Below are positions 1 through 64,000 of a stretch of DNA of 64,000 nucleotides, in pieces (within the stretch, counting starts at the first letter, position 1; each line of letters begins with the position of its first letter). The position numbers and the translations under genes are program-made. This DNA is from an uncultured Pseudomonadota bacterium (lineage in GTDB: Bacteria; Oederibacteriota; Muellerivitia; Muellerivitales; Muellerivitaceae). The stretch lies in contig CAVYRH010000005.1 of the NCBI GenBank assembly GCA_963770835.1, forward strand, positions 64,001-128,000, read 5' to 3'. The notes beneath the pieces are model-generated. The model was not told where the DNA came from and made no database searches. It was given only the letters and a program-made list of their open reading frames with translations.

Positions 1-79
1 AAATAACAGGAAAACCATGAGTGCCTTTTAGCGGTACTTCCCGCTAGGGGCATCCAGGTTGATATCTAAGGAGTAGTCC

Positions 80-373
80 ATGCGTATTGAAGGTTTTCAA
101 AACATCCCCGCGGTTCTCCAGTCCTTGAAGACTGGACCTTCCCCCAAGACGGAATCGCAAAACGAGTCAGTGGGAAGTGCGTCTTCTGTTTCTTTAAGCT
201 CCTTCGCTGAGGTTTTCCAAAATCTCCAGAGGGAAGCGGCCCAGGCCGCAGTGATCCGGAATGAGAAGGTGGAGCAATTAGCCCAACAAACTCAAAACGG
301 AAAACTTTCGGTGGATTTGGATAAATTGGCTTCGAAGTTGGTGGATTCCCAAGTGATCAACATCCAAGGATAA
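80..373 (+). CDS. flgM: Flagellar anti-sigma-28 factor FlgM
   Basis: 97 aa; SVSLS motif and C-terminal IRNEKVEQLAQQTQNGKLSVDLDKLASKLV match the FlgM pattern; SD AAGGAG; directly upstream of an flgN/flgK-like pair. Confidence 0.85.
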   Translation: MRIEGFQNIPAVLQSLKTGPSPKTESQNESVGSASSVSLSSFAEVFQNLQREAAQAAVIRNEKVEQLAQQTQNGKLSVDLDKLASKLVDSQVINIQG

Positions 374-376
374 GGG

Positions 377-862
377 ATGAACGAACTCGTTGGTGCACTC
401 ATTGAAAGTTTGAACCAGGAAACCGGACACTACCGCCGGTTGGCCATTTTGGCTGAACAACAAAGAGAACTGCTCGTGGCGGGGAAAATGGAAACTTTGC
501 CGGAGAACCTTCGTCTTGAGGAAAAAGAAGTTTTTGCGCTGAGCCCCCTCGTGGCTGAGCGCAATGGGCTTTTGGGAAAAATGGCCAAAGCCAACCAGCT
601 TAAGACGATGGGGTTGGGTGAGGCTTTGGAGAAGTGCCCGGCGGACCAAGCCACGGATTTGAGAAAAGCGGTCACGGAATTGGCGAGATCGGCTAAAAAG
701 CTCGAGGAAATCAACCAAATTAACGAAAGGCTCTTGGGTAATGCGCTGAAAGATGTGAATTTCACCTTGAGACTTATCCGCAGCGGAGGTAAGGCAAAAA
801 CGCCAACAGCTCCCCGTACAGCGGAAGAGAAAAAACCTTCATTCGTGGACAGGGTCATTTAA
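377..862 (+). CDS. flgN: Flagellar export chaperone FlgN
   Basis: 161 aa helical, K/E-rich; L..IN..N..LL...L...NFTL signature; lies between flgM and flgK. Confidence 0.85.
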   Translation: MNELVGALIESLNQETGHYRRLAILAEQQRELLVAGKMETLPENLRLEEKEVFALSPLVAERNGLLGKMAKANQLKTMGLGEALEKCPADQATDLRKAVTELARSAKKLEEINQINERLLGNALKDVNFTLRLIRSGGKAKTPTAPRTAEEKKPSFVDRVI

Positions 863-872
863 GGAGGATTGG

Positions 873-3200
873 GTGATTAACAGTTTTCAAAGTATCAACA
901 CTATCACGAGCGGGCTCGTTCTCCAGCAATTGGAGCAAGAAATCAACGCTTCGAATATTGCCAATCCCTCCGTGGATTCCAACGGTTATTTGATGAACAG
1001 TCTGGAGCAAGTGAATGTGACGCCGGGAGCGTCATTGAACCTTTCGGGCGTCGGTGGCCCATTCCAAGTGGGGACCGGCCCGACCGTAGAATCCATAACC
1101 CGCCTTCGCAGTTCGTTTTTGGACTCCCAAATCCAACAGGAAAGCACCGTGCTGGGCCAGGCAGAAATATTGGCTAATTCGCAGAACACCGGAATCTTGA
1201 ACCAAATTCAAAACATCATTGACGGTCCCACCACATTGAGCTCGGCCCTGAACACCTTCGCCGCCGACTGGGCTGCTTTGGGGTCCAACGCCGACCCCGC
1301 CACAGACGCAAACGACCAAGCCAGCGTTGTTCAATCGGGGATAGCCTTCGCGCAATTGGCCACCAGCCAGTTTAACCAGTTGGAGACCTTACAGGCTGGC
1401 AACGGCCAGCAAATCAACAGCACGATCACCCAGATCAACGGTCTTCTCCAGCAATTATCGGCCATCAACAAGCAGCTTTTGGCTACGCCGGGTTCTAACC
1501 AAAACAGCCTTTTGGATGCGAGGGATTACGCCTTGGACAAGCTCTCCCGTCTCGTCAACATCCAAACCAATATCACCGCCAACGGCACCGTCAGCGTGTA
1601 TTTGAGTGGCAGTAGTGTAACCCTGGTGGACCCATCGGGCGCTGCGATATTTCAAACCAATCCCTTGAATACCCATTACCCCGACCTGGTGGGCGTCACC
1701 ATTCAAACGCCGGAGGGCGGGTTTTACGGTGGGGACGTAAACGGGACGCCCAATGACATTGAAAACTCCATCACCGGCGGGAACCTGGGCGGGGAACTGC
1801 AAGCCCAATATACCATTATGTCCTACCAGGAGCAGGTTGACCAAATCGCGACCTCCGTCATCAACGTGACCAACGATCTTCATGAGGCTGGCTACGCAGC
1901 GGATGGGGTGACCACGGGGACCCCCTTTTTCACGGGCACGGGCGCGGCAAGCATCGGGGTCAACCCCGTGTTGATCACCAACAACGCTTTAGTGGCCGCC
2001 TCCGTCAGCCCCGGCACCCCCACCAACGGACAAGTGGCCCAGTTCCTCGGCAACTTGCCCAACATCCTGGCGGATAATTTCGTGGAAAGCGACAACCAAA
2101 TCGCCGTCCCCGGCTCCATCAACCCGGCCACGCCGATCGGGGCCCAGGTTTTCGCCAGCCCGGTTAGCGCCACTGGTTCCTTCAGAGTGGACGGAGTGCT
2201 CATTAGTTGGAACAATACCCAATCTATCGACACCATCTTGGCCGCCATCAACGGCAATCCCAATCTCAAGAATGTTTACGCCGTTTATAACGCCTCCACT
2301 AGCCAGTTTTACATGTTTTCCAACAACCCCATCCAAATTACGAATGTCACCGGCAATTTCACGACCTGGGGCAACATCGCCAACGTGCTGACCAGCACCA
2401 TCCGCATGAACAATTACGAGGCCCCCGACATGCCCCTCATCGACGCCAGCGAACTTCCGCCGGGACCGCCCTTTTTCGGCAAACCGGCCGCGGCTCCCAT
2501 GGACTCAACTGTGCCGGGTTCCAATGCGGACACGGGCCCTAACAGCATCGCCTTTAAAGTGGTGCCGAGCACGAGCGGCGTCTTCACAATCAACGGCAAC
2601 ACCTTTGTTTGGAACAATAATATGTCCTTGAACCAAGTGGGCGCCCTGATCAATGTTCCCCCGGCCACCTACACCATCAACGGGGTAACATCCCCCAATC
2701 CGAATCCCGGTTGGGTGGGAACCAGTGACATTGCGTTTAATTTTAATCCAGCCACCCAGACCGTCACCTTGACTTCGACACAAAATGGGGGCAACTCGCC
2801 CGAGCCCATCCAAATTAACGATATTTCCGGCAACTTCACTGTTTTCACTGGCTTGAACGCCGACACCCCCATTGGAAGCCTGGCCTCGGGTTTGACCAGC
2901 CAAATTGCCTCCAATACCGCTGGCGAGCAGGCTCTAGAAAGCCAAGCTTCGAACTCCTTAAATCAGCTTAACATCGCCCAGGACAATATCGCGGGTGTTA
3001 ACACTTCCAGTAACGGTTCTGGACCAGGTGTTCCCCTCCAAACCATCGAGCAGCAGGCCATGCAATCCTTAATCTCTTACAACGCCATGTTGGAAGTTTT
3101 ACAAGTGATCGACAATATGTACGTTGATTTGGTGAACATGCTGGGTGGATCCACCGCGACATCTTCCTTTGCACCTGAATCGACATCTTCAACAATTTGA
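873..3200 (+). CDS. flgK: Flagellar hook-associated protein FlgK (divergent)
   Basis: N-terminal SGL..QQ...NASNIAN, GTGPTVESITRLRSSFLDSQ, NSLLDARDYALDKLS, ITGGNLGG; C-terminal GVN...YNAM..V....D.M; GTG start with SD AAGGAGG. Confidence 0.85.
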   Translation: MINSFQSINTITSGLVLQQLEQEINASNIANPSVDSNGYLMNSLEQVNVTPGASLNLSGVGGPFQVGTGPTVESITRLRSSFLDSQIQQESTVLGQAEILANSQNTGILNQIQNIIDGPTTLSSALNTFAADWAALGSNADPATDANDQASVVQSGIAFAQLATSQFNQLETLQAGNGQQINSTITQINGLLQQLSAINKQLLATPGSNQNSLLDARDYALDKLSRLVNIQTNITANGTVSVYLSGSSVTLVDPSGAAIFQTNPLNTHYPDLVGVTIQTPEGGFYGGDVNGTPNDIENSITGGNLGGELQAQYTIMSYQEQVDQIATSVINVTNDLHEAGYAADGVTTGTPFFTGTGAASIGVNPVLITNNALVAASVSPGTPTNGQVAQFLGNLPNILADNFVESDNQIAVPGSINPATPIGAQVFASPVSATGSFRVDGVLISWNNTQSIDTILAAINGNPNLKNVYAVYNASTSQFYMFSNNPIQITNVTGNFTTWGNIANVLTSTIRMNNYEAPDMPLIDASELPPGPPFFGKPAAAPMDSTVPGSNADTGPNSIAFKVVPSTSGVFTINGNTFVWNNNMSLNQVGALINVPPATYTINGVTSPNPNPGWVGTSDIAFNFNPATQTVTLTSTQNGGNSPEPIQINDISGNFTVFTGLNADTPIGSLASGLTSQIASNTAGEQALESQASNSLNQLNIAQDNIAGVNTSSNGSGPGVPLQTIEQQAMQSLISYNAMLEVLQVIDNMYVDLVNMLGGSTATSSFAPESTSSTI

Positions 3201-3212
3201 GGTGAAGAAGCT

Positions 3213-6200
3213 GTGAGCAACATAAGCGAGCTTTTAAATCTAACATCCACACCCCCCTCGGACACAACCGGGGTTTTTGGGGGGGCGGGCCCGGTTGCGC
3301 CGAAGAACTCCCAAAGCGGAAATAGTTCTTTTCAGGACCTTTTGGCCCGCATTGCTTCCCAAAAGGGAAACGCTAACAGCTCCAACCCTGTTTCGACTAC
3401 GCCTCAGGGAATGGCGGCGGGACAGGAATCGGCTCCAACTTCGATTATGCCGGGACAAGCCGGGACTTTCACGGCCGTTTCTGAAACAACCCTTGCCGTC
3501 ACTGAATCGGTAAAGGCCTCCAATCCCCAACAATTAGCCCAGGCGGAGCAGGCGCTGGCTTCCTTGGCCGTGGGGTTGGCCCACTTGATCAGCATCATGT
3601 CCCAAATGAACCAGGGGCAGACGCAGCAAGCCCAAGCGGCCCTGAAGGCTTTGGGAGCGGGCCCGAACGCCCTTCCCGGTATTCAGAACATCCTGAACAA
3701 CCTTCAGACCTTTTTCCAACAATTGCCGCCGAACCAGAACCCACTGAATCTCACGTCCGGCCAACAAACCGCTTTACTTGGCCAATTATTCCAACAGATG
3801 ATTCAAAACCAGCAGGTGCTTTTTGGCGTTACGCCCACAGCCCAAACCGGAACCAACGCCCCCCAAGCGGGCATCGGTGGAATCCCGCAAACGGCTGTCC
3901 TGCAAGTCCTGTTTTCGGAGACCCAAGCCAGCCTAACCCAGCAAGGAACCAACGAAGCTTCCCAGGTTTTCATCAACCTTCAGACCTTTAAAATGTCCGC
4001 TACGTTTATTCAGGAAGGCCAAGGATCCAACCTGCAGGCGCTCCCCCCCAATTCCCAAGCATTGTTGAACAACTTGAACCCAGCCATGCCAAACCTTCAA
4101 GCGGCGAATACCCCGGCCGTCACCCCGGCAAACTCAATGTCTTTGGCATATTCCCAAAATGATTTGAACCAAAACTTCAAAAACCTAGTCCAGCTCCTCA
4201 TGCAATCGGGAGTTGGGCAGGCGGTCCTGACAACTTTCATGCGGAGCCAACAAGAAGCGGGGAATTTGGCCCCTATGAACAACCAGGCCAATGCTCTCCT
4301 ACCCGTTTCCGCCAACAACCTCAGCCAGGCCCCCCCAGCTAATGTGGAAATACCGCCGGTGAACCCTACCGAATTGACAATGTCGACTGTCAATAACGCC
4401 GATGTCGCTCAAGGCCATAATCAACAAAACGCCACGCTCCTTAAAGCGCAAACAGTTCAGCTCCCCCCGGTAAGTGAAAACTTTGGGGAACCTCCCCAAG
4501 CCCAAAACCCAACAAATACCATACAGGGTCAGCCCCAAACGACTGTCAATCCGCTTCCAGCCGAAACAACGGGATTGAATCCAAATGAGGGAACGGCCTT
4601 AAACAATATGGCGGCCGGGTTGAATACCTTTACTCCCCTGACTTTTTCCACGGGCCCCAATAACACAGGGGGAAATCCGAAAGTCCAAAACCCAACTAAC
4701 ATCGCTCAAGTTCAACCCAAAACTCCCGTTAATCCGTCCCTGGGAGAAGCAGTGTCATTGGGCCAAAGCCAGGGGAACGCCGTGCAAACGCAGCCACAAA
4801 CGGCGGTTCAGTTGCCGACGCCCCAAAATGAGGGGTTGAATCCGAGTGAAATAGCTGCCTTAAATGACACCGTTGCCAAGATGAACGCCTCTGCTTTGCA
4901 CGACATCCAAGGCAGTATTGGCGGCAACAACGCGACACCCGACATGAATCTGACCCAAGGACAGGTTATAGCCTCTTTAACCGCAAACCGGCTTTCGGGC
5001 GCTCAACCGCCGACTTTTGGGAATCCCTCGGTTCCCATTGATGCGCCCGTAACGGCCCAACAAGTTCCGGCTTTAAATACTGCCGCTCAAAAGACCGCCA
5101 CGGCTCTTGCGGCTGTTCAACCAGCTCAAAACACAGGTGGTACTACAACGACCCCTTCCAACACCAACCAACAAGCGGTTGTTTTTTCGGGCCCGGCAAT
5201 TAATGTTTCAACTCTCTTGCAAGAACCCATCAACCAATCCGCTCCACCCATTCTTCAAGCGGCCGGCAACCCACCTCCTACAAACCAAGCCTCAGTCTTG
5301 AACAATATGGTTGAGACTGCTCCTGCCATAGGAAATATCAACATTAATTTGGCCTCGCTTTCTGCAATTAATACCTCCAACACGGCCGTTACCGCCAATC
5401 CGGGCCCGGCCCCGGTTACAGCTCCCAATACGGTTGTTCCGCTTCCGCAACCGGTGACTTTGCCGGTTGGTGCTAACCCCTCAACGACACAGGCCACCCC
5501 CCCTGGCGTCACTCCGGGCCTTGCCCCGGCTCTCCTGAACCAAACGATTAGTCCGCCTGCCACTTCGCAGGCGCCAACTCTTCCCGCTACCGCAGTGGTG
5601 GGAGAAGGTGTTAAAGCCGAGATCCCGGCAACGACTGTCCCGAGAAACGAAAACTTCGCAAATCCCTCTGCGGTGGCGAATGCCCAGCCCTTGGCTTCCG
5701 TGATTCCGATTTCTCCTGAGGCGGTGGCCCCAGCGGACTCGGTATTGAGTTCCGCCGCCGGTCTTGGAACTTTGAACGTATTGGATAAAAACGCGCCTAA
5801 TAATTCAGCCATATTGGAAGCCAATACCCTTTTGGGCCTATCCAGTGTGGCCAACCAGTCTTCCGGTACCCATACAACCTCCCCAGCGGCTATTTCCACG
5901 GCTCCGGGGTTCAACTTCGACACCGTCAGCCTTCTAGGCCAAATTTCCCAGCAAATTGCAGCTCAAACCACCGGGGCGAGAGCTGTTTCCCGGTTGAACT
6001 TCCAGCTTATTCCCGAAAGCCTGGGCCGCGTGACGGTCCAAATCGCACTTGTGGATCAGTCCGTTTCCGCCCGTATCTTGGTTACCAACCCAGAGGTTAG
6101 GGAGGCCCTCCAAACCCACATGGTGGACCTTAAATCGGCCCTCAACCAAGCCGGCCTTCAAATCGACCAGTTGCAGGTTCAGGTTCAGGGAGGAGGGGGT

Positions 6201-6365
6201 GGCAACCTCTTGGCCCAGTATTACCAGTATCAACAGGAGGGCTTTGGGTACCGCACACCGGTCTCCCCGCTCCTTAACGGCACCGAGGTAGCCCAAAACC
6301 CCGAAAATATTGGGGGTGCGGGGGTTTTATCGTCCCGGATGTCCTTGGTGGATGTCCTGGCCTGA
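3213..6365 (+). CDS. fliK: Flagellar hook-length control protein FliK (1050 aa)
   Basis: Long P/Q/N/T/A-rich low-complexity region; C-terminal Flg_hook domain QLIPESLGRVTVQI...SARILVTNPEVREAL...LKSAL..AG; precedes flgD. Confidence 0.85.
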   Translation: MSNISELLNLTSTPPSDTTGVFGGAGPVAPKNSQSGNSSFQDLLARIASQKGNANSSNPVSTTPQGMAAGQESAPTSIMPGQAGTFTAVSETTLAVTESVKASNPQQLAQAEQALASLAVGLAHLISIMSQMNQGQTQQAQAALKALGAGPNALPGIQNILNNLQTFFQQLPPNQNPLNLTSGQQTALLGQLFQQMIQNQQVLFGVTPTAQTGTNAPQAGIGGIPQTAVLQVLFSETQASLTQQGTNEASQVFINLQTFKMSATFIQEGQGSNLQALPPNSQALLNNLNPAMPNLQAANTPAVTPANSMSLAYSQNDLNQNFKNLVQLLMQSGVGQAVLTTFMRSQQEAGNLAPMNNQANALLPVSANNLSQAPPANVEIPPVNPTELTMSTVNNADVAQGHNQQNATLLKAQTVQLPPVSENFGEPPQAQNPTNTIQGQPQTTVNPLPAETTGLNPNEGTALNNMAAGLNTFTPLTFSTGPNNTGGNPKVQNPTNIAQVQPKTPVNPSLGEAVSLGQSQGNAVQTQPQTAVQLPTPQNEGLNPSEIAALNDTVAKMNASALHDIQGSIGGNNATPDMNLTQGQVIASLTANRLSGAQPPTFGNPSVPIDAPVTAQQVPALNTAAQKTATALAAVQPAQNTGGTTTTPSNTNQQAVVFSGPAINVSTLLQEPINQSAPPILQAAGNPPPTNQASVLNNMVETAPAIGNININLASLSAINTSNTAVTANPGPAPVTAPNTVVPLPQPVTLPVGANPSTTQATPPGVTPGLAPALLNQTISPPATSQAPTLPATAVVGEGVKAEIPATTVPRNENFANPSAVANAQPLASVIPISPEAVAPADSVLSSAAGLGTLNVLDKNAPNNSAILEANTLLGLSSVANQSSGTHTTSPAAISTAPGFNFDTVSLLGQISQQIAAQTTGARAVSRLNFQLIPESLGRVTVQIALVDQSVSARILVTNPEVREALQTHMVDLKSALNQAGLQIDQLQVQVQGGGGGNLLAQYYQYQQEGFGYRTPVSPLLNGTEVAQNPENIGGAGVLSSRMSLVDVLA

Positions 6366-6388
6366 GGTATAGTTTTAGCGATTTAAGT

Positions 6389-6415
6389 TAAAGTTTTCGG
6401 CCTTGGGGCCGTTAT
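6389..6415 (+). promoter_or_regulatory. Sigma-28 (FliA/SigD)-type promoter upstream of flgD
   Basis: TAAAGTTT-N11-GCCGTTAT versus consensus TAAAGTTT-N11-GCCGATAA; exact spacing, 26 bp before the flgD ATG. Confidence 0.7.
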
Positions 6416-6441
6416 AAACATTAGAAAGTGGGGTGATTTAA

Positions 6442-6888
6442 ATGGTTTCAGGAGTCAGCGGAAGTTCAAATTCGAATAGCAGCGGCGCCCTCACAAATGC
6501 GCTTGCCGCTACGTCGAATAACAACCAGTTCGTGTCCCAGAATACGTTTTTAACGCTTCTGATCACGCAACTACAGAACCAGGACCCGATGAACCCGCAG
6601 GACAGCAGCCAGTTTGTCACCCAGTTGGCGCAGTTTTCGTCACTGGAGCAAATGACGCAGCTCAACCAGAACTTCACCAGCGTTCTGGATAATTCAGCGG
6701 CGGGGCTGATCGGCCAGACAGTGACGGTGGCGGATCAGAGTTCGCAAAGCGGCTTCACGACCGGCCAAGTTTCCGGCATTGTTTATTTCGCCAATGGCCC
6801 GGCGGTCCAGATCAATGGAGTAAATTATCCATTGTCCGACGTCCAAAACGTCGGAACGGTTACCCCGAACGCGCCGACGGGTGGGTGA
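6442..6888 (+). CDS. flgD: Flagellar hook capping protein FlgD
   Basis: FLTLLITQLQNQDPMNP.D...FVTQLAQFSSLEQM signature; LIG.TV. Confidence 0.95.
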   Translation: MVSGVSGSSNSNSSGALTNALAATSNNNQFVSQNTFLTLLITQLQNQDPMNPQDSSQFVTQLAQFSSLEQMTQLNQNFTSVLDNSAAGLIGQTVTVADQSSQSGFTTGQVSGIVYFANGPAVQINGVNYPLSDVQNVGTVTPNAPTGG

Positions 6889-6937
6889 GGTGTTTTGCCT
6901 AGAATGCCTAGGCAGTTGAAAGGCGGGTGAAGACAAA

Positions 6938-7345
6938 GTGGTTCAGCAAGTTAACTTTAACGATCCCCTAAACACGGTTGAGAACGTCCAGAACCAGGCC
7001 CAGTTGCAGATTATGCAACAACAGGCCAGCCGGGCGGCTGAAGCCGTTCAACCTTTTGATTCGATACTGCAGTCGACGGTTGACAAAGGGAATGGTTTAA
7101 AGTTTTCGGCTCATGCCAAGGAGAGATTGGGCCTGAGAAACATCAATCTTTCGGCGGACGACTTGAACCGCATGAACGACGCGGTAAACAAGGCGGCCTC
7201 GAAAGGCGCCCAGCAGTCCCTGCTGGTGATGGACAACCAGGCTTTCATCGTGAGCGTGCCGAACCGCACCGTGATCACCGCGATGGATAGCGGTAGCATG
7301 AAAGAGAACGTCTTCACGAATATTGATAGCGCGGTGATTGTTTGA
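6938..7345 (+). CDS. Putative flagellar operon protein (TIGR02530 family)
   Basis: LKFSAHAKERL..RNI, AFIVSVPNRTVITAMD, ENVFTNIDSAVI; characteristic position between flgD and flgE. Confidence 0.9.
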   Translation: MVQQVNFNDPLNTVENVQNQAQLQIMQQQASRAAEAVQPFDSILQSTVDKGNGLKFSAHAKERLGLRNINLSADDLNRMNDAVNKAASKGAQQSLLVMDNQAFIVSVPNRTVITAMDSGSMKENVFTNIDSAVIV

Positions 7346-7426
7346 CTCAAGTAAAAAAAGAATCGGCCGTTAGGTATTTGGAGTTTTAAGCCGGTTCAAG
7401 TTGGATGATGAAGAGAAGTTGCAGTA

Positions 7427-7480
7427 CGGGCTGGACCTCCTCGAGGGAGCCCGAAATCCGGATGGGTTGATTGCCCGTCC
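7427..7480 (+). promoter_or_regulatory. Two-hairpin structured RNA leader of flgE (candidate cis-regulatory element)
   Basis: Hairpin 1 CGGGCT-GGA-CCTC-CTC-GAGG-G-AGCCCG; hairpin 2 GGATGGG-TTGATTG-CCCGTCC; ends 9 nt before SD AAGGAGGA. Confidence 0.5.
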
Positions 7481-7502
7481 AAAACTCTGAAGGAGGAAGA
7501 CC

Positions 7503-9518
7503 ATGGGTCTTCGAGACATGTTTAGCGCGATTTCCGGGCTCCAAGCCAATAGCACTTGGCTTGACGTGATCGGAAACAATATTGCGAACGTTAATACGGT
7601 AGCCTACAAGGCCAGCCGGGTTGAGTTTTCAGACCAGTTCAGCCAGACGCTCAACGGTGGAACGGGGGACAACCCCTCGGTCGGCTTGGGTGGAACTGAT
7701 CCTGAGCAGATCGGGTTGGGGACGAGGGTAGCCTCCATCCAAACCCTCTTCACCGAGGGAACGCTTCAAAATACCGGTATTTCCACGGATATCGCCATCG
7801 TGGGGAACGGGTTTTTGGTGTCCAAGAGCGGTGACAACACTCTTTTAACCCGCGCCGGGAACCTGACATTCGACAGCAACGGAAATCTGGTGGATCAAAA
7901 CGGCGGCCTGATCCAGGGCTTGACTGCCAGTGTGCAATACACTAACAAGACTATCTTGACAGTCGCGGATGGCGCGCCGGCAGCCCCTGGTCTCCAGATT
8001 ACTTCGGCCAAGTTGGGGTTCACTACCACCAGCGCCGCCGCCGCCCAGAACATCAATATTCCCCGGGATATGACCGAGCCCCCGAATGCCACGACGATCG
8101 TCAATTTTTCGGGCAACCTGGATTCCTTTCTGCAGGCCACGGATGCAGCCGATGGTGGGATTCTTGACATCGGAAGCAACGCCGTTCCGGCCGCTGCGGG
8201 GGCTCCTCCCGAAGCATTGCCGCTTGCGGACGCGTCGGTCGTACTAAACGCCAACGTTTTCAACAAAATCGCAGATCCTAATAATCCCCTTGGCCAAGTT
8301 ATCCAACAAGTGGCGGATGCTGGCGTCGAGGGTGCCGTTGGGAACGCCGATGTCGCCGCAAAGGGAAATGATCCAAATGTGAATACGAACATTTGGACCT
8401 ACGCCATGACCCAGCCGCCGACAACGGGGCAAGACGCCTTGACCATTCGGACGGATGCCTTCAACGGAACGGCTAACTTTGCCTGGGACCAGCAGCCTCC
8501 CGTCAATCCGGCCCACCAGGTCGTGGAGCAGGTTTATGATTCCGAGGGCAATCCCCGCCAAGTCACCATCAATTTCTACCAAGTGAATGATTTGGGCGAC
8601 GGGGGAATCAATAACTCAGCCGGCCCCAACCAAGTGGCTTACGCTTGGTATGCTTTTGACACCACGGGTGGAGCGCAACCCAGCTCAGCGAATATCGTTG
8701 GGGGAACAGGCCTCATGGACAGTGATGCCAATGGGAACCATTATGACCGCGGGGTGACCGGTGACGAATTCTATGGTGACCTTCTCGTTTTTAACACCGA
8801 TGGGTCTCTGCTTTCCACCGGCGGTGGAGAAAATGTCGCGGGCGCTAATGGACAGTTCCTGCAAGCCATGCCGGATATTTATCTTCCGCCCATGAACAAC
8901 GCGGGGGCGCCGGCTGTTGCTGGGAACCCGCCGAATCCCGCGAATGGAATGGGTGGGCCTGCTTCCCCTATTCCGACCCAGGGTGCCCAAATCACCCAGA
9001 TCACGCTCAATTTCGGTACTGCCGGAATTTTGGGTCAGGGACAAAGGAACGGACTTTACAGCGATGCGGAAGGAAGCTACCAGATCGTCAACGGTGTCAA
9101 CACCTACGTGCCAAATTCCACGGCTTACGCCAAGAGTCAAGATGGTTTTGCGGAAGGAGTCTTGCAAAGCGTAAACTTTGACGCAACGGGAACCATCCAA
9201 GGCACTTTCTCCAACGGCCAGACTTCGGCCATTGGGCAGGTGATTATCGCCATGCCAAACAACCCCGATGGGTTGAACAGCGTGGGGAATAATTACTATC
9301 AGGCTTCGGCGAATTCCGGGGCCATGTTCGTTGGTTTCGCCGGGCAGGACGGCGTTGGGACCATCCAGGGCGACACGTTGGAGCTTTCCAACGTCGACCT
9401 GACCACGGAGCTTTCCAACATGATCATCGCGCAGAGGGGATTCGACGTTAACTCGCGTGTGATCGCTGTTGAGAACGCTAACCTGCAGGTCCTGAGCCAA
9501 TTGGGCCAGGGTGGCTGA
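7503..9518 (+). CDS. flgE: Flagellar hook protein FlgE
   Basis: AISGL.AN...LDVIGNNIANVNTVAYKASR..F; TRAGN..FD.NG.LV; VYDSEG; C-terminal LELSNVDLTTELSNMIIAQRGF..NSRVI. Confidence 0.95.
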   Translation: MGLRDMFSAISGLQANSTWLDVIGNNIANVNTVAYKASRVEFSDQFSQTLNGGTGDNPSVGLGGTDPEQIGLGTRVASIQTLFTEGTLQNTGISTDIAIVGNGFLVSKSGDNTLLTRAGNLTFDSNGNLVDQNGGLIQGLTASVQYTNKTILTVADGAPAAPGLQITSAKLGFTTTSAAAAQNINIPRDMTEPPNATTIVNFSGNLDSFLQATDAADGGILDIGSNAVPAAAGAPPEALPLADASVVLNANVFNKIADPNNPLGQVIQQVADAGVEGAVGNADVAAKGNDPNVNTNIWTYAMTQPPTTGQDALTIRTDAFNGTANFAWDQQPPVNPAHQVVEQVYDSEGNPRQVTINFYQVNDLGDGGINNSAGPNQVAYAWYAFDTTGGAQPSSANIVGGTGLMDSDANGNHYDRGVTGDEFYGDLLVFNTDGSLLSTGGGENVAGANGQFLQAMPDIYLPPMNNAGAPAVAGNPPNPANGMGGPASPIPTQGAQITQITLNFGTAGILGQGQRNGLYSDAEGSYQIVNGVNTYVPNSTAYAKSQDGFAEGVLQSVNFDATGTIQGTFSNGQTSAIGQVIIAMPNNPDGLNSVGNNYYQASANSGAMFVGFAGQDGVGTIQGDTLELSNVDLTTELSNMIIAQRGFDVNSRVIAVENANLQVLSQLGQGG

Positions 9519-9577
9519 GGTTAAAAGTTGAGTAAAAAGCTTGGGTTCGTTTTCAATGAAACCAAGCTTTGTAGGCA

Positions 9578-9610
9578 GGCGGCGCCCCTTCAAGGGGCGC
9601 CGTTTTTATT
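9578..9610 (+). terminator. Intrinsic terminator after flgE
   Basis: GGCGGCGCCCCT-TCA-AGGGGCGCCGTT followed by a T-rich tract; a second hairpin lies at 9536-9570. Confidence 0.8.
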
Positions 9611-9703
9611 TTGTCCTGGTTAAATCCTGGTTGGGAAATCCTAATTACCCTTTTAATTAATAGCCGTTAGAATAGTAAGCGGACTTCTTGAAGGAGCGGG
9701 TTT

Positions 9704-10732
9704 ATGGGTAGGAACCTCATATTCATCATTGTCGCTGTGACCGTTTTGAGCTTCGGATGCGTTAAAAAGTCACCAACCTCGCCGGCATCAGGCCAATGGG
9801 CGGAAGCTACCGCCAAGGCTTTCTCCTCCGGCCGTTACGGCTTGGCGGGTGCTGTTTTCAACGGCCAAATGTGGGCTATTGGTGGGGCGAGTGGTCCCGT
9901 AACGACTTATTACAGCGATGTTTATTCTTCTAGCAATGGTTCCAACTGGGATAAGGTGACGGGGAACGCCCCCTTTGGAGGTCGTTATGGCAGCCAAGTC
10001 CTTTCCTACAATGGACAATTATGGCTTATCGGAGGGAACAACAGCGGATCATTAATGAATGACGTTTGGAACTCCACGGATGGAAGGACTTGGAACCAGG
10101 TTTTGGCTTCTTCTACCACTGTAAGCCTCACCCAATTTAGCCCGCGGGAGGATTTTGGGGCTATGGTTTACAACAACGCCATGTGGGTTATCGGTGGTTA
10201 CAGCCAAGGTTCCAGTAATAATGATGTTTGGAATTCGACAAATGGAGTTACTTGGAACAGGGTATTGGCCAGTGGGGCACCTAGTGTGACCCAATTTTCT
10301 CAGCGGTGGGGTATCGCCACGGCTGTTTACAATAACGCCATGTGGGTCATGACAGGGGCCTATTCTATCGCTTCCAATACCGATCCCACAACGGTTTACA
10401 GCGATGTTTGGACCTCGACAACCGGTTCCACTTGGACGAGGGTTTCCTTGGCAAATGTCTTCGATTCCATCTACTACAGTCAGGGAGCGGTTTTTAACAA
10501 CCAAGTTTGGCTTACGGGAGCTTATCTTGCGGGTTGGGGTGCTCGAAACATTGCGGATTACACTACCGACGGAATCAATTGGACCGCCACTTCGGGGTCC
10601 TTCCCCTATAGGTTTTATCATTTAAGCCTTTCCTACAACAATGCTTTGTGGGTGATTGCCGGTTGTGATGATGTTTGCCAAACCCCAAACTGCGCAGTGA
10701 CCTATTTGAACGATGTTTGGTATACCCAATGA
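9704..10732 (+). CDS. Lipoprotein with Kelch-like beta-propeller repeats
   Basis: Lipobox LSFG-C; about six repeats of R....A.VYNN.(M/L)WVIGG....NDVW.S.(D/N)G..W. Confidence 0.75.
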   Translation: MGRNLIFIIVAVTVLSFGCVKKSPTSPASGQWAEATAKAFSSGRYGLAGAVFNGQMWAIGGASGPVTTYYSDVYSSSNGSNWDKVTGNAPFGGRYGSQVLSYNGQLWLIGGNNSGSLMNDVWNSTDGRTWNQVLASSTTVSLTQFSPREDFGAMVYNNAMWVIGGYSQGSSNNDVWNSTNGVTWNRVLASGAPSVTQFSQRWGIATAVYNNAMWVMTGAYSIASNTDPTTVYSDVWTSTTGSTWTRVSLANVFDSIYYSQGAVFNNQVWLTGAYLAGWGARNIADYTTDGINWTATSGSFPYRFYHLSLSYNNALWVIAGCDDVCQTPNCAVTYLNDVWYTQ

Positions 10733-10810
10733 TTTTGCGGGAAGGGAAGAGCTAGGCCGGTGGAAACCCTTGCCTATCTTTATGATTGAAAAGAAACCGG
10801 AGGCAAGACG

Positions 10811-11005
10811 ATGATCCCCGTCACAAGGCTCAACGGCCAGGAAGTTTACGTCAACGCGGATTTGGTCCTCTTTTTGGAAAGCTCGCCCGAAACCATCATC
10901 ACCTTGCAAAATGGAAAAAAAATTACTGTTAAGGAAACCATTCCCCAGGTCATTGACCGGGTGGTCGAATTTAAATCCCGTTGTTATCCAAAAGCCTCTC
11001 CCTGA
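10811..11005 (+). CDS. flbD: Flagellar protein FlbD (SwrD family)
   Basis: MIPVTRLNG....VNADL...LE.SPET.ITL.NGKK..VKE....V...V.EF signature; SD GGAGG. Confidence 0.9.
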   Translation: MIPVTRLNGQEVYVNADLVLFLESSPETIITLQNGKKITVKETIPQVIDRVVEFKSRCYPKASP

Positions 11006-11019
11006 ACTATTACCAGTCC

Positions 11020-11528
11020 CCGCTATTAGCACTTTTGAACTTTTCAAGATGTTCCCGGATTCGGAATCCGCAAGGATTCACATGGAAAAACGCCGTTGGC
11101 CAGAAGGCCTGGTTTGCTCTTTGTGCGAAGAATCCAAGCGTATTGCCGTTCGTAAGGGTGGTTATTACCGCTGTAATGCTTGCCTTAATGACTTCACCAT
11201 CCGCACTGGTTCCATTTTCGAGAGAAGCCATGTTCCCTTGCACAAGTGGTTATATGCCATGTATCTCCTGATGACGGCTCGTAAGGGAATTTCTTCAATG
11301 CAACTTTCCAAGGAAATTGGAGTTACTCAAAAGTCCGCTTGGTTCATGCTCGGTCGGATTCGTGAAGCTTGCGGAAATGATATGTCCAAACTAAGTGGCA
11401 CCGTTGAAATGGACGAAACCTTTGTCGGCGGTTTAGAGAAAAACAAACACATGTCCAAAAGAACCCCTGGAACCGAAGGGCGAAGCACTAAGACCAAAAC
11501 GGAAGTCCTCGGAATGCGGGAAAGTTAA
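11020..11528 (+). mobile_element. Truncated IS1595-family transposase remnant
   Basis: ISTFELF.MFPD, RWP.G..C..C...Y.C..C zinc ribbon, RTGSIFE.S..PL.KW, KGISS.QL...IGVTQKSAWFML.RIREA, GTVEMDETFVGG; stops after VLGMRE, before the remaining catalytic residues; no terminal inverted repeats recognised; left boundary approximate. Confidence 0.85.
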
Positions 11529-11595
11529 ATTTAAATATATCCATAAACCCGTAGTTCCCAATGGTAAAACGACTTTCGGGGATGATTTGAAACGG

Positions 11596-11624
11596 TTGCA
11601 CGAATCGCCGTTCGAAGGGATAAT
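11596..11624 (+). promoter_or_regulatory. Candidate sigma-70 promoter for the CTD cargo/PorV operon
   Basis: TTGCAC-N17-GATAAT. Confidence 0.35.
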
Positions 11625-11738
11625 ATGAAAGTCCTCAAGTAAATCCTTGGGCGGAGGACTATGCCGGTTCCTAAAATCGCTATTGGGCGCTAAGGATGAG
11701 AAAACAGATAATTGGACTTTGATTTCCCTGGAGATTTG

Positions 11739-13241
11739 ATGTTGTTAAAAAAGTCCGTCAAGTTAACGATTTTGTCATTTGCCTTTTACTCTGTTTTGCT
11801 ATCCGTTGCGCGCTTTAACCCTGCCTTTGCCTTATCCAACGATCCCCAACAGCATTTTTCATCCGCATCGACGAGTAGCTGGACTACCGCCTGCGGGGGT
11901 TGCGGTGCAACCGTGGTTTATGGCTTGGCCGTGGCATCGGCTCCACAGCCGGATTCCTCCGATTCCAGTCCTGCCAGCCAAGGTGAACTTCTTTCTAGCG
12001 CTTCCTGTCCCTCTTGCAGTGTCACCGAGACTTATCAAGATCCGGCGCCTACGATCACACCCACCGGTTCCAGTTACATTGAACTGGACGCTTATACTGT
12101 CGGCGTATCAAGACAATTCCAACTCATAGTAACCGACGTCAACGCCATCTCTGTGACCGTCACCAATAACGACATCATTGTGAATTGCCAGTCTCCCCCA
12201 GCCACAATCCAAGGCTCGACTCTTCCAAACCAATGGACTACCCTTTTTATCAACTTAGCGGGTTTGACCGGAGCTGTGAGCACGGTGAGCGCAATTATCC
12301 CCTCGGGACAAGCGAGCAATATGTTGAATGACCCCGTGTATTTTGACGACCTTCAAATGAACAATAACTTACCGTGTATTGTTCCTCCCACCGCTACCCC
12401 CACTGGAACGCCGACGAACACTTTGCCCCCCACCAACACACCCACCCCCACGGGCACCTTTACCAAGACCCCGTCCAACACCCCCACTTTATCTCCAACC
12501 CCTACGTTTACAAACACTCCCACTTTCACGCCCACACCGACTATCTCCGTCACACCCACCTCCACCCCCACCGTCACCTCCCCATTCACGGCCACTTCCA
12601 GCCCCACTAATACGGGGACCCAACCTCCCACTTCCACCCCCAGCAACACGGCGACCCCGGTACCGACCTCAACACCCACCAACACAGGCGTGCCCACAGG
12701 CACTCCCTCTTCAACGGCTAGCTTTACACCGACCGTTTCTCCAACGCGAACTTATACTTCGACCCCAACCTTCACACCTACTTTTTCGCCCACCATAACC
12801 AGCACCGCAACAAACACAGACACCCCCACCATCACCAACACGGCTGGGCCGACCTCCACCTTCACGCAAACACCCTGTCCGGTCGATGTATATCCAGATC
12901 CCATGGATTTCCAACATAGCCCCCCCTATAACAACATCGCCGATCCGTCCAACCCCAATGTTTCCTTAGGAAGTTGTCCGGCGGCCTGCCTTAAGTTTGG
13001 TTGCATTCCCTTAGGAGCTACCCTCAAAATCTATACGATTTCACTAGGAGGTCTTGTACGACAATTTTTACCGGGTGACCCGAACTTCCATCTATATTCC
13101 AATTTGAATACCGGATACATCACATGGGACGGCACCAATGGCGATGGGAACCCGGTTGCCGCTGGAATTTATCTCTACGTAGTGGAAGGCCCCAACGTCC
13201 GTACCTTCGGTAAGTTCGCCATTTCCCGTTCTGGAAATTAA
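11739..13241 (+). CDS. Secreted protein: Cys-containing beta-sandwich domain, Thr/Pro linker, T9SS/FlgD-Ig-like CTD
   Basis: Signal peptide ending PAFA; long TPT linker; CTD VYPDP...LKIYT...LVR...[18 protein letters not shown]......GKFAISR; ATG at 11739 with GGAG. Confidence 0.7.
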
Positions 13242-13246
13242 GCATA

Positions 13247-14227
13247 ATGATAAGAAAATTTTTAAAACCCTTCCTCTTAGCCGGAATGCTCTTGACAGCG
13301 GGGGGCAACTCACCGGCTTCGGCACAAACCGCCAGTGGTGGCCAAGCCGCATTTGATTTCCTTAAAATATCGCCCATTTCCCGCGCGGTGGGGCTGGGTG
13401 GGGCCTACACCGCTATCGGGGATGATATTGGAGCTATCTACTACAATCCTGCTGGTTTGGCCGGCCTTTTGACCAGCGAAATGAACATCACGTATCTTTC
13501 CATTTACCAAGGCATTAATTACGAGTTCCTGGCTTTTGGCTATCCACTAGGAGAGTCCATGCCCGATATCGGGGGAACGGTGGCCGTCAGCGCGAGTCTT
13601 CTGCAGCCAGGAAGTTTGCCGAGAACTAATGACCAAGGACAAACGATCAACGGAACTGCGACTTTTGCCAGCGGTGACCAGGTTTTTTCCTTCGCTTATG
13701 CACGAAATTTAGGCCATTATCTACAAGGTGGGTTTTGCATTAATTACATCCAACAACAAATTGATACTGTTTCCAGCTCATTGTTCGACGCGGATGCGGG
13801 AGTCGTCATCCTGCCACCCTTTGACGGCATGCGGGTTGGGTTGTCGCTAAAGAATATGGGTGCCCAAGCAGCCGGATTCGATCTGCCTTTCACGCTCAAC
13901 ACTGGAATTTCCTACCGTCATTATGAATTATTCTCGGAGCAGGATGACGGGGCTTTGACCGCCGAAGTGGCTTTTCCCCTGGAGCCCATTGAAGATCCTG
14001 TGGGCGTTAAGGTGGGTGGGGAATATAATTACAAGTGGATGGGAAATCGGGCGACTTTGCGCGCTGGTTATGAATTTCTTGATACTTCCCTTAATGGGGT
14101 GGGGCTTACTTTGGGAGCGGGTTATGGGTTTGATTTTGGGGGTACGGTGCTGTTCCTGGATTACGCCTACGCACCCGAGGATATTTTTGGAAGCGACAAT
14201 CGTATATCACTGACCACCAAATTTTAA
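13247..14227 (+). CDS. PorV/PorQ-family (UPF0164-like) outer-membrane beta-barrel
   Basis: Signal peptide; FLKI....RAVGLGGAYTAI.DD..AIYYNPAGLA; LRAGY, GLTLGAG, DYAY; C-terminal Phe. Confidence 0.85.
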   Translation: MIRKFLKPFLLAGMLLTAGGNSPASAQTASGGQAAFDFLKISPISRAVGLGGAYTAIGDDIGAIYYNPAGLAGLLTSEMNITYLSIYQGINYEFLAFGYPLGESMPDIGGTVAVSASLLQPGSLPRTNDQGQTINGTATFASGDQVFSFAYARNLGHYLQGGFCINYIQQQIDTVSSSLFDADAGVVILPPFDGMRVGLSLKNMGAQAAGFDLPFTLNTGISYRHYELFSEQDDGALTAEVAFPLEPIEDPVGVKVGGEYNYKWMGNRATLRAGYEFLDTSLNGVGLTLGAGYGFDFGGTVLFLDYAYAPEDIFGSDNRISLTTKF

Positions 14228-14242
14228 GAGGAAAGCCGGCTT

Positions 14243-15280
14243 ATGTTCCCATCTTTTTCATTAAAAAAAATAATTCTAAGTTCGGTTTTGATGGCCTGTG
14301 TGGCTCCGGGCGCTTGGGCTCAAACCGTTGGAACAACAACGGCTGATATTTTGAAAATCAACGACGGTATCCGCCCAGCCGCAATGGGCGGTGCCTATAC
14401 AGCCATGGGGGATGACCTTTATTCCATCAATTACAATCCGGCTGGATTGAGCTACATTAAGGCGAGCCAAATCGTGGTTTTCCACCTCGACAGCTTAGCC
14501 GGCATACAGTATGAGTACTTGGCCTTCGGAACCGCCTGGGGTTCGGGAAATGTGCTGGCTGCGAATATTATCTACCGGCATATGGACCCCATCGATAATC
14601 AACCGGGAATACTAGGGGCTGTTAACGCGGACGACCTTTTAGGAAGCCTGTCTTATGCCTTGAAGGTCGGCGATAACCTTCGCCTCGGGGCCACCGCCAA
14701 GATTTTAAAAAGCGACCTGGCGTCTTTTTCCTCCACGGCTGTTGCCTTGGACTTGGGCGCGGTCATAGACCGGTTGCCCTACGGAATAAAGGCGGGGTTC
14801 GCAGTGCAAAACTTGGGCACTTCCATGACTTTTGACACAAACGCCCCCTCCGATTCTCTCCCGCTTTTCCTCCGGTTCGGAATCGGAACCCACCAAGTGT
14901 TTGAAGGCAACCGCGATCTCAATGTCGGAGTCGAGGTATTCAAGCCCTCAGACCAAGAAATCAAGTTGGGGATAGGCGCGGAATTCTGGCTGTTCCCAGA
15001 ACTATTCGCAGTTCGGGGCGGATATAAAATCGAGAACTTCTCCCCCTATGGCGGGTTTTTGGCGTCCCCTCCAGAAGGGCCCAATGCTCCCAACACTCCA
15101 GCGCCGAATATTGCAAACGCTTTTCAAAATTACACCCTTGGTTGTACCCTTACCCGCCGCATTGACGGTGATGATTTTTCCGTGGACATTGCTTATGACC
15201 CCGCTAATTTCACCTCGACGACTGAGGATACCTTTTTCTTCGGCCTCTATTTTAAATTCAACCAGTTGCGGATTTTTTAA
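14243..15280 (+). CDS. PorV/PorQ-family outer-membrane beta-barrel (second paralog)
   Basis: LKI..G.RPAAMGGAYTAM.DD..SINYNPAGLS; VQNLG, LP...RFG, AVRGGY; C-terminal Phe. Confidence 0.85.
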   Translation: MFPSFSLKKIILSSVLMACVAPGAWAQTVGTTTADILKINDGIRPAAMGGAYTAMGDDLYSINYNPAGLSYIKASQIVVFHLDSLAGIQYEYLAFGTAWGSGNVLAANIIYRHMDPIDNQPGILGAVNADDLLGSLSYALKVGDNLRLGATAKILKSDLASFSSTAVALDLGAVIDRLPYGIKAGFAVQNLGTSMTFDTNAPSDSLPLFLRFGIGTHQVFEGNRDLNVGVEVFKPSDQEIKLGIGAEFWLFPELFAVRGGYKIENFSPYGGFLASPPEGPNAPNTPAPNIANAFQNYTLGCTLTRRIDGDDFSVDIAYDPANFTSTTEDTFFFGLYFKFNQLRIF

Positions 15281-15320
15281 AAAGCGACTTTCCGGATGTT
15301 GGCCAGAGTTGTTTCCGCGA

Positions 15321-15349
15321 TTGACAAGCGCCGGATGCCCTGATAATCT
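15321..15349 (+). promoter_or_regulatory. Sigma-70 promoter of tRNA-Phe
   Basis: TTGACA-N17-TAATCT, 46 bp upstream of the tRNA. Confidence 0.55.
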
Positions 15350-15395
15350 TCAACCCCTGTTTTGCTCCCGGAAGTTCCAGCTTTTGATCCAGTGG

Positions 15396-15471
<76 letters not shown>

Positions 15472-15968
15472 TTTTTACTATTATTCCCCTTTGCAAAATT
15501 CAACGTCAACAAAAGTGGTTTTTATGATGAGGGATAAAAGGACTTTTGGTAAAAAATAGTTTTGCGTTTAAATAAACAAAGTGGGTTAAAGTTCCATTTG
15601 ATTCCTGTTTAAAACGATATTATGAATCCGTTTAAGAATATCCAATTAGATTGCTTGCTAGCTATTAAGATACACACGAAATTTACCGATATTTCTTTTT
15701 TTTATTGAGAAAGATGCTGTATGTTATTTATCGAATTAAAAAAAGTGGAAATTCTTAATGATTGGATTGTAGGAACGTTAACCGCTTCGATTAACTTTGG
15801 TGAATTTTGAAAATCCGAATGCACCAAATTTGCGGATTGTAAATGTGTTCTTCGAGCCAATTCTTAAACTAAGTTGGAAAATTTCGCCGTCGTTTAATGA
15901 GGGGTTTGGCTTCCGGTCTTGAGCTGTAAGGAAGGGAACCTTGTAACGACAAGTCGGGTTTGTGTGAT

Positions 15969-17624
15969 ATGGACCTCCAAAGGTTGTTGTTCGTATTTTT
16001 TATTTCGGCGTTGACATATCTCCTGACCACACCCATTGCTGTGCACTTCGCTTCCTGGTTCGGTTTGGTAGACCACCCAGGCGGCAGGAAAATCCACAGT
16101 GCCCCCATTCCCCGTATTGGGGGAATCGTATTTGTCCTTGCAATCGTGATAGCCATTGTCTTCGGGTTCTTGCTTTTTCCAATGGATTCTTTTTTCGGTC
16201 ATGAAAACCAGCGTGGCAAACTTTTGGCAATCCTCGTTGGAACGGTGTCGGCGGCCTTGTTGGGTCTGGCAGATGACCTCTTGGAATTAAGGCCCGCGTG
16301 GAAATTTGGGTTTCAAGCCCTTCTTTCGGGTTCTTTCGCGTTGCTGGGTTACCATTTCGATTTCCTCCATATTCCCGGTTTTCCACCCGTGTGGCTTTCC
16401 TTTTTCAGCGTACCCTTTACCGCTTTTTGGATTATGGCGCTGATGAACGGTTTCAATTTCATGGATGGAGTGGACGGACTAGCCGGAAGTGTATCTTGTG
16501 TGGTGTTTATGGGAATCGGAATGGCCGCCCGACTCCAGGGTGATTCAAGCCTCTATACTTTATCCGCCGCAGCCATTGGGGCCCTGGTGGTTTTCCTGGC
16601 CTACAACCGTCCTCCAGCCAGGATTTATCTTGGCGATACGGGAGCCAATGCTTTGGGTTTTGCCGCAGCGGCGGGATTGATTTCCCTGGGCCAGGGAGAA
16701 CCCCTTGTATGGGGTCCTCAAAACTTGAGTTTGCCCCATATGCCATTCCGATTCCAGGTCATTTTGGAAACTTTAATCGTGGGCTATCCTTTCCTGGAAG
16801 TCCTCCTTTCAACTATCCGCCGCGGAATCAAGAGGTTTTACTTTGGACGCTCCATGGAATGGTCCGAGAAGGAACATATCCACCACCGGCTCCTCAAACA
16901 AGGATGGGGGCCCATTCGTATCGCCGCCGTGGGAGCGGGCTTCAACCTGCTCCTGGCGGGTGCGGCCCTCTTGGCTATGTCCGGGGAGCGTGCCCTGGCG
17001 GTTTTCTGCGTCCTGCCGGTGGTCGTCATCCTGACCATTCTCATGCCCCGATTGGGCTTTTTCGAATTTATGGACACGGGCGCACTCGCTGTTAAAAGGC
17101 CTTATTACCTTATGGCCCATCGCTTCGTGGATATGCAAAAAGCGAAACTTCAACTTGTCTCGGACAGGGAGGAGCTCCTAGCCCTTGTCAGCCAAACCTG
17201 CGCCGAATTCGGGGTTCAAGGGTTTTGGATCAAAGCTGAGGCCGATGCCCTAGGAAAAGGTGGAATGGTTTATTACTGGGAGAGGCCCCATGACATCCAA
17301 CGAGAATACCTTCAATTTTTGAAAACCGAGATAACCGAGGGTAACTTTGAGATTTTCAAGGAGAGGGTGGCCTTGGAAGAAGATCAAATTGAGGCTTATT
17401 GGATTTTTGAGCCCAATACCGAGGAAAGCGAGTTGGATGTTGAATACCGAGTACTGGTTAGTGGTTTTATGAAGGACATCCTACGCCAGTTCAAGGAATT
17501 GGAACATCCGCGGACAGACCACCCACTGGTTGAAATCAACAATTTGGGGCACGCCAAGGTCAGGTCAAGCTTTTTGAAACGTCGCTACGGTATAAAAACG
17601 GGAAAATCCCCAGAAGCTAGTTGA
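15969..17624 (+). CDS. WecA/TagO-like (MraY family) undecaprenyl-phosphate sugar-1-P transferase with a C-terminal extension
   Basis: D.PG.RKIH..PIPRIGG, GLADD, NGFNFMDGVDGLAG, IYLGDTGA, HIHHRL; about 190 aa soluble tail. Confidence 0.9.
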   Translation: MDLQRLLFVFFISALTYLLTTPIAVHFASWFGLVDHPGGRKIHSAPIPRIGGIVFVLAIVIAIVFGFLLFPMDSFFGHENQRGKLLAILVGTVSAALLGLADDLLELRPAWKFGFQALLSGSFALLGYHFDFLHIPGFPPVWLSFFSVPFTAFWIMALMNGFNFMDGVDGLAGSVSCVVFMGIGMAARLQGDSSLYTLSAAAIGALVVFLAYNRPPARIYLGDTGANALGFAAAAGLISLGQGEPLVWGPQNLSLPHMPFRFQVILETLIVGYPFLEVLLSTIRRGIKRFYFGRSMEWSEKEHIHHRLLKQGWGPIRIAAVGAGFNLLLAGAALLAMSGERALAVFCVLPVVVILTILMPRLGFFEFMDTGALAVKRPYYLMAHRFVDMQKAKLQLVSDREELLALVSQTCAEFGVQGFWIKAEADALGKGGMVYYWERPHDIQREYLQFLKTEITEGNFEIFKERVALEEDQIEAYWIFEPNTEESELDVEYRVLVSGFMKDILRQFKELEHPRTDHPLVEINNLGHAKVRSSFLKRRYGIKTGKSPEAS

Positions 17625-17897
17625 GTTGTGCCGATTTTCACAAAATCTTCCCAGAAGGCCATCTGCCGATAGACGTTGCCCAACCATTATTGCTGGGGGT
17701 AGAGATGTTCGCATTTGTGGGGAAGTGTCTGGCAAAAGGGGTGATATAATCCCTTTTTCCAGGAGAAGCCAAGAGCACTTGTTCTTTGTTGGGAGAACGT
17801 TGTCAATGGCTTCCAGCTGACATAGGATCGAAATTCATTTCTCATCAAGGAATCTTGGCGAATGAAAATCAATTTGAATAAAGGATGGACTATCGAC

Positions 17898-18713
17898 ATG
17901 AGCCGCCCGGTGATTCGGCAACGCGGTAAAATCCTTCTGGCCTCATTTGTGACGGCCATCATAATTTTATCTTCATCTACTCCAGCCATTTCTGCTTCGA
18001 AGGGGAAAAAAAAGAAAGACTCCGTCAACGCCTCGGCCCCCGAAGCCACGGAACAGAATGTGGAGCCGCCCTCTTCCGATAAGTCTATTAACGCCTACCC
18101 CCCCCTCCTCATCGGGCCGGGGGATGAATTGGAAATCTACGTGGTCAATTTTTCCTCGGGCAATGGCTATACCACGGCCGCAAACGGGGAAGGTGGTGTG
18201 AAAAGCCAACTACCCACCGACTACATGGTGGACTCGGACGGTATGGTTCTTTTCCCGTTTCTGGGCAAGATCCAGCTTAAGGGCCTCGCCCAGATCAACG
18301 CCGCCGAACTCCTGCGGCTCAAGTTGAGGGAATTCATCAACAATCCACAGGTCACGGTTTTGGTGCGTTCCTCGAACTACTACAATATCTCCGTCCTGGG
18401 GGACGTGAGCCGGCCCGGCAAGTTTCTCGTTCGCGGCGAACCCACGGTTTTCTCCCTCCTGGCAGATGCGGGAGGGACCCTTCCGGACGCCAATTTGGGA
18501 GGGGCCGTCATCATCCACGGCGACACCTACAAGAAGGAAAGCATCAACCTGAACCACTACATGACCGACAAGGGCTCCCAGGACAAGCCGCCCATCCTCT
18601 ACCCCGGGGACATCCTCATGGTCCCCAAGAACGAAGCGCTCACTTCCAACGATTGGGCTATCATCGCCAGTATCGTCGCCAGCGGCGCCATTATCGCGAC
18701 CCAAATCCATTAA
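17898..18713 (+). CDS. wza: Polysaccharide export protein (Wza/OPX, Poly_export plus SLBB)
   Basis: IGPGDEL.I, VDSDG...FPFLG.I...GL, NPQVTV, VLGDV.RPG, L.PGD...VP; start could be 17862. Confidence 0.85.
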   Translation: MSRPVIRQRGKILLASFVTAIIILSSSTPAISASKGKKKKDSVNASAPEATEQNVEPPSSDKSINAYPPLLIGPGDELEIYVVNFSSGNGYTTAANGEGGVKSQLPTDYMVDSDGMVLFPFLGKIQLKGLAQINAAELLRLKLREFINNPQVTVLVRSSNYYNISVLGDVSRPGKFLVRGEPTVFSLLADAGGTLPDANLGGAVIIHGDTYKKESINLNHYMTDKGSQDKPPILYPGDILMVPKNEALTSNDWAIIASIVASGAIIATQIH

Positions 18714-18759
18714 GAGCCCGGAAACATTGGGTTTATTTATCTCGAATGAGAGGAACGAC

Positions 18760-20424
18760 ATGGCAAACCCACTGAAACCTGTTGAAGATCCGTTTTTGGA
18801 CATCCGTAAGCTCACCCAGGTTCTTTGGCGCCGGCGGGGAATTGTCCAAAGAGTGACGATAGTCTGCCTGTTGCTTTCCACCCTTTACGGCTTTCTGTGG
18901 CCCAAAACCTACCAGACTGTCACCACCGTCAAGGTCCCCGATTCTTCAGCCCAGGCCGGCGCTAACGCACTGCAACAGATGGCTTTTTTGCCCGTTTCCG
19001 GGGATCCAATTGAGACTTCCATGCAGATCGCCATGGCCGACAAAGTGGCGGCGGGGGTCATCCAAAAACTTAATCTTCTTTCCAATCCGGAGTTCAAGAA
19101 AATGGATGAGTCCAAGCTCATTTGGTATCTCCAACACCAGGTCAAGGTCGACAACGTCAAGCGTTCTAATTTGCTTTCGATCGCGGCGCGGGCCAAGTCC
19201 GCCCAACAATCCGCCGACCTGGCTAATGCCTGGGCCCAAAGCTTCATCGAGGTCAACCAGGACCTGAACCAGGAGAGCGAGGAAGCCCGCTATAAGTTCC
19301 TCCATGGTCAGTTGAATTCCATCAGGGAAAAATTGCAGGAAGACCAATCCAACAAGCAAAATTACATGAACCAATCCAACGAGGCCGAGGCGGACCAGAT
19401 GATCTACAAATCCCTCCTGGAACAGGAGCAGGAGAGCCGAATCAGATCCAACAACGAGAACACCGGCATCGTCGTGGTGGATCCGGCCACGGTTCCGGAC
19501 AAAGCGGTTTCGCCCAAGAAGAGTGTCTCGATCATTCTTGGGTTTTTGGTCGGCATTTTCCTAGGCGTCGTGGCGGCCTTTACCCGGGAACGAATGGAGG
19601 ACCGGATTTACGAGGAAGGGGACTTAACCCAGGCCGTAAGGGCTGACCTTTGGGCTTCGATCCCGTTCCTAAAAGACCAAGGTCAGGTGGCTCTCCTTTC
19701 CCAGTCCCGCAAGATAGATCCGGAGTACACTCAAAGCTTTAAGTCCATCAGGGCCCGTTTGTTGCTTGCTAGGCCCGAATCTGGTTCCTTGGCTCTGGGG
19801 ATACTTTCCTCCCGCCGGGCCGAGGGAAGGACCTTGATAGCGGCCCATCTAGGTTTGTGCCTCGCCCAAACGGGCAAGAAGGTTCTGTTGATCGACGCCG
19901 ACCTCGAAAATCCCGGGTTGGGAAAACTCTTCAGGGTGGAAACCGAGGGAGTTCCAGGGATTTCGGGTCTTTTGTCGGGCCAAGCCGGCCTAAAGGAAGC
20001 TGTCAAACCTTCCGGCGCCCCGAATCTCACGCTTTTACCCGCGCCGGCCGGTTCTACGGACTTGTCGGGAGTTTTGAGCCCCGCCGCGCTTAAAAAATGG
20101 GTCGGCGAAGCCAAGTCAAAATTCGATTTCCTCCTCTTTGACGGCGTACCTTTGTTGGTTTCTCCCGATGCGGCGGTTATATGCGCAGCACTCGACGGAG
20201 TCCTATTGACGGCCCGTTGGGGATTCACAGGCCATAAGGATATCCAGGAGACTGTCCGGCGGCTCCAAATCGCCCAGGTTCCATTATGGGGTACGCTCTT
20301 GAACGGTGTTGAAAAAGAACCGGGACCGCTTTGGGATCTTTGGATCTTCCCGGGCCGTAAAGCCGCCGAAACGGGGCATGGAGAATCGGCCAAGTCCAAA
20401 CCTGCCGATCTTCAAACTTCCTAG
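18760..20424 (+). CDS. wzc: Polysaccharide co-polymerase / BY-kinase-like protein (Wzc/GumC)
   Basis: Wzz-type N-terminus with two TM helices, VVDPA..P...VSPK, KKVLLIDADL, G.LLN; Walker A degenerate (EGRT). Confidence 0.85.
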   Translation: MANPLKPVEDPFLDIRKLTQVLWRRRGIVQRVTIVCLLLSTLYGFLWPKTYQTVTTVKVPDSSAQAGANALQQMAFLPVSGDPIETSMQIAMADKVAAGVIQKLNLLSNPEFKKMDESKLIWYLQHQVKVDNVKRSNLLSIAARAKSAQQSADLANAWAQSFIEVNQDLNQESEEARYKFLHGQLNSIREKLQEDQSNKQNYMNQSNEAEADQMIYKSLLEQEQESRIRSNNENTGIVVVDPATVPDKAVSPKKSVSIILGFLVGIFLGVVAAFTRERMEDRIYEEGDLTQAVRADLWASIPFLKDQGQVALLSQSRKIDPEYTQSFKSIRARLLLARPESGSLALGILSSRRAEGRTLIAAHLGLCLAQTGKKVLLIDADLENPGLGKLFRVETEGVPGISGLLSGQAGLKEAVKPSGAPNLTLLPAPAGSTDLSGVLSPAALKKWVGEAKSKFDFLLFDGVPLLVSPDAAVICAALDGVLLTARWGFTGHKDIQETVRRLQIAQVPLWGTLLNGVEKEPGPLWDLWIFPGRKAAETGHGESAKSKPADLQTS

Positions 20425-20454
20425 ACAGCGCGAGGAAAGCGGACCCATTCCATC

Positions 20455-21765
20455 ATGTCGGATCCAACCTCTCTTTCCCTCAAAAGCCGCCTCTTCGAGA
20501 AATTCAGGGGTCGCCCACATCTTTTCAATAAGGCCGCCATCATGGTGGGTGCCCGGGCTTTGGGGCTCGTCTTCGCGGCCTTGGGTTCGGTTTGGGCCGC
20601 CCGGTGCCTCGGAACCCGAAACTTTGGGATCTCGGGTATGGTGCAAAGCTTGGCCCTTTTTTCAGGCGCCTTCCTGGCCGTTATTTATCCCCCAGTCCTG
20701 GTGCGCGATTACAAGAACCTGGCGAACGATGGGCAGAGGAACCGGTTGATCCAAGTCACCAATAGCTACCGGCTGGCGGTGGCAATCGTTTTTTGCTCCA
20801 TGGCTGCTGGGGTCCTGGCCTTCCGGTTGGAGCCGCCTTCCTTCCATTTCGCTGGGTGGTTCTTCCTTCCCATCCTTTTTCTGACCGCCCTCCAACCCAC
20901 CTGGATCTTCCAGGCGGCGGAGAAGCAACAGTTCCAATCCATGCTGGCGGTTTTACAACCGGCCCTGGTGGCCCTTTATTACGCCCTGGTAATCCGGCCG
21001 GGGATGTCGGCGGGATGGGACCTGCTCGGCATCACCTTGGTCACGGCCGCCGTGACCTTCGTCTACTGGAGGGCTGTTTTCAAGCTGACGCCCTTTCAAG
21101 GGCGTTTTTTCGTTTGGGACGGCTGGCGGGAAATATGGGAACTCATGGTGAAGTCCCGCTGGCTTTTCCTCTTCTTCCTGTGTACCTATGTCTACAACAA
21201 CCTGGACCAGCCCCTTTTGGGGTGGTTCTCCTCCCTGGAAGAATTAGGCAAATACCGCACGGCGGTGCGGGTAACCGACGCAGCTCAGGGTTTCCTCACC
21301 ATCCTGCCGAGCATCTTTTTCCCGAGGTTCATTGAGTGGCGTAAAAGGGGCGAGGAGTTTTTCTGGGGGCGGCAAACCAAGCTCCTTGCCGGAGGCGCGC
21401 TCTTGGGCGCAGCTACGGCGGCCCTAGGATTCCTGGTGATACCCCTGGCCTATACCCCCATTTTCACAGCCGTTTACGCCCAGGCCGCATTCCCATGCGC
21501 CATCCTGGTGTCGGCTAAGATCATGGATTGCCTGGGGCAGGTCTATTCCTTAGGTCTCATGACGGACCACGCCTATGACAAGAAGGTCCTGGCGGCGGGG
21601 ATTATCACCGCAGTCGTCTCCCTGGGGTCGAACCTCATCTTTATCCCCCGGTTCGGCATGACGACCGCAGCCTGCGTCAACCTCCTCTCCGAAACGCTGA
21701 TGCTGGCTCTTTGCTTCGGATTGTCCTGGCGGCGCATCGAACAAATCCGGCGAAAGAATGCATGA
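20455..21765 (+). CDS. wzx: Wzx-type oligosaccharide flippase
   Basis: Multi-TM; AR.LG...FG, W.FQ..EK, D..LLG.F....ELG.Y..A, N..FIPRFG...AA. Confidence 0.85.
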   Translation: MSDPTSLSLKSRLFEKFRGRPHLFNKAAIMVGARALGLVFAALGSVWAARCLGTRNFGISGMVQSLALFSGAFLAVIYPPVLVRDYKNLANDGQRNRLIQVTNSYRLAVAIVFCSMAAGVLAFRLEPPSFHFAGWFFLPILFLTALQPTWIFQAAEKQQFQSMLAVLQPALVALYYALVIRPGMSAGWDLLGITLVTAAVTFVYWRAVFKLTPFQGRFFVWDGWREIWELMVKSRWLFLFFLCTYVYNNLDQPLLGWFSSLEELGKYRTAVRVTDAAQGFLTILPSIFFPRFIEWRKRGEEFFWGRQTKLLAGGALLGAATAALGFLVIPLAYTPIFTAVYAQAAFPCAILVSAKIMDCLGQVYSLGLMTDHAYDKKVLAAGIITAVVSLGSNLIFIPRFGMTTAACVNLLSETLMLALCFGLSWRRIEQIRRKNA

Positions 21766-22729
21766 ATTGAAAACAAGAAAATTTCCCCAAAAAAAGGCGC
21801 CTTTCTTTTCCGTTATCATCCCTGTCTACAACAAAAAGGACTATATCCGCCGGTCCGCCGGTTCGGTCCTGAAGCAGAGTTTTGGAGATTTTGAACTCAT
21901 CGTGGTGGACGACGGCTCCAAGGACGGGAGCTCCGCCGCCGTCCGGTCCCTCAAGGACAGGCGGATAAGCTTGATTGTCCAAAAAAATGCTGGAGTTTCG
22001 GCTGCCAGAAACCGGGGTGTTCAAGCCGCCCGGGGAAAATACATAGCTTTTCTGGACGCGGACGATGATTGGGACCCGGACTACCTGGCGGCCGTAAAAG
22101 GGTTGATTGACGAATTTCCGGGAGCGGGCCTTTATTGCACCAATTACCGGATCGACTTCGGCCATGAGCAGAAGGAAAACCCGGTCCGGCTTCCTCGGGG
22201 ATGGCGGGGGAGGCTGAAGGATTTTTACGAGCTGAGCTACCAGGGCCGCCCCCCCTTCTCCACCAACACAATCTGCATTCCCTCAGGCCTAGCCAAGTCC
22301 ATCCCTTTTCCCCCCGGCATTAAGGCGGGGGAGGACCTGCTGGTCTGGTTCAAGGCTTCCTTAGGGCGCGACATGGCTTATTGGAACAAGCCCCTTTCCA
22401 CCTATTACGTCGCCATAACCGACAATACCCATGCCACCTATTTCGGCTCCCAATACCACCTGGACTGGCTGGAAGTGGGGGAACAAGCGAGGAAAGAGGG
22501 CCTCCTTTCCGAGGCTGCTCGAAAATACGTGGTCTGGGCCACCTTGATCCAAATTCGAAAAATGATCGCCAACGGTTACCGGGTGCAAGCCCTGGCTAAA
22601 TGGTGGCATTGTCCCAAAAACTATTTTCCCCTTTACCAAGCCGTCCTCCTAGCGATGATGGTTCTCCCCGCCGGCGCTCCCAAGAAACTGCGGGGGCTTT
22701 TCAGTCGCCGCAAAAAAGAGAGGAATTAA
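21758..22729 (+). CDS. Glycosyltransferase family 2
   Basis: SVIIPVYN, IVVDDGSKD, NAGVSAARN.G, AFLDADD. Confidence 0.95.
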   Translation: MHELKTRKFPQKKAPFFSVIIPVYNKKDYIRRSAGSVLKQSFGDFELIVVDDGSKDGSSAAVRSLKDRRISLIVQKNAGVSAARNRGVQAARGKYIAFLDADDDWDPDYLAAVKGLIDEFPGAGLYCTNYRIDFGHEQKENPVRLPRGWRGRLKDFYELSYQGRPPFSTNTICIPSGLAKSIPFPPGIKAGEDLLVWFKASLGRDMAYWNKPLSTYYVAITDNTHATYFGSQYHLDWLEVGEQARKEGLLSEAARKYVVWATLIQIRKMIANGYRVQALAKWWHCPKNYFPLYQAVLLAMMVLPAGAPKKLRGLFSRRKKERN

Positions 22730-22733
22730 CCCC

Positions 22734-23696
22734 ATGGCCAAGAAACCTTACTTCTTTTCCATTGTGCTTCCTTTCCGCCCGCCCAAGGACCGCTTCCACC
22801 GATCCCTGGATTCGGTTTTGGAGCAATCGGAAGGGGATTGGGAACTGATCGTGGTGGAGGAGGGGAAGGGCGGGAGCCTGAAGCTGCCAAAGGAAAAGCG
22901 AATCCGCCGAGTTCCCTCCTTGGGAAGCGGCCTTTCCACAGCCCGAAACACCGGGGTAGCGACAGCCCGGGGCAAATATGTAGCTTTCCTGGACAGCGGC
23001 GATGTCTGGGAACCGGGTTATCTTTCCACGCTCCGGAGCCTGATCCGCGATTTTCCAGGGGCCGGACTTTATGGCACCAACTACTGGATCAACGACGGAA
23101 AGGAAGAATGGGAGAATTCCCTGAGGCTCTCCCGGGGCTGGAGGGGCCGCAAGAGGTACTTCTTTGACTGGATGTATTACGGCCGGCCGCCCTTTTGCGC
23201 CAGTTCGGTGGCTCTTCCCTTAAGCATCGCCCGCCAAAACCCCTTTGTCACCGGCCTTAAGGCGGGGGAAGACATCCTGGTCTGGTTCCACGTGGCCTTG
23301 AAACACGAAACGGCTTACTTGAAGGAAGCTCTGGCGACCTATGACCTGGGCAAGCCGGAAGGGAAGGGCGTTTATTTCGGCCCCTTAAACCACTTCGACT
23401 GGCTTTCGTTGGGAAAGAGGCTGAAAAAAGCGGGTCGACTTTCCGCAGAAGCGGAGAAATTCACCGTTTGGGCGACCCTCATCCAGGTACGAAAGATGAT
23501 CGCCAACGGCTGGAGGGAGGAAGCCCTGACCCTCTTCAAGCGCTGCCCCAAAACCCGGTTCCCGATTTATACGGCCTATCTCATGGGCTTGGCCTATTTT
23601 CCACAATCCCTTTGGAAAATCCTGCAGCCCGGCGTAAAATCCGCGCGGTGGTTCTTGACCGGTGGGTTTTTTGGAAGCCGGAGCATCAAGGAATAG
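22734..23696 (+). CDS. Glycosyltransferase family 2, tandem paralog with degenerate motifs
   Basis: Colinear with the previous ORF (GLSTARNTG, ARGKYVAFLDSGD, AGED.LVWF, VWATLIQ.RKMIANG). Confidence 0.85.
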   Translation: MAKKPYFFSIVLPFRPPKDRFHRSLDSVLEQSEGDWELIVVEEGKGGSLKLPKEKRIRRVPSLGSGLSTARNTGVATARGKYVAFLDSGDVWEPGYLSTLRSLIRDFPGAGLYGTNYWINDGKEEWENSLRLSRGWRGRKRYFFDWMYYGRPPFCASSVALPLSIARQNPFVTGLKAGEDILVWFHVALKHETAYLKEALATYDLGKPEGKGVYFGPLNHFDWLSLGKRLKKAGRLSAEAEKFTVWATLIQVRKMIANGWREEALTLFKRCPKTRFPIYTAYLMGLAYFPQSLWKILQPGVKSARWFLTGGFFGSRSIKE

Positions 23697-23700
23697 AAAA

Positions 23701-24984
23701 ATGGTTTCCGTAAAAAAATTGGGATCGGCCCTGATCCTGCTCCTGGGGTTCAACACCTTCCTGGACACCTTTTTTTCCTTCGAACGCGGGAACTTCACGG
23801 TGCGCTTGGCGCCCTACGCCTTCAAGAGCCTGCAGGTGGCCCTCATGCTGGCCATCGTCCTTTACTTCCTGGGCCAGAGAGTGCGACGCATCCAGATTGA
23901 CCCCCTGTTCTGGCTTCTACTCCTCCTCATCGGCGACATGACGGTTTCCATCTTCTACGCCGACGACGTGGTCAACCCCACGGACCTGGCCCGCATGATT
24001 TTTTGGGTCCTGGCTGGCCTGGCCGTCTATTTCCTGCGTCAAGCCGACTGCCTGGATGAGAAACTCCTGTACCGTATGGTGATCTTCAACTTTGCCTGGG
24101 TCTGCTTCCGAATATTGGCCTACAAAATGCTCCATATTTGGATCGGCGCCCAAGTCTTGGACGACGAGACTGGGGGGTTTGACAATGACGGGGTCATCAA
24201 CAACCTCGGATACAGCTTGGTCTGGCTGGTTCCGCTTTACCTTGCTTTTGAGTCCAAATACCGGTTCCCGGTGTTGCTTACGGTTTTCTTTTCAATGGTA
24301 GCCGCCTTCAAGCGGGGAGCGCTCATGGGCCTCATCCTGGGGTTCCTGGCCTATTACATCCTGAACCGGCGGGTGCCCAACCCGGACAAGGGCAGCTTGG
24401 TCCGCGATCTATTCCGGGCCTGTCTGGTCCTGGCCATGGCGGGCGGCGCCTTCCTTCTCTTCAAGGATCATATCCTGGCCCGCATGGACGATATCGGGGG
24501 GGACAAGTCCCTGGGATCGGGGCGTGGGATCTTCTACCAGATTGTGCTGGATCACTGGGAGGGCTTCATCGGGGTTAAGAAATTCATCGGCGCGGGGTTC
24601 TTCCAGGTCATGCCCATGCTGGGGCTTTACTACGAGAACGCTATCCCCGCCCACAGCGACTGGCTGGAAACCCTCTACGACCAGGGTATCCTGGGGGTCG
24701 GCCTGCTGGCCTTGATCCACCTCTGGCTGATTGTCCGCATCCTTCAGGCCGTTCGCAGCCGGGCTGCCTGGGGACCCCAATTCGCTTATTCTTATGCCAT
24801 CTTCTTCTTGGCCAGCGTCTACTCGATCACGCTTTATACCTTCGACACCACATGGTTCGGCATTTCGATCGGTTATTACCTGGGAACCGGCGTTTTGGAA
24901 AAGAGGCGGCTCGCGGAAACCGCCGGGGCCGAGGGTGAAGAAATCCCCCTGGCCGATCCTGGCCTTATTCCCCGGACTCCATGA
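23701..24984 (+). CDS. O-antigen ligase/Wzy polymerase family membrane protein
   Basis: Multi-TM; KRGA, SGR..FY, IGAG, AHSDWLE.LYDQGILG (Wzy_C-like). Confidence 0.8.
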   Translation: MVSVKKLGSALILLLGFNTFLDTFFSFERGNFTVRLAPYAFKSLQVALMLAIVLYFLGQRVRRIQIDPLFWLLLLLIGDMTVSIFYADDVVNPTDLARMIFWVLAGLAVYFLRQADCLDEKLLYRMVIFNFAWVCFRILAYKMLHIWIGAQVLDDETGGFDNDGVINNLGYSLVWLVPLYLAFESKYRFPVLLTVFFSMVAAFKRGALMGLILGFLAYYILNRRVPNPDKGSLVRDLFRACLVLAMAGGAFLLFKDHILARMDDIGGDKSLGSGRGIFYQIVLDHWEGFIGVKKFIGAGFFQVMPMLGLYYENAIPAHSDWLETLYDQGILGVGLLALIHLWLIVRILQAVRSRAAWGPQFAYSYAIFFLASVYSITLYTFDTTWFGISIGYYLGTGVLEKRRLAETAGAEGEEIPLADPGLIPRTP

Positions 24985-26267
24985 CCTCCAACCCTCCGCG
25001 CCACATCCTCATCTTCGAGGCCTATACCGACGCCAATATCGGTTCGGGAGCGCTGGTGGAAAACACCGTCAAGCTCCTCAAGGCCAAGTATCCGGGTTGT
25101 GAAATCAAGATCATGGCCCATTACCCGGAGGCCTTCCATTACGAGGGCGTTGAATCCGTACCCGACGCTTATGACTACCCTTATCTTCAATCCCGGTTCT
25201 ACCAGATTTTCTGGCTGGCTGGGACCCTGACCTGGCTTACCTTCGCCTTCCTGCAGGCCTTCCTTTTTAAGTCCAATCCTTTCCTTTTCTTCAAGAGAAA
25301 GACCAAATATTTCCAGTGGGCGGACCTAGCCCTGAGCGTGGGGGCCGAGCGCCTCAATGACAAGTTCGTTAACATCCAGTTCTTTTCCGCTTTGAGCCTG
25401 CTGCTCCTGAAAGCGATGGGGAAGAAGGTGGTTTTTTTTCCCTCCACCATCGGCCCTTTCTTCTACGCACCAACCCGCGCCCTTTCCTCCCGGGCGCTGA
25501 AGGGGTTGGACCTGGTCTATACCCGCGACCGGCAATCCACCCAGACCTGCTTGGACGTCCTCAAGCTCGACCCGGCCAAGGTTATTGAGACCTCGGACGT
25601 TGCGGTTTTGCAGGAGCAAGAAGGTGAGGAGAAGTCTTGGGAACTACTTTCCTCTTTCCGTGGGAAACCCCTGGCACTTGGGACTCCCGTAGTGGGAATG
25701 AGCGCGCTCAAGTGGACCTATCGGGCGAACAAAGTTGAGACGGCTTACAGCAACTACGAATCCTACCTGAGGGAAATGGCCAAAATGGCCGATGGGGTCG
25801 TGGAGCGCACCGGCGCCCAGATCGCCTTTTTTCCCACCAATTACCACGTGCACGGATGCCGGGAAGACGACGTGGCGGTCTGCCGGGAAGTGATGGAAAA
25901 GATGGAGCGGAAGGAATCGGCCTTCGTCATTGACCGGCTGACCAGCCCCTCTGAGTTCAAGGGGCTCCTAGCCTGTTCGCGGGTGAACATTGTCACGCGC
26001 ATGCACGCCTGCATCCTTTCCACGGGAGCGGGTATTCCCACCCTTTCAGTTAACTACCTCTTCAAGCTCAAGGAATACATGGAGTCCCTGGGCCTTGCCG
26101 AATTCGCGGTAGACATCGAGGAATTCCACGCCGAAGCCCTGATTGCCCCCTTCGAGAAGATGTGGAAGGAAAGGGACCACTGGGCCGGGCAGATCCGAAA
26201 GGCCATTGATTTGAAAAAAGAGTCCCTTGCCCAGGCCCTTGCGCGGATGGATTCGTTCCTACAATAA
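24981..26267 (+). CDS. Polysaccharide pyruvyl transferase family (WcaK-like)
   Basis: N.GS.AL, STIGPF, TRD..S, D.A, TRMHACI.S...G.P...V.Y..K. Confidence 0.85.
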   Translation: MTSNPPRHILIFEAYTDANIGSGALVENTVKLLKAKYPGCEIKIMAHYPEAFHYEGVESVPDAYDYPYLQSRFYQIFWLAGTLTWLTFAFLQAFLFKSNPFLFFKRKTKYFQWADLALSVGAERLNDKFVNIQFFSALSLLLLKAMGKKVVFFPSTIGPFFYAPTRALSSRALKGLDLVYTRDRQSTQTCLDVLKLDPAKVIETSDVAVLQEQEGEEKSWELLSSFRGKPLALGTPVVGMSALKWTYRANKVETAYSNYESYLREMAKMADGVVERTGAQIAFFPTNYHVHGCREDDVAVCREVMEKMERKESAFVIDRLTSPSEFKGLLACSRVNIVTRMHACILSTGAGIPTLSVNYLFKLKEYMESLGLAEFAVDIEEFHAEALIAPFEKMWKERDHWAGQIRKAIDLKKESLAQALARMDSFLQ

Positions 26268-26440
26268 CGTCCTGAAAATGATCACGGACCGGTTCTCCTG
26301 AGTAATGCGTGTTCTTTTTAACCCGCCTCTAACCTGGAACTCCCCCAATTTATTTGATTCCAAGGCAGGTTCCGGTTAAAACAGTGCACCTTGACCCGAC
26401 CCTTAAGCCCACCGGTCAACCCGGCTGCAGGAAAAGACAA

Positions 26441-27559
26441 ATGAAGATCGCGCATGTCATCTTAAAAACCCTCCCATTTGGCGGTGGCATCGAGAAATAC
26501 ATCGATGAGATAGGGCCCCGTTTGGTGAAGATGGGCCATGAGGTTGTGGTTTACACCATGCGCCATTACGGGACGCCCCCGGCGGACTATAAAGGCATGC
26601 ACATCAAGACCCTCTCCGCCCTCCCCACCAAAACCGGCGAAAAAATCACTTCCTCCCTCCTGGCGACCTTGGACGTATGCCTCAAGGAGAGGCCCGACGT
26701 GGGGCATTTCCATTCCTTCACCCAGCAGGCCACTTTCCTGCCAAAGTGGTTCGGCATCCCGGTCCTAGTCCAGGGCCACGGGTTGGAATGGAAAAGGTCC
26801 CGGTGGAGCCCGGCGGGGAAGGCCTTCCTTAAATTCAGCGAGTGGATCATGGTGCATTCGGCCGACCGCTTGAGTGTGGTCTCCCGGGTCCAGCAGGCCT
26901 ACCTGAAGGAAAAATACGGGAAAGAAAGCGTCTATATCCCGACCGGCATCAATCCTCCGAACTGCCAGGAGCCCTCCGAAATCACCCGCTTGTGGGGCTT
27001 GAAGGGAAAGGACTATTTCCTCTCCGCCGGGCGGCTGGTCCCGGAAAAGGGCCTCCATACGCTGATTGAGGCCTACCAGGGTTTGGGAAAGACGGATATA
27101 AAGCTCGTCATCGCGGGAGACGCCGGTCACGAAAAGAAATACTTTGAGCGACTCCGGGCCCTCTCCCAGGGGAACTCCCAAATCCTTTTCACCGGTTACG
27201 TGACAGGCCAGCCCTACGCGGAACTCATGTCCAACGCCTATGCCTTCGTGCTGCCCTCGGAACTGGAAGGCCTGCCCACGGTACTGTTGGAGGCTATGAG
27301 CTACGGCAACTGCTGCCTGGCCAGCGATATCGCCGAAAACCTGGAGGCCCTGGGGGGGAAGGGGCGGACTTTCAGAGTGGGGGAAGCGGAGGACTTGAAG
27401 GAAAAGCTGGGGGAACTTGCGGGCAACTTTTCGGAAGTGGATCGACTGAGGGCCCTGGCGCCCAAGGGGCTCCTGGAATCCTTCCATTGGGATAAAATCG
27501 CCGGGCAGTTCAACCATCTTTACTCGGAAATGGCCCAGGGAAAGAAGCCGGCGGTATGA
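26441..27559 (+). CDS. Glycosyltransferase family 4
   Basis: GGIEKY, HGLEWKRSRW, GRLVPEKG, PSELEGLP.VLLEAMSYG...LASDI. Confidence 0.95.
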   Translation: MKIAHVILKTLPFGGGIEKYIDEIGPRLVKMGHEVVVYTMRHYGTPPADYKGMHIKTLSALPTKTGEKITSSLLATLDVCLKERPDVGHFHSFTQQATFLPKWFGIPVLVQGHGLEWKRSRWSPAGKAFLKFSEWIMVHSADRLSVVSRVQQAYLKEKYGKESVYIPTGINPPNCQEPSEITRLWGLKGKDYFLSAGRLVPEKGLHTLIEAYQGLGKTDIKLVIAGDAGHEKKYFERLRALSQGNSQILFTGYVTGQPYAELMSNAYAFVLPSELEGLPTVLLEAMSYGNCCLASDIAENLEALGGKGRTFRVGEAEDLKEKLGELAGNFSEVDRLRALAPKGLLESFHWDKIAGQFNHLYSEMAQGKKPAV

Positions 27560-28767
27560 GAATCCTCTACGCAAACAAATATTATTACCTAAAGGGCGGC
27601 TGCGAACGGGTGCTTTTCACCGAGATGGAGCTGATGAAATCCCGGGGGCATGAAGTCGCTATTTTTGCATCGCAGCACCCCCAGAACCAGCCTTCGGAAT
27701 TCGCTGAGCACTTCTCAGAGGAAGAGAACTACTTCAAGGCCTCCCTGGCCCACAAAGCCAAGGCCGCGGTCAAGATCATCTATTCCATGGAAACCCTCCG
27801 CAAGTTCGGCGAGGTCATCGACGCCTTCAAGCCCGACCTCATCCACGCCCACAACGTTTATGCCCAGCTTTCCACCGCGGTGCTGGACGCGGCCAAGAAA
27901 AAGGGTGTGCCGACGGTCCTGACAGCCCACGACTACAAACTGGTCTGCCCTTCCTACATGATGCTAGACCACGGGAAGATCTGCGAGAAATGCATCGACG
28001 GGAATTACCTGCATTGCTTCCTGACGGGCTGTCACAAGGAAAACCGCGTGGCCTCGGCTGTCTATACGGCGGAGAGCTACTTCAACGCCTGGCTCGGGAA
28101 ATACGACTCGGTTAAAAAGTTCATCTGTCCCAGCGCCTTCATCCAGTCCAAGCTCTCCCACCGGTTCGTCGAAGGCCGGTTGACGGTCTTGAACAACCCG
28201 GCGGACCTTACCGCCTACCAGCCGAAATTCGAGGACGGCGGCTATTACCTTTTTACCGGGCGCCTGTCGAAGGAAAAGGGGGTTTTTACCCTCATAACGG
28301 CCTTCAAGGACCTGGGGCTTCCACTCAAGATTGCGGGTACCGGCCCCCTCGAGGCGGAATGCCGCAAGATGGCCGAGGGTACCGCGAATATCCAGCTGAT
28401 GGGTTACCAGACAGGCAAGAACCTGGAAGCCCTCTACCAGGGCGCCCGCGCCTGCGTGGTGCCTTCCGAATGGTACGAGAACGCGCCCCTGGCGGTCATT
28501 GAGCCCTTGGGCTACGCCAAGCCGGTCGTTGCGGCCCGGATCGGGGGTATTCCCGAACTGATGCGGGACGGGGAAAGTGGATACCTCTTTACCCCCTTTG
28601 ACCCAGAGGATCTCAAGGCTAAGGTGAAACTGATGCAGGGGCTTTCCCCCTCCGATTACGCCACCCTTTGCCGCAAGGCCCGCGAGTGGGCCGTGAACCA
28701 GTTTTCCCTGGAGCGGCATTATGACGGCCTGATGAAAATTTATCAGGAAGCCCTGGTGACGAAATGA
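27556..28767 (+). CDS. Glycosyltransferase family 4
   Basis: KYYY.KGG.E, HDYKLVCP, GRLSKEKG, PSEWYENAP...IE....KPVV..RIGGIPE. Confidence 0.95.
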   Translation: MRILYANKYYYLKGGCERVLFTEMELMKSRGHEVAIFASQHPQNQPSEFAEHFSEEENYFKASLAHKAKAAVKIIYSMETLRKFGEVIDAFKPDLIHAHNVYAQLSTAVLDAAKKKGVPTVLTAHDYKLVCPSYMMLDHGKICEKCIDGNYLHCFLTGCHKENRVASAVYTAESYFNAWLGKYDSVKKFICPSAFIQSKLSHRFVEGRLTVLNNPADLTAYQPKFEDGGYYLFTGRLSKEKGVFTLITAFKDLGLPLKIAGTGPLEAECRKMAEGTANIQLMGYQTGKNLEALYQGARACVVPSEWYENAPLAVIEPLGYAKPVVAARIGGIPELMRDGESGYLFTPFDPEDLKAKVKLMQGLSPSDYATLCRKAREWAVNQFSLERHYDGLMKIYQEALVTK

Positions 28768-30830
28768 ACTTGCGAAAAACATTCCAATCTTTCGGGTTTG
28801 TCCTTTTGGCCATTCCGCCGGCCTGGGCCGGTAACTCCTCCTGGCAGGCAGTGCCCATGGTGACAGGCGAGAGCCTTAAAAGCGGAAACCGGGGAGGGGA
28901 GGGCTGCCAGACGATTCAGAATTTCGCAATCGATTCCACGGGGACTTTCCTCATGATGGCCACCAATGTGGGGGGCCTTTACCGCAGTTTGAATGGGGGG
29001 GCTACCTGGGAGCCTGCCAACATCGGTTTTTCACCCCGGGGCGGCGCGGCCCTGGCCATTGATCCCAACAATTCCCGGCGGGTGATTGCGGTGGGGGCTA
29101 ATTCGGGACGGTCACCCGTGAACGGCCTGTGGCTTTCCACAGACCAGGCTTCCTCCTGGAAGCCGGTTCTTTCGCAAGACACCAAGGCCGCCGAAACCTA
29201 CCACGACTCGGTGGCTTTCGACGCCTCCAGCAGGAAGAAGGGGCCAGGCGGCTCCTATAGCGCCATGGCCTATTGGGTGGCTTATTCGGACGCAGGGGGA
29301 GGCCTTTGGAAATCCGCCGACGGGGGGAAAACCTGGCGGAAGTTTCAATCCCAGTTCGCGGACGGCATCGTGAAGGTGAGCCCGGCGGACGGAACGGTGT
29401 ATGTGGCCACAGCCAAGGGTTTTTTCCGGAGCAACGACCACGGGGAAAGCTTCGCGCAGGTACTGGAGGGGCCGGTCCTGGGACTGGACGTCATCGCCAC
29501 CCGACCCCAAAACGTTTATCTCAACAAACCCGACGGAGCCTACGTTTCCACCGATTCGGGCAAGACATTCGATTCCACCGGAAACGCGGGCCTTCCCACC
29601 ACCGACCAACCTGGCCTCAAGAACCTCAAGGTAAGCCCGGCCAACCCTGACCACATGTTGATCAACGACGACCAGGGAACTTATTACAAGCAGGGTCATT
29701 ATTATTCCGCCGACGGCGGCAAGACTTGGTCGGCCTGCAAGTTGGACGACTCCCTTAGCTTCATTCCCACCAACGACCGGCCCTGGCTTTTCATTTGGAG
29801 TCCGATAAAGACGGATTTGGCCTGGTCCTGCGGCGGGGGCTATGTGACCCAAACCACCGATGGAGGTGCCCGTTTCGCCTGGGCCAACAACGGCTTCAAC
29901 GGCCTGACCTGCGCGGGGCACTTTAATTTCACCCCCCAGAATCCGGGCCTTCTTCTCCTGACCAGCCAGGACACTAATTCCACCTTCACCGAAAATATCG
30001 GCGCGAGCCCCGTGACATGGCAATACCTCAAGGTTTCGGGCAAGGGCTGGGGTGGGTTCAATTACGGGGGCTATGCCCTCGGCACCGACGTGATGTTCGC
30101 TGGCAATTCTTCAGACTGGGACGGTCCCGCCACCCTCATGGTTTCCACCAACGGGGGAAGCAGCTGGAAAGACACGGGCCTGGTGGGCGACTCCACCGAG
30201 ACGGCTTGTGGGGATCCGGCCGACCCTTCGGTGGCTTTTTGGGACCAATACCGCACTGCGGACGGTGGCAAAACCTGGCAGGCCATGCCGGACTGTGACG
30301 GGGTCTTCACTTATAACTTCAGCCCCAAGGGCGGCCACGAACTCTACGGTGCCAGGGGCACAGCGATTGTAAAGTCCTCGGACCATGGCGTTACTTGGAA
30401 ACCGGTGTTTCGAATGGAAGAGAAGGTTATGGACTTAGCCTATGATTGGAAGAACCGGAAGATATATATCGCCACGGGATCGCTCTACCAGTACGACACG
30501 GCCTCAGGTGGCGTGAGAAACCTGTCCTTTCGGTTGGGACGTGATAACGAGGGCAACCAAAAAGCGATTTCGGTGGCGGTGGATCCCGTCAACCCGAACG
30601 TGGTTTACGCCGCCTGGCATGGAGATCACTACCTGAGCAGCCAAAGCGTAAGGCGTTCCTTGGACGGGGGAGAGACCTGGAAAACCCTCACACCTCAACC
30701 GGGGGATAGGGGATTGGACGGAGGCCTAGAATCCCATTGCGTGAGGGTGCATCCGATAACGAGGTGGCTTTACTCGGCGGGAAGTTGTTTTGGACTTTGG
30801 CGCTACCCTCCCCCATCCGCAGACAAATAA
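28764..30830 (+). CDS. Exported BNR/Asp-box double beta-propeller (GH74/VPS10-like), no CTD
   Basis: Signal peptide ending PAWA; about 11 S.DGG.TW repeats; ATGA overlap with the upstream GT4. Confidence 0.75.
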   Translation: MNLRKTFQSFGFVLLAIPPAWAGNSSWQAVPMVTGESLKSGNRGGEGCQTIQNFAIDSTGTFLMMATNVGGLYRSLNGGATWEPANIGFSPRGGAALAIDPNNSRRVIAVGANSGRSPVNGLWLSTDQASSWKPVLSQDTKAAETYHDSVAFDASSRKKGPGGSYSAMAYWVAYSDAGGGLWKSADGGKTWRKFQSQFADGIVKVSPADGTVYVATAKGFFRSNDHGESFAQVLEGPVLGLDVIATRPQNVYLNKPDGAYVSTDSGKTFDSTGNAGLPTTDQPGLKNLKVSPANPDHMLINDDQGTYYKQGHYYSADGGKTWSACKLDDSLSFIPTNDRPWLFIWSPIKTDLAWSCGGGYVTQTTDGGARFAWANNGFNGLTCAGHFNFTPQNPGLLLLTSQDTNSTFTENIGASPVTWQYLKVSGKGWGGFNYGGYALGTDVMFAGNSSDWDGPATLMVSTNGGSSWKDTGLVGDSTETACGDPADPSVAFWDQYRTADGGKTWQAMPDCDGVFTYNFSPKGGHELYGARGTAIVKSSDHGVTWKPVFRMEEKVMDLAYDWKNRKIYIATGSLYQYDTASGGVRNLSFRLGRDNEGNQKAISVAVDPVNPNVVYAAWHGDHYLSSQSVRRSLDGGETWKTLTPQPGDRGLDGGLESHCVRVHPITRWLYSAGSCFGLWRYPPPSADK

Positions 30831-30868
30831 TCAGGCCCTGAGTCAAGGCATTAGATTTTTACAGGGGT

Positions 30869-31666
30869 TTATTTGATTCCGATGATTTTAACGCCCAAGA
30901 GGATCCGGACCGGTGGGAACCGGCCGAATGCCTTGGCCAGCGGATGGGGGAGCTTTTCCAAGACCAATTCCAATAAAAGAGCCAGGGCCAGGGGAAAGGG
31001 GACAAACAGGCCGTAACCTACCAGCAATTTGACTTTGGAAAATCCCACTTTCAAGAATAAATCCCTTAATTCATGGACCGTATATTCCTTCAAGTGGAAG
31101 CCGGTGGCAACGTCGTCAAACCGCCTTGAGATGTCGTGGGGGCCCGACAGGCGGCTAGGGGTTACGCACAGGTAGGCTCCACCCTTTTTTAGGACCCGCA
31201 GGATGCTTTTCAGTTGTTCCAGGGCGTCCTCGGGATGGATATGCTCCATCAATTGATTGCTATAAACGACGTCCACGCTTTCGTCCTCGAGGGGTATGCT
31301 GGAACCGTCCGAGATGATGACTTTGATCCCTGATTCATCTTCGATCTTTTTGGTAATTTCGTTGGAGACGTCCAAGGCATAAGCTTTTTTTACCGAGGGG
31401 ACGACCCGCCGAAGCAATTTCCCCTCGCCAGGTCCGACTTCGAGGAAGGTTTTATCCCTGGAAAGGAACCGTCTTACCAGGTTCTCCTGGTTCCGGGAAT
31501 TGTCCTTCTGCCCGGTGATGATATAGGGGAATTTCTTAAAAAGTTCGTCGTAAAGGCTTGTGTAAAGACCCTTTCTTTCTTCTTTGGGAGCTTGCCGTAA
31601 CTTTTGGGCGAGCACCTTTTCGAATTCGTAATGGCTCCTAATCTCTTCTGGACTTACCTTTGACAT
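30869..31666 (-). CDS. Class I SAM-dependent methyltransferase
   Basis: FLEVGPGEG, ALDVS, DVVYSNQLMEH.H, RVLK.GG. Confidence 0.9.
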   Translation of the reverse strand: MSKVSPEEIRSHYEFEKVLAQKLRQAPKEERKGLYTSLYDELFKKFPYIITGQKDNSRNQENLVRRFLSRDKTFLEVGPGEGKLLRRVVPSVKKAYALDVSNEITKKIEDESGIKVIISDGSSIPLEDESVDVVYSNQLMEHIHPEDALEQLKSILRVLKKGGAYLCVTPSRLSGPHDISRRFDDVATGFHLKEYTVHELRDLFLKVGFSKVKLLVGYGLFVPFPLALALLLELVLEKLPHPLAKAFGRFPPVRILLGVKIIGIK

Positions 31667-32041
31667 GACAACTCCTCATTGGGGTAACTGGCGCTCAACC
31701 TGTCACTGAGAACACTTTTAGGGAAGATTAAAGCTCTTTTGCAGGCCCAAAATAAGGCTGCCCATTGTTTCCGTCAAGCTTGCCACGCAAGGCTTTGACG
31801 GAAAGCAAACGGGTTGGTTACGTCAATTTGATCTTCGAGCCGTCCATGGCGGGTTTGGCCCACGTTTTCCTCAAAACTCTCGGTATTTGTGTTCGATTTT
31901 CAATTTTTTTGCGGTAACTTTGATCCGCGGATTGAAACCCGCCCTTGATCCTCAAACCGAATGGTATTTCCGAAAATTTAAAAATGGAATCCGAATAAAA
32001 CAATGCCCACCTTGCTGACAAATCGAGAGAAGTTCCATTTC

Positions 32042-34663
32042 ATGCTTTTTATACGGCCCTGGTTTTCTTTTCCGGTGCTGTTATGGGTAATCCTTATCGG
32101 CGGGTCTGTTTTCGCACCTTCCCCCGCGCTGTCCGCCTCATCCTTGTGGCAACCGCTACCCTTGGTGACCCAGGCAAGCCTGGGGGCGGGCAACAGCGGG
32201 GGAGAAGGATGCCAGGTGATCCAAAACCTCGCCATCGATTCCACGGGAACCTTTCTCATGATGGGGACGGACGTGGGGGGTATCTTCCGGAGCTTGAACG
32301 GCGGGGCCAATTGGCAACCCGCGGACGTGGGTTACGCGCCCCGGGGGGCTTGCGCCTTCGCCATCGACCCCAATAACAACCAGCGAGTTTTGGCCGTAGG
32401 GGACAACTCGGGTGCCCAGTCTTGGAACGGGTTGTGGCTTTCCACCAACCAGGCTGCGTCCTGGAGTCCGGTTTTGCAGAAGAACATGCAGGGGTCGGGG
32501 ACCTACCACGATTCGGTGGCCTTTGATGCCTCCAGCGTGACGGTATCGGGTGGGGTTACTTTCAGCGGCACCGCCTACTGGGTGAATTACTCCGACGGGG
32601 GAGGGGGCTTGTGGAAATCGACGAATGGAGGACAGAGCTGGAGCGAAATCCAGACTTCCTTCTCCGACGGTATCGTGAAGGTGAAGCCCTCTACCGGTGC
32701 GGTGTACGTGGCCACGGCGAACGGGTTTTACGTGAGCACCAACGGGGGGGGCAGCTTTACGCAGGTTGTGACGGGATCGGTGCTGGGGTTGGATGTCATT
32801 TCCACACAGCCTAACAATGTCTACATCAATGAAAGCAACGGCGTTTATGTTTCCACCAACTCAGGACAAAGTTTCACTCAGCAAACAAGCGCAGGCCTCC
32901 CCACGAATTACACCCCGGGGCTGAGAAACCTGAAAGTAAGCCCGGCCAACCCCAGCAATATGCTCATCGACGTGGATCAGGGGGTTTATGACCAGCAAAG
33001 CCAATATTATTCCACCAATGGGGGTGCCAACTGGTCCGCCTGCTCCCTGAATTCCACCCCAAGCTTCATCCCAATGAACCCCAGGGAATGGTTGTTCGTA
33101 TGGAACCCGGCCAACGCCAACCAGGCCTGGGCCTGTGGCGGGGACTTCATCAGTGAGAGCGCCAACGCTGGGGCGAATTTTTCCTGGGCCGCCGATGGCT
33201 ACAACGATTTTACCTGCACAGGCTATTTCAACTTCAATCCACAGAACCCGAACCTGCTCCTGGTGACCAGCCAGGATTACAACTCAGCCTTCACCGCGGG
33301 CGTGACCGACGCCTCAGTCACGTGGCAGTACTTGAATGTGTCGGGCCAGGTATGGGGCGGTTACACCTACGCGGGCTACGCCCTTAGTCCCAGCGTGATG
33401 ATAGCCGGAAACGCGGCGTCCTGGTACGCGCCCGCCACCATGATGGTCTCCACCAATAGCGGGGGCAACTGGACCAGTACGGGGCTAGTTGGAAACAATA
33501 CCCAGGCTGTCTGTGGGGATCCGGTCAGTGCCGGCGTGGCCTTTTGGGACCAGTATTACACCACCAACAGCGGCGGTAGTTGGTCCACCATGACCAACTG
33601 CTCCGGTGTTTTCACCTATAATTCCAACTCCTCGGGAAGCCACGAGCTCTATGGCGGCAGTGGTGCGGAAGTAGTGACATCCACGAACCATGGCGCAACC
33701 TGGACTAACGTTGTGGGGGTTCCCTCCACGGTCATCGACATCGCCTGTGATTGGATGAACAATCAGCTTTACATCGTGGATTCGCAAGGGGACCTTTTCA
33801 CCTATAGCCTGTCAGGCGGCGGAAGCCCAGTGAAGATTACCTCGCGCCTGGCCGTAGACAACGAGGGAAACCAGGGGGCCTATTCGGTGGCAGTGGATCC
33901 GGTGGACCCGAACGTGGTCTATTTGGCCTGGACAGGGAATAGTTACATCAGCAACCAGGCGGTGCGCCGTTCGGTGGACGGTGGGCAGACCTGGACACCC
34001 TTGACGATGCAACCCGGGGACACGGGATTGGACGGGGGTCAGGAATCGGAATGCGTTCGAGTGCACCCAGTCACCCGGTACCTCTATTCGACGGGTTCCT
34101 GCTTTGGGGTCTGGCGATATCCGCCTCCCAATCTCTTTACACCCACGCCCACCCCGACCAACCTGAACGGCTGGACCTCCACGCCCACCTTCACCCGCAC
34201 ACCCACACTGACGCCCACCCGCACCAACACTCCGACCTCCACCTTCAGCCCCACCCCCACCGGTACGCCCACCAAAACCCCGACCACCACCTGGACCCCG
34301 ACCCCGACACCCACTAATTTGTTTGGCTACACCTCCACACCCACTCCTTTGGCAAGCATCGGGCCTTCCTCGGGAATCGTCGGCATACCGATCCCCTACC
34401 CGAACCCCGTGCAGGGCCCGGCCCTTTCCATCCAGGTTGAGATTAACTTCGAGAAGAGCGACACCCACGGGCGCCTGGAGGTTGTCACGGTAGTCGGCCG
34501 AAGGGTCCGTGAAACGGTCCTGGGAACCGTCCATCCAGGACCCCTCGTCCTCACCCTTCCCTTGACCGACACTTGGGGCACCCCGCTGGCCAACGGCCTC
34601 TACTACCTCGTCGTGAAGACCACCACCGACCAATCGGTCGGCAAGCTTCTTATTCTCCGCTAA
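32042..34663 (+). CDS. GH74-like beta-propeller with Thr/Pro linker and T9SS-like CTD
   Basis: Paralog of 28764; GTDVGG; TPT linker; CTD PYPNP...[11 protein letters not shown]......GKLLILR; start could be 32003. Confidence 0.8.
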
Positions 34664-35271
34664 TGGCCGAGGAGCATTGACCGAAAATCCACCGTCCACC
34701 TTCTTCGAAAAAATTCTGCATTTCTATTTCGAATTTCTGCACTAAAGTGGGGAAGAATAAAAATTTTAAAAAATCGGGAAAACGGTGCACGGAGAAAAAA
34801 ACGAGTTTGCCCTTTACCATTCACTGAAATGAAAGAGTAAAACGATCCTTAAGTTCTTTCCGTTTGTAACAAACTTTCCATCCTTATTCCATCTCGTATA
34901 ATTTAATCAACGAAGGGTGCTTTGCTCAAAGGGCTCTTCGAAGGTTTTTTCCACCGAATCCGCCTCCGGAAAAAACTCCACAAGTCTTACGTTCCGAAAG
35001 CAGGAGTGTCCATTGCCTTGGGCGCTCCCCCCCCAACCTAAAAAACATCCGATCTCAGCCGACCATGAACGGCTGACCGCCTAGGTTCCTCCATCGCCCT
35101 TGAATGCTCGTTGCTGGAATCCAAAGGTTTCTGATTTTTTACTCACAGGAATCTGGCCTGTCCCCGGGATGAAACCCGCTTGAAAAGCCAAACCCAAAGG
35201 GATTTTCCACGTCCCCTGGGAAAAACGATTTGAGCCATTCTTCGCTAAGTACAGGAAAAGAGGGCCTTTCC

Positions 35272-38200
35272 ATGCTGAAGAACAACGCCTTTTCGGTGAG
35301 ACGAGTTCGTTTTGTTTACCGCCTTTTTAGGCTGAAAACCTTCCGGCTTCTTTTGTGGGCGGTAGGGCTTCTTTGCGGCCTTCCGGAGGCCGCCGAAGCC
35401 GCTACCTCCTTGTGGCAGCCGATTCCGTTGGTGACACAGGGTAGTTTAAGCGCAGGCAACAGCGGGGGTGAAGGTTGCCAGGTGGTCCAAAACCTCGCCA
35501 TCGATTCCACGGGGACCTTTCTCATGATGGGAACGGATGTGGGGGGGATCTTTCGTAGCACCAACGGGGGAGCCAACTGGCAGCCTGCGGATGTGGGCTA
35601 TGCTCCCCGGGGAGCCTGTGCCTTCGCTATCGATCCCAATAACAACCAGCGAGTTTTGGCTGTGGGGGATAACTCAGGCGCCCAGTCCTGGAACGGCCTC
35701 TGGCTTTCCACCACCCAAGCAGCCTCCTGGAGTCCGGTGTTGCAGAAGAACATTCAGGGGTCGGGAACCTACCACGACTCGGTGGCCTTCGACGCCTCCA
35801 GCGGAACGCTGTCGGGGGGTGTCAGCATGAGCGCTGTGGCCTATTGGGTGAACTACTCGGACGGGGGTGGGGGACTTTGGAAATCCACCGACGGGGGGAA
35901 CACCTGGAGTGAAATCCAAACTAATTTTTCCGACGGCATCGTGAAGGTGAACCCCTCCACTGGGGCGGTGTACGTCGCCACAGCAAACGGATTTTATTTG
36001 AGCACTAACGGAGGATCAAGTTTCACCCAAGTCGTGACGGGCTCTGTCCTGGGGTTGGATGTGATTGCCACTCAACCCAACAATGTCTACATAAATGAGA
36101 CGAACGGAGTCTATGTTTCCACCAACGCGGGTGCCAGTTTCACCAAGCTGGCTAGCACGGGCCTTCCCACCACGGACTCGCCGGGCCTGAGGAATCTCAA
36201 GGTCAGCCCGGCCAACTCTAACAACATGCTTATTGACGACGACCAAGGTTCCTATACTTCCCAGAACTATTATTACTCCACCAACGGGGGGGCCAGTTGG
36301 TCGGCCTGTTCCTTGAACTCCTCTCAAAGCTTCATCCCCATGAACACGCGGGAGTGGCTCTTTGTGTGGAGCCCCACCAATGCCAACCAGGCCTGGACCT
36401 GCGGCGGGGATTTCATTAGCGAGACCGCCAACGCCGGAGCGAATTTTACCTGGGCCGCCAACGGCTATAATGACTTCACCTGCACGGGCTACTTCAATTT
36501 CAACCCGCAGAACCCCAACCTGCTCCTGGTGACCAGCCAGGACTACAACTCAGCCTTCACGGCCGCCGCTACGGCTTCCTCCCCCGCTTGGCAATACCTG
36601 AACGTTTCGGGTCAGGGATGGGGGGGCTTCACCTATGGCGGCTATGCCCTGAGCTCGACCGTCTTTGCGGCGGGCAACGCGCCCAGTTGGGGGGCGGCGG
36701 CCACCCTGATGGTTTCCACCAACGGCGGAAGCAGCTTCAGTAACACCGGCTTGGTGGGAAACAACACCCAGGCGGCTTGTGGGGACCCGGTTTCCGCCAC
36801 TGTGGCTTTCTGGGACCAGTACCGCACCATCAACGGCGGATCTAGTTGGAGCGCGATGAGCGCCTGCGACGGGGTCTTCACCTACAACTCCAACCCCTCG
36901 GGAAGTTTCGAGCTATATGGGTCCAAGGGGTCCGAGGTGGTCAAGTCCACGGACCACGGCAATAGCTGGACCAACGTGGTGGGGGTCAATTCCACCGTCA
37001 TCGATATTGCCTGCGACTGGAAGAATAGCCAGCTCTATGTGGTGGATTCCCAGGGAGACCTTTTCACCTCGCCCTTGACGGGAGGCACCGCCACAATGAT
37101 CACTTCACGCCTGGCCACCGACAATGAGGGCAACCAGGGGGCCTATTCGGTGGCGGTCGATCCCGTCGACCCGGATATCGTCTACACGGCTTGGACAGGG
37201 AACAGCTACATCAGCAGCCAAGCCGTAAGGCGCTCCACGGACGCGGGCAAGACCTGGACGCCCTTGACGATGCAACCGGGGGACACGGGCCTGGACGGGG
37301 GCCGGGAATCGGAATGCGTGCGAGTGAACCCGACCACCCGGTATCTTTATTCCACGGGCTCCTGTTTTGGGGTCTGGAAATATCCCCCACCGGCAAGCGG
37401 GTCGCCTACCCCGGTGGCCACAGCCACGGCCACCAACTTGAACGGTTATACCGCGACACCCACTCCCACGCGAACTTCCACTTTGACGGCTACCGCCACC
37501 AAGACGCTGACCTCCACACCCACTTCCACTCTCACATCCACTTACTCGACAACACTCTCTGCCACCCCCACATCGACGGATTCAATGACCCCTAGTGCGA
37601 CAGCCTCTAAGACGTCGACGGCTTCAGGAACTGCTACGCCTTCATTCACATTGGTACGCACCAATACCCCCGTGCTCACCCCCACATTTACCTCCACTGC
37701 TACATCCACTTTTTCCACGACGCCCTCCGCCACCCCCACGTCGACGGATTCAATGACCCCGAGTGCGACGGCCGCCAAGACGTCAACGGCTTTGAGCACG
37801 GCTACTCCTTCGTCCACATCGAGTTGGACACCATCCCACACTGCAACACCTTCTTTCACTGCCACTTGGACGGGCACATCGACGGGAACATTCACCCCAC
37901 TTCCGATTCGGACCAACACCCCCACAACCACTTCCACATGGACGAAAACGGCGACAATGCCCCCGACACCCACTTCTACGCCAACTTCCACGTTCCCCCT
38001 CACGTCCGGTGATACCTCCACGCCGGAAATTACACCTACTTTGGAGACACCGGGGCACCAGGTGGGAGTTCCCGTCCCTTACCCCAATCCTGTTCAGGGT
38101 CCGGATTCTTCGGTTGAAGTCCGGATGGTATTTGAGGCGAGCGACACCCACGGCCGGTTGGAGGTGTTGACCCTGACTGGCCGCAAAGTCCGCGAGATGG

Positions 38201-38346
38201 CCCTGGGCACGGTCCAACCCGGCACCTTGACGGTGCCCTTACCCCTGACTGACACCCGGGGAATTCCACTGGCCAACGGTCTTTACTACCTGGTCGTGAG
38301 AACCACCACCCAGCAGGCAATCGGAAAAATGCTGATTCTTCGGTAA
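35272..38346 (+). CDS. GH74-like beta-propeller with long Thr/Ser linker and T9SS-like CTD
   Basis: Close paralog of 32042; signal peptide ending AAEA; CTD PYPNP...[10 protein letters not shown]......GKMLILR. Confidence 0.8.
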   Translation: MLKNNAFSVRRVRFVYRLFRLKTFRLLLWAVGLLCGLPEAAEAATSLWQPIPLVTQGSLSAGNSGGEGCQVVQNLAIDSTGTFLMMGTDVGGIFRSTNGGANWQPADVGYAPRGACAFAIDPNNNQRVLAVGDNSGAQSWNGLWLSTTQAASWSPVLQKNIQGSGTYHDSVAFDASSGTLSGGVSMSAVAYWVNYSDGGGGLWKSTDGGNTWSEIQTNFSDGIVKVNPSTGAVYVATANGFYLSTNGGSSFTQVVTGSVLGLDVIATQPNNVYINETNGVYVSTNAGASFTKLASTGLPTTDSPGLRNLKVSPANSNNMLIDDDQGSYTSQNYYYSTNGGASWSACSLNSSQSFIPMNTREWLFVWSPTNANQAWTCGGDFISETANAGANFTWAANGYNDFTCTGYFNFNPQNPNLLLVTSQDYNSAFTAAATASSPAWQYLNVSGQGWGGFTYGGYALSSTVFAAGNAPSWGAAATLMVSTNGGSSFSNTGLVGNNTQAACGDPVSATVAFWDQYRTINGGSSWSAMSACDGVFTYNSNPSGSFELYGSKGSEVVKSTDHGNSWTNVVGVNSTVIDIACDWKNSQLYVVDSQGDLFTSPLTGGTATMITSRLATDNEGNQGAYSVAVDPVDPDIVYTAWTGNSYISSQAVRRSTDAGKTWTPLTMQPGDTGLDGGRESECVRVNPTTRYLYSTGSCFGVWKYPPPASGSPTPVATATATNLNGYTATPTPTRTSTLTATATKTLTSTPTSTLTSTYSTTLSATPTSTDSMTPSATASKTSTASGTATPSFTLVRTNTPVLTPTFTSTATSTFSTTPSATPTSTDSMTPSATAAKTSTALSTATPSSTSSWTPSHTATPSFTATWTGTSTGTFTPLPIRTNTPTTTSTWTKTATMPPTPTSTPTSTFPLTSGDTSTPEITPTLETPGHQVGVPVPYPNPVQGPDSSVEVRMVFEASDTHGRLEVLTLTGRKVREMALGTVQPGTLTVPLPLTDTRGIPLANGLYYLVVRTTTQQAIGKMLILR
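37545..37812 (+). repeat. Internal duplication with 168-bp spacing in the linker
   Basis: GCCACCCCCAC.TCGACGGATTCAATGACCCC.AGTGCGAC at 37561 and 37729 (SATPTSTDSMTPSATA.KTSTA twice); boundaries approximate. Confidence 0.8.
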
Positions 38347-38372
38347 AAGAAAGGGCTTCTGCCCTGCTTTTT
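38345..38372 (+). terminator. Probable weak intrinsic terminator
   Basis: AAAAG-A-AAGGGC-TTCT-GCCCT-G-CTTTTT directly after the stop. Confidence 0.45.
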
Positions 38373-38483
38373 CCAGTTGGCATCGTGAGGGCCTGAAAGC
38401 CTTCCGAATTTCTTACTAGTCCCTTCAAAAAGACCCCAACCGCCGTTAAAGTAGCGCCCCAAAGGGGATAAGGGACGGAACGG

Positions 38484-39290
38484 GTGCAAAACGCCAAGCT
38501 TACGATTAAAGAGAACGAAGTTTTAGAGAACAACCTTTCCAAGCTTAAGAGCTTGCCTATCCTCATGTTCCATCGGGTCGTGGAGGAAATCCCCAATGGC
38601 CCCCTCTACGACATCCACTATTCCCGTGAAAACCTGCGTAAACTCCTTTGCTTCCTCAAGGAGAAAGGTTTTGAGACGGTTACTTTTGAGGATATCCTGA
38701 CCCGCCCCGCGCCCTCCAAGCCCATCATCTTGACCTTCGACGACGGTTACGAGGACAACTTCTTCCATCTTTTTCCGCTTTTGAAGGAACATGGAATGAA
38801 GGCAGTCATCTACCTTTTGGGCGACCGGACCATTCCTTCCAACATTTGGGATGCTGATAAGGGGGGCCCCAGGGCTCCCTTGATGCGAACGGACCAAATC
38901 CTGGAAATGGCGGAAAGCGGCCTGGTGGAATTTGGCGGCCACAGCATGACCCATTCCAACCTGGTGAAGCTGAACCTTTCGGCGGTGGAAAGGGAAGTGG
39001 GGGACTGCAAAAACGCGCTGGAAAACCTTTTGGGAAAGCCAGTAGTGTCCTTCGCTTATCCCTTCGGGTTTTTCAGCGAATCTGTGAAAAGGGCTGTGGC
39101 CGGGGCGGGCTATCTTTTTGGCATCGTGGTGGAATGGGGACCAAATGATTTCGGAAGCGATTTAATGGAAACTCGGAGGGTCTGTCTTTCCCCTGACGCA
39201 GGGCCCTTGGAGTTTTTCTGGAAGACCAGCCGGTTTTACCCCGCTTTCCGAAAGCTCCGGCGCAAGCTGTTTTCGCGTAAAGGCCCGTAA
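38484..39290 (+). CDS. Polysaccharide deacetylase (CE4/NodB)
   Basis: PILMFHRV, LTFDDGY.DN, EFGGHSMTH..L, SFAYPFG. Confidence 0.9.
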   Translation: MQNAKLTIKENEVLENNLSKLKSLPILMFHRVVEEIPNGPLYDIHYSRENLRKLLCFLKEKGFETVTFEDILTRPAPSKPIILTFDDGYEDNFFHLFPLLKEHGMKAVIYLLGDRTIPSNIWDADKGGPRAPLMRTDQILEMAESGLVEFGGHSMTHSNLVKLNLSAVEREVGDCKNALENLLGKPVVSFAYPFGFFSESVKRAVAGAGYLFGIVVEWGPNDFGSDLMETRRVCLSPDAGPLEFFWKTSRFYPAFRKLRRKLFSRKGP

Positions 39291-39438
39291 GTTGTAATCG
39301 TTTTGTCCGGTTCGGAACTCCGGGATGACCCCTGACAGTGGCCATGGTACACTGCCGGGACTTAAACCCCGGTTTAAATGACCGAGCCTATAACCTGTGA
39401 AAGCCCATCCCTTGCGACCAAGGGAAGAGTCAACGGCC

Positions 39439-40713
39439 ATGAAAATATTGATGGTGAACAATCATTATTTCAATTACCGCGGCGCGGACCGGTATTTTTT
39501 CAATATTAAAAGCGGGTTGGAAAAAGCGGGCCATACGGTAGTCCCTTTTTCGTTCCGCTACGACGCCACTCAGGAAACGCCTTACCTCCCCTATTTTCCC
39601 GATCCCATTACCGGCCCGGGGCCTTTTTTGTTAAAAGATATGAAACTGTCCACCGCCACCAAGATCAAAACAGCGGTTAATATGTTCTTTAACCCTGAAG
39701 TGAGCAGAAAGCTCCGCAACGCGATACGGGACACGAAACCCGACCTGGTCTATACGATTTACTTGTCCTTCACCTTTCTTCCCCAAATCCTGCGGATCGC
39801 CAAGAAGGAGTTCGACCTCCCGGTTTTGTACCGCCTCTCCGACTACCATATGTTCTGCGCCAGTTACCTGTTTTTCCGGGACAACCAATCATGCACCGAA
39901 TGCCTCACCAGGCCCTGGGCAGCGGTTCAGTACAAATGCGTGCATGGGTCGCGCATTGGATCTCTCTTGAGAGCCCTTCAAATCCGCGTCAACCGCTGGC
40001 GGAAGGATTACGGGTATGCGGACTATTTCATCTGCCCCTCGAAGTACATGCGGGAAACACTTATTCAGCACGGACCCTTTCCCGAATCCAAGGTCAAGCA
40101 TCTGCCGACCTTTACCGAAGATCTTTTCCGGGAAGGGAAAACCACCCCGTCCGGCAAGCCTTACGCGCTTTATTTTGGCGCCATTGTTCCAGCCAAGGGA
40201 ATGGACGTACTGGTCAAGGCCTTCAACCGGATTTCCAATCCAGCCTTCGGCTTGAAGCTGGTGGGCGACGTGGAACCGGGTTATCGGGACCACCTGTTCG
40301 CCCTGCTTGACGGGGCCCATCGCCCCCTGGTTTCCATGGACGGCGAACTCAAAGGGGAAGCGCTTTGGGAGACCTTAAGGGGTTGCCACTGCGTGGTCCA
40401 CCCTGTGCTTTGGTTTGAGAACATGCCGAATTCCATCTTGGAGGCAATGTCCGCTGGAAAACCCATTATCGCCTCAGCCATTGGCAGCATGATGGAACTG
40501 GTGGAGGACGGGGTGAACGGCAATTTAGTGCCACCCGGAGACGAAGGGGCCCTGGCAAAGGCTCTTGAAAAACTTTCGGACCCCTATTGGGTTTCCGTAA
40601 TGTCACACGGGGCACGGGAAAGATACCTCCGAGACCATACGCCCGAGAAGCATCTGGCGACCTTGACCAGCCTGATGGAAGGCCTTGTTGAAAAAAAGTC
40701 CGCCAACGCTTAA
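39439..40713 (+). CDS. Glycosyltransferase family 4
   Basis: MKILMVN, GADRY, SDYHMFC, KGMDVL..AF, WFENMPNSILEAM..GKPIIAS.IG. Confidence 0.9.
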   Translation: MKILMVNNHYFNYRGADRYFFNIKSGLEKAGHTVVPFSFRYDATQETPYLPYFPDPITGPGPFLLKDMKLSTATKIKTAVNMFFNPEVSRKLRNAIRDTKPDLVYTIYLSFTFLPQILRIAKKEFDLPVLYRLSDYHMFCASYLFFRDNQSCTECLTRPWAAVQYKCVHGSRIGSLLRALQIRVNRWRKDYGYADYFICPSKYMRETLIQHGPFPESKVKHLPTFTEDLFREGKTTPSGKPYALYFGAIVPAKGMDVLVKAFNRISNPAFGLKLVGDVEPGYRDHLFALLDGAHRPLVSMDGELKGEALWETLRGCHCVVHPVLWFENMPNSILEAMSAGKPIIASAIGSMMELVEDGVNGNLVPPGDEGALAKALEKLSDPYWVSVMSHGARERYLRDHTPEKHLATLTSLMEGLVEKKSANA

Positions 40714-40755
40714 AAGCGGCGGATTTGAAAATAATTTTGATGGGGAGCCACTGAA

Positions 40756-41733
40756 ATGCGAATCTTCGTGACCGGGGCGGCAGGCTTCATCGGGTTTCAC
40801 CTATGCCTGCGCCTTTTGAAAGAAGGCCATGAGGTTCTGGGCGCGGACAACCTGAACGCCTATTATGATGTACGGCTCAAACAGGAACGCTTGCGGCAGT
40901 TGCAAAAAAATGCTTCGTTCAAGTTCTTCCAACAGGATTTAAGCGAGAGGCCCGCGGCCCAAAACCTGATCCAGGACCAAAAACCTGAAATCATCGTGCA
41001 TTTGGCCGCCCAAGCCGGTGTGCGCTACTCCATCGAGAACCCCCAGGCTTATGTGGACAGCAACCTGATCGGTTTCGCCAACATCCTGGAGGCCGCCCGG
41101 ACCCTGAAAGTTCGCCACCTGGTCTATGCCTCCTCCAGTTCGGTTTACGGCGCCAACAACCAAGTCCCCTTTTCCGTCGAGGACCGGGCGGACCACCCCT
41201 TGAGCTTCTACGCGGCCACTAAGCGCGCTAACGAACTGATGGCCTATTCCTACAGCCACCTTTTCGGAATCCCCGTGACGGGCCTGCGCTTCTTCACGGT
41301 TTACGGTCCCTGGGGCCGGCCTGACATGTCCTACTTCCTTTTCGCCAAAGCCATCCGGGCTGGGAAAGAGATCAAGGTGTTCAACCATGGAGATATGCGG
41401 CGGGATTTTACTTACGTGGACGACATCATCGAGGGTGTTGTCAGGATCACGAACTTGCCGCCGACGGGTGAAAAACCGCCTTACCAGCTGTTCAACATCG
41501 GGAACAACAACCCCGTCCCCTTGATGGAATTTATCCATCACTTAGAGGACCTTTTGGGCCAAAAGGCTCGCATGCAACTTCTCCCACTCCAACCGGGGGA
41601 TATGCTGGAAACTGCCGCGGATATCGACACCCTAGTTTTGAAGACGGGCTATGCCCCCCAAACCCATATCCGGGATGGGCTCAAACGCTTCGTGGATTGG
41701 TATTTGGAATGGGAAAACAAAGGAATTTTCTGA
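40756..41733 (+). CDS. NAD-dependent epimerase (UDP-glucuronate 4-epimerase-like)
   Basis: TGAAGFIG, HLAAQAGVRYS, YASSSSVYG, YAATK, RFFTVYGPWGRPDM. Confidence 0.95.
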   Translation: MRIFVTGAAGFIGFHLCLRLLKEGHEVLGADNLNAYYDVRLKQERLRQLQKNASFKFFQQDLSERPAAQNLIQDQKPEIIVHLAAQAGVRYSIENPQAYVDSNLIGFANILEAARTLKVRHLVYASSSSVYGANNQVPFSVEDRADHPLSFYAATKRANELMAYSYSHLFGIPVTGLRFFTVYGPWGRPDMSYFLFAKAIRAGKEIKVFNHGDMRRDFTYVDDIIEGVVRITNLPPTGEKPPYQLFNIGNNNPVPLMEFIHHLEDLLGQKARMQLLPLQPGDMLETAADIDTLVLKTGYAPQTHIRDGLKRFVDWYLEWENKGIF

Positions 41734-41893
41734 ACTGTTCTAAAAATCGGCTTCATTTCTTCAATAAGCGGGGAATTTGATAAAATCCGGTCCGATTTTT
41801 AAAATAAAATCGTTTTCTTGATCCGAATTGGAGTGAGAAACTCTCTTTAACGTGCGGATAAGAGCCCTTTTGTTGTCGGTTTATTAACAGTTA

Positions 41894-41929
41894 GTTAACT
41901 CTTTAACTATCATGGTTAACTCTTTAACT
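41894..41929 (+). repeat. Perfect 15-bp direct repeat with 21-bp period, upstream of a candidate promoter
   Basis: GTTAACTCTTTAACT at 41894 and 41915; partial copy CTCTTTAAC at 41843. Confidence 0.8.
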
Positions 41930-42019
41930 TTAGCTTGCAATACACCCCCCCGTTTTACTATCCTGTGCCTTCTTCAAAGCCCATTGCCGCCAAAAAAAAT
42001 ATTTTCCAGGAAGTGCGCT

Positions 42020-45000
42020 GTGTTTAGAAAAAATTATTCGTGGGTCCTCTTCGCTATCTTGATTCCGGTGGCCGTCCTCTTCTCGGGCTGTCCCTCCAAG
42101 AGCGGTCCAACTGCGCCCTCCAACAATAACGGCGGCGGACAAGCAACGAACACACCCACGGCCACTTTTACCCAGGCGAGTTCTATAACTTCCTCTCCTT
42201 CCTCCACGCCTTCAAACTCCCCGAGCGCTACACTTAGCATGACCCCATCTAAAACGGCCACTGCCACACCAACCAATACCTTTGCGGTCACCAGCACCGC
42301 AACCTCAACTGCTACAAACTCGACTACGTCCACGGCAACCAATACGGCTACCACCAGCCCAACGGCCACGGCCAGCGCCACGCCAACTAATACCTTAGTG
42401 GACACCGGCACCCCGACCTCGACAGCTACTAACTCAACCACATCCACGGTAACGAATACGACTACCGCCAGCCCAACAGCCACTGCCAGCGCTTCGCCAA
42501 CCAATACTTTGATAAATACGGGAACACCGACATCGACAGCCACCAACACGGCCACCGCCACGATGACTAACTCGGCTACTTCCACCACCACTTCGACGGT
42601 GACGGCTACGCCCAGCCAAACCACGACTTCAAGCCCAACCGCCACCACAACCTCTACTGCAACCTTGACGCCGACCGACACGGCCACCTTAACACCCACG
42701 TCCACTCCCTTGAGCATCCTCATCCAACAACCGACCGAGCCTTCACCAGCTTCCTACCTGCCCGGAACTTCGGGGGTGACGGCCATCGTGGTGGGCTTAT
42801 CCAACACGGGGAATGCCCCGGCGACCCTTAACTCCCTAGTTTTCTCCGTTCCTGGGACCGGGAACACCCAGGCCACGGTCGGTTTGTATAATTCCAACCT
42901 TATCCTGATCGGGTCAGGCTCCCTGCTCTTGAGTGGCAATTCGGTGACTATTTCCTCGGGTTCCTTCCTAGACGTTCTCGCACCCGGTTCGCCCGTAACC
43001 TACACCCTGATTTTTAACTTCACAGGCTCGGGAACAGGGTCCATCACCGCCAGCCTGGCTGCTTCCGGCGTGTCCCTGACGGCCGCAGATGGTACCAACG
43101 TAAACGGAAGCGCGACGGGTCCCGCCTTAACTATCGCCAACCCCTCACCCACACCCACCAACACGGCGACATCCACGCCCACGTCTACGGCCACTTTGAC
43201 CCCCACTTCCACACCGACCGATACCACCACCCAGACGGCCACTTCGACTGCCAGTTCCACGCCTACGGTCACCCTGAGTCCCACCGCAACCCCTGCCAAC
43301 GTGGTCCTCGTGCCGTACAACGAACCGCCTTCCTCTTCCTACGTTCCGGGAACTTCGGGCGTAACCCTCATGAACATGATCCTGACCAATGCGGGCACCA
43401 ATGTAGCCACTCTTGATTCTATGGCCATTTCTGTCACCGGCACAGGGGACGACTATTCGGACATTTCCAACCTTTCCTTGTTCAAGAATTCCAGCGCAGT
43501 CACCTTCTCGAAACAAACTTTTGCCGGAGAAGGAACCGACGCCGTTACTTTCCAGAATGGATCTTCTTTTGACACGCTCGCAGTCGGGGCCTCGGTGACT
43601 TACACCTTGACTGTCGACTTCTATAGCTCCACTTCCGCGTTCGGAACCTTCGCGGCAAGCGTCACGAATGCCGGGGTTTCGGTTACGAACGGAAGCGGCG
43701 TCGTGGTGACGGGCGGCGTCACCGGGCCGACGATCACTATCGCCTTGGCTACCTCAACCCCGACCAATACGGCTACCAATACCGCGACTTCCACGCCCAC
43801 GAACACCCCTACTTCTACTGCGACCTTGACCCCCACTTACACCCCGACCAGCACGCCTACCAACGAAGTGGTTTCTATCGTCCAGCCGACTGAACCCCCC
43901 AATAGCTCCTACCTTATTGGAAGTACTGGGGTGACCGTCTTATTGGCAAACCTGTCCAATCCCGGGGTTCAAGCCGTGACTTTGGCAGACTTGTCCTTTA
44001 CCCTGACGGAGTCCGGAAACCCCTGGATCAACGTCAACAAGGTCTGGTTGTACCGGAACGGGAACTCCAGCCCCTTGGCGGATGCCAGTTTCAATGTTGG
44101 GGCCAATACCGTCACTTTCTCGGGCGTACCCTTTGACACCCTGGCCGCGGGAGCCGCGGTAAGCTACACCCTAACCTATGACTTCTCTGGATCGGCTTCG
44201 GGTTCCTTTGCCACCAACATCAGCTCCGGCCAGGTCCAGGGCGGGTTGTCTTCGGGCGGCTCGATCAACGTAACCGGAAGCGCCACCGGCCCCACCATCA
44301 CCCTGGGTACCGCTACGCCCACTTCCACTCCCTCTTCCACACCCACTGTTACACCCACGGCCACTTCACCCTTCAACGTGCCTGACCCGAACCTGCGCTT
44401 GGGCATCCTGAAGTCCCTCGGTTCGCCCACGCCTACCTCGGGAACCCCGGCGGATATTCCGCTTTCAGTGCTGCAAGCCGCCGTCTCCATCAACGCGGAC
44501 AACTTGGGCGTCACCAGCATTTACGGGTTGCAGAACTGCAATGAGCTGACGGTACTTTCCATCCAAGGAGACCCAGTCACGGACCTTAGCCCGCTCGCGT
44601 CCCTGGCAACTTATAACAACCTCTTTGCGCTCCACATGGACTATAACGATGTGTTGAGCAACCTCGCTCCCTTGGCGAATATCACGAGTCTTGAATTTCT
44701 CGAGATGCGAGGGGGAACGGCCAGCGACCAGTTTGGAACTCCGGGATTGATCACCAGCATTGCTCCCCTGGCGAACTTGACTAATCTCCAGGAGCTTGAG
44801 TTCTCAAACCAACCCGTGACATCTCTGGCGCCCCTGGCCGGCCTAACCAAACTCACCGCCCTTTATATGATCGGCTGTAATCCGACCAGCGGTTTCACCG
44901 GAGGAATCGGGGTCGTTGCGAACCTGACCAACCTGCAAATCCTTTATGCTTCCAACGACAACATTGCAGATATCTCCGCCCTCACCACCCTCGTCAATTT

Positions 45001-45346
45001 GCAGACGGCCAGCTTCTCAGACAACGCCAACCTGACGACCATTTCGGCTATGGCCAATTGGAAGAGCGCCCAATCAATCGCCCTGGAATATACCGGCCTT
45101 CTTAGCGTGCCGGCCTTGGGTCAAATGGGTGTTTTCAATGGCCCCACAACCGCCCTTTCGCTGGATATCTCCAACAACCCGGTGACTGATATCAGCAATT
45201 TGTCGGTAACCACGGTGCCCGGGTTTAATAACAATGGATCAAACTTGAATGTGACTGGTGATGGAGCCACTGACCTGAACATTACAACCCAGATCAACGC
45301 GATCAAAGCTAAATACACAACTCATTTGACGGTCACCGGGCCCTAA
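42020..45346 (+). CDS. Lipoprotein with Thr-rich stalks, three repeated beta-rich domains and an internalin-like LRR
   Basis: GTG at 42020 with SD AGGAAG; lipobox LFSG-C; cap PDPNLR..I...LG; LRR units such as PLANLTNLQEL.F..N. Confidence 0.8.
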   Translation: MFRKNYSWVLFAILIPVAVLFSGCPSKSGPTAPSNNNGGGQATNTPTATFTQASSITSSPSSTPSNSPSATLSMTPSKTATATPTNTFAVTSTATSTATNSTTSTATNTATTSPTATASATPTNTLVDTGTPTSTATNSTTSTVTNTTTASPTATASASPTNTLINTGTPTSTATNTATATMTNSATSTTTSTVTATPSQTTTSSPTATTTSTATLTPTDTATLTPTSTPLSILIQQPTEPSPASYLPGTSGVTAIVVGLSNTGNAPATLNSLVFSVPGTGNTQATVGLYNSNLILIGSGSLLLSGNSVTISSGSFLDVLAPGSPVTYTLIFNFTGSGTGSITASLAASGVSLTAADGTNVNGSATGPALTIANPSPTPTNTATSTPTSTATLTPTSTPTDTTTQTATSTASSTPTVTLSPTATPANVVLVPYNEPPSSSYVPGTSGVTLMNMILTNAGTNVATLDSMAISVTGTGDDYSDISNLSLFKNSSAVTFSKQTFAGEGTDAVTFQNGSSFDTLAVGASVTYTLTVDFYSSTSAFGTFAASVTNAGVSVTNGSGVVVTGGVTGPTITIALATSTPTNTATNTATSTPTNTPTSTATLTPTYTPTSTPTNEVVSIVQPTEPPNSSYLIGSTGVTVLLANLSNPGVQAVTLADLSFTLTESGNPWINVNKVWLYRNGNSSPLADASFNVGANTVTFSGVPFDTLAAGAAVSYTLTYDFSGSASGSFATNISSGQVQGGLSSGGSINVTGSATGPTITLGTATPTSTPSSTPTVTPTATSPFNVPDPNLRLGILKSLGSPTPTSGTPADIPLSVLQAAVSINADNLGVTSIYGLQNCNELTVLSIQGDPVTDLSPLASLATYNNLFALHMDYNDVLSNLAPLANITSLEFLEMRGGTASDQFGTPGLITSIAPLANLTNLQELEFSNQPVTSLAPLAGLTKLTALYMIGCNPTSGFTGGIGVVANLTNLQILYASNDNIADISALTTLVNLQTASFSDNANLTTISAMANWKSAQSIALEYTGLLSVPALGQMGVFNGPTTALSLDISNNPVTDISNLSVTTVPGFNNNGSNLNVTGDGATDLNITTQINAIKAKYTTHLTVTGP

Positions 45347-45390
45347 CCGGTCCGGGCCGTTTTGCATTGTGAAGGGGATGATGAAGCCTG

Positions 45391-45422
45391 AAAGCCAGCC
45401 CACCCCGGCTGGCTTTTGTTTT
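45391..45422 (+). terminator. Intrinsic terminator
   Basis: AAAGCCAGCC-CACCCC-GGCTGGCTTT followed by TGTTTT. Confidence 0.75.
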
Positions 45423-45573
45423 CTAAGGCCAGAGCAGCCTTTGCAATGGGGGATAAAACGTTTGAGGCCAAAAGCAATATTAGCCCGAGAATATAGAGGG
45501 GCCTGACATCCTGAGGAGGAAGTTCATCAACCAAACGTCGTTCCTTTGGGGAGTTTGGGTTGCTGATTTGAAG

Positions 45574-48500
45574 ATGGTTATGAATCGAGAAAAAATTTAT
45601 CCGATCGCCGGGTTATGCGGCAAAAAAGCCTGCTTCTCCGTGGGTATGTTCCTGCTTATCGGGATGGTCCTTTTAGGCGCCGCGCCGGTTTGGGCACAGG
45701 TCGACACCCCTACGGACACCCCGACCGATACGACTACTGATACCCCCACCGATACTCCGACGGATACGGAAACTTTTACCCTTACCCCTACTGATACCTC
45801 CTCAAATACCACTACCAACACTGCTACGGATACCTGGACTGCGACCAGTACCCCCACTAATTCAGCGACCAATACAACTACCAACACTCCCACTAACACA
45901 ACAACCAATACACCGACCAATACCTGGACGACCACGAATACCCCGACGAACACTACGACGTATACAGCCACCAACACATGGACAGCGACCAGCACCGCGA
46001 CGAATACGTCTACAAATACCAGGACGGCTACAAACACTGCGACCGATACGGCCACAGATACTCCGACTAATACTTGGACAACAACCAATACGGCTACGAA
46101 TACCGCAACGAACACAGAAATTAACACCGCTACGAATACGGCGACGAATACCTGGACCACAACGAACACGGCCACCAACACTGCTACCAGTACACCCACC
46201 AATACCTGGACGGCCACGAACACCCCGACCAACACGGCTACGAATACGGCTACCAACACTTGGACAGCGACCGGCACCGCGACGAATACTGCGACGAACA
46301 CGTCTACAAATACCAGGACGGCTACAAACACTGCCACTAATACGGCCACGGATACCCCGACTAATACTTGGACAACAACCAATACGGCTACGAATACCGC
46401 AACGAACACAGAAACTAACACCGCAACGAATACGGCGACGAATACCTGGACCACAACGAACACGGCCACCAACACTGCTACCAGTACACCTACCAATACC
46501 TGGACAGCCACGAATACCCCGACCAACACGGCTACGAATACGGCTACCAATACTTGGACAGCGACCAGCACCCCGACGAATACAGCAACGAATACGTCTA
46601 CAAATACCCGGACGGATACAAATACTGCGACTAATACAGCCACGGATACCCCGACTAATACTTGGACGGCGACCAATACGGCTACGAATACCGCAACGAA
46701 TACGGCAACCAATACCTCGACGTCGACCAATACCCCGACGAATACAGCCACCGCCACTCCCACCAATACCCTTATCTTCACGGCCACGCCTACCGCTACC
46801 CCGACGGACAGTGCCACGGCTACTCCAACGGGTACTTTCACGAACAGTGCCACCTCCACACCCAGCTATACTTCCACGGACACGGCTACTAACAGTCCTA
46901 CCCCCTCACCCACCCTGACGGCCACCGATATCGGCACCAGCACCGCCACGGCTACGGCCACCAAAACGGCAACGAATACCCATACCAACACTTGGACAGC
47001 TACCAGTACTTCCTCCTCCACTGCGACCAATACCCCTACCAACACCGCCACGGATACTCCCACCAACACCGACACGGATACAGCTACCGGAACCCCCACC
47101 AATACCCTGGTCTTTACGGCCACACCGTCCGACACGCCCACCAACACCGGTACACAAACGCCCACAAGTACGCAGACCAATACGGCCACGAATACCCATA
47201 CAAATACCTGGACGGCCACTAGCACTCCCACCCTCACCGCGACCGACTCCCCATCTAAGACCGCCACGGCGACCGCAACCGATACGGGGACCGATACGGC
47301 TACCAACACCCCGACTAACACCCTCATCTTCACGGCTACATTAACTGACACACCTACCACCACCAATACGGCCACTCCCACAAATACCCCGACTGATACA
47401 GCCACGAATACGGCCACCGGCACTCCCTCCTCCACTGAGACCTATACCCCATCTAACACCACCACCAATACCGGGACTAATACGGCCACCAATACAACAA
47501 CCAATACCTTTGTCTTTACAGCCACCCCCACCAACTCGGCCACGAATACCCCGACGGCCACGGCTACTGGAACAACAACGAATACCGCCACCAGTACGGC
47601 CACTGTTACACCAACCCGGACGGCTACTAGTACGGCCACGTCCACGACCACCAAAACGACCACGAACACCCCCACGGCTACGGGCACCAATACCCCCACT
47701 AACTCCGCCTCTTCCACCCCCACATCCACCACCACCATTACTCCCACCCCCACGGCCACCTTCACTCCCACAACGACAGCCACCTCCACCCCCACCAACA
47801 GCGCGACCCAGACGGCCACTTCCACAATCACCAACACGCCTACCCTAACCCCCTCTTCCACCCCTAGTGCCACATCCACGGACACTCCCAGTGGTTCTGG
47901 AAGCTTTACTTACAACAATGGGTCGTCAAATTCTTTCGTGCCCCTTGGGTTGAATAACATCATCATTGCCTTGCCCGCCAACGCTTTTAGCGTTGGCTCT
48001 GTTCAATTCAACGTCAACGAATACGGCTCTGGGACAGCTCCCGCCATCGTTACCGGATCGGGAATTGAATTTTTACTCAACTCAAACTCCTATTCGATAA
48101 GTATTTTGGGAGGTGCCCAACCAATCGCCCCTGTGACATTGACCTTCCCCTATAACTCGGGTCAAATTCCCAGTGGTTTCGGGCAGGGGGACTTAACAGT
48201 CCTTACCAATAGCACCAACAGCAGCTCGGGCTGGAGCGCGACCAACGTCATTGGAATCACAAACAACTCCATCACGGTAGTCACCTCCCATTTCTCCTGG
48301 TGGGCGGTGGGCGTCCTGCTCCATGCCACCCTCACTCCGACTCCGGCCGTGGCTCCGGGAGCGGCTTACCTGAGCGCCAACGTCTTCCATGACCTCAGCG
48401 ACGCCCCCTTGACGGTCCAATACAACGATGCTGGAGGAGACCCCCTGGCCATCACTATCCATACCGCTACTGGCGCGCTAGTGCGGAATTTAACGGTGAC

Positions 48501-48636
48501 GTCCGGGGCTTCCAGCGCCACATGGGACGGCAAGGACGACGGGGGATCGTCGGCCTCCACCGGCCTTTACCTGGTGGCGGTGCGGCAGGCGAACGGCACA
48601 ACGATCCTCCGGAAAGTGGTGGTGCTCAAGCAATGA
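45574..48636 (+). CDS. Secreted Thr-x-Thr repeat protein with a ZU5/GPS-like HFS domain and a FlgD-Ig/T9SS-like CTD
   Basis: Signal peptide ending PVWA; roughly 730 aa of T-x repeats; LPANAF...PVTLTFPY...W...TSHFSWW; CTD SANVF...IHT.TG.LVR...WDGKD..G....TGLYLV......RKVVVLK; start could be 45580. Confidence 0.75.
45970..46710 (+). repeat. 294-bp (98-aa) tandem repeat, about 2.5 copies
   Basis: ACGTCTACAAATACC recurs at 46006, 46300 and 46594 with near-identical intervening sequence; boundaries approximate. Confidence 0.85.
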
Positions 48637-50498
48637 AACCACTTTTGAAACCTTGTAGAGATTTAAGGAACTTCCGGAGCCCTCTAATCGGCTTTTGGGC
48701 CTTGCTGTTCTTCCTGGTTCTGGGCCGGGGGGCGGTCGCCTCAACCCTGACATCAGGGGCTGATTTCCTTCTCATGACGACGGGCGCCCGGCCCGACGGC
48801 ATGGGCCAAGCTTTTAGCGCCGTGGCTGACGACATCAACACCCTGTCCTTTAACCCTGCGGGCTTGGGGAATATCCGTCTTCCGGAGATCGGGTACGGAC
48901 ACGAGGACTTCCTGGCGGACATTGGCTACGACTTCGTGGGGGCGGCGATCCCCCTGGGCGGTTCCGGGGTTTTGGGGCTGGGTTATTTGGGCATGGGGAC
49001 AGCGCCATTCAACAGCACCATTTCGGCCTCCGCGCCCGCCGTTTCGGTCCAGGACACGGCCCTGATCGTTGCTTGGGGAAAATCCTTTAACGGACTTCAA
49101 TTGGGCCTGGGAGCCAAATATATCGATGAGAAGCTCTATACGGTCGAGGGGAAGGGCTTCGGCTTCGATTTCGGGGCCCGTTACCAGGTGGCACCGCAAT
49201 GGACCTTGGCTGGAAGTGTCCTCAACCTAGGCCCGGGTGTCCAGTTCTCAAGCATGGAGCCGCTTCCGTTAGTGGCGAATGCGGGCATCGCCTGGTCCGC
49301 TTGGGAGAATGCTAAACACTCACTCACCTTGGCGGCGGATATTTCTTATGAGGCAACTGACACAACCCAGCGATACGGCCTAGGGGCCGAGTATTGGTAC
49401 GAAAAAACTTTCGCCTTGAGGGCAGGCTATCTGGTTAATTCACAGGTCGAGGGATTTACCGCTGGGGCGGGGATCCGGTTTTCGTTCTTCCAGCTTGATT
49501 ATGCCTTTGAACCCTACAGCAATCTGGGAACAGTTAACCGAATATCGGGCATCTTCCGTTGGGATGGGCCATGGATTCCGGGAGGAGACCTCAACGCCCC
49601 CCAAAACGTTGCTGTCCGCCAAAAGGACTATCAAACCCTTGAAATTAAGTGGGAAAGGGCTTCTGGGCCAGTGAAGGCTTACCAGGTGATGACCCGGCCG
49701 GTCAATGGGAATGACTGGACGGCCTCACAACCTGTTTCCAACACGGTTTACGACCTTAAAAACTACACTCCCGGAACAGCTTACAGCATTGCGGTGCTTT
49801 CTCTCGGGGAAGGAGGAGGCCGAAGTGAGCCCTCACCCGAGATCCGTTTTACAACTCCGGACCAAAAGTCGGCCATTGAACTTGCCCAGCAGGAAGTAGG
49901 AACGACCGCACACAAACAGTCGGTCTCCAACGGTTTATTTGGAAGGGTCGACGGGATAGGGCTCCAACTTTCCTGGGCCGTTCCCCGGGAAAGAGAAATT
50001 ATCGGTTACAACCTTTACCGCAAGTCGCCCGAGGGACAAACGATCAAATTGACCCGCGTACCCACGCAAAAGAACAAGGTCTGGGTGATCAACGCCTCTG
50101 ACTATTGGGGCTACCAGTGGATCGTCACGGCCCTGGAAAGTAAAGGTAAGGAAAAAACTATTGGAACTTATCTCTGGTTTCCAACGGCCGGAGACCTGAC
50201 CCAATTAGGCCAACCCTCGGGCCGCCGTTTGAGCGCTGTAACCCAACCTGACCGGGAAGTCTTCCTCTCCTGGGACGGGGAGCCCGCCGCTACCGGTTAT
50301 ATCCTGCTTTACAGCCCGGCCTTAGACGGTGTTTATGAGATTGAAAGGGAGATCAATACGGCCGATACAAACCTCTTGATGAAGGCCCCCGGGAACCAGG
50401 ACGCCTATTCCTTCATTGTTGTTCCACGGAATGCCGTCGGCGAATGGTATGTCCGCAGCCAGGAAGCCACGGTGACCTTGAGCCGGTCCAACCCTTAA
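48633..50498 (+). CDS. PorV/PorQ-family beta-barrel fused to C-terminal Fn3-like domains
   Basis: ATGA overlap with the upstream stop; FL....[17 protein letters not shown]...L.FNPAGL; LRAGY, DYAF; then APQNV...IKW...Y.V...[10 protein letters not shown]......S.PS and LSW...IIGYNLYR. Confidence 0.85.
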
Positions 50499-50615
50499 AG
50501 CGTAAACCACGGCCATAGGAGCCACCAAGGGGGCCAGCCCATCAAGAAGGGTCGAAACGAAGTCCGGCATTATTTAAATTTCTTTTCGGTAACGCTTGGG
50601 GCGGGGTGAGATTTT

Positions 50616-51641
50616 CTAGTTTCCGCCCTGGACCACGACCTTGTAGATTTCAGCCTGGGGCCAATGGTGCCCCTCATGCCAGTTCAGGTCCTTATCCCAA
50701 TAACCGGGGCAGTCATAAGTAGGTTTGGCAAACGTCCCAAAGCTCATTTCGATCAACTTGTATTTCCCGTCCTTATCCCTCAGAAAATCGTAATTCATGG
50801 CCTGAAACCCGAGCTTTTGGGAAATCTCGAAGCCCGCCCTCACCGTTTCATCGGGCATCCGATCACGGCTATAGTCGAAAGAACCGCTGCCCGAAGCCCG
50901 GAAATCGCCCTTTCGCATGTTCCGGGTGAAACCGAAAGCCTTATTACCGATGACAAAGATACGCACGTCATGCTTGTTCTCGGGCATAAAGTCCTGAAAA
51001 AGGACGTAACCCCTTTCGATCTGGGAGTACCGCCGCGCACTAGAGATCTTTTTCGCAAGCTTGGCGAAGGCCTTTACTAACTCCTTGCCCGATTTCAGCT
51101 TTTTAGCCTTGTTCATTCGCACCCCCATGTCGCTGAAGAGTTGGGGAGCCGGGTTGATCCCTGGGCCGAACATTTTTTCGCAGAAGGCCTCGGCCTGCGC
51201 CCTGGTTTTGAGGAGGAAGACGTTGTTGGATGCGGCTCCCCGGCGCAATTTGCCGATGAGGGGTAACTGGGCTTTCCGGACCCATTGAAGCGCCTCCTTC
51301 AAATCGTAAAAAACGGTGGTGGGTACGAGGGGAGCGTTGATGGCTTCCAGGATGTATTTCTGCGCGATCTTGTCGTCGTAGTGCCAGTGGGTGGCCTCGT
51401 TCGGAAAAACTTTCAAACCCATAAACTCAGCGGTTTTGAGGATGTGCCGCGCAAAGTTGAGGTCTTCATAACGCCAGGGATTAAAATTCCAGAAAAGGGA
51501 CGAGAAATTTTGAAGGTACTGGACCGTGTCCGTCCGGAAGCCGTTGATCACCTCATAGGGAATAGAATTTTCCTGGCAGTGGGTGATCCAGCCGTCGGTC
51601 CAGATGTCGTCATAGTATTTGTGGATGGCAACGGGTTTCAT
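50616..51641 (-). CDS. ATP-grasp (RimK-like) ligase of the type found in polysaccharide loci
   Basis: VFPN..T.WHYDDKIAQKY, KLR.GA.S.NV.L, FQDFMP.N..D.RI.VIG..AF...R..R..DFRASGSG, YDF......IE.S. Confidence 0.8.
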   Translation of the reverse strand: MKPVAIHKYYDDIWTDGWITHCQENSIPYEVINGFRTDTVQYLQNFSSLFWNFNPWRYEDLNFARHILKTAEFMGLKVFPNEATHWHYDDKIAQKYILEAINAPLVPTTVFYDLKEALQWVRKAQLPLIGKLRRGAASNNVFLLKTRAQAEAFCEKMFGPGINPAPQLFSDMGVRMNKAKKLKSGKELVKAFAKLAKKISSARRYSQIERGYVLFQDFMPENKHDVRIFVIGNKAFGFTRNMRKGDFRASGSGSFDYSRDRMPDETVRAGFEISQKLGFQAMNYDFLRDKDGKYKLIEMSFGTFAKPTYDCPGYWDKDLNWHEGHHWPQAEIYKVVVQGGN

Positions 51642-51945
51642 TTGATTCTCCTCGAAAAGTTGAATCTGACAGTGTTTTTTCTGTAAAAAAGACTCGCCCT
51701 TCTCGAAATAGTTACCGGCGTACTATAGCTTTTGCCGGGGACAGGAACAAGACGGGGGAGGACCAAAACCCAAGGCGTTCTAAGCGGATTTCTTCGAGGC
51801 CATCGACTTGTTTTTTTCGATCGGATAACCAAGGGCTACTTTTCCCGCCAAAGAACAATTTGAATTCTTATTTCTTTTTTTTGAAGAAACTGGGAATATG
51901 GGTTGTCTGAGTTCCGTTACATTTCCTTAACGAAAGAAACAGCCT

Positions 51946-53334
51946 ATGACGACGATTTCACCTGAAATATTGAAGGCCTTTGACGTCCGGGGGATCTACC
52001 CTAAGCCTTTGGGCGCCCCCCAGGCGGAGCAGATCGGGTTGGCGGTTGGAACGCTCATAAAGGAAGAAGCCAACCGAAATATCAAGGTTGTCGTGGGGCA
52101 CGATATCCGCAATTCAGGTGAAAACCTCAATAAATCCTTGATTCACGGTATGAAGAACACCGGTTTGAAGATTGTGGATGCCGGGGTTGTTTCAACCCCT
52201 CTTTTGGCCTTCGCTTCTCGTTTTTCAGGATCTGCGCTTGGGATTATGATTACTGCCTCCCACAATCCACCGGAGTACAACGGGTTTAAATTCTTCCTCC
52301 AAGGCGCGCCCGCTTCCGTTCCCTGGATGGAGAGGTTTTTCAATGTTTTGAAAAGCCAAAACTTCCGGAAAGGGGCCGGTGTCGTTGAAAAAAAGGATTT
52401 TTATCCTGATTACCGGAACGCTCTCGTCAATAAGATCGCGCAAAATTTCCAGGGCCTCAAAATCATTGTGGACCCCGGCAATGGGGCGGCGACTTTGACG
52501 GCTCCCAAAGTTTTAGAAGCCCTTCACTGTAACGTGGAATTGATCAACGCTCAGGTGGACGGGCGTTATCCGGGCCGGGGGGCCGACAGCTCCGATCCAA
52601 GAGCCCTGGCGGCTCTGGGGGAAAAAGTAAGGAAAGCGAAGGCCCAGATTGGAGTTGCTTTTGACGGAGACGGCGACCGGGCCAGTTTTGTGGATGAAAA
52701 GGGCGTGGAAGTCCCCAATGATGTCATTCTTTGCCTTTTTGCCAGCCATTTCTTGAAGCGTCATAAAAACATGAAAGTGGTTTACGACGGGAAGTGCTCC
52801 GATTGCGTGGAAAAAACGGTCCAAGCAGAAGGTGGAACGGCCCTCCTGGAAAAGTCGGGACATGCCTTTATTTTCAGCCGGATGCAAAAGGAAAAAGCAC
52901 TTTTGGGCGGGGAAGCTAGCGGGCATTTTTTCCTGCCTGGAGATTTTCCTGGAGACGCCCTTTATGCCTGCCTCCGGTTATTGGAAGTCCTAAAGGAAAG
53001 GCGGTTGTCCCTTTTTGAACTCCGGCAACCCTTTCCTGGACGGGTATCTACCCATGACACCAAGTTCGATCTTTCGCCGGATAGGACGGCCCAACTTTAT
53101 GAAGCGCTGGACGCCCGGGCTCGGGAATTGGGAGGGAAAGTCTCGAAATTGGACGGGGTGAGGGCTGTTTTTGAAGATGGTTGGGGTATTATCCGCCGCT
53201 CGGTGACCGAGCCCTATGTTTCCTGCCGGCTGGAGGCATCTACGACAGCCAAATTGACATCCCTCGCGGGGGATTGGTTTCGGGATTTTCCCGAAATCCA
53301 ACAAGAGATTTCGAAGAAAATTAAAGGCAACTGA
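51946..53334 (+). CDS. Phosphomannomutase/phosphoglucomutase
   Basis: KAFDVRG, MITASHNPPEYNGFK, FDGDGDR, GEASGH, DGVR.....GW...R.S.TEP. Confidence 0.95.
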   Translation: MTTISPEILKAFDVRGIYPKPLGAPQAEQIGLAVGTLIKEEANRNIKVVVGHDIRNSGENLNKSLIHGMKNTGLKIVDAGVVSTPLLAFASRFSGSALGIMITASHNPPEYNGFKFFLQGAPASVPWMERFFNVLKSQNFRKGAGVVEKKDFYPDYRNALVNKIAQNFQGLKIIVDPGNGAATLTAPKVLEALHCNVELINAQVDGRYPGRGADSSDPRALAALGEKVRKAKAQIGVAFDGDGDRASFVDEKGVEVPNDVILCLFASHFLKRHKNMKVVYDGKCSDCVEKTVQAEGGTALLEKSGHAFIFSRMQKEKALLGGEASGHFFLPGDFPGDALYACLRLLEVLKERRLSLFELRQPFPGRVSTHDTKFDLSPDRTAQLYEALDARARELGGKVSKLDGVRAVFEDGWGIIRRSVTEPYVSCRLEASTTAKLTSLAGDWFRDFPEIQQEISKKIKGN

Positions 53335-53383
53335 CAATCGGCGGTCGGCGGCAATTACTTAGTTTTTGGATCGAATAAAATCC

Positions 53384-53803
53384 ATGATTTATTGCGTTTT
53401 CATAGGCGAATTTAAAGACAAGCGTCTCCTCCAATTATCGGGAGAATTTTATCAAAGACTGAAACGTCTTTGGCCCGTCACCATTGTTGAAGTTTCAAAA
53501 AATGAAAAAGAAGTCTTGAAGTTCATCCAGGGTAAAAAAGGCAAAGGCCTTCTTATTTCCCTGGATGCACAGGGCGAATCCATGGATTCACTTTTCTTCA
53601 GCCGTTGGGTGACACAATCCCCTCGGGATATTTATTTTTTTGCCTGGGATACCGACGGCCCGCCCAAGGGGCTTTCGGGAATCCTGCCGAAAAGCCTCAG
53701 CTTGTCGCCAATGACCTATTCCCATGAGCTGGCCCGTGTTCTTCTGCTGGAACAATTGTACCGGGCCGGGGCAATTTTACGGGGGCATCCTTATCCGCAC
53801 TAA
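53384..53803 (+). CDS. rlmH: 23S rRNA pseudouridine-1915 N3-methyltransferase RlmH (divergent)
   Basis: LD..G...DS, LSLSPMTYSHELARVLLLEQLYRA..I..GHPY. Confidence 0.75.
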   Translation: MIYCVFIGEFKDKRLLQLSGEFYQRLKRLWPVTIVEVSKNEKEVLKFIQGKKGKGLLISLDAQGESMDSLFFSRWVTQSPRDIYFFAWDTDGPPKGLSGILPKSLSLSPMTYSHELARVLLLEQLYRAGAILRGHPYPH

Positions 53804-53950
53804 CCGAGAATTTCCAATTAATCTTGGGATTTTAACCCTAGAATGAATGGAACCTGCCGCAGCCCTAGTTCGTCCAACACAGCAAGGTATGATTTTAAAA
53901 TTTTTTTCGTTCTGTTGAAACTGGAACTTTGAAAATTAGGAGAAAGCCCC

Positions 53951-54778
53951 ATGGAGCAGAGACACTTCCTCAAAATGACATTTTCCATTATTGCTGGTTT
54001 TTTAATGGTTTTTGGCCTTCCATTGAATGGCATGTCCCAGGCCGACAACACTGGCACACCCGCCCCGGAACCTGTGGAATACGTGATTGAGAGTATTCAA
54101 GGAAATGTCCAAGTACTCGAGGATGGCGCAAAGGATTGGGAAACGGCCCTGGAAGGGCAGGTAGTGGAATCGGGGGACGAAATCAAAACCGGAGATAATA
54201 GTGAAGCCACCTTGATGATGCAGTCCGACACGGCGGTCCATTTAAGCGCCGATAGCGACATGAAGGTCGACCAAATTGGAGCCAATGACACCGGGGGTTT
54301 CCTAAGCCATCTTGTGGTTTTCACCGGGAATATCCTAGCGGACGTTAAGAAACACCTGGAGGAGAGCCATTCCACCTTTGAGGTCGAAGCCAGCGGTGTG
54401 GTTTGCGGGGTCCGGGGAACAGCCTTTGAGATGACCACCCAGAATGGTACCGCCCAAGTGGCTACCCACGAGGGGTCGGTGGCGGTGGGGAATGGGACCG
54501 AAACCCACATGGTTGACGCGGGCAATTTATCTGAATTCCATAATGGAAGCTTCCGTTCACAAAGAAAGCTGGATCGAAACGAAATCAAGAGATTCCAGAA
54601 ATGGCGCGAATTCCGCAAGGTGGTTTTGCGGAAGCGGATTCAAAGGCTGGAGGATATCCGTAATCACCGCCGGGCAGCCTGGGTCCGCAAGCACCCCCAC
54701 GCCCCAAAAGAGCTGTTGAAGCATGAGAAACGTAAGAAGAGGCAATTGCGCCGGCTCGAACATTCCGAGGAAAAATAA
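53951..54778 (+). CDS. Exported FecR-domain protein with a basic C-terminal tail
   Basis: Signal peptide; GDEIKTG..S.A.L, FEV.....VCGVRGTAF, V...EGSV.V. Confidence 0.8.
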   Translation: MEQRHFLKMTFSIIAGFLMVFGLPLNGMSQADNTGTPAPEPVEYVIESIQGNVQVLEDGAKDWETALEGQVVESGDEIKTGDNSEATLMMQSDTAVHLSADSDMKVDQIGANDTGGFLSHLVVFTGNILADVKKHLEESHSTFEVEASGVVCGVRGTAFEMTTQNGTAQVATHEGSVAVGNGTETHMVDAGNLSEFHNGSFRSQRKLDRNEIKRFQKWREFRKVVLRKRIQRLEDIRNHRRAAWVRKHPHAPKELLKHEKRKKRQLRRLEHSEEK

Positions 54779-54824
54779 GGGACTGGTATTCGAATTCTAA
54801 GACAATTAAGATAAACTCAGTTTC

Positions 54825-54858
54825 AGAGAGAGGGGCACCCCCTCTCTCTTTGTTTTTT
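54825..54858 (+). terminator. Intrinsic terminator
   Basis: AGAGAGAGGGG-CAC-CCCCTCTCTCT followed by TTGTTTTTT. Confidence 0.8.
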
Positions 54859-54871
54859 AGCCCGGAGACCC

Positions 54872-56926
54872 ATGAATATCGCCCAAAGACTTTCCGCCGT
54901 CGCCCACGAAACGCGGCTGGAGGATAGACCCCAACAAAACACCATGGCCCAAGCGGTGGCAGAAACCTTGGACGGGGGTGGGTTTTTGATGGTGGAAGCC
55001 GGCACAGGCGTTGGCAAGAGTTTCGCCTATTTAATCCCAGCCTTGGAATACGCCCTCAAGAACGGTGGACCCGTAGTGGTTTCCACACATACCTTGACCC
55101 TTCAGGAACAGCTCTATCAGAAAGATTTGCCCATTGTCTTGAAGACTCTCGAGAAAGAGGGCTTAGGACAAGCCAATGCTGTGTTGATGAAAGGGCGAGG
55201 CAATTACCTTTCCAAAAGGCGCCTGGCTTTGGCCGTTGAAAACAATCAACAGATGGATTTGGACGGGGAAAGCGCAGATCTTCTTAAAGTACAGGAATGG
55301 GCGGTTCGGTCGCCGGAAGGAACCCTGACTTCAGCAGGTTTTTCCATCCCTTCCGATGTGTGGAACGAGGTTAAAAGCGATCCTTTCCACTGCCTGGGGC
55401 CCAAATGTAAGACCTTTGAGACTTGCTTTTACCACTCGGTAAGGCGCAAGGGGTATGGAGCCCACTTGATCCTTGTGAACCACGCTCTCCTCCTCGCGGA
55501 CCTCGCCTTGAAAATGGAATCGGAGCAGGGAGTCCTGCCGCCTTACCAGGTTTTGATTGTGGACGAGGCCCATCACCTACCCGCCCTGGCCGGCGAACAC
55601 TTGGCTACTTCCTTCACCCTTTCGGAATGCCTGGGATTGGTGAAGCGCTTGCTCTACTCCGACGAGAAGGCTGAGGGCGGCCGCAAGGGCTTATTCGCCC
55701 TTTTGCCCGCCTCCGGTGCGGGGGAGGCGGTCATGGAGTTCAAAGCGGCGGCCGAAGGATTTTTCAATGAAATTGCGCTGAGCGCCCTGCCGGTTAACGC
55801 AGTTAATCGAGCCTATCTTCTTCCCGAAAGAACTCCCTCTGTGGGAAAACTAGCCGGACCCCTTCAAAAAATCGAGGCGCTCCTGGAAACTGCGGAAGAA
55901 TCGGCGCCGTCGGAAGAATTGGAACTGGAAGCCAAAGGTACCCGCGAGGAATGCCGGGCCCTCGTCAAGCGGCTTTCTTATATCCTGGAGCGTGGGTGGG
56001 GGGAAGAAGCTTGCTACATCGTGGAACCGGACGGGGCGGCCCTTAGACGGGGGGAAATAAAGGCCTCCGCTATCAAGGCCATTCCCTTGGATGCCTCAGG
56101 CCTCATCCGGGAGAACCTCCTATCGACTGTCAAGTCGGTGGTTTTCACCAGCGCCACGCTTTCGGTTGGCCGCGATTTCACTTATTTCAAACATGCCCTA
56201 GGGTTGGATGATTTTGAAGAATCCCACCGGGTGAAGACCCTGTTGGTAGGATCCCCTTTCAATTACAAAAAACAAGTGATTCTCTTCCTGCCCCGTTCCA
56301 TGCCCCATCCCCGCCGGGAAGAGGAAGGTTACGCCAAGGCGGTTATTGACTATACAAAAGCTTCCTTGAAACATTCCCACGGCAAAGCCTTTGTGCTTTT
56401 CACCAGCTTCAAGATGCTCCGCCAGGTTTCGGAAGCAGTTCGCAATGACTTGGAGGAGATGGGGATCACGCTTTTGGTTCAGGGGGAGGAAGGGTGGGAC
56501 CGCACCCGGCTTTTAAGGGTTTTCCGGGAGGACATTAACTCCGTTCTTTTCGGCGTGAACAGTTTTTGGGAAGGGGTGGATGTGCCGGGGGAAGCCCTTT
56601 CCAATCTCATCATTACCAAATTGCCGTTTCAAGTTCCCGAAGGCCCTCTGGTCGAGGCTCGGCATGCCCGCCTCAAGGAACAGGGTCAGGAGCCTTTTCA
56701 GGTGGAAAGCCTTCCGGAGGCGGTCTTGAGGCTTAAACAAGGATTTGGCCGCTTGATCCGCGCTTCAACCGATGTGGGAACCGTGACCATCCTCGATCCC
56801 CGCCTGACGACCGAGCAGTGGGGAAGGGTCTTTTTGGACGCCCTGCCGGATTGCGAGGTGGTTTATCTTTCCAAGCCCGGAACACCCGAAACGAAAACAG
56901 TGAAAGTGAAAAGTAAAAAGTCGTGA
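54872..56926 (+). CDS. DinG/YoaA-family ATP-dependent DNA helicase
   Basis: VEAGTGVGKSFAYL, DEAH, TSATL, SPF, LFTS, FWEGVDVPG, KLPF, QGFGRLIR. Confidence 0.95.
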   Translation: MNIAQRLSAVAHETRLEDRPQQNTMAQAVAETLDGGGFLMVEAGTGVGKSFAYLIPALEYALKNGGPVVVSTHTLTLQEQLYQKDLPIVLKTLEKEGLGQANAVLMKGRGNYLSKRRLALAVENNQQMDLDGESADLLKVQEWAVRSPEGTLTSAGFSIPSDVWNEVKSDPFHCLGPKCKTFETCFYHSVRRKGYGAHLILVNHALLLADLALKMESEQGVLPPYQVLIVDEAHHLPALAGEHLATSFTLSECLGLVKRLLYSDEKAEGGRKGLFALLPASGAGEAVMEFKAAAEGFFNEIALSALPVNAVNRAYLLPERTPSVGKLAGPLQKIEALLETAEESAPSEELELEAKGTREECRALVKRLSYILERGWGEEACYIVEPDGAALRRGEIKASAIKAIPLDASGLIRENLLSTVKSVVFTSATLSVGRDFTYFKHALGLDDFEESHRVKTLLVGSPFNYKKQVILFLPRSMPHPRREEEGYAKAVIDYTKASLKHSHGKAFVLFTSFKMLRQVSEAVRNDLEEMGITLLVQGEEGWDRTRLLRVFREDINSVLFGVNSFWEGVDVPGEALSNLIITKLPFQVPEGPLVEARHARLKEQGQEPFQVESLPEAVLRLKQGFGRLIRASTDVGTVTILDPRLTTEQWGRVFLDALPDCEVVYLSKPGTPETKTVKVKSKKS

Positions 56927-56976
56927 CGGCCGAACATTCGCACTTACTTTGTTCCTTTTTTCTGTAAAATAAGCCC

Positions 56977-58041
56977 ATGCCCCGTTCCAAAGCACCCGCC
57001 GTCAATAAATCCGTTAACGACCTGCCGGAGGAACTGCGCGTCCTAGACTCCTCAAAGATGGGTGACGATGAGGAACAAACCCTGCGGCCTCGACATTTGG
57101 CCGATTATGTGGGCCAGACAGCCCTTAAAGAATCCCTCTCCATCGCTCTTTTGGCGGCCCAAAAGCGCAAAGAAGCCCTTGAACACGTGCTCCTTTCGGG
57201 TCCTCCCGGCCTTGGTAAAACCACTTTGGCTGGCATTATTGCCAAGGAAATGGGCGTCAACATTAAAACCACATCCGGTCCCGTCATCGAACGGGCGGGG
57301 GATTTGGCCGCTCTTTTGACCAATCTCCAGCCCCACGACTTATTATTCATTGACGAAATCCACCGCCTGCCACGGGTGGTGGAGGAAGTACTGTACCCTG
57401 CCATGGAAGATTTTGAGCTGGATATCATGATCGGAAAAGGCCCCACCGCCAGGGCGATTCGATTGAGCTTGCCTCCCTTCACGCTGGTCGGGGCTACAAC
57501 CCGAGCGGGTAAAGTTAGCGCCCCCCTCCGGGACCGTTTCGGACTATCCTTTCGCCTTGAGTTTTATACGCCGGAGGAATTGGCGGCTATCCTGAAACGA
57601 TCGGCCCAGGTGTTGAAAGTAAGGGTTTCGGACGACGGGGCTGATGAAATTGCCCGGAGGTCCCGTGGAACTCCGCGCCTGGCCAACCGTCTTTTAAAGC
57701 GCGTCCGGGACTTCTCCGAAGTGAGGCGCAAGGGCATCATCGACCGCGAGGTTGCGGACTCGGCCCTGAAACTTTTGGAAGTGGATCAAATGGGGCTGGA
57801 CCAAATGGACCGGCGCATTCTTTCCTGCATCGTGGAGAAGTTCGCGGGCGGTCCCGTTGGGATCGAAACCCTGGCCATGGCTGTCGGAGAGGAGTCGGAA
57901 ACGGTGGAAGATGTCTATGAACCTTTTTTGGTCCAAATCGGGTTTCTGCAAAGGACCTCTAGCGGCCGTAAGGCGACCCTTTTGGCTTACCGGCACCTCG
58001 GCATCACTCCACCCGCGGGAGCCCAAGGGAGTCTTTTGTGA
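56977..58041 (+). CDS. ruvB: Holliday junction branch migration helicase RuvB
   Basis: [57 protein letters not shown]. Confidence 0.98.
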
Positions 58042-59306
58042 AAGAAGCCAAGTCCAGGCTGAAAAGCTCACAAATATCCGTTTATGTGATTGTTACCTTT
58101 TTGGGCGCGGCTGTTAGCCTTTTCTTTCCGTTTATAGCCCCCTTGCAGGCCGCCAGCCGGTTTTGGTTTGTTTTCATTTGTTTGTTTACGGGTATCGGTT
58201 TTTCCGCCGTCATGTTGCTCATTGTCCAAAAGATTGTCCTGCGGCCACTGGAGGAATTCCTGGACGCCATGGAGAACGCCTCCGAGGGAGACCTGAGCAC
58301 ATCGATCCAAGGAAAGTACCACGGCGACTTCCGCGCCCTTGCCCAGCATTTCAACCGCATGCTGGCCTCCCTGCGCGATTCGGTGGATCAATTGAAAAAA
58401 AGTTCCGAGGAAACCCTTCACTTGGCCGGTCAACTGACGCAAACCATCCAACAGATGCACGGCGCCACGGAGGAAGTTTCCTCGACCATCCAGAACATCT
58501 CCAAGGGTGCGGAAGAGCAGGCCGTCAAAGTCCAGGAGGCCTTTAACATCATCGACAAAATGGCGGGTAACATCCAAACCTCCGCCGAATTGTTAAGCAA
58601 TTCCGAGAAGGTCGTGGCACGCTCGAAGAACGCCTCCGCGGCGGGAAGGCAAGCCGTCCAAAAAACGGTTGCCCAGATGAACGCCATCCACGAGGTGGTC
58701 CAAAGCTCGGCCAGAGAAGTAACTGAACTGGGCGCCCGCTCCAAGGCCATCGGCAAGGTGGTCGACGTGATAACCCACATCGCCGATCAGACCAACCTGC
58801 TGGCCTTAAACGCCGCGATCGAGGCGGCCCGGGCCGGGGAATACGGCCGGGGGTTCGCCGTTGTGGCGGAAGAAGTCAAAAAATTGGCCGACGGGTCTGC
58901 GGAGGCCGCTAACCAGATCGGTGTCATGATCCGGGACATTCAAAAAGAAATCTCTACCGTGGTCAGTACTATGGGGGCGGGCGGGGAAAAGGTGACCGAG
59001 GGCTTGGCGGTTGTCACGGAGGCGGGGGAGGCCCTCAAGGAGATACAAACAGCCTCCGATGAGGTGGCTCTCCAAGTCCAGGAAATTTCAAAATCTTTCG
59101 AGAACCAGGCGGATCAGGCAGGCAAGGTCGTGGAGGCCATCACCAACATCGTGGCGGTTTCTGAAGAAAATGCATCGGCCACCGAGGAAATCTCGGCATC
59201 CACGGAAGAATTGACGGCGTCCATGGAATCCATGGTCGCCGCCGCCCACCAATTGGAGGGAGTGGCCCAACGTCTGAAGGATGCGGCCGCCAATTTTAAG
59301 GGCTAG
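58038..59306 (+). CDS. Methyl-accepting chemotaxis protein (2 TM, HAMP, signalling domain)
   Basis: GDL...[49 protein letters not shown]. Confidence 0.95.
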
Positions 59307-59429
59307 TTCTTATTTAATCAGATTTTATTATGTATTCCCTTTAAATCAAAAGGTGGTTTTATGGTATAGTTTCATTTCTTCGCTGAATTTTAGAAACAGG
59401 GTATTGCGGAAATTCGAATATATTTTCTC

Positions 59430-59459
59430 TTGAAAAAAATCCTAGAAATTAGGTATAAA
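59430..59459 (+). promoter_or_regulatory. Candidate sigma-70 promoter of the ABC operon
   Basis: TTGAAA-N18-TATAAA in an AT-rich intergenic region. Confidence 0.35.
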
Positions 59460-59529
59460 TTTCCCCGTGTTTTAGAATCCCTGCGTGATTTGATGAGTCT
59501 TAACCAAATCTAAGATGAGGGTTTTCGGA

Positions 59530-60474
59530 ATGATTGAAGTCAACGATCTTGTAAAAACTTATGGTTCCCTGGCGGCAGTCGACCGCATCACTTTTTCCGT
59601 TCCCAAGGGAGCCATTTTGGGCCTCTTGGGGCCCAATGGCGCCGGTAAAACCACTACGATGCGCATTCTCACGACTTCTTTGGCCCCCTCGGCAGGAAAA
59701 GCTTCGGTGGCGGGTTTTGACGTTGTAGAGCAGCCCCAGGAAGTCCGTAAAAGAATCGGCTATTTGCCGGAAGTTCCTCCCATTTACGGTGATATGACGG
59801 TCATTAATTACTTAAGGTTCGTGGCGGATATTAAAGAAGTACCACAAGATAAAAAGGTCAACCGCATTGGTGAAGTCTTGGAAATGCTGGCCTTGGAAGA
59901 TATGTCCCGCCGGTTCATCGGCCATCTTTCCCTCGGATACCGGCAAAGGGTGGGGTTGGCCCAGGCTCTTTTGCATGATCCGGAGGTCCTCATCCTGGAC
60001 GAACCGACGCGAGGGTTGGACCCCAAGCAAATCTTGGAAATCCGCAAACTTATTAAATCTTTGAGCGGAAAAAGGACCATCATTCTTTCCACTCATATCC
60101 TGCCTGAAGTTTCCTCCACGTGTGACGACGTCGTGATCATTGACCGTGGACGGGTAGTGGCTGCGGACACGGTGGAAAACCTCTCCCAAAGGCTCTCGGG
60201 CGGTAAAACTCTGGAAGTTGAGATCAAAGGGCCTGGAGGCGATGTGGAAAAGGCTTTGGAAAAAGTTGATGGTATTTCAGCTGTTAAAACACTTGGAAAC
60301 GGCGCCCGAGGAATCTGGCGTTTCGAGGTGACGACCGATGGAAGCAACGATTCCCGGGAGGCACTTTTCCAGTGTGTTGTAAGAAACAAATGGGTTCTTT
60401 ACGAGCTTACCCCGGTCGGGATGAGCCTCGAGGATGTCTTCTTGAAATTGACGACTAAGGAAACAGTAACATGA
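59530..60474 (+). CDS. ABC transporter ATP-binding protein (GldA-like)
   Basis: GPNGAGKTT, LSLGYRQRVGLAQAL, ILDEPT.GLDP, LSTHIL, SLEDVF. Confidence 0.95.
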   Translation: MIEVNDLVKTYGSLAAVDRITFSVPKGAILGLLGPNGAGKTTTMRILTTSLAPSAGKASVAGFDVVEQPQEVRKRIGYLPEVPPIYGDMTVINYLRFVADIKEVPQDKKVNRIGEVLEMLALEDMSRRFIGHLSLGYRQRVGLAQALLHDPEVLILDEPTRGLDPKQILEIRKLIKSLSGKRTIILSTHILPEVSSTCDDVVIIDRGRVVAADTVENLSQRLSGGKTLEVEIKGPGGDVEKALEKVDGISAVKTLGNGARGIWRFEVTTDGSNDSREALFQCVVRNKWVLYELTPVGMSLEDVFLKLTTKETVT

Positions 60475-61184
60475 ACTCAAGAAAACTGCTCGCCCTGGTG
60501 AAAAAGGAACTGATCCATTATTTCTCTTCTTTTATGGGATATGTGGTCTTGTTCGCTTTCTTCGTAATAGGGGGCTACTTTTATTACCTGATTATGGTGG
60601 GATCCCGCCAAGCCAGCATGCAGCCCGTCTTCCAGAACTTGGTGGTGATTCTTTTGTTTGTGACCCCCGCAATTACCATGCGGCTTTGGTCGGAGGAGGA
60701 AAAAAGCGGCACCGCAGAACTTTTAAAAACTTCTCCCCTGACCGTTTGGGAAATTGTTGTTGGCAAATATTTAGGGGTTTGCGCTTTTTTCCTGGTAGCC
60801 CTTCTTCCCACTTTTGTCTATTTAGCGTTAGTGATTGCCAACGGCAATCCGGATTTGCCACCCCTGGTCGCCAATTACCTTGGGTACATTTTGGCCGCCA
60901 TGGCCTTCTTTGCGGTCGGACTTCTGGCTTCCACCTTCACTGAAAACCAGATTATTTCGGCCATCATCGCTTTCGCCATGCTGCTTATGCTTTGGGTGAT
61001 CGGCGCCGCCGGTGGAAGCGTGGAGGGCCCCCTAGGGGATTTCTTGAAATACATTTCGGTTTTTGAACATACGAACGATTTTTTTAGCGGCATTATCGAC
61101 CTTAGCCACGTTTTTTATTTCGCCAGTGTCATTTTCCTGGGATTGTTTTTCTCAGTGAAAGTCCTAGAAAGCAAGAGAAGCTAA
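60471..61184 (+). CDS. ABC-2 permease (GldF-like)
   Basis: KEL..YF.S..GY, PAITMRLWSEE..SGT.ELL.T.P, VGKY, TENQII(S/A). Confidence 0.9.
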   Translation: MNSRKLLALVKKELIHYFSSFMGYVVLFAFFVIGGYFYYLIMVGSRQASMQPVFQNLVVILLFVTPAITMRLWSEEEKSGTAELLKTSPLTVWEIVVGKYLGVCAFFLVALLPTFVYLALVIANGNPDLPPLVANYLGYILAAMAFFAVGLLASTFTENQIISAIIAFAMLLMLWVIGAAGGSVEGPLGDFLKYISVFEHTNDFFSGIIDLSHVFYFASVIFLGLFFSVKVLESKRS

Positions 61185-61185
61185 A

Positions 61186-62790
61186 ATGAAACTACCCCCT
61201 TTCTTCAATCAATTACGTTCCTACAACGTCTACCTGCTCTCAGGAGGATTGGCCCTGCTTTTCGCCGGTTTTTTTGCGGTCATGGTCCTCAATACCACCA
61301 ACTGGTGGAATATCACACTGGTATCCCTCGGGCTCGTTGTTCTTGTGCTTTTTTTGACGGCCAACCTCGCGGAAGTAAAAGCGGTGGGAAAAAAACGTGG
61401 AACAGTGGTACGGGCCAACTTAACCCTCGTCTCCGTGGCCGTGTTCGGTATAGTGATTGGATTGAATTATATTGTCTCCCGCCACCCGATCCGCTTCGAC
61501 CTGACCTCCAACAAGATCTATACGCTTTCCGATCAGACCTTGGACATCCTGAAAAAGCTGAATCAAGACGTAGACGTAACCATGGTTACTTCAGCCCGGA
61601 GGGGTTCCGCTGAAATATCCAAAGCCCAACAGCTCTTGGAGGAATACGCCAAGCATTCTTCGAAATTCCATTTTAAAGTGGTTGATGGGGACAAAAATCC
61701 ATCCCTTCCTCAACAACTTAAGATTACCGAAGCTAACACGGTGGTTTTTCAAAGCGGTGATAACCGGAAGGACGTTCTTCAGCGCGATTATGTCACTTAC
61801 GCTTTGCAGGGACGTCAACCCGTTCCGAAATTTCAAGGAGAAGGGGCCTTCACCCAAGCCCTGATGACGATGACGGATACCTCTCATTTAGTCTTTTATT
61901 TCACCGAGGGCCATGGGGAAAAGGATCTCAACAGCCCTGAACCGGATGGTTTTAACCAACTTAAAGCCCTATTAGAAAAGCAAAATTACGAGGTCAAAAC
62001 GGTCAATCTAATAACTACAGGAAAAATCCCCGATGATGCGGCTGTTTTAGCCATTCTGGGCCCTAGCAAGCCTTTTCAGGCGACTGAAGAAAAACTGATC
62101 GGAGATTATTTGGCCAAGGGTGGGAAACTTGTTCTTTGCGAGGATCCGACGATTAAGAGCGGGTTGGATTCGTTGTTGAGGGATTACGGGGTTAAATTGG
62201 GTAATGATATGGTTGTTGATCCTACCGCCTACGCCTATCCCGATATTCGGGCTATTGTGCCTCAGTATCTCTACCACGCCATTGTGGAAAAACTCTCGAG
62301 CAGCCATATTGCGTCAATCATGCCTTTTACCCGGAGCGTTCAAAAGATCGATCCGGCCATCAAGGGCGTGACCCAAACTATTTTTCTTCAAACTACGGAT
62401 AAAGGCTGGGGAATCACGAACCTAAAGGAAAAGAAACCCGCTTACCATCCCGGCGTCGACACCAAAGGGCCTGTACCGTTGGCGGTCGCTTGTGAATTGA
62501 CGCTTCCCGATAATCCTTCCAAAAAAACCCGGGTGGTCGTTTATGGGACTTCAACTTTTCTTTCCAACCAGACCCAAACGTATGGGAACCCGGATTTGGC
62601 TTTGAACACTTTCAGTTGGACCGCGGAAGAGGAAAATAAAATTAGCATTCATCCGCGGGAAGATACAACCCGCGTGCTCAATTTGACGAATGTCAGCGTC
62701 AGTTTGATGTTTTGGCTCTGCGTCGTTGTCATTCCGTTGACAACCCTCTTGGCCGGGGGTGTTCTTTGGTGGCGCCGCCGGTCCCTATGA
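61186..62790 (+). CDS. GldG-family ABC transporter auxiliary protein
   Basis: RFDLT..K.YTLS.QT, YFT.GHGE, IP.DA..L.I.GP, YL.KGG; C-terminal TM followed by WWRRR. Confidence 0.9.
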   Translation: MKLPPFFNQLRSYNVYLLSGGLALLFAGFFAVMVLNTTNWWNITLVSLGLVVLVLFLTANLAEVKAVGKKRGTVVRANLTLVSVAVFGIVIGLNYIVSRHPIRFDLTSNKIYTLSDQTLDILKKLNQDVDVTMVTSARRGSAEISKAQQLLEEYAKHSSKFHFKVVDGDKNPSLPQQLKITEANTVVFQSGDNRKDVLQRDYVTYALQGRQPVPKFQGEGAFTQALMTMTDTSHLVFYFTEGHGEKDLNSPEPDGFNQLKALLEKQNYEVKTVNLITTGKIPDDAAVLAILGPSKPFQATEEKLIGDYLAKGGKLVLCEDPTIKSGLDSLLRDYGVKLGNDMVVDPTAYAYPDIRAIVPQYLYHAIVEKLSSSHIASIMPFTRSVQKIDPAIKGVTQTIFLQTTDKGWGITNLKEKKPAYHPGVDTKGPVPLAVACELTLPDNPSKKTRVVVYGTSTFLSNQTQTYGNPDLALNTFSWTAEEENKISIHPREDTTRVLNLTNVSVSLMFWLCVVVIPLTTLLAGGVLWWRRRSL

Positions 62791-62870
62791 ACCTGTCTTC
62801 GTTTATTTAACTCTCTCCCGAAAGACGCGGTTTCTATACCGGCCTCCTTTTGAGAAGGAGTAGAGGTGAC

Positions 62871-64000
62871 ATGAAAAATTTTAAAATAACCCTCATCTAC
62901 ATCATCTTGGCCGCTCTCCTCGCCGGTTATATTTATTTTTTTGAGCGAGGTCCCGTTAAGAAAGAGGAAGAGAAAAAAACAAAAGTTTTCAACAACTTTG
63001 TTGCGGATGACATTAAAGATATCCAGATTGAAAACGTGGGGAATACTCTCACCGCCGAAAAGGGCCCAATTGTCCTCCAAAAAGACGACAAGGATACCTG
63101 GCATATACTTTCACCTCATTCCTTTCTGGCGGATGAAAGCACCATTCGTTCCATGCTGACCGCCGTTGGAGATTTTAACCCCGATGTGACCATCGATAAG
63201 CCCACGAGCCTCAAAGATTACGGCCTGGATCCACCGCTTGCCCGTTGTACCCTTAAATCCAAGGCTGGTGTATCCTTCGTCATTTTAATCGGGAGTAAGG
63301 ACATGACCGGCTCCTCCTCTTATATAAAGTCCGGTGATAAGGACACGGTTTATATGGTGACCTCCTATGCCGCTGACAACCTTCATAAGGGCATCAACGA
63401 TTACCGGGATCATACGTTCTTCAAGACTGATCCGGTGGTGGCTAAGATGATCCAGGTAACCCGTGACGGCAAGGTACTGGCTTTCGAAAAGGATAAGAAC
63501 AACAATTGGAGCATCACCCGTCCCGTGGAGGCCCGTGCGGATACGACGAAGATACGGGATCTCTTGAACACAATAAGCTCGCTACGCATCCAGGATTTCG
63601 TCACGGATCATCCTTCAAGTTTGTCGCAATACGGGCTTTCGTCCCCTCATATTCGTGTTGAAGTATGGCCCAGCGATGGGGGGGCTTCCAATGCCATCCT
63701 GGTGGGGCATAAAAAGGGAAAAGATGCGGGACTTTATGCTAAATCCAAAGACGAACCTTACGTTTACTTAATCGGGGAGTATTTCGACAAGAACTTGGAC
63801 TCCAAGCTTCCGGATTATCGCGATAAGACGATCCTGCAGTTTGATGGCGGATCCGCCAAATCCATTATCATCCGGCGAGGGTCCCAGACGTTCAGTTACC
63901 AAAAGGATGCCAAAGGTCAATGGACCTGCCCTGGAAGGATCAATGCGGGGATGGAGGCCACCTCCCTGTTAAATCAACTTTCAGGGATCACTATCGGGGA
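62871..64000 (+). CDS. DUF4340 domain-containing protein (partial, runs off the window)
   Basis: Hand translation from ATG 62871 (SD GAGG): MKNFKITLIYIILAALLAGYIYFFE...W.I.SP....AD...YGLDPP...IG..., with a second unit WSITRP..ARAD...YGLSSP; usual fourth gene of GldAFG-like operons; absent from the ORF track because it has no stop. Confidence 0.8.
   Translation, partial: MKNFKITLIYIILAALLAGYIYFFERGPVKKEEEKKTKVFNNFVADDIKDIQIENVGNTLTAEKGPIVLQKDDKDTWHILSPHSFLADESTIRSMLTAVGDFNPDVTIDKPTSLKDYGLDPPLARCTLKSKAGVSFVILIGSKDMTGSSSYIKSGDKDTVYMVTSYAADNLHKGINDYRDHTFFKTDPVVAKMIQVTRDGKVLAFEKDKNNNWSITRPVEARADTTKIRDLLNTISSLRIQDFVTDHPSSLSQYGLSSPHIRVEVWPSDGGASNAILVGHKKGKDAGLYAKSKDEPYVYLIGEYFDKNLDSKLPDYRDKTILQFDGGSAKSIIIRRGSQTFSYQKDAKGQWTCPGRINAGMEATSLLNQLSGITIG

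Follow-up and report, generated by a model that had tools for sequence, protein, structure and literature searches.

In the window, by which we mean the whole analysed stretch of 64,000 nucleotides of DNA from a soil bacterium, a stalk protein with a T9SS-like C-terminal domain (CTD) carries, directly ahead of that CTD, a predicted ZU5/GAIN-B-fold, MAIN-like module with an HFS motif. We propose that this module cleaves its own chain between Phe909 and Ser910, that the stalk is then held by a β-strand, that the tail docks on the PorV-family barrel encoded by the adjoining gene and that pulling sheds the stalk; for the model as a whole we put the chances at about even.

Architecture of the stalk protein and its locus

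The stalk protein is composed, in order, of a likely signal peptide, a Thr-rich stalk, the ZU5/GAIN-B domain, a short linker and the CTD (Table 1). A preliminary description had placed a mucin-like stalk ahead of the domain, and the composition of residues 44-774 (731 aa; 48.8% Thr, 12.3% Asn, 11.8% Ala, 7.4% Pro and 6.6% Ser) bears this out; it follows from this composition that the ZU5/GAIN-B domain is the sole globular domain before the tail, as had been claimed, and the translation contains all the segments quoted around HFS. No Pfam or NCBIfam model matched the stalk, and there is no globular head at its N-terminal end. The predicted cut lies 22 residues upstream of the 91-residue CTD tail and would give an N-terminal piece of 866 residues (87.7 kDa unmodified) and a C-terminal piece of 113 residues (11.5 kDa). 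One contig from the public runs covers the motif, and no difference is recorded there; those runs contain at most 0.34 of the words, four of them cover pieces only, and the share in the single RNA run is 0.05.

The stop of the stalk gene shares an ATGA (48633-48636) with the start of the barrel gene, whose product scores 145.6 bits against NF033709 (cut-off 90), the PorV/PorQ family, and also has an Fn3 match, in agreement with the earlier reading of a coupled PorV-Fn3 barrel gene; its two closest relatives are labelled candidate division FCPU426, to which the genome is assigned through its kin. Both genes likely form a two-gene unit of their own, after an upstream terminator-like hairpin from a scan that returned 19 sites, mostly within repeats, versus 7.3 in shuffled sequences. 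Judged from the sequence, docking of a strand-tethered filament on the adjoining barrel is plausible and would fit the coupling of the genes.

Elsewhere in the window, a protein encoded at 35230-38346 (+) combines a BNR-repeat propeller, a Thr-rich stalk and a CTD of another subtype, without the self-cleaving domain. At 41912-45346 (+) lies the gene of a 1144-aa protein with a lipobox-like motif, three repeated globular domains separated by Thr-rich spacers and C-terminal leucine-rich repeats, in which no CTD was seen.

Table 1. Features of the stalk and barrel genes, in window coordinates.
Feature	Position	Strand	Evidence
Terminator-like hairpin closing the gene upstream of the stalk gene	45389..45418	+	consensus scan only
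Stalk protein gene	45568..48636	+	ORF, 1022 aa; start codon putative
Likely Sec signal peptide, ends ...PVWA, mature protein from Gln	45568..45696	+	by-eye reading
Mucin-like Thr/Asn/Ala/Pro stalk	45697..47898	+	translation, composition; NTWT repeats n=13
Predicted ZU5/GAIN-B-fold β-sandwich (MAIN-like), residues 779-917	47902..48318	+	AlphaFold model, Foldseek, VIA-align
His908-Phe909-Ser910; predicted scissile bond Phe909/Ser910	48289..48297	+	translation, alignment, structural superposition
Last β-strand (model strand 133-139), C-terminal to the predicted cut	48295..48318	+	AlphaFold model
T9SS type-A-like CTD (FlgD_ig-like), subtype tied to the adjoining PorV orthologue	48361..48633	+	profiles, tree, model
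PorV/PorQ-family outer-membrane barrel gene, C-terminal Fn3 region	48633..50498	+	profiles
Barrel part of the PorV/PorQ-family gene	about 48741-49568	+	
Pfam fn3 in the PorV/PorQ-family gene	about 49596-49847	+	

Predicted fold and cleavage site

The domain was modelled with AlphaFold2 on a 47-row alignment from a search of the phylum; that search listed 71 matches, spread over 35 of 99 genomes, and the rows derive from the 53 strongest of them, leaving aside the other 18, after near-duplicates had been merged and a truncated copy removed. The model (pLDDT 89.5, pTM 0.84) places HFS at residues 130-132, in the turn joining the last two strands, 123-128 and 133-139. Among the Foldseek matches listed (ranks 1-26) every one was a GAIN or ZU5/FIIND domain, four of them with E ≤ 0.001. 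VIA-align against 48,161 chains gave ankyrin ZU5 as the best match (Z 11.0, rmsd 3.2, 125-130 aligned), with CARD8 at Z 10.1, the CD97 GAIN domain at Z 9.9 and three unnamed axonemal chains at Z 8.2-9.6. The predicted structure thus upholds the ZU5/GAIN-B fold that the preliminary description had suggested, with a weak likeness to Nup98 (Z 4.3). Ankyrin ZU5 is not known to cleave itself and, since it supplies the top matches, the fold by itself does not show cleavage.

In the model the motif precedes the last strand, where the superfamily cleaves, and Phe131 is the end point of the alignment in 8 of the 25 top VIA-align rows. The NLRP1 chain in the superposition terminates at 1212, aligned with this Phe, and the GAIN rows presumably stop at GAIN cleavage sites in the same manner. 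According to the cited passages, the NLRP1 nucleophile is Ser1213, adjoining 1212 (PMC3210808). The motif also goes beyond chance, because His occupies the second most conserved column of the alignment and the motif falls in the final inter-strand turn of the model. By analogy with MAIN, PIDD and GAIN domains, we consider cleavage at Phe909/Ser910 likely.

In terms of classification, the domain shares with the ZU5/GAIN-B/Nup98 superfamily the predicted β-sandwich and an H-hydrophobic-S/T motif before the last strand at the known cleavage position, and with MAIN proteins secretion from a prokaryote, a predicted GAIN-B fold lacking GAIN-A and the order ectodomain, domain, C-terminal module. The helical GAIN-A and the following membrane segment of adhesion GPCRs are absent. 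The domain matched no family model when scanned with Pfam and NCBIfam; the Pfam ZU5 profile (PF00791) likewise missed it and found 3 of the 47 homologues weakly (best E 0.0035; atlas lead 0.87). PDB sequence searches returned no true relative of the domain, and a plasmid search returned no relative.

Conservation and spread of the domain

The H-x-S/T motif is present in 42 of the 47 alignment rows and in 37 of 41 domain copies of database proteins, a set that overlaps the first; HFS-rich rows were used to seed the profiles, which pushes both tallies up. In the Bacteroidota, the phylum of our Flavobacterium control, 25 of 301 sampled genomes match the domain profile and only 10 of 26 distant copies keep H-x-S/T. 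Of the 15 matches from a single-sequence search of representatives, 14 have a CTD-like tail. Searches of longer proteins by profile had little depth, with 16 and 9 matches in sets of 8000 candidates each, and the range given here covers two sampled phyla.

Of 45 domain copies in loci of the phylum, 29 have a CTD no more than 60 aa behind them, 6 have one farther away, 3 have none and 7 run off the locus. Domains found upstream of such copies include Kelch, NHL, SBBP and subtilase. The 29 copies with a CTD close behind support the reading of the CTD as an anchor, because this is the slot that the anchor takes in MAIN proteins.

The genome of the window (G000) encodes the domain twice more, each time with an HFT motif, in very large proteins that lack a CTD, at G000:C3:261161-273052 and C3:244455-256959; the latter copy is spread over two reading frames inside the domain, which denotes a frameshift or an assembly error. 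The same HFT-type motif is found in the database protein P0040, which has SpvB and FG-GAP domains. At eight loci (L032, L034, L055, L092, L093, L103, L104 and L111) the domain sits near the N-terminus with an intact H-F-S/T and without a CTD; in this reversed layout the released piece would be the C-terminal part.

Orthologous loci and the loss of His

Fourteen loci share an orthologue of the barrel (49-80% identity), and the domain occurs in five of them (G000, G002, G003, G004 and G020). It was not found adjoining the CTD in the other nine, one of them of the same genus; six of these were scanned with profiles (two on cut contigs), and for the other three the judgement was made on the C-terminal part only. 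The motif reads HFS in G000 and G002, EFS in G003 and SLST in G004 and G020, with His lost in 3 of the 5 domains, in two separate clades, versus 2 of the 42 other alignment rows. In three database proteins that share the CTD subtype, the motif is HFS, HLS and, in P0029, DFS. Conservation of the HFS residues, to which the preliminary description had looked for a check, therefore holds in the wider family but often fails among the close orthologues. Rough and partly saturated dN/dS values are higher in the domain (0.27-0.40) than in the CTD (0.14-0.22) or the barrel (0.04-0.14), which suggests weaker purifying selection on the domain than on its neighbours. The cleavage module looks optional at this locus, not essential, and the copy in the window may be dispensable. 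HFS, EFS, DFS and SLST constitute a natural variant series at one locus with which the importance of His can be gauged.

The cargo before the barrel orthologue is very different at L084, L085, L086 and L087, about 720 to 3400 aa long with the CTD subtype alone in common, which points to frequent N-terminal swapping.

Such a pattern could also arise if the domain were a structural spacer acquired by domain shuffling, which folds and cleaves or not, with release unselected and the motif decaying. The nine loci without the domain, the His losses there and in P0029, the weaker selection and a bare stalk without a head all agree with this, but H-x-S is kept in G000, G002, P0024 and P0030 despite a domain identity of 48% between G000 and G002, and EFS and DFS retain Phe-Ser. 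In the cited passages, NLRP1 and CARD8 cleave at SF/S and His mutants of Nup98 are only slightly affected (PMC3210808), so that loss of His need not end cleavage. We regard a mere spacer as unlikely, and it is the alternative that fares best against self-cleavage with force release.

The CTD tail and its pairing with the barrel

The CTD tail matches FlgD_ig over the cut-off (E 4.5e-9) and Por_Secre_tail and TIGR04183 below it. Its model is closest to the CTDs of PorZ (Z 10.6) and PorU (Z 10.1), with the unrelated Ig-like domain Bap tying at Z 10.0, the Ig-like fold being common. None of the sortase, wall-binding or SLH anchors is present in the stalk protein. With custom profiles, 125 CTD-ending and 24 PorV-like frames were counted in G000 (96% complete), and 14 of the 24 PorV-like genes stand directly behind a CTD gene versus 27 of 1756 other long frames. 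In the CTD tree, the 14 CTDs preceding this PorV orthologue fall into one 17-row group (support 95/70, or 98/94 with one more row), which also holds three database proteins of unknown context. Most of the CTD-ending frames of G000 have Thr/Ser-rich stalks, and many of its PorV-like barrels have long extra regions.

Secretion machinery of the genome and phylum

An SprA/Sov-like protein of 1994 aa is encoded at G000:C5:192794-198775 (L076:6795-12776) and scores 203.6 bits against TIGR04189 (cut-off 200); 92 of the 99 genomes of the phylum match this model at E ≤ 0.001, 7 of them over the cut-off. The homologue is missed by PF14349 and detected both by TIGR04189 and when the control protein itself served as query; a reading of the genome as lacking a translocon was dropped on these grounds. 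Searches that were positive in the Flavobacterium control found no PorU over the cut-off in G000, no GldM in four genomes and, for the proteins of the control's gldM region, no match except one unrelated. No C25 peptidase was found in the 31 genomes of the family including G000, and 8 of the 99 phylum genomes were positive; these eight are kin and not independent, none has the domain, and the three checked fall below the PorU cut-off.

G000 therefore has an Ig-like CTD at the C-terminus of its cargo, an SprA/Sov-like translocon and PorV-like barrels, and PorU and GldKLMN were not found by profile searches set against the Flavobacterium control, which divergent forms could escape. We file its secretion system as T9SS-like, not canonical. 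The SprA-like matches in 92 of 99 genomes, with neither PorU nor GldM found in G000, suggest that a T9SS-like system of minimal form is spread through the phylum.

The preliminary description had also considered removal of the CTD without a PorU sortase. As a general route this is rejected: the domain is present in one of the 125 CTD proteins of G000, and PorU is present in all five tested Bacteroidota genomes that have the domain with a CTD-like tail. For this one cargo the cut could still be a built-in CTD remover in place of PorU, with pieces that separate spontaneously and a constitutively released stalk. The absence of C25 matches throughout the family and of a PorU over the cut-off would suit this, as would the short distance from cut to CTD, but the same counts that reject the general route bear against it, and the main text of the MAIN preprint reports that cleavage products co-purify and co-elute (10.64898/2026.05.12.724683). 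We judge it quite improbable.

Proposed mechanism

In the mechanism that we prefer, self-cleavage followed by force release, the protein would be exported by Sec, going by the signal peptide. The domain would fold and Ser910 would attack the preceding bond in an N-O acyl shift, after which, as in MAIN proteins and the cited cleavage passages, the last β-strand would remain part of the C-terminal fragment and keep both pieces joined. Guided by its CTD, the stalk protein would pass through the SprA-like translocon and reach the cognate barrel. As no PorU was found, the CTD would remain as an anchor, and we lean towards its retention on the barrel. Force or slow dissociation would finally part the stalk piece of 88 kDa from its tail of 11.5 kDa. 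Release by force is possible, but here we lean slightly to the side of doubt, and the lack of an adhesin or enzyme head on the stalk to transmit force counts against it.

The anchor itself may be questioned. The barrel could be a mere shuttle, as PorV is described to be in Bacteroidota, with CTDs removed or freed by an unrecognised protease and the cut irrelevant to anchoring. A divergent sortase could evade the profiles just as the SprA homologue evaded PF14349, and we count the genome completeness of 96% in favour of this account as well. It is hard to square, however, with a dedicated barrel and a CTD subtype of its own across 14 genomes, and the domain directly ahead of the CTD mirrors the anchor position in MAIN proteins; we think it very unlikely. 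That the last strand, uncovered by release of the stalk, acts as a tethered signal on the barrel-Fn3 partner, an idea drawn from the Stachel of adhesion GPCRs and the additional C-terminal Fn3 region of the partner, is extremely unlikely, since neither protein has a membrane-spanning or signalling domain, the main text of the MAIN preprint reports an anchored fragment without signalling (10.64898/2026.05.12.724683) and at 9 of the 14 loci the cargo of this barrel lacks the domain.

Returning to force release from a CTD anchor, a wider version may be offered, which we would sooner doubt than accept: the phylum would have a stripped-down type IX-like system with an SprA-like pore, many PorV barrels and neither motor nor sortase, in which CTDs serve as non-covalent anchors on dedicated barrels and a MAIN/ZU5 domain before the CTD is a force-triggered release link. 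If true, the phylum would have a Gram-negative outer-membrane counterpart of the wall-anchored MAIN proteins.

Comparison with known systems

The closest parallel is with MAIN domains, a set defined by homology to a domain of B. subtilis YfkN, for which the main text of the preprint by Brogan & Rudner (bioRxiv 10.64898/2026.05.12.724683) demonstrates cleavage at HF/S with pieces that stay associated, describes the order ectodomain, MAIN, anchor and proposes release by force. The stalk protein resembles them in its GAIN-B-like β-sandwich, in HFS before the last strand and in its succession of signal peptide, ectodomain, domain and C-terminal module. It differs in that the anchors of MAIN proteins described there are sortase signals, wall-binding domains and SLH domains, whereas here a T9SS-like CTD is coupled to a PorV barrel, and in that its ectodomain is a bare stalk. 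The main text of the preprint mentions members in Bacteroides and has no occurrence of T9SS, type IX, FlgD or Por secretion; CTD-bearing members may be among its supplementary domain tables. Because such domains directly precede an anchor in the described cases, and here precede the CTD, there is a hint that CTDs are retained rather than removed in this lineage, which has SprA-like and PorV-like genes and no recognisable PorU or motor.

The passages cited from Zhang et al. 2012 (PMC3482391) unite ZU5, GPS/GAIN and Nup98 in one autoproteolytic superfamily, so that there is no real choice to be made between ZU5 and GPS, and name polymorphic toxins and large surface proteins of bacteria as carriers of ZU5 domains. 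The bacterial ZU5 domains described in those passages lie near the N-terminus of RHS toxins or amid adhesion and enzyme modules, without a T9SS-like tail or PorV coupling. With the eukaryotic ZU5/FIIND domains of ankyrin, PIDD, NLRP1 and CARD8 and the GAIN domains of adhesion GPCRs, the domain shares its predicted fold (Z 8-11) and the position of the scissile bond, but the stalk protein has no UPA, death domain, GAIN-A helices or 7TM region and the identity is 5-18%. Further work on the ZU5 superfamily in bacteria is said to have been done by Liao et al. in 2014.

With the T9SS of Bacteroidota the locus has in common a CTD fold nearest to those of PorZ and PorU, a PorV-family barrel and an SprA-like translocon, but in G000 no PorU, GldM or gldM-region homologues were found and there are 24 PorV-like paralogues. 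In type B cargo, according to the cited passages, the CTD is anchored non-covalently on a cognate barrel (PMC9143113, PMC12618676), of the PorP/SprF kind; the window locus is alike in linking the cargo gene to its own barrel and differs in that a type-A-like CTD is paired in the type B manner.

A literature search, mostly outside subscription journals, returned no paper joining a ZU5 or MAIN domain with T9SS and no description of T9SS in FCPU426 or its kin. The kind of domain is already known, from bacterial ZU5 in 2012 and the MAIN preprint of 2026; what is new is its CTD anchor and the overlap of its gene with that of a PorV-family barrel, which would carry the self-cleaving GAIN/ZU5 release link over from proteins anchored in the wall to the outer-membrane cargo of a type IX-like secretion system.
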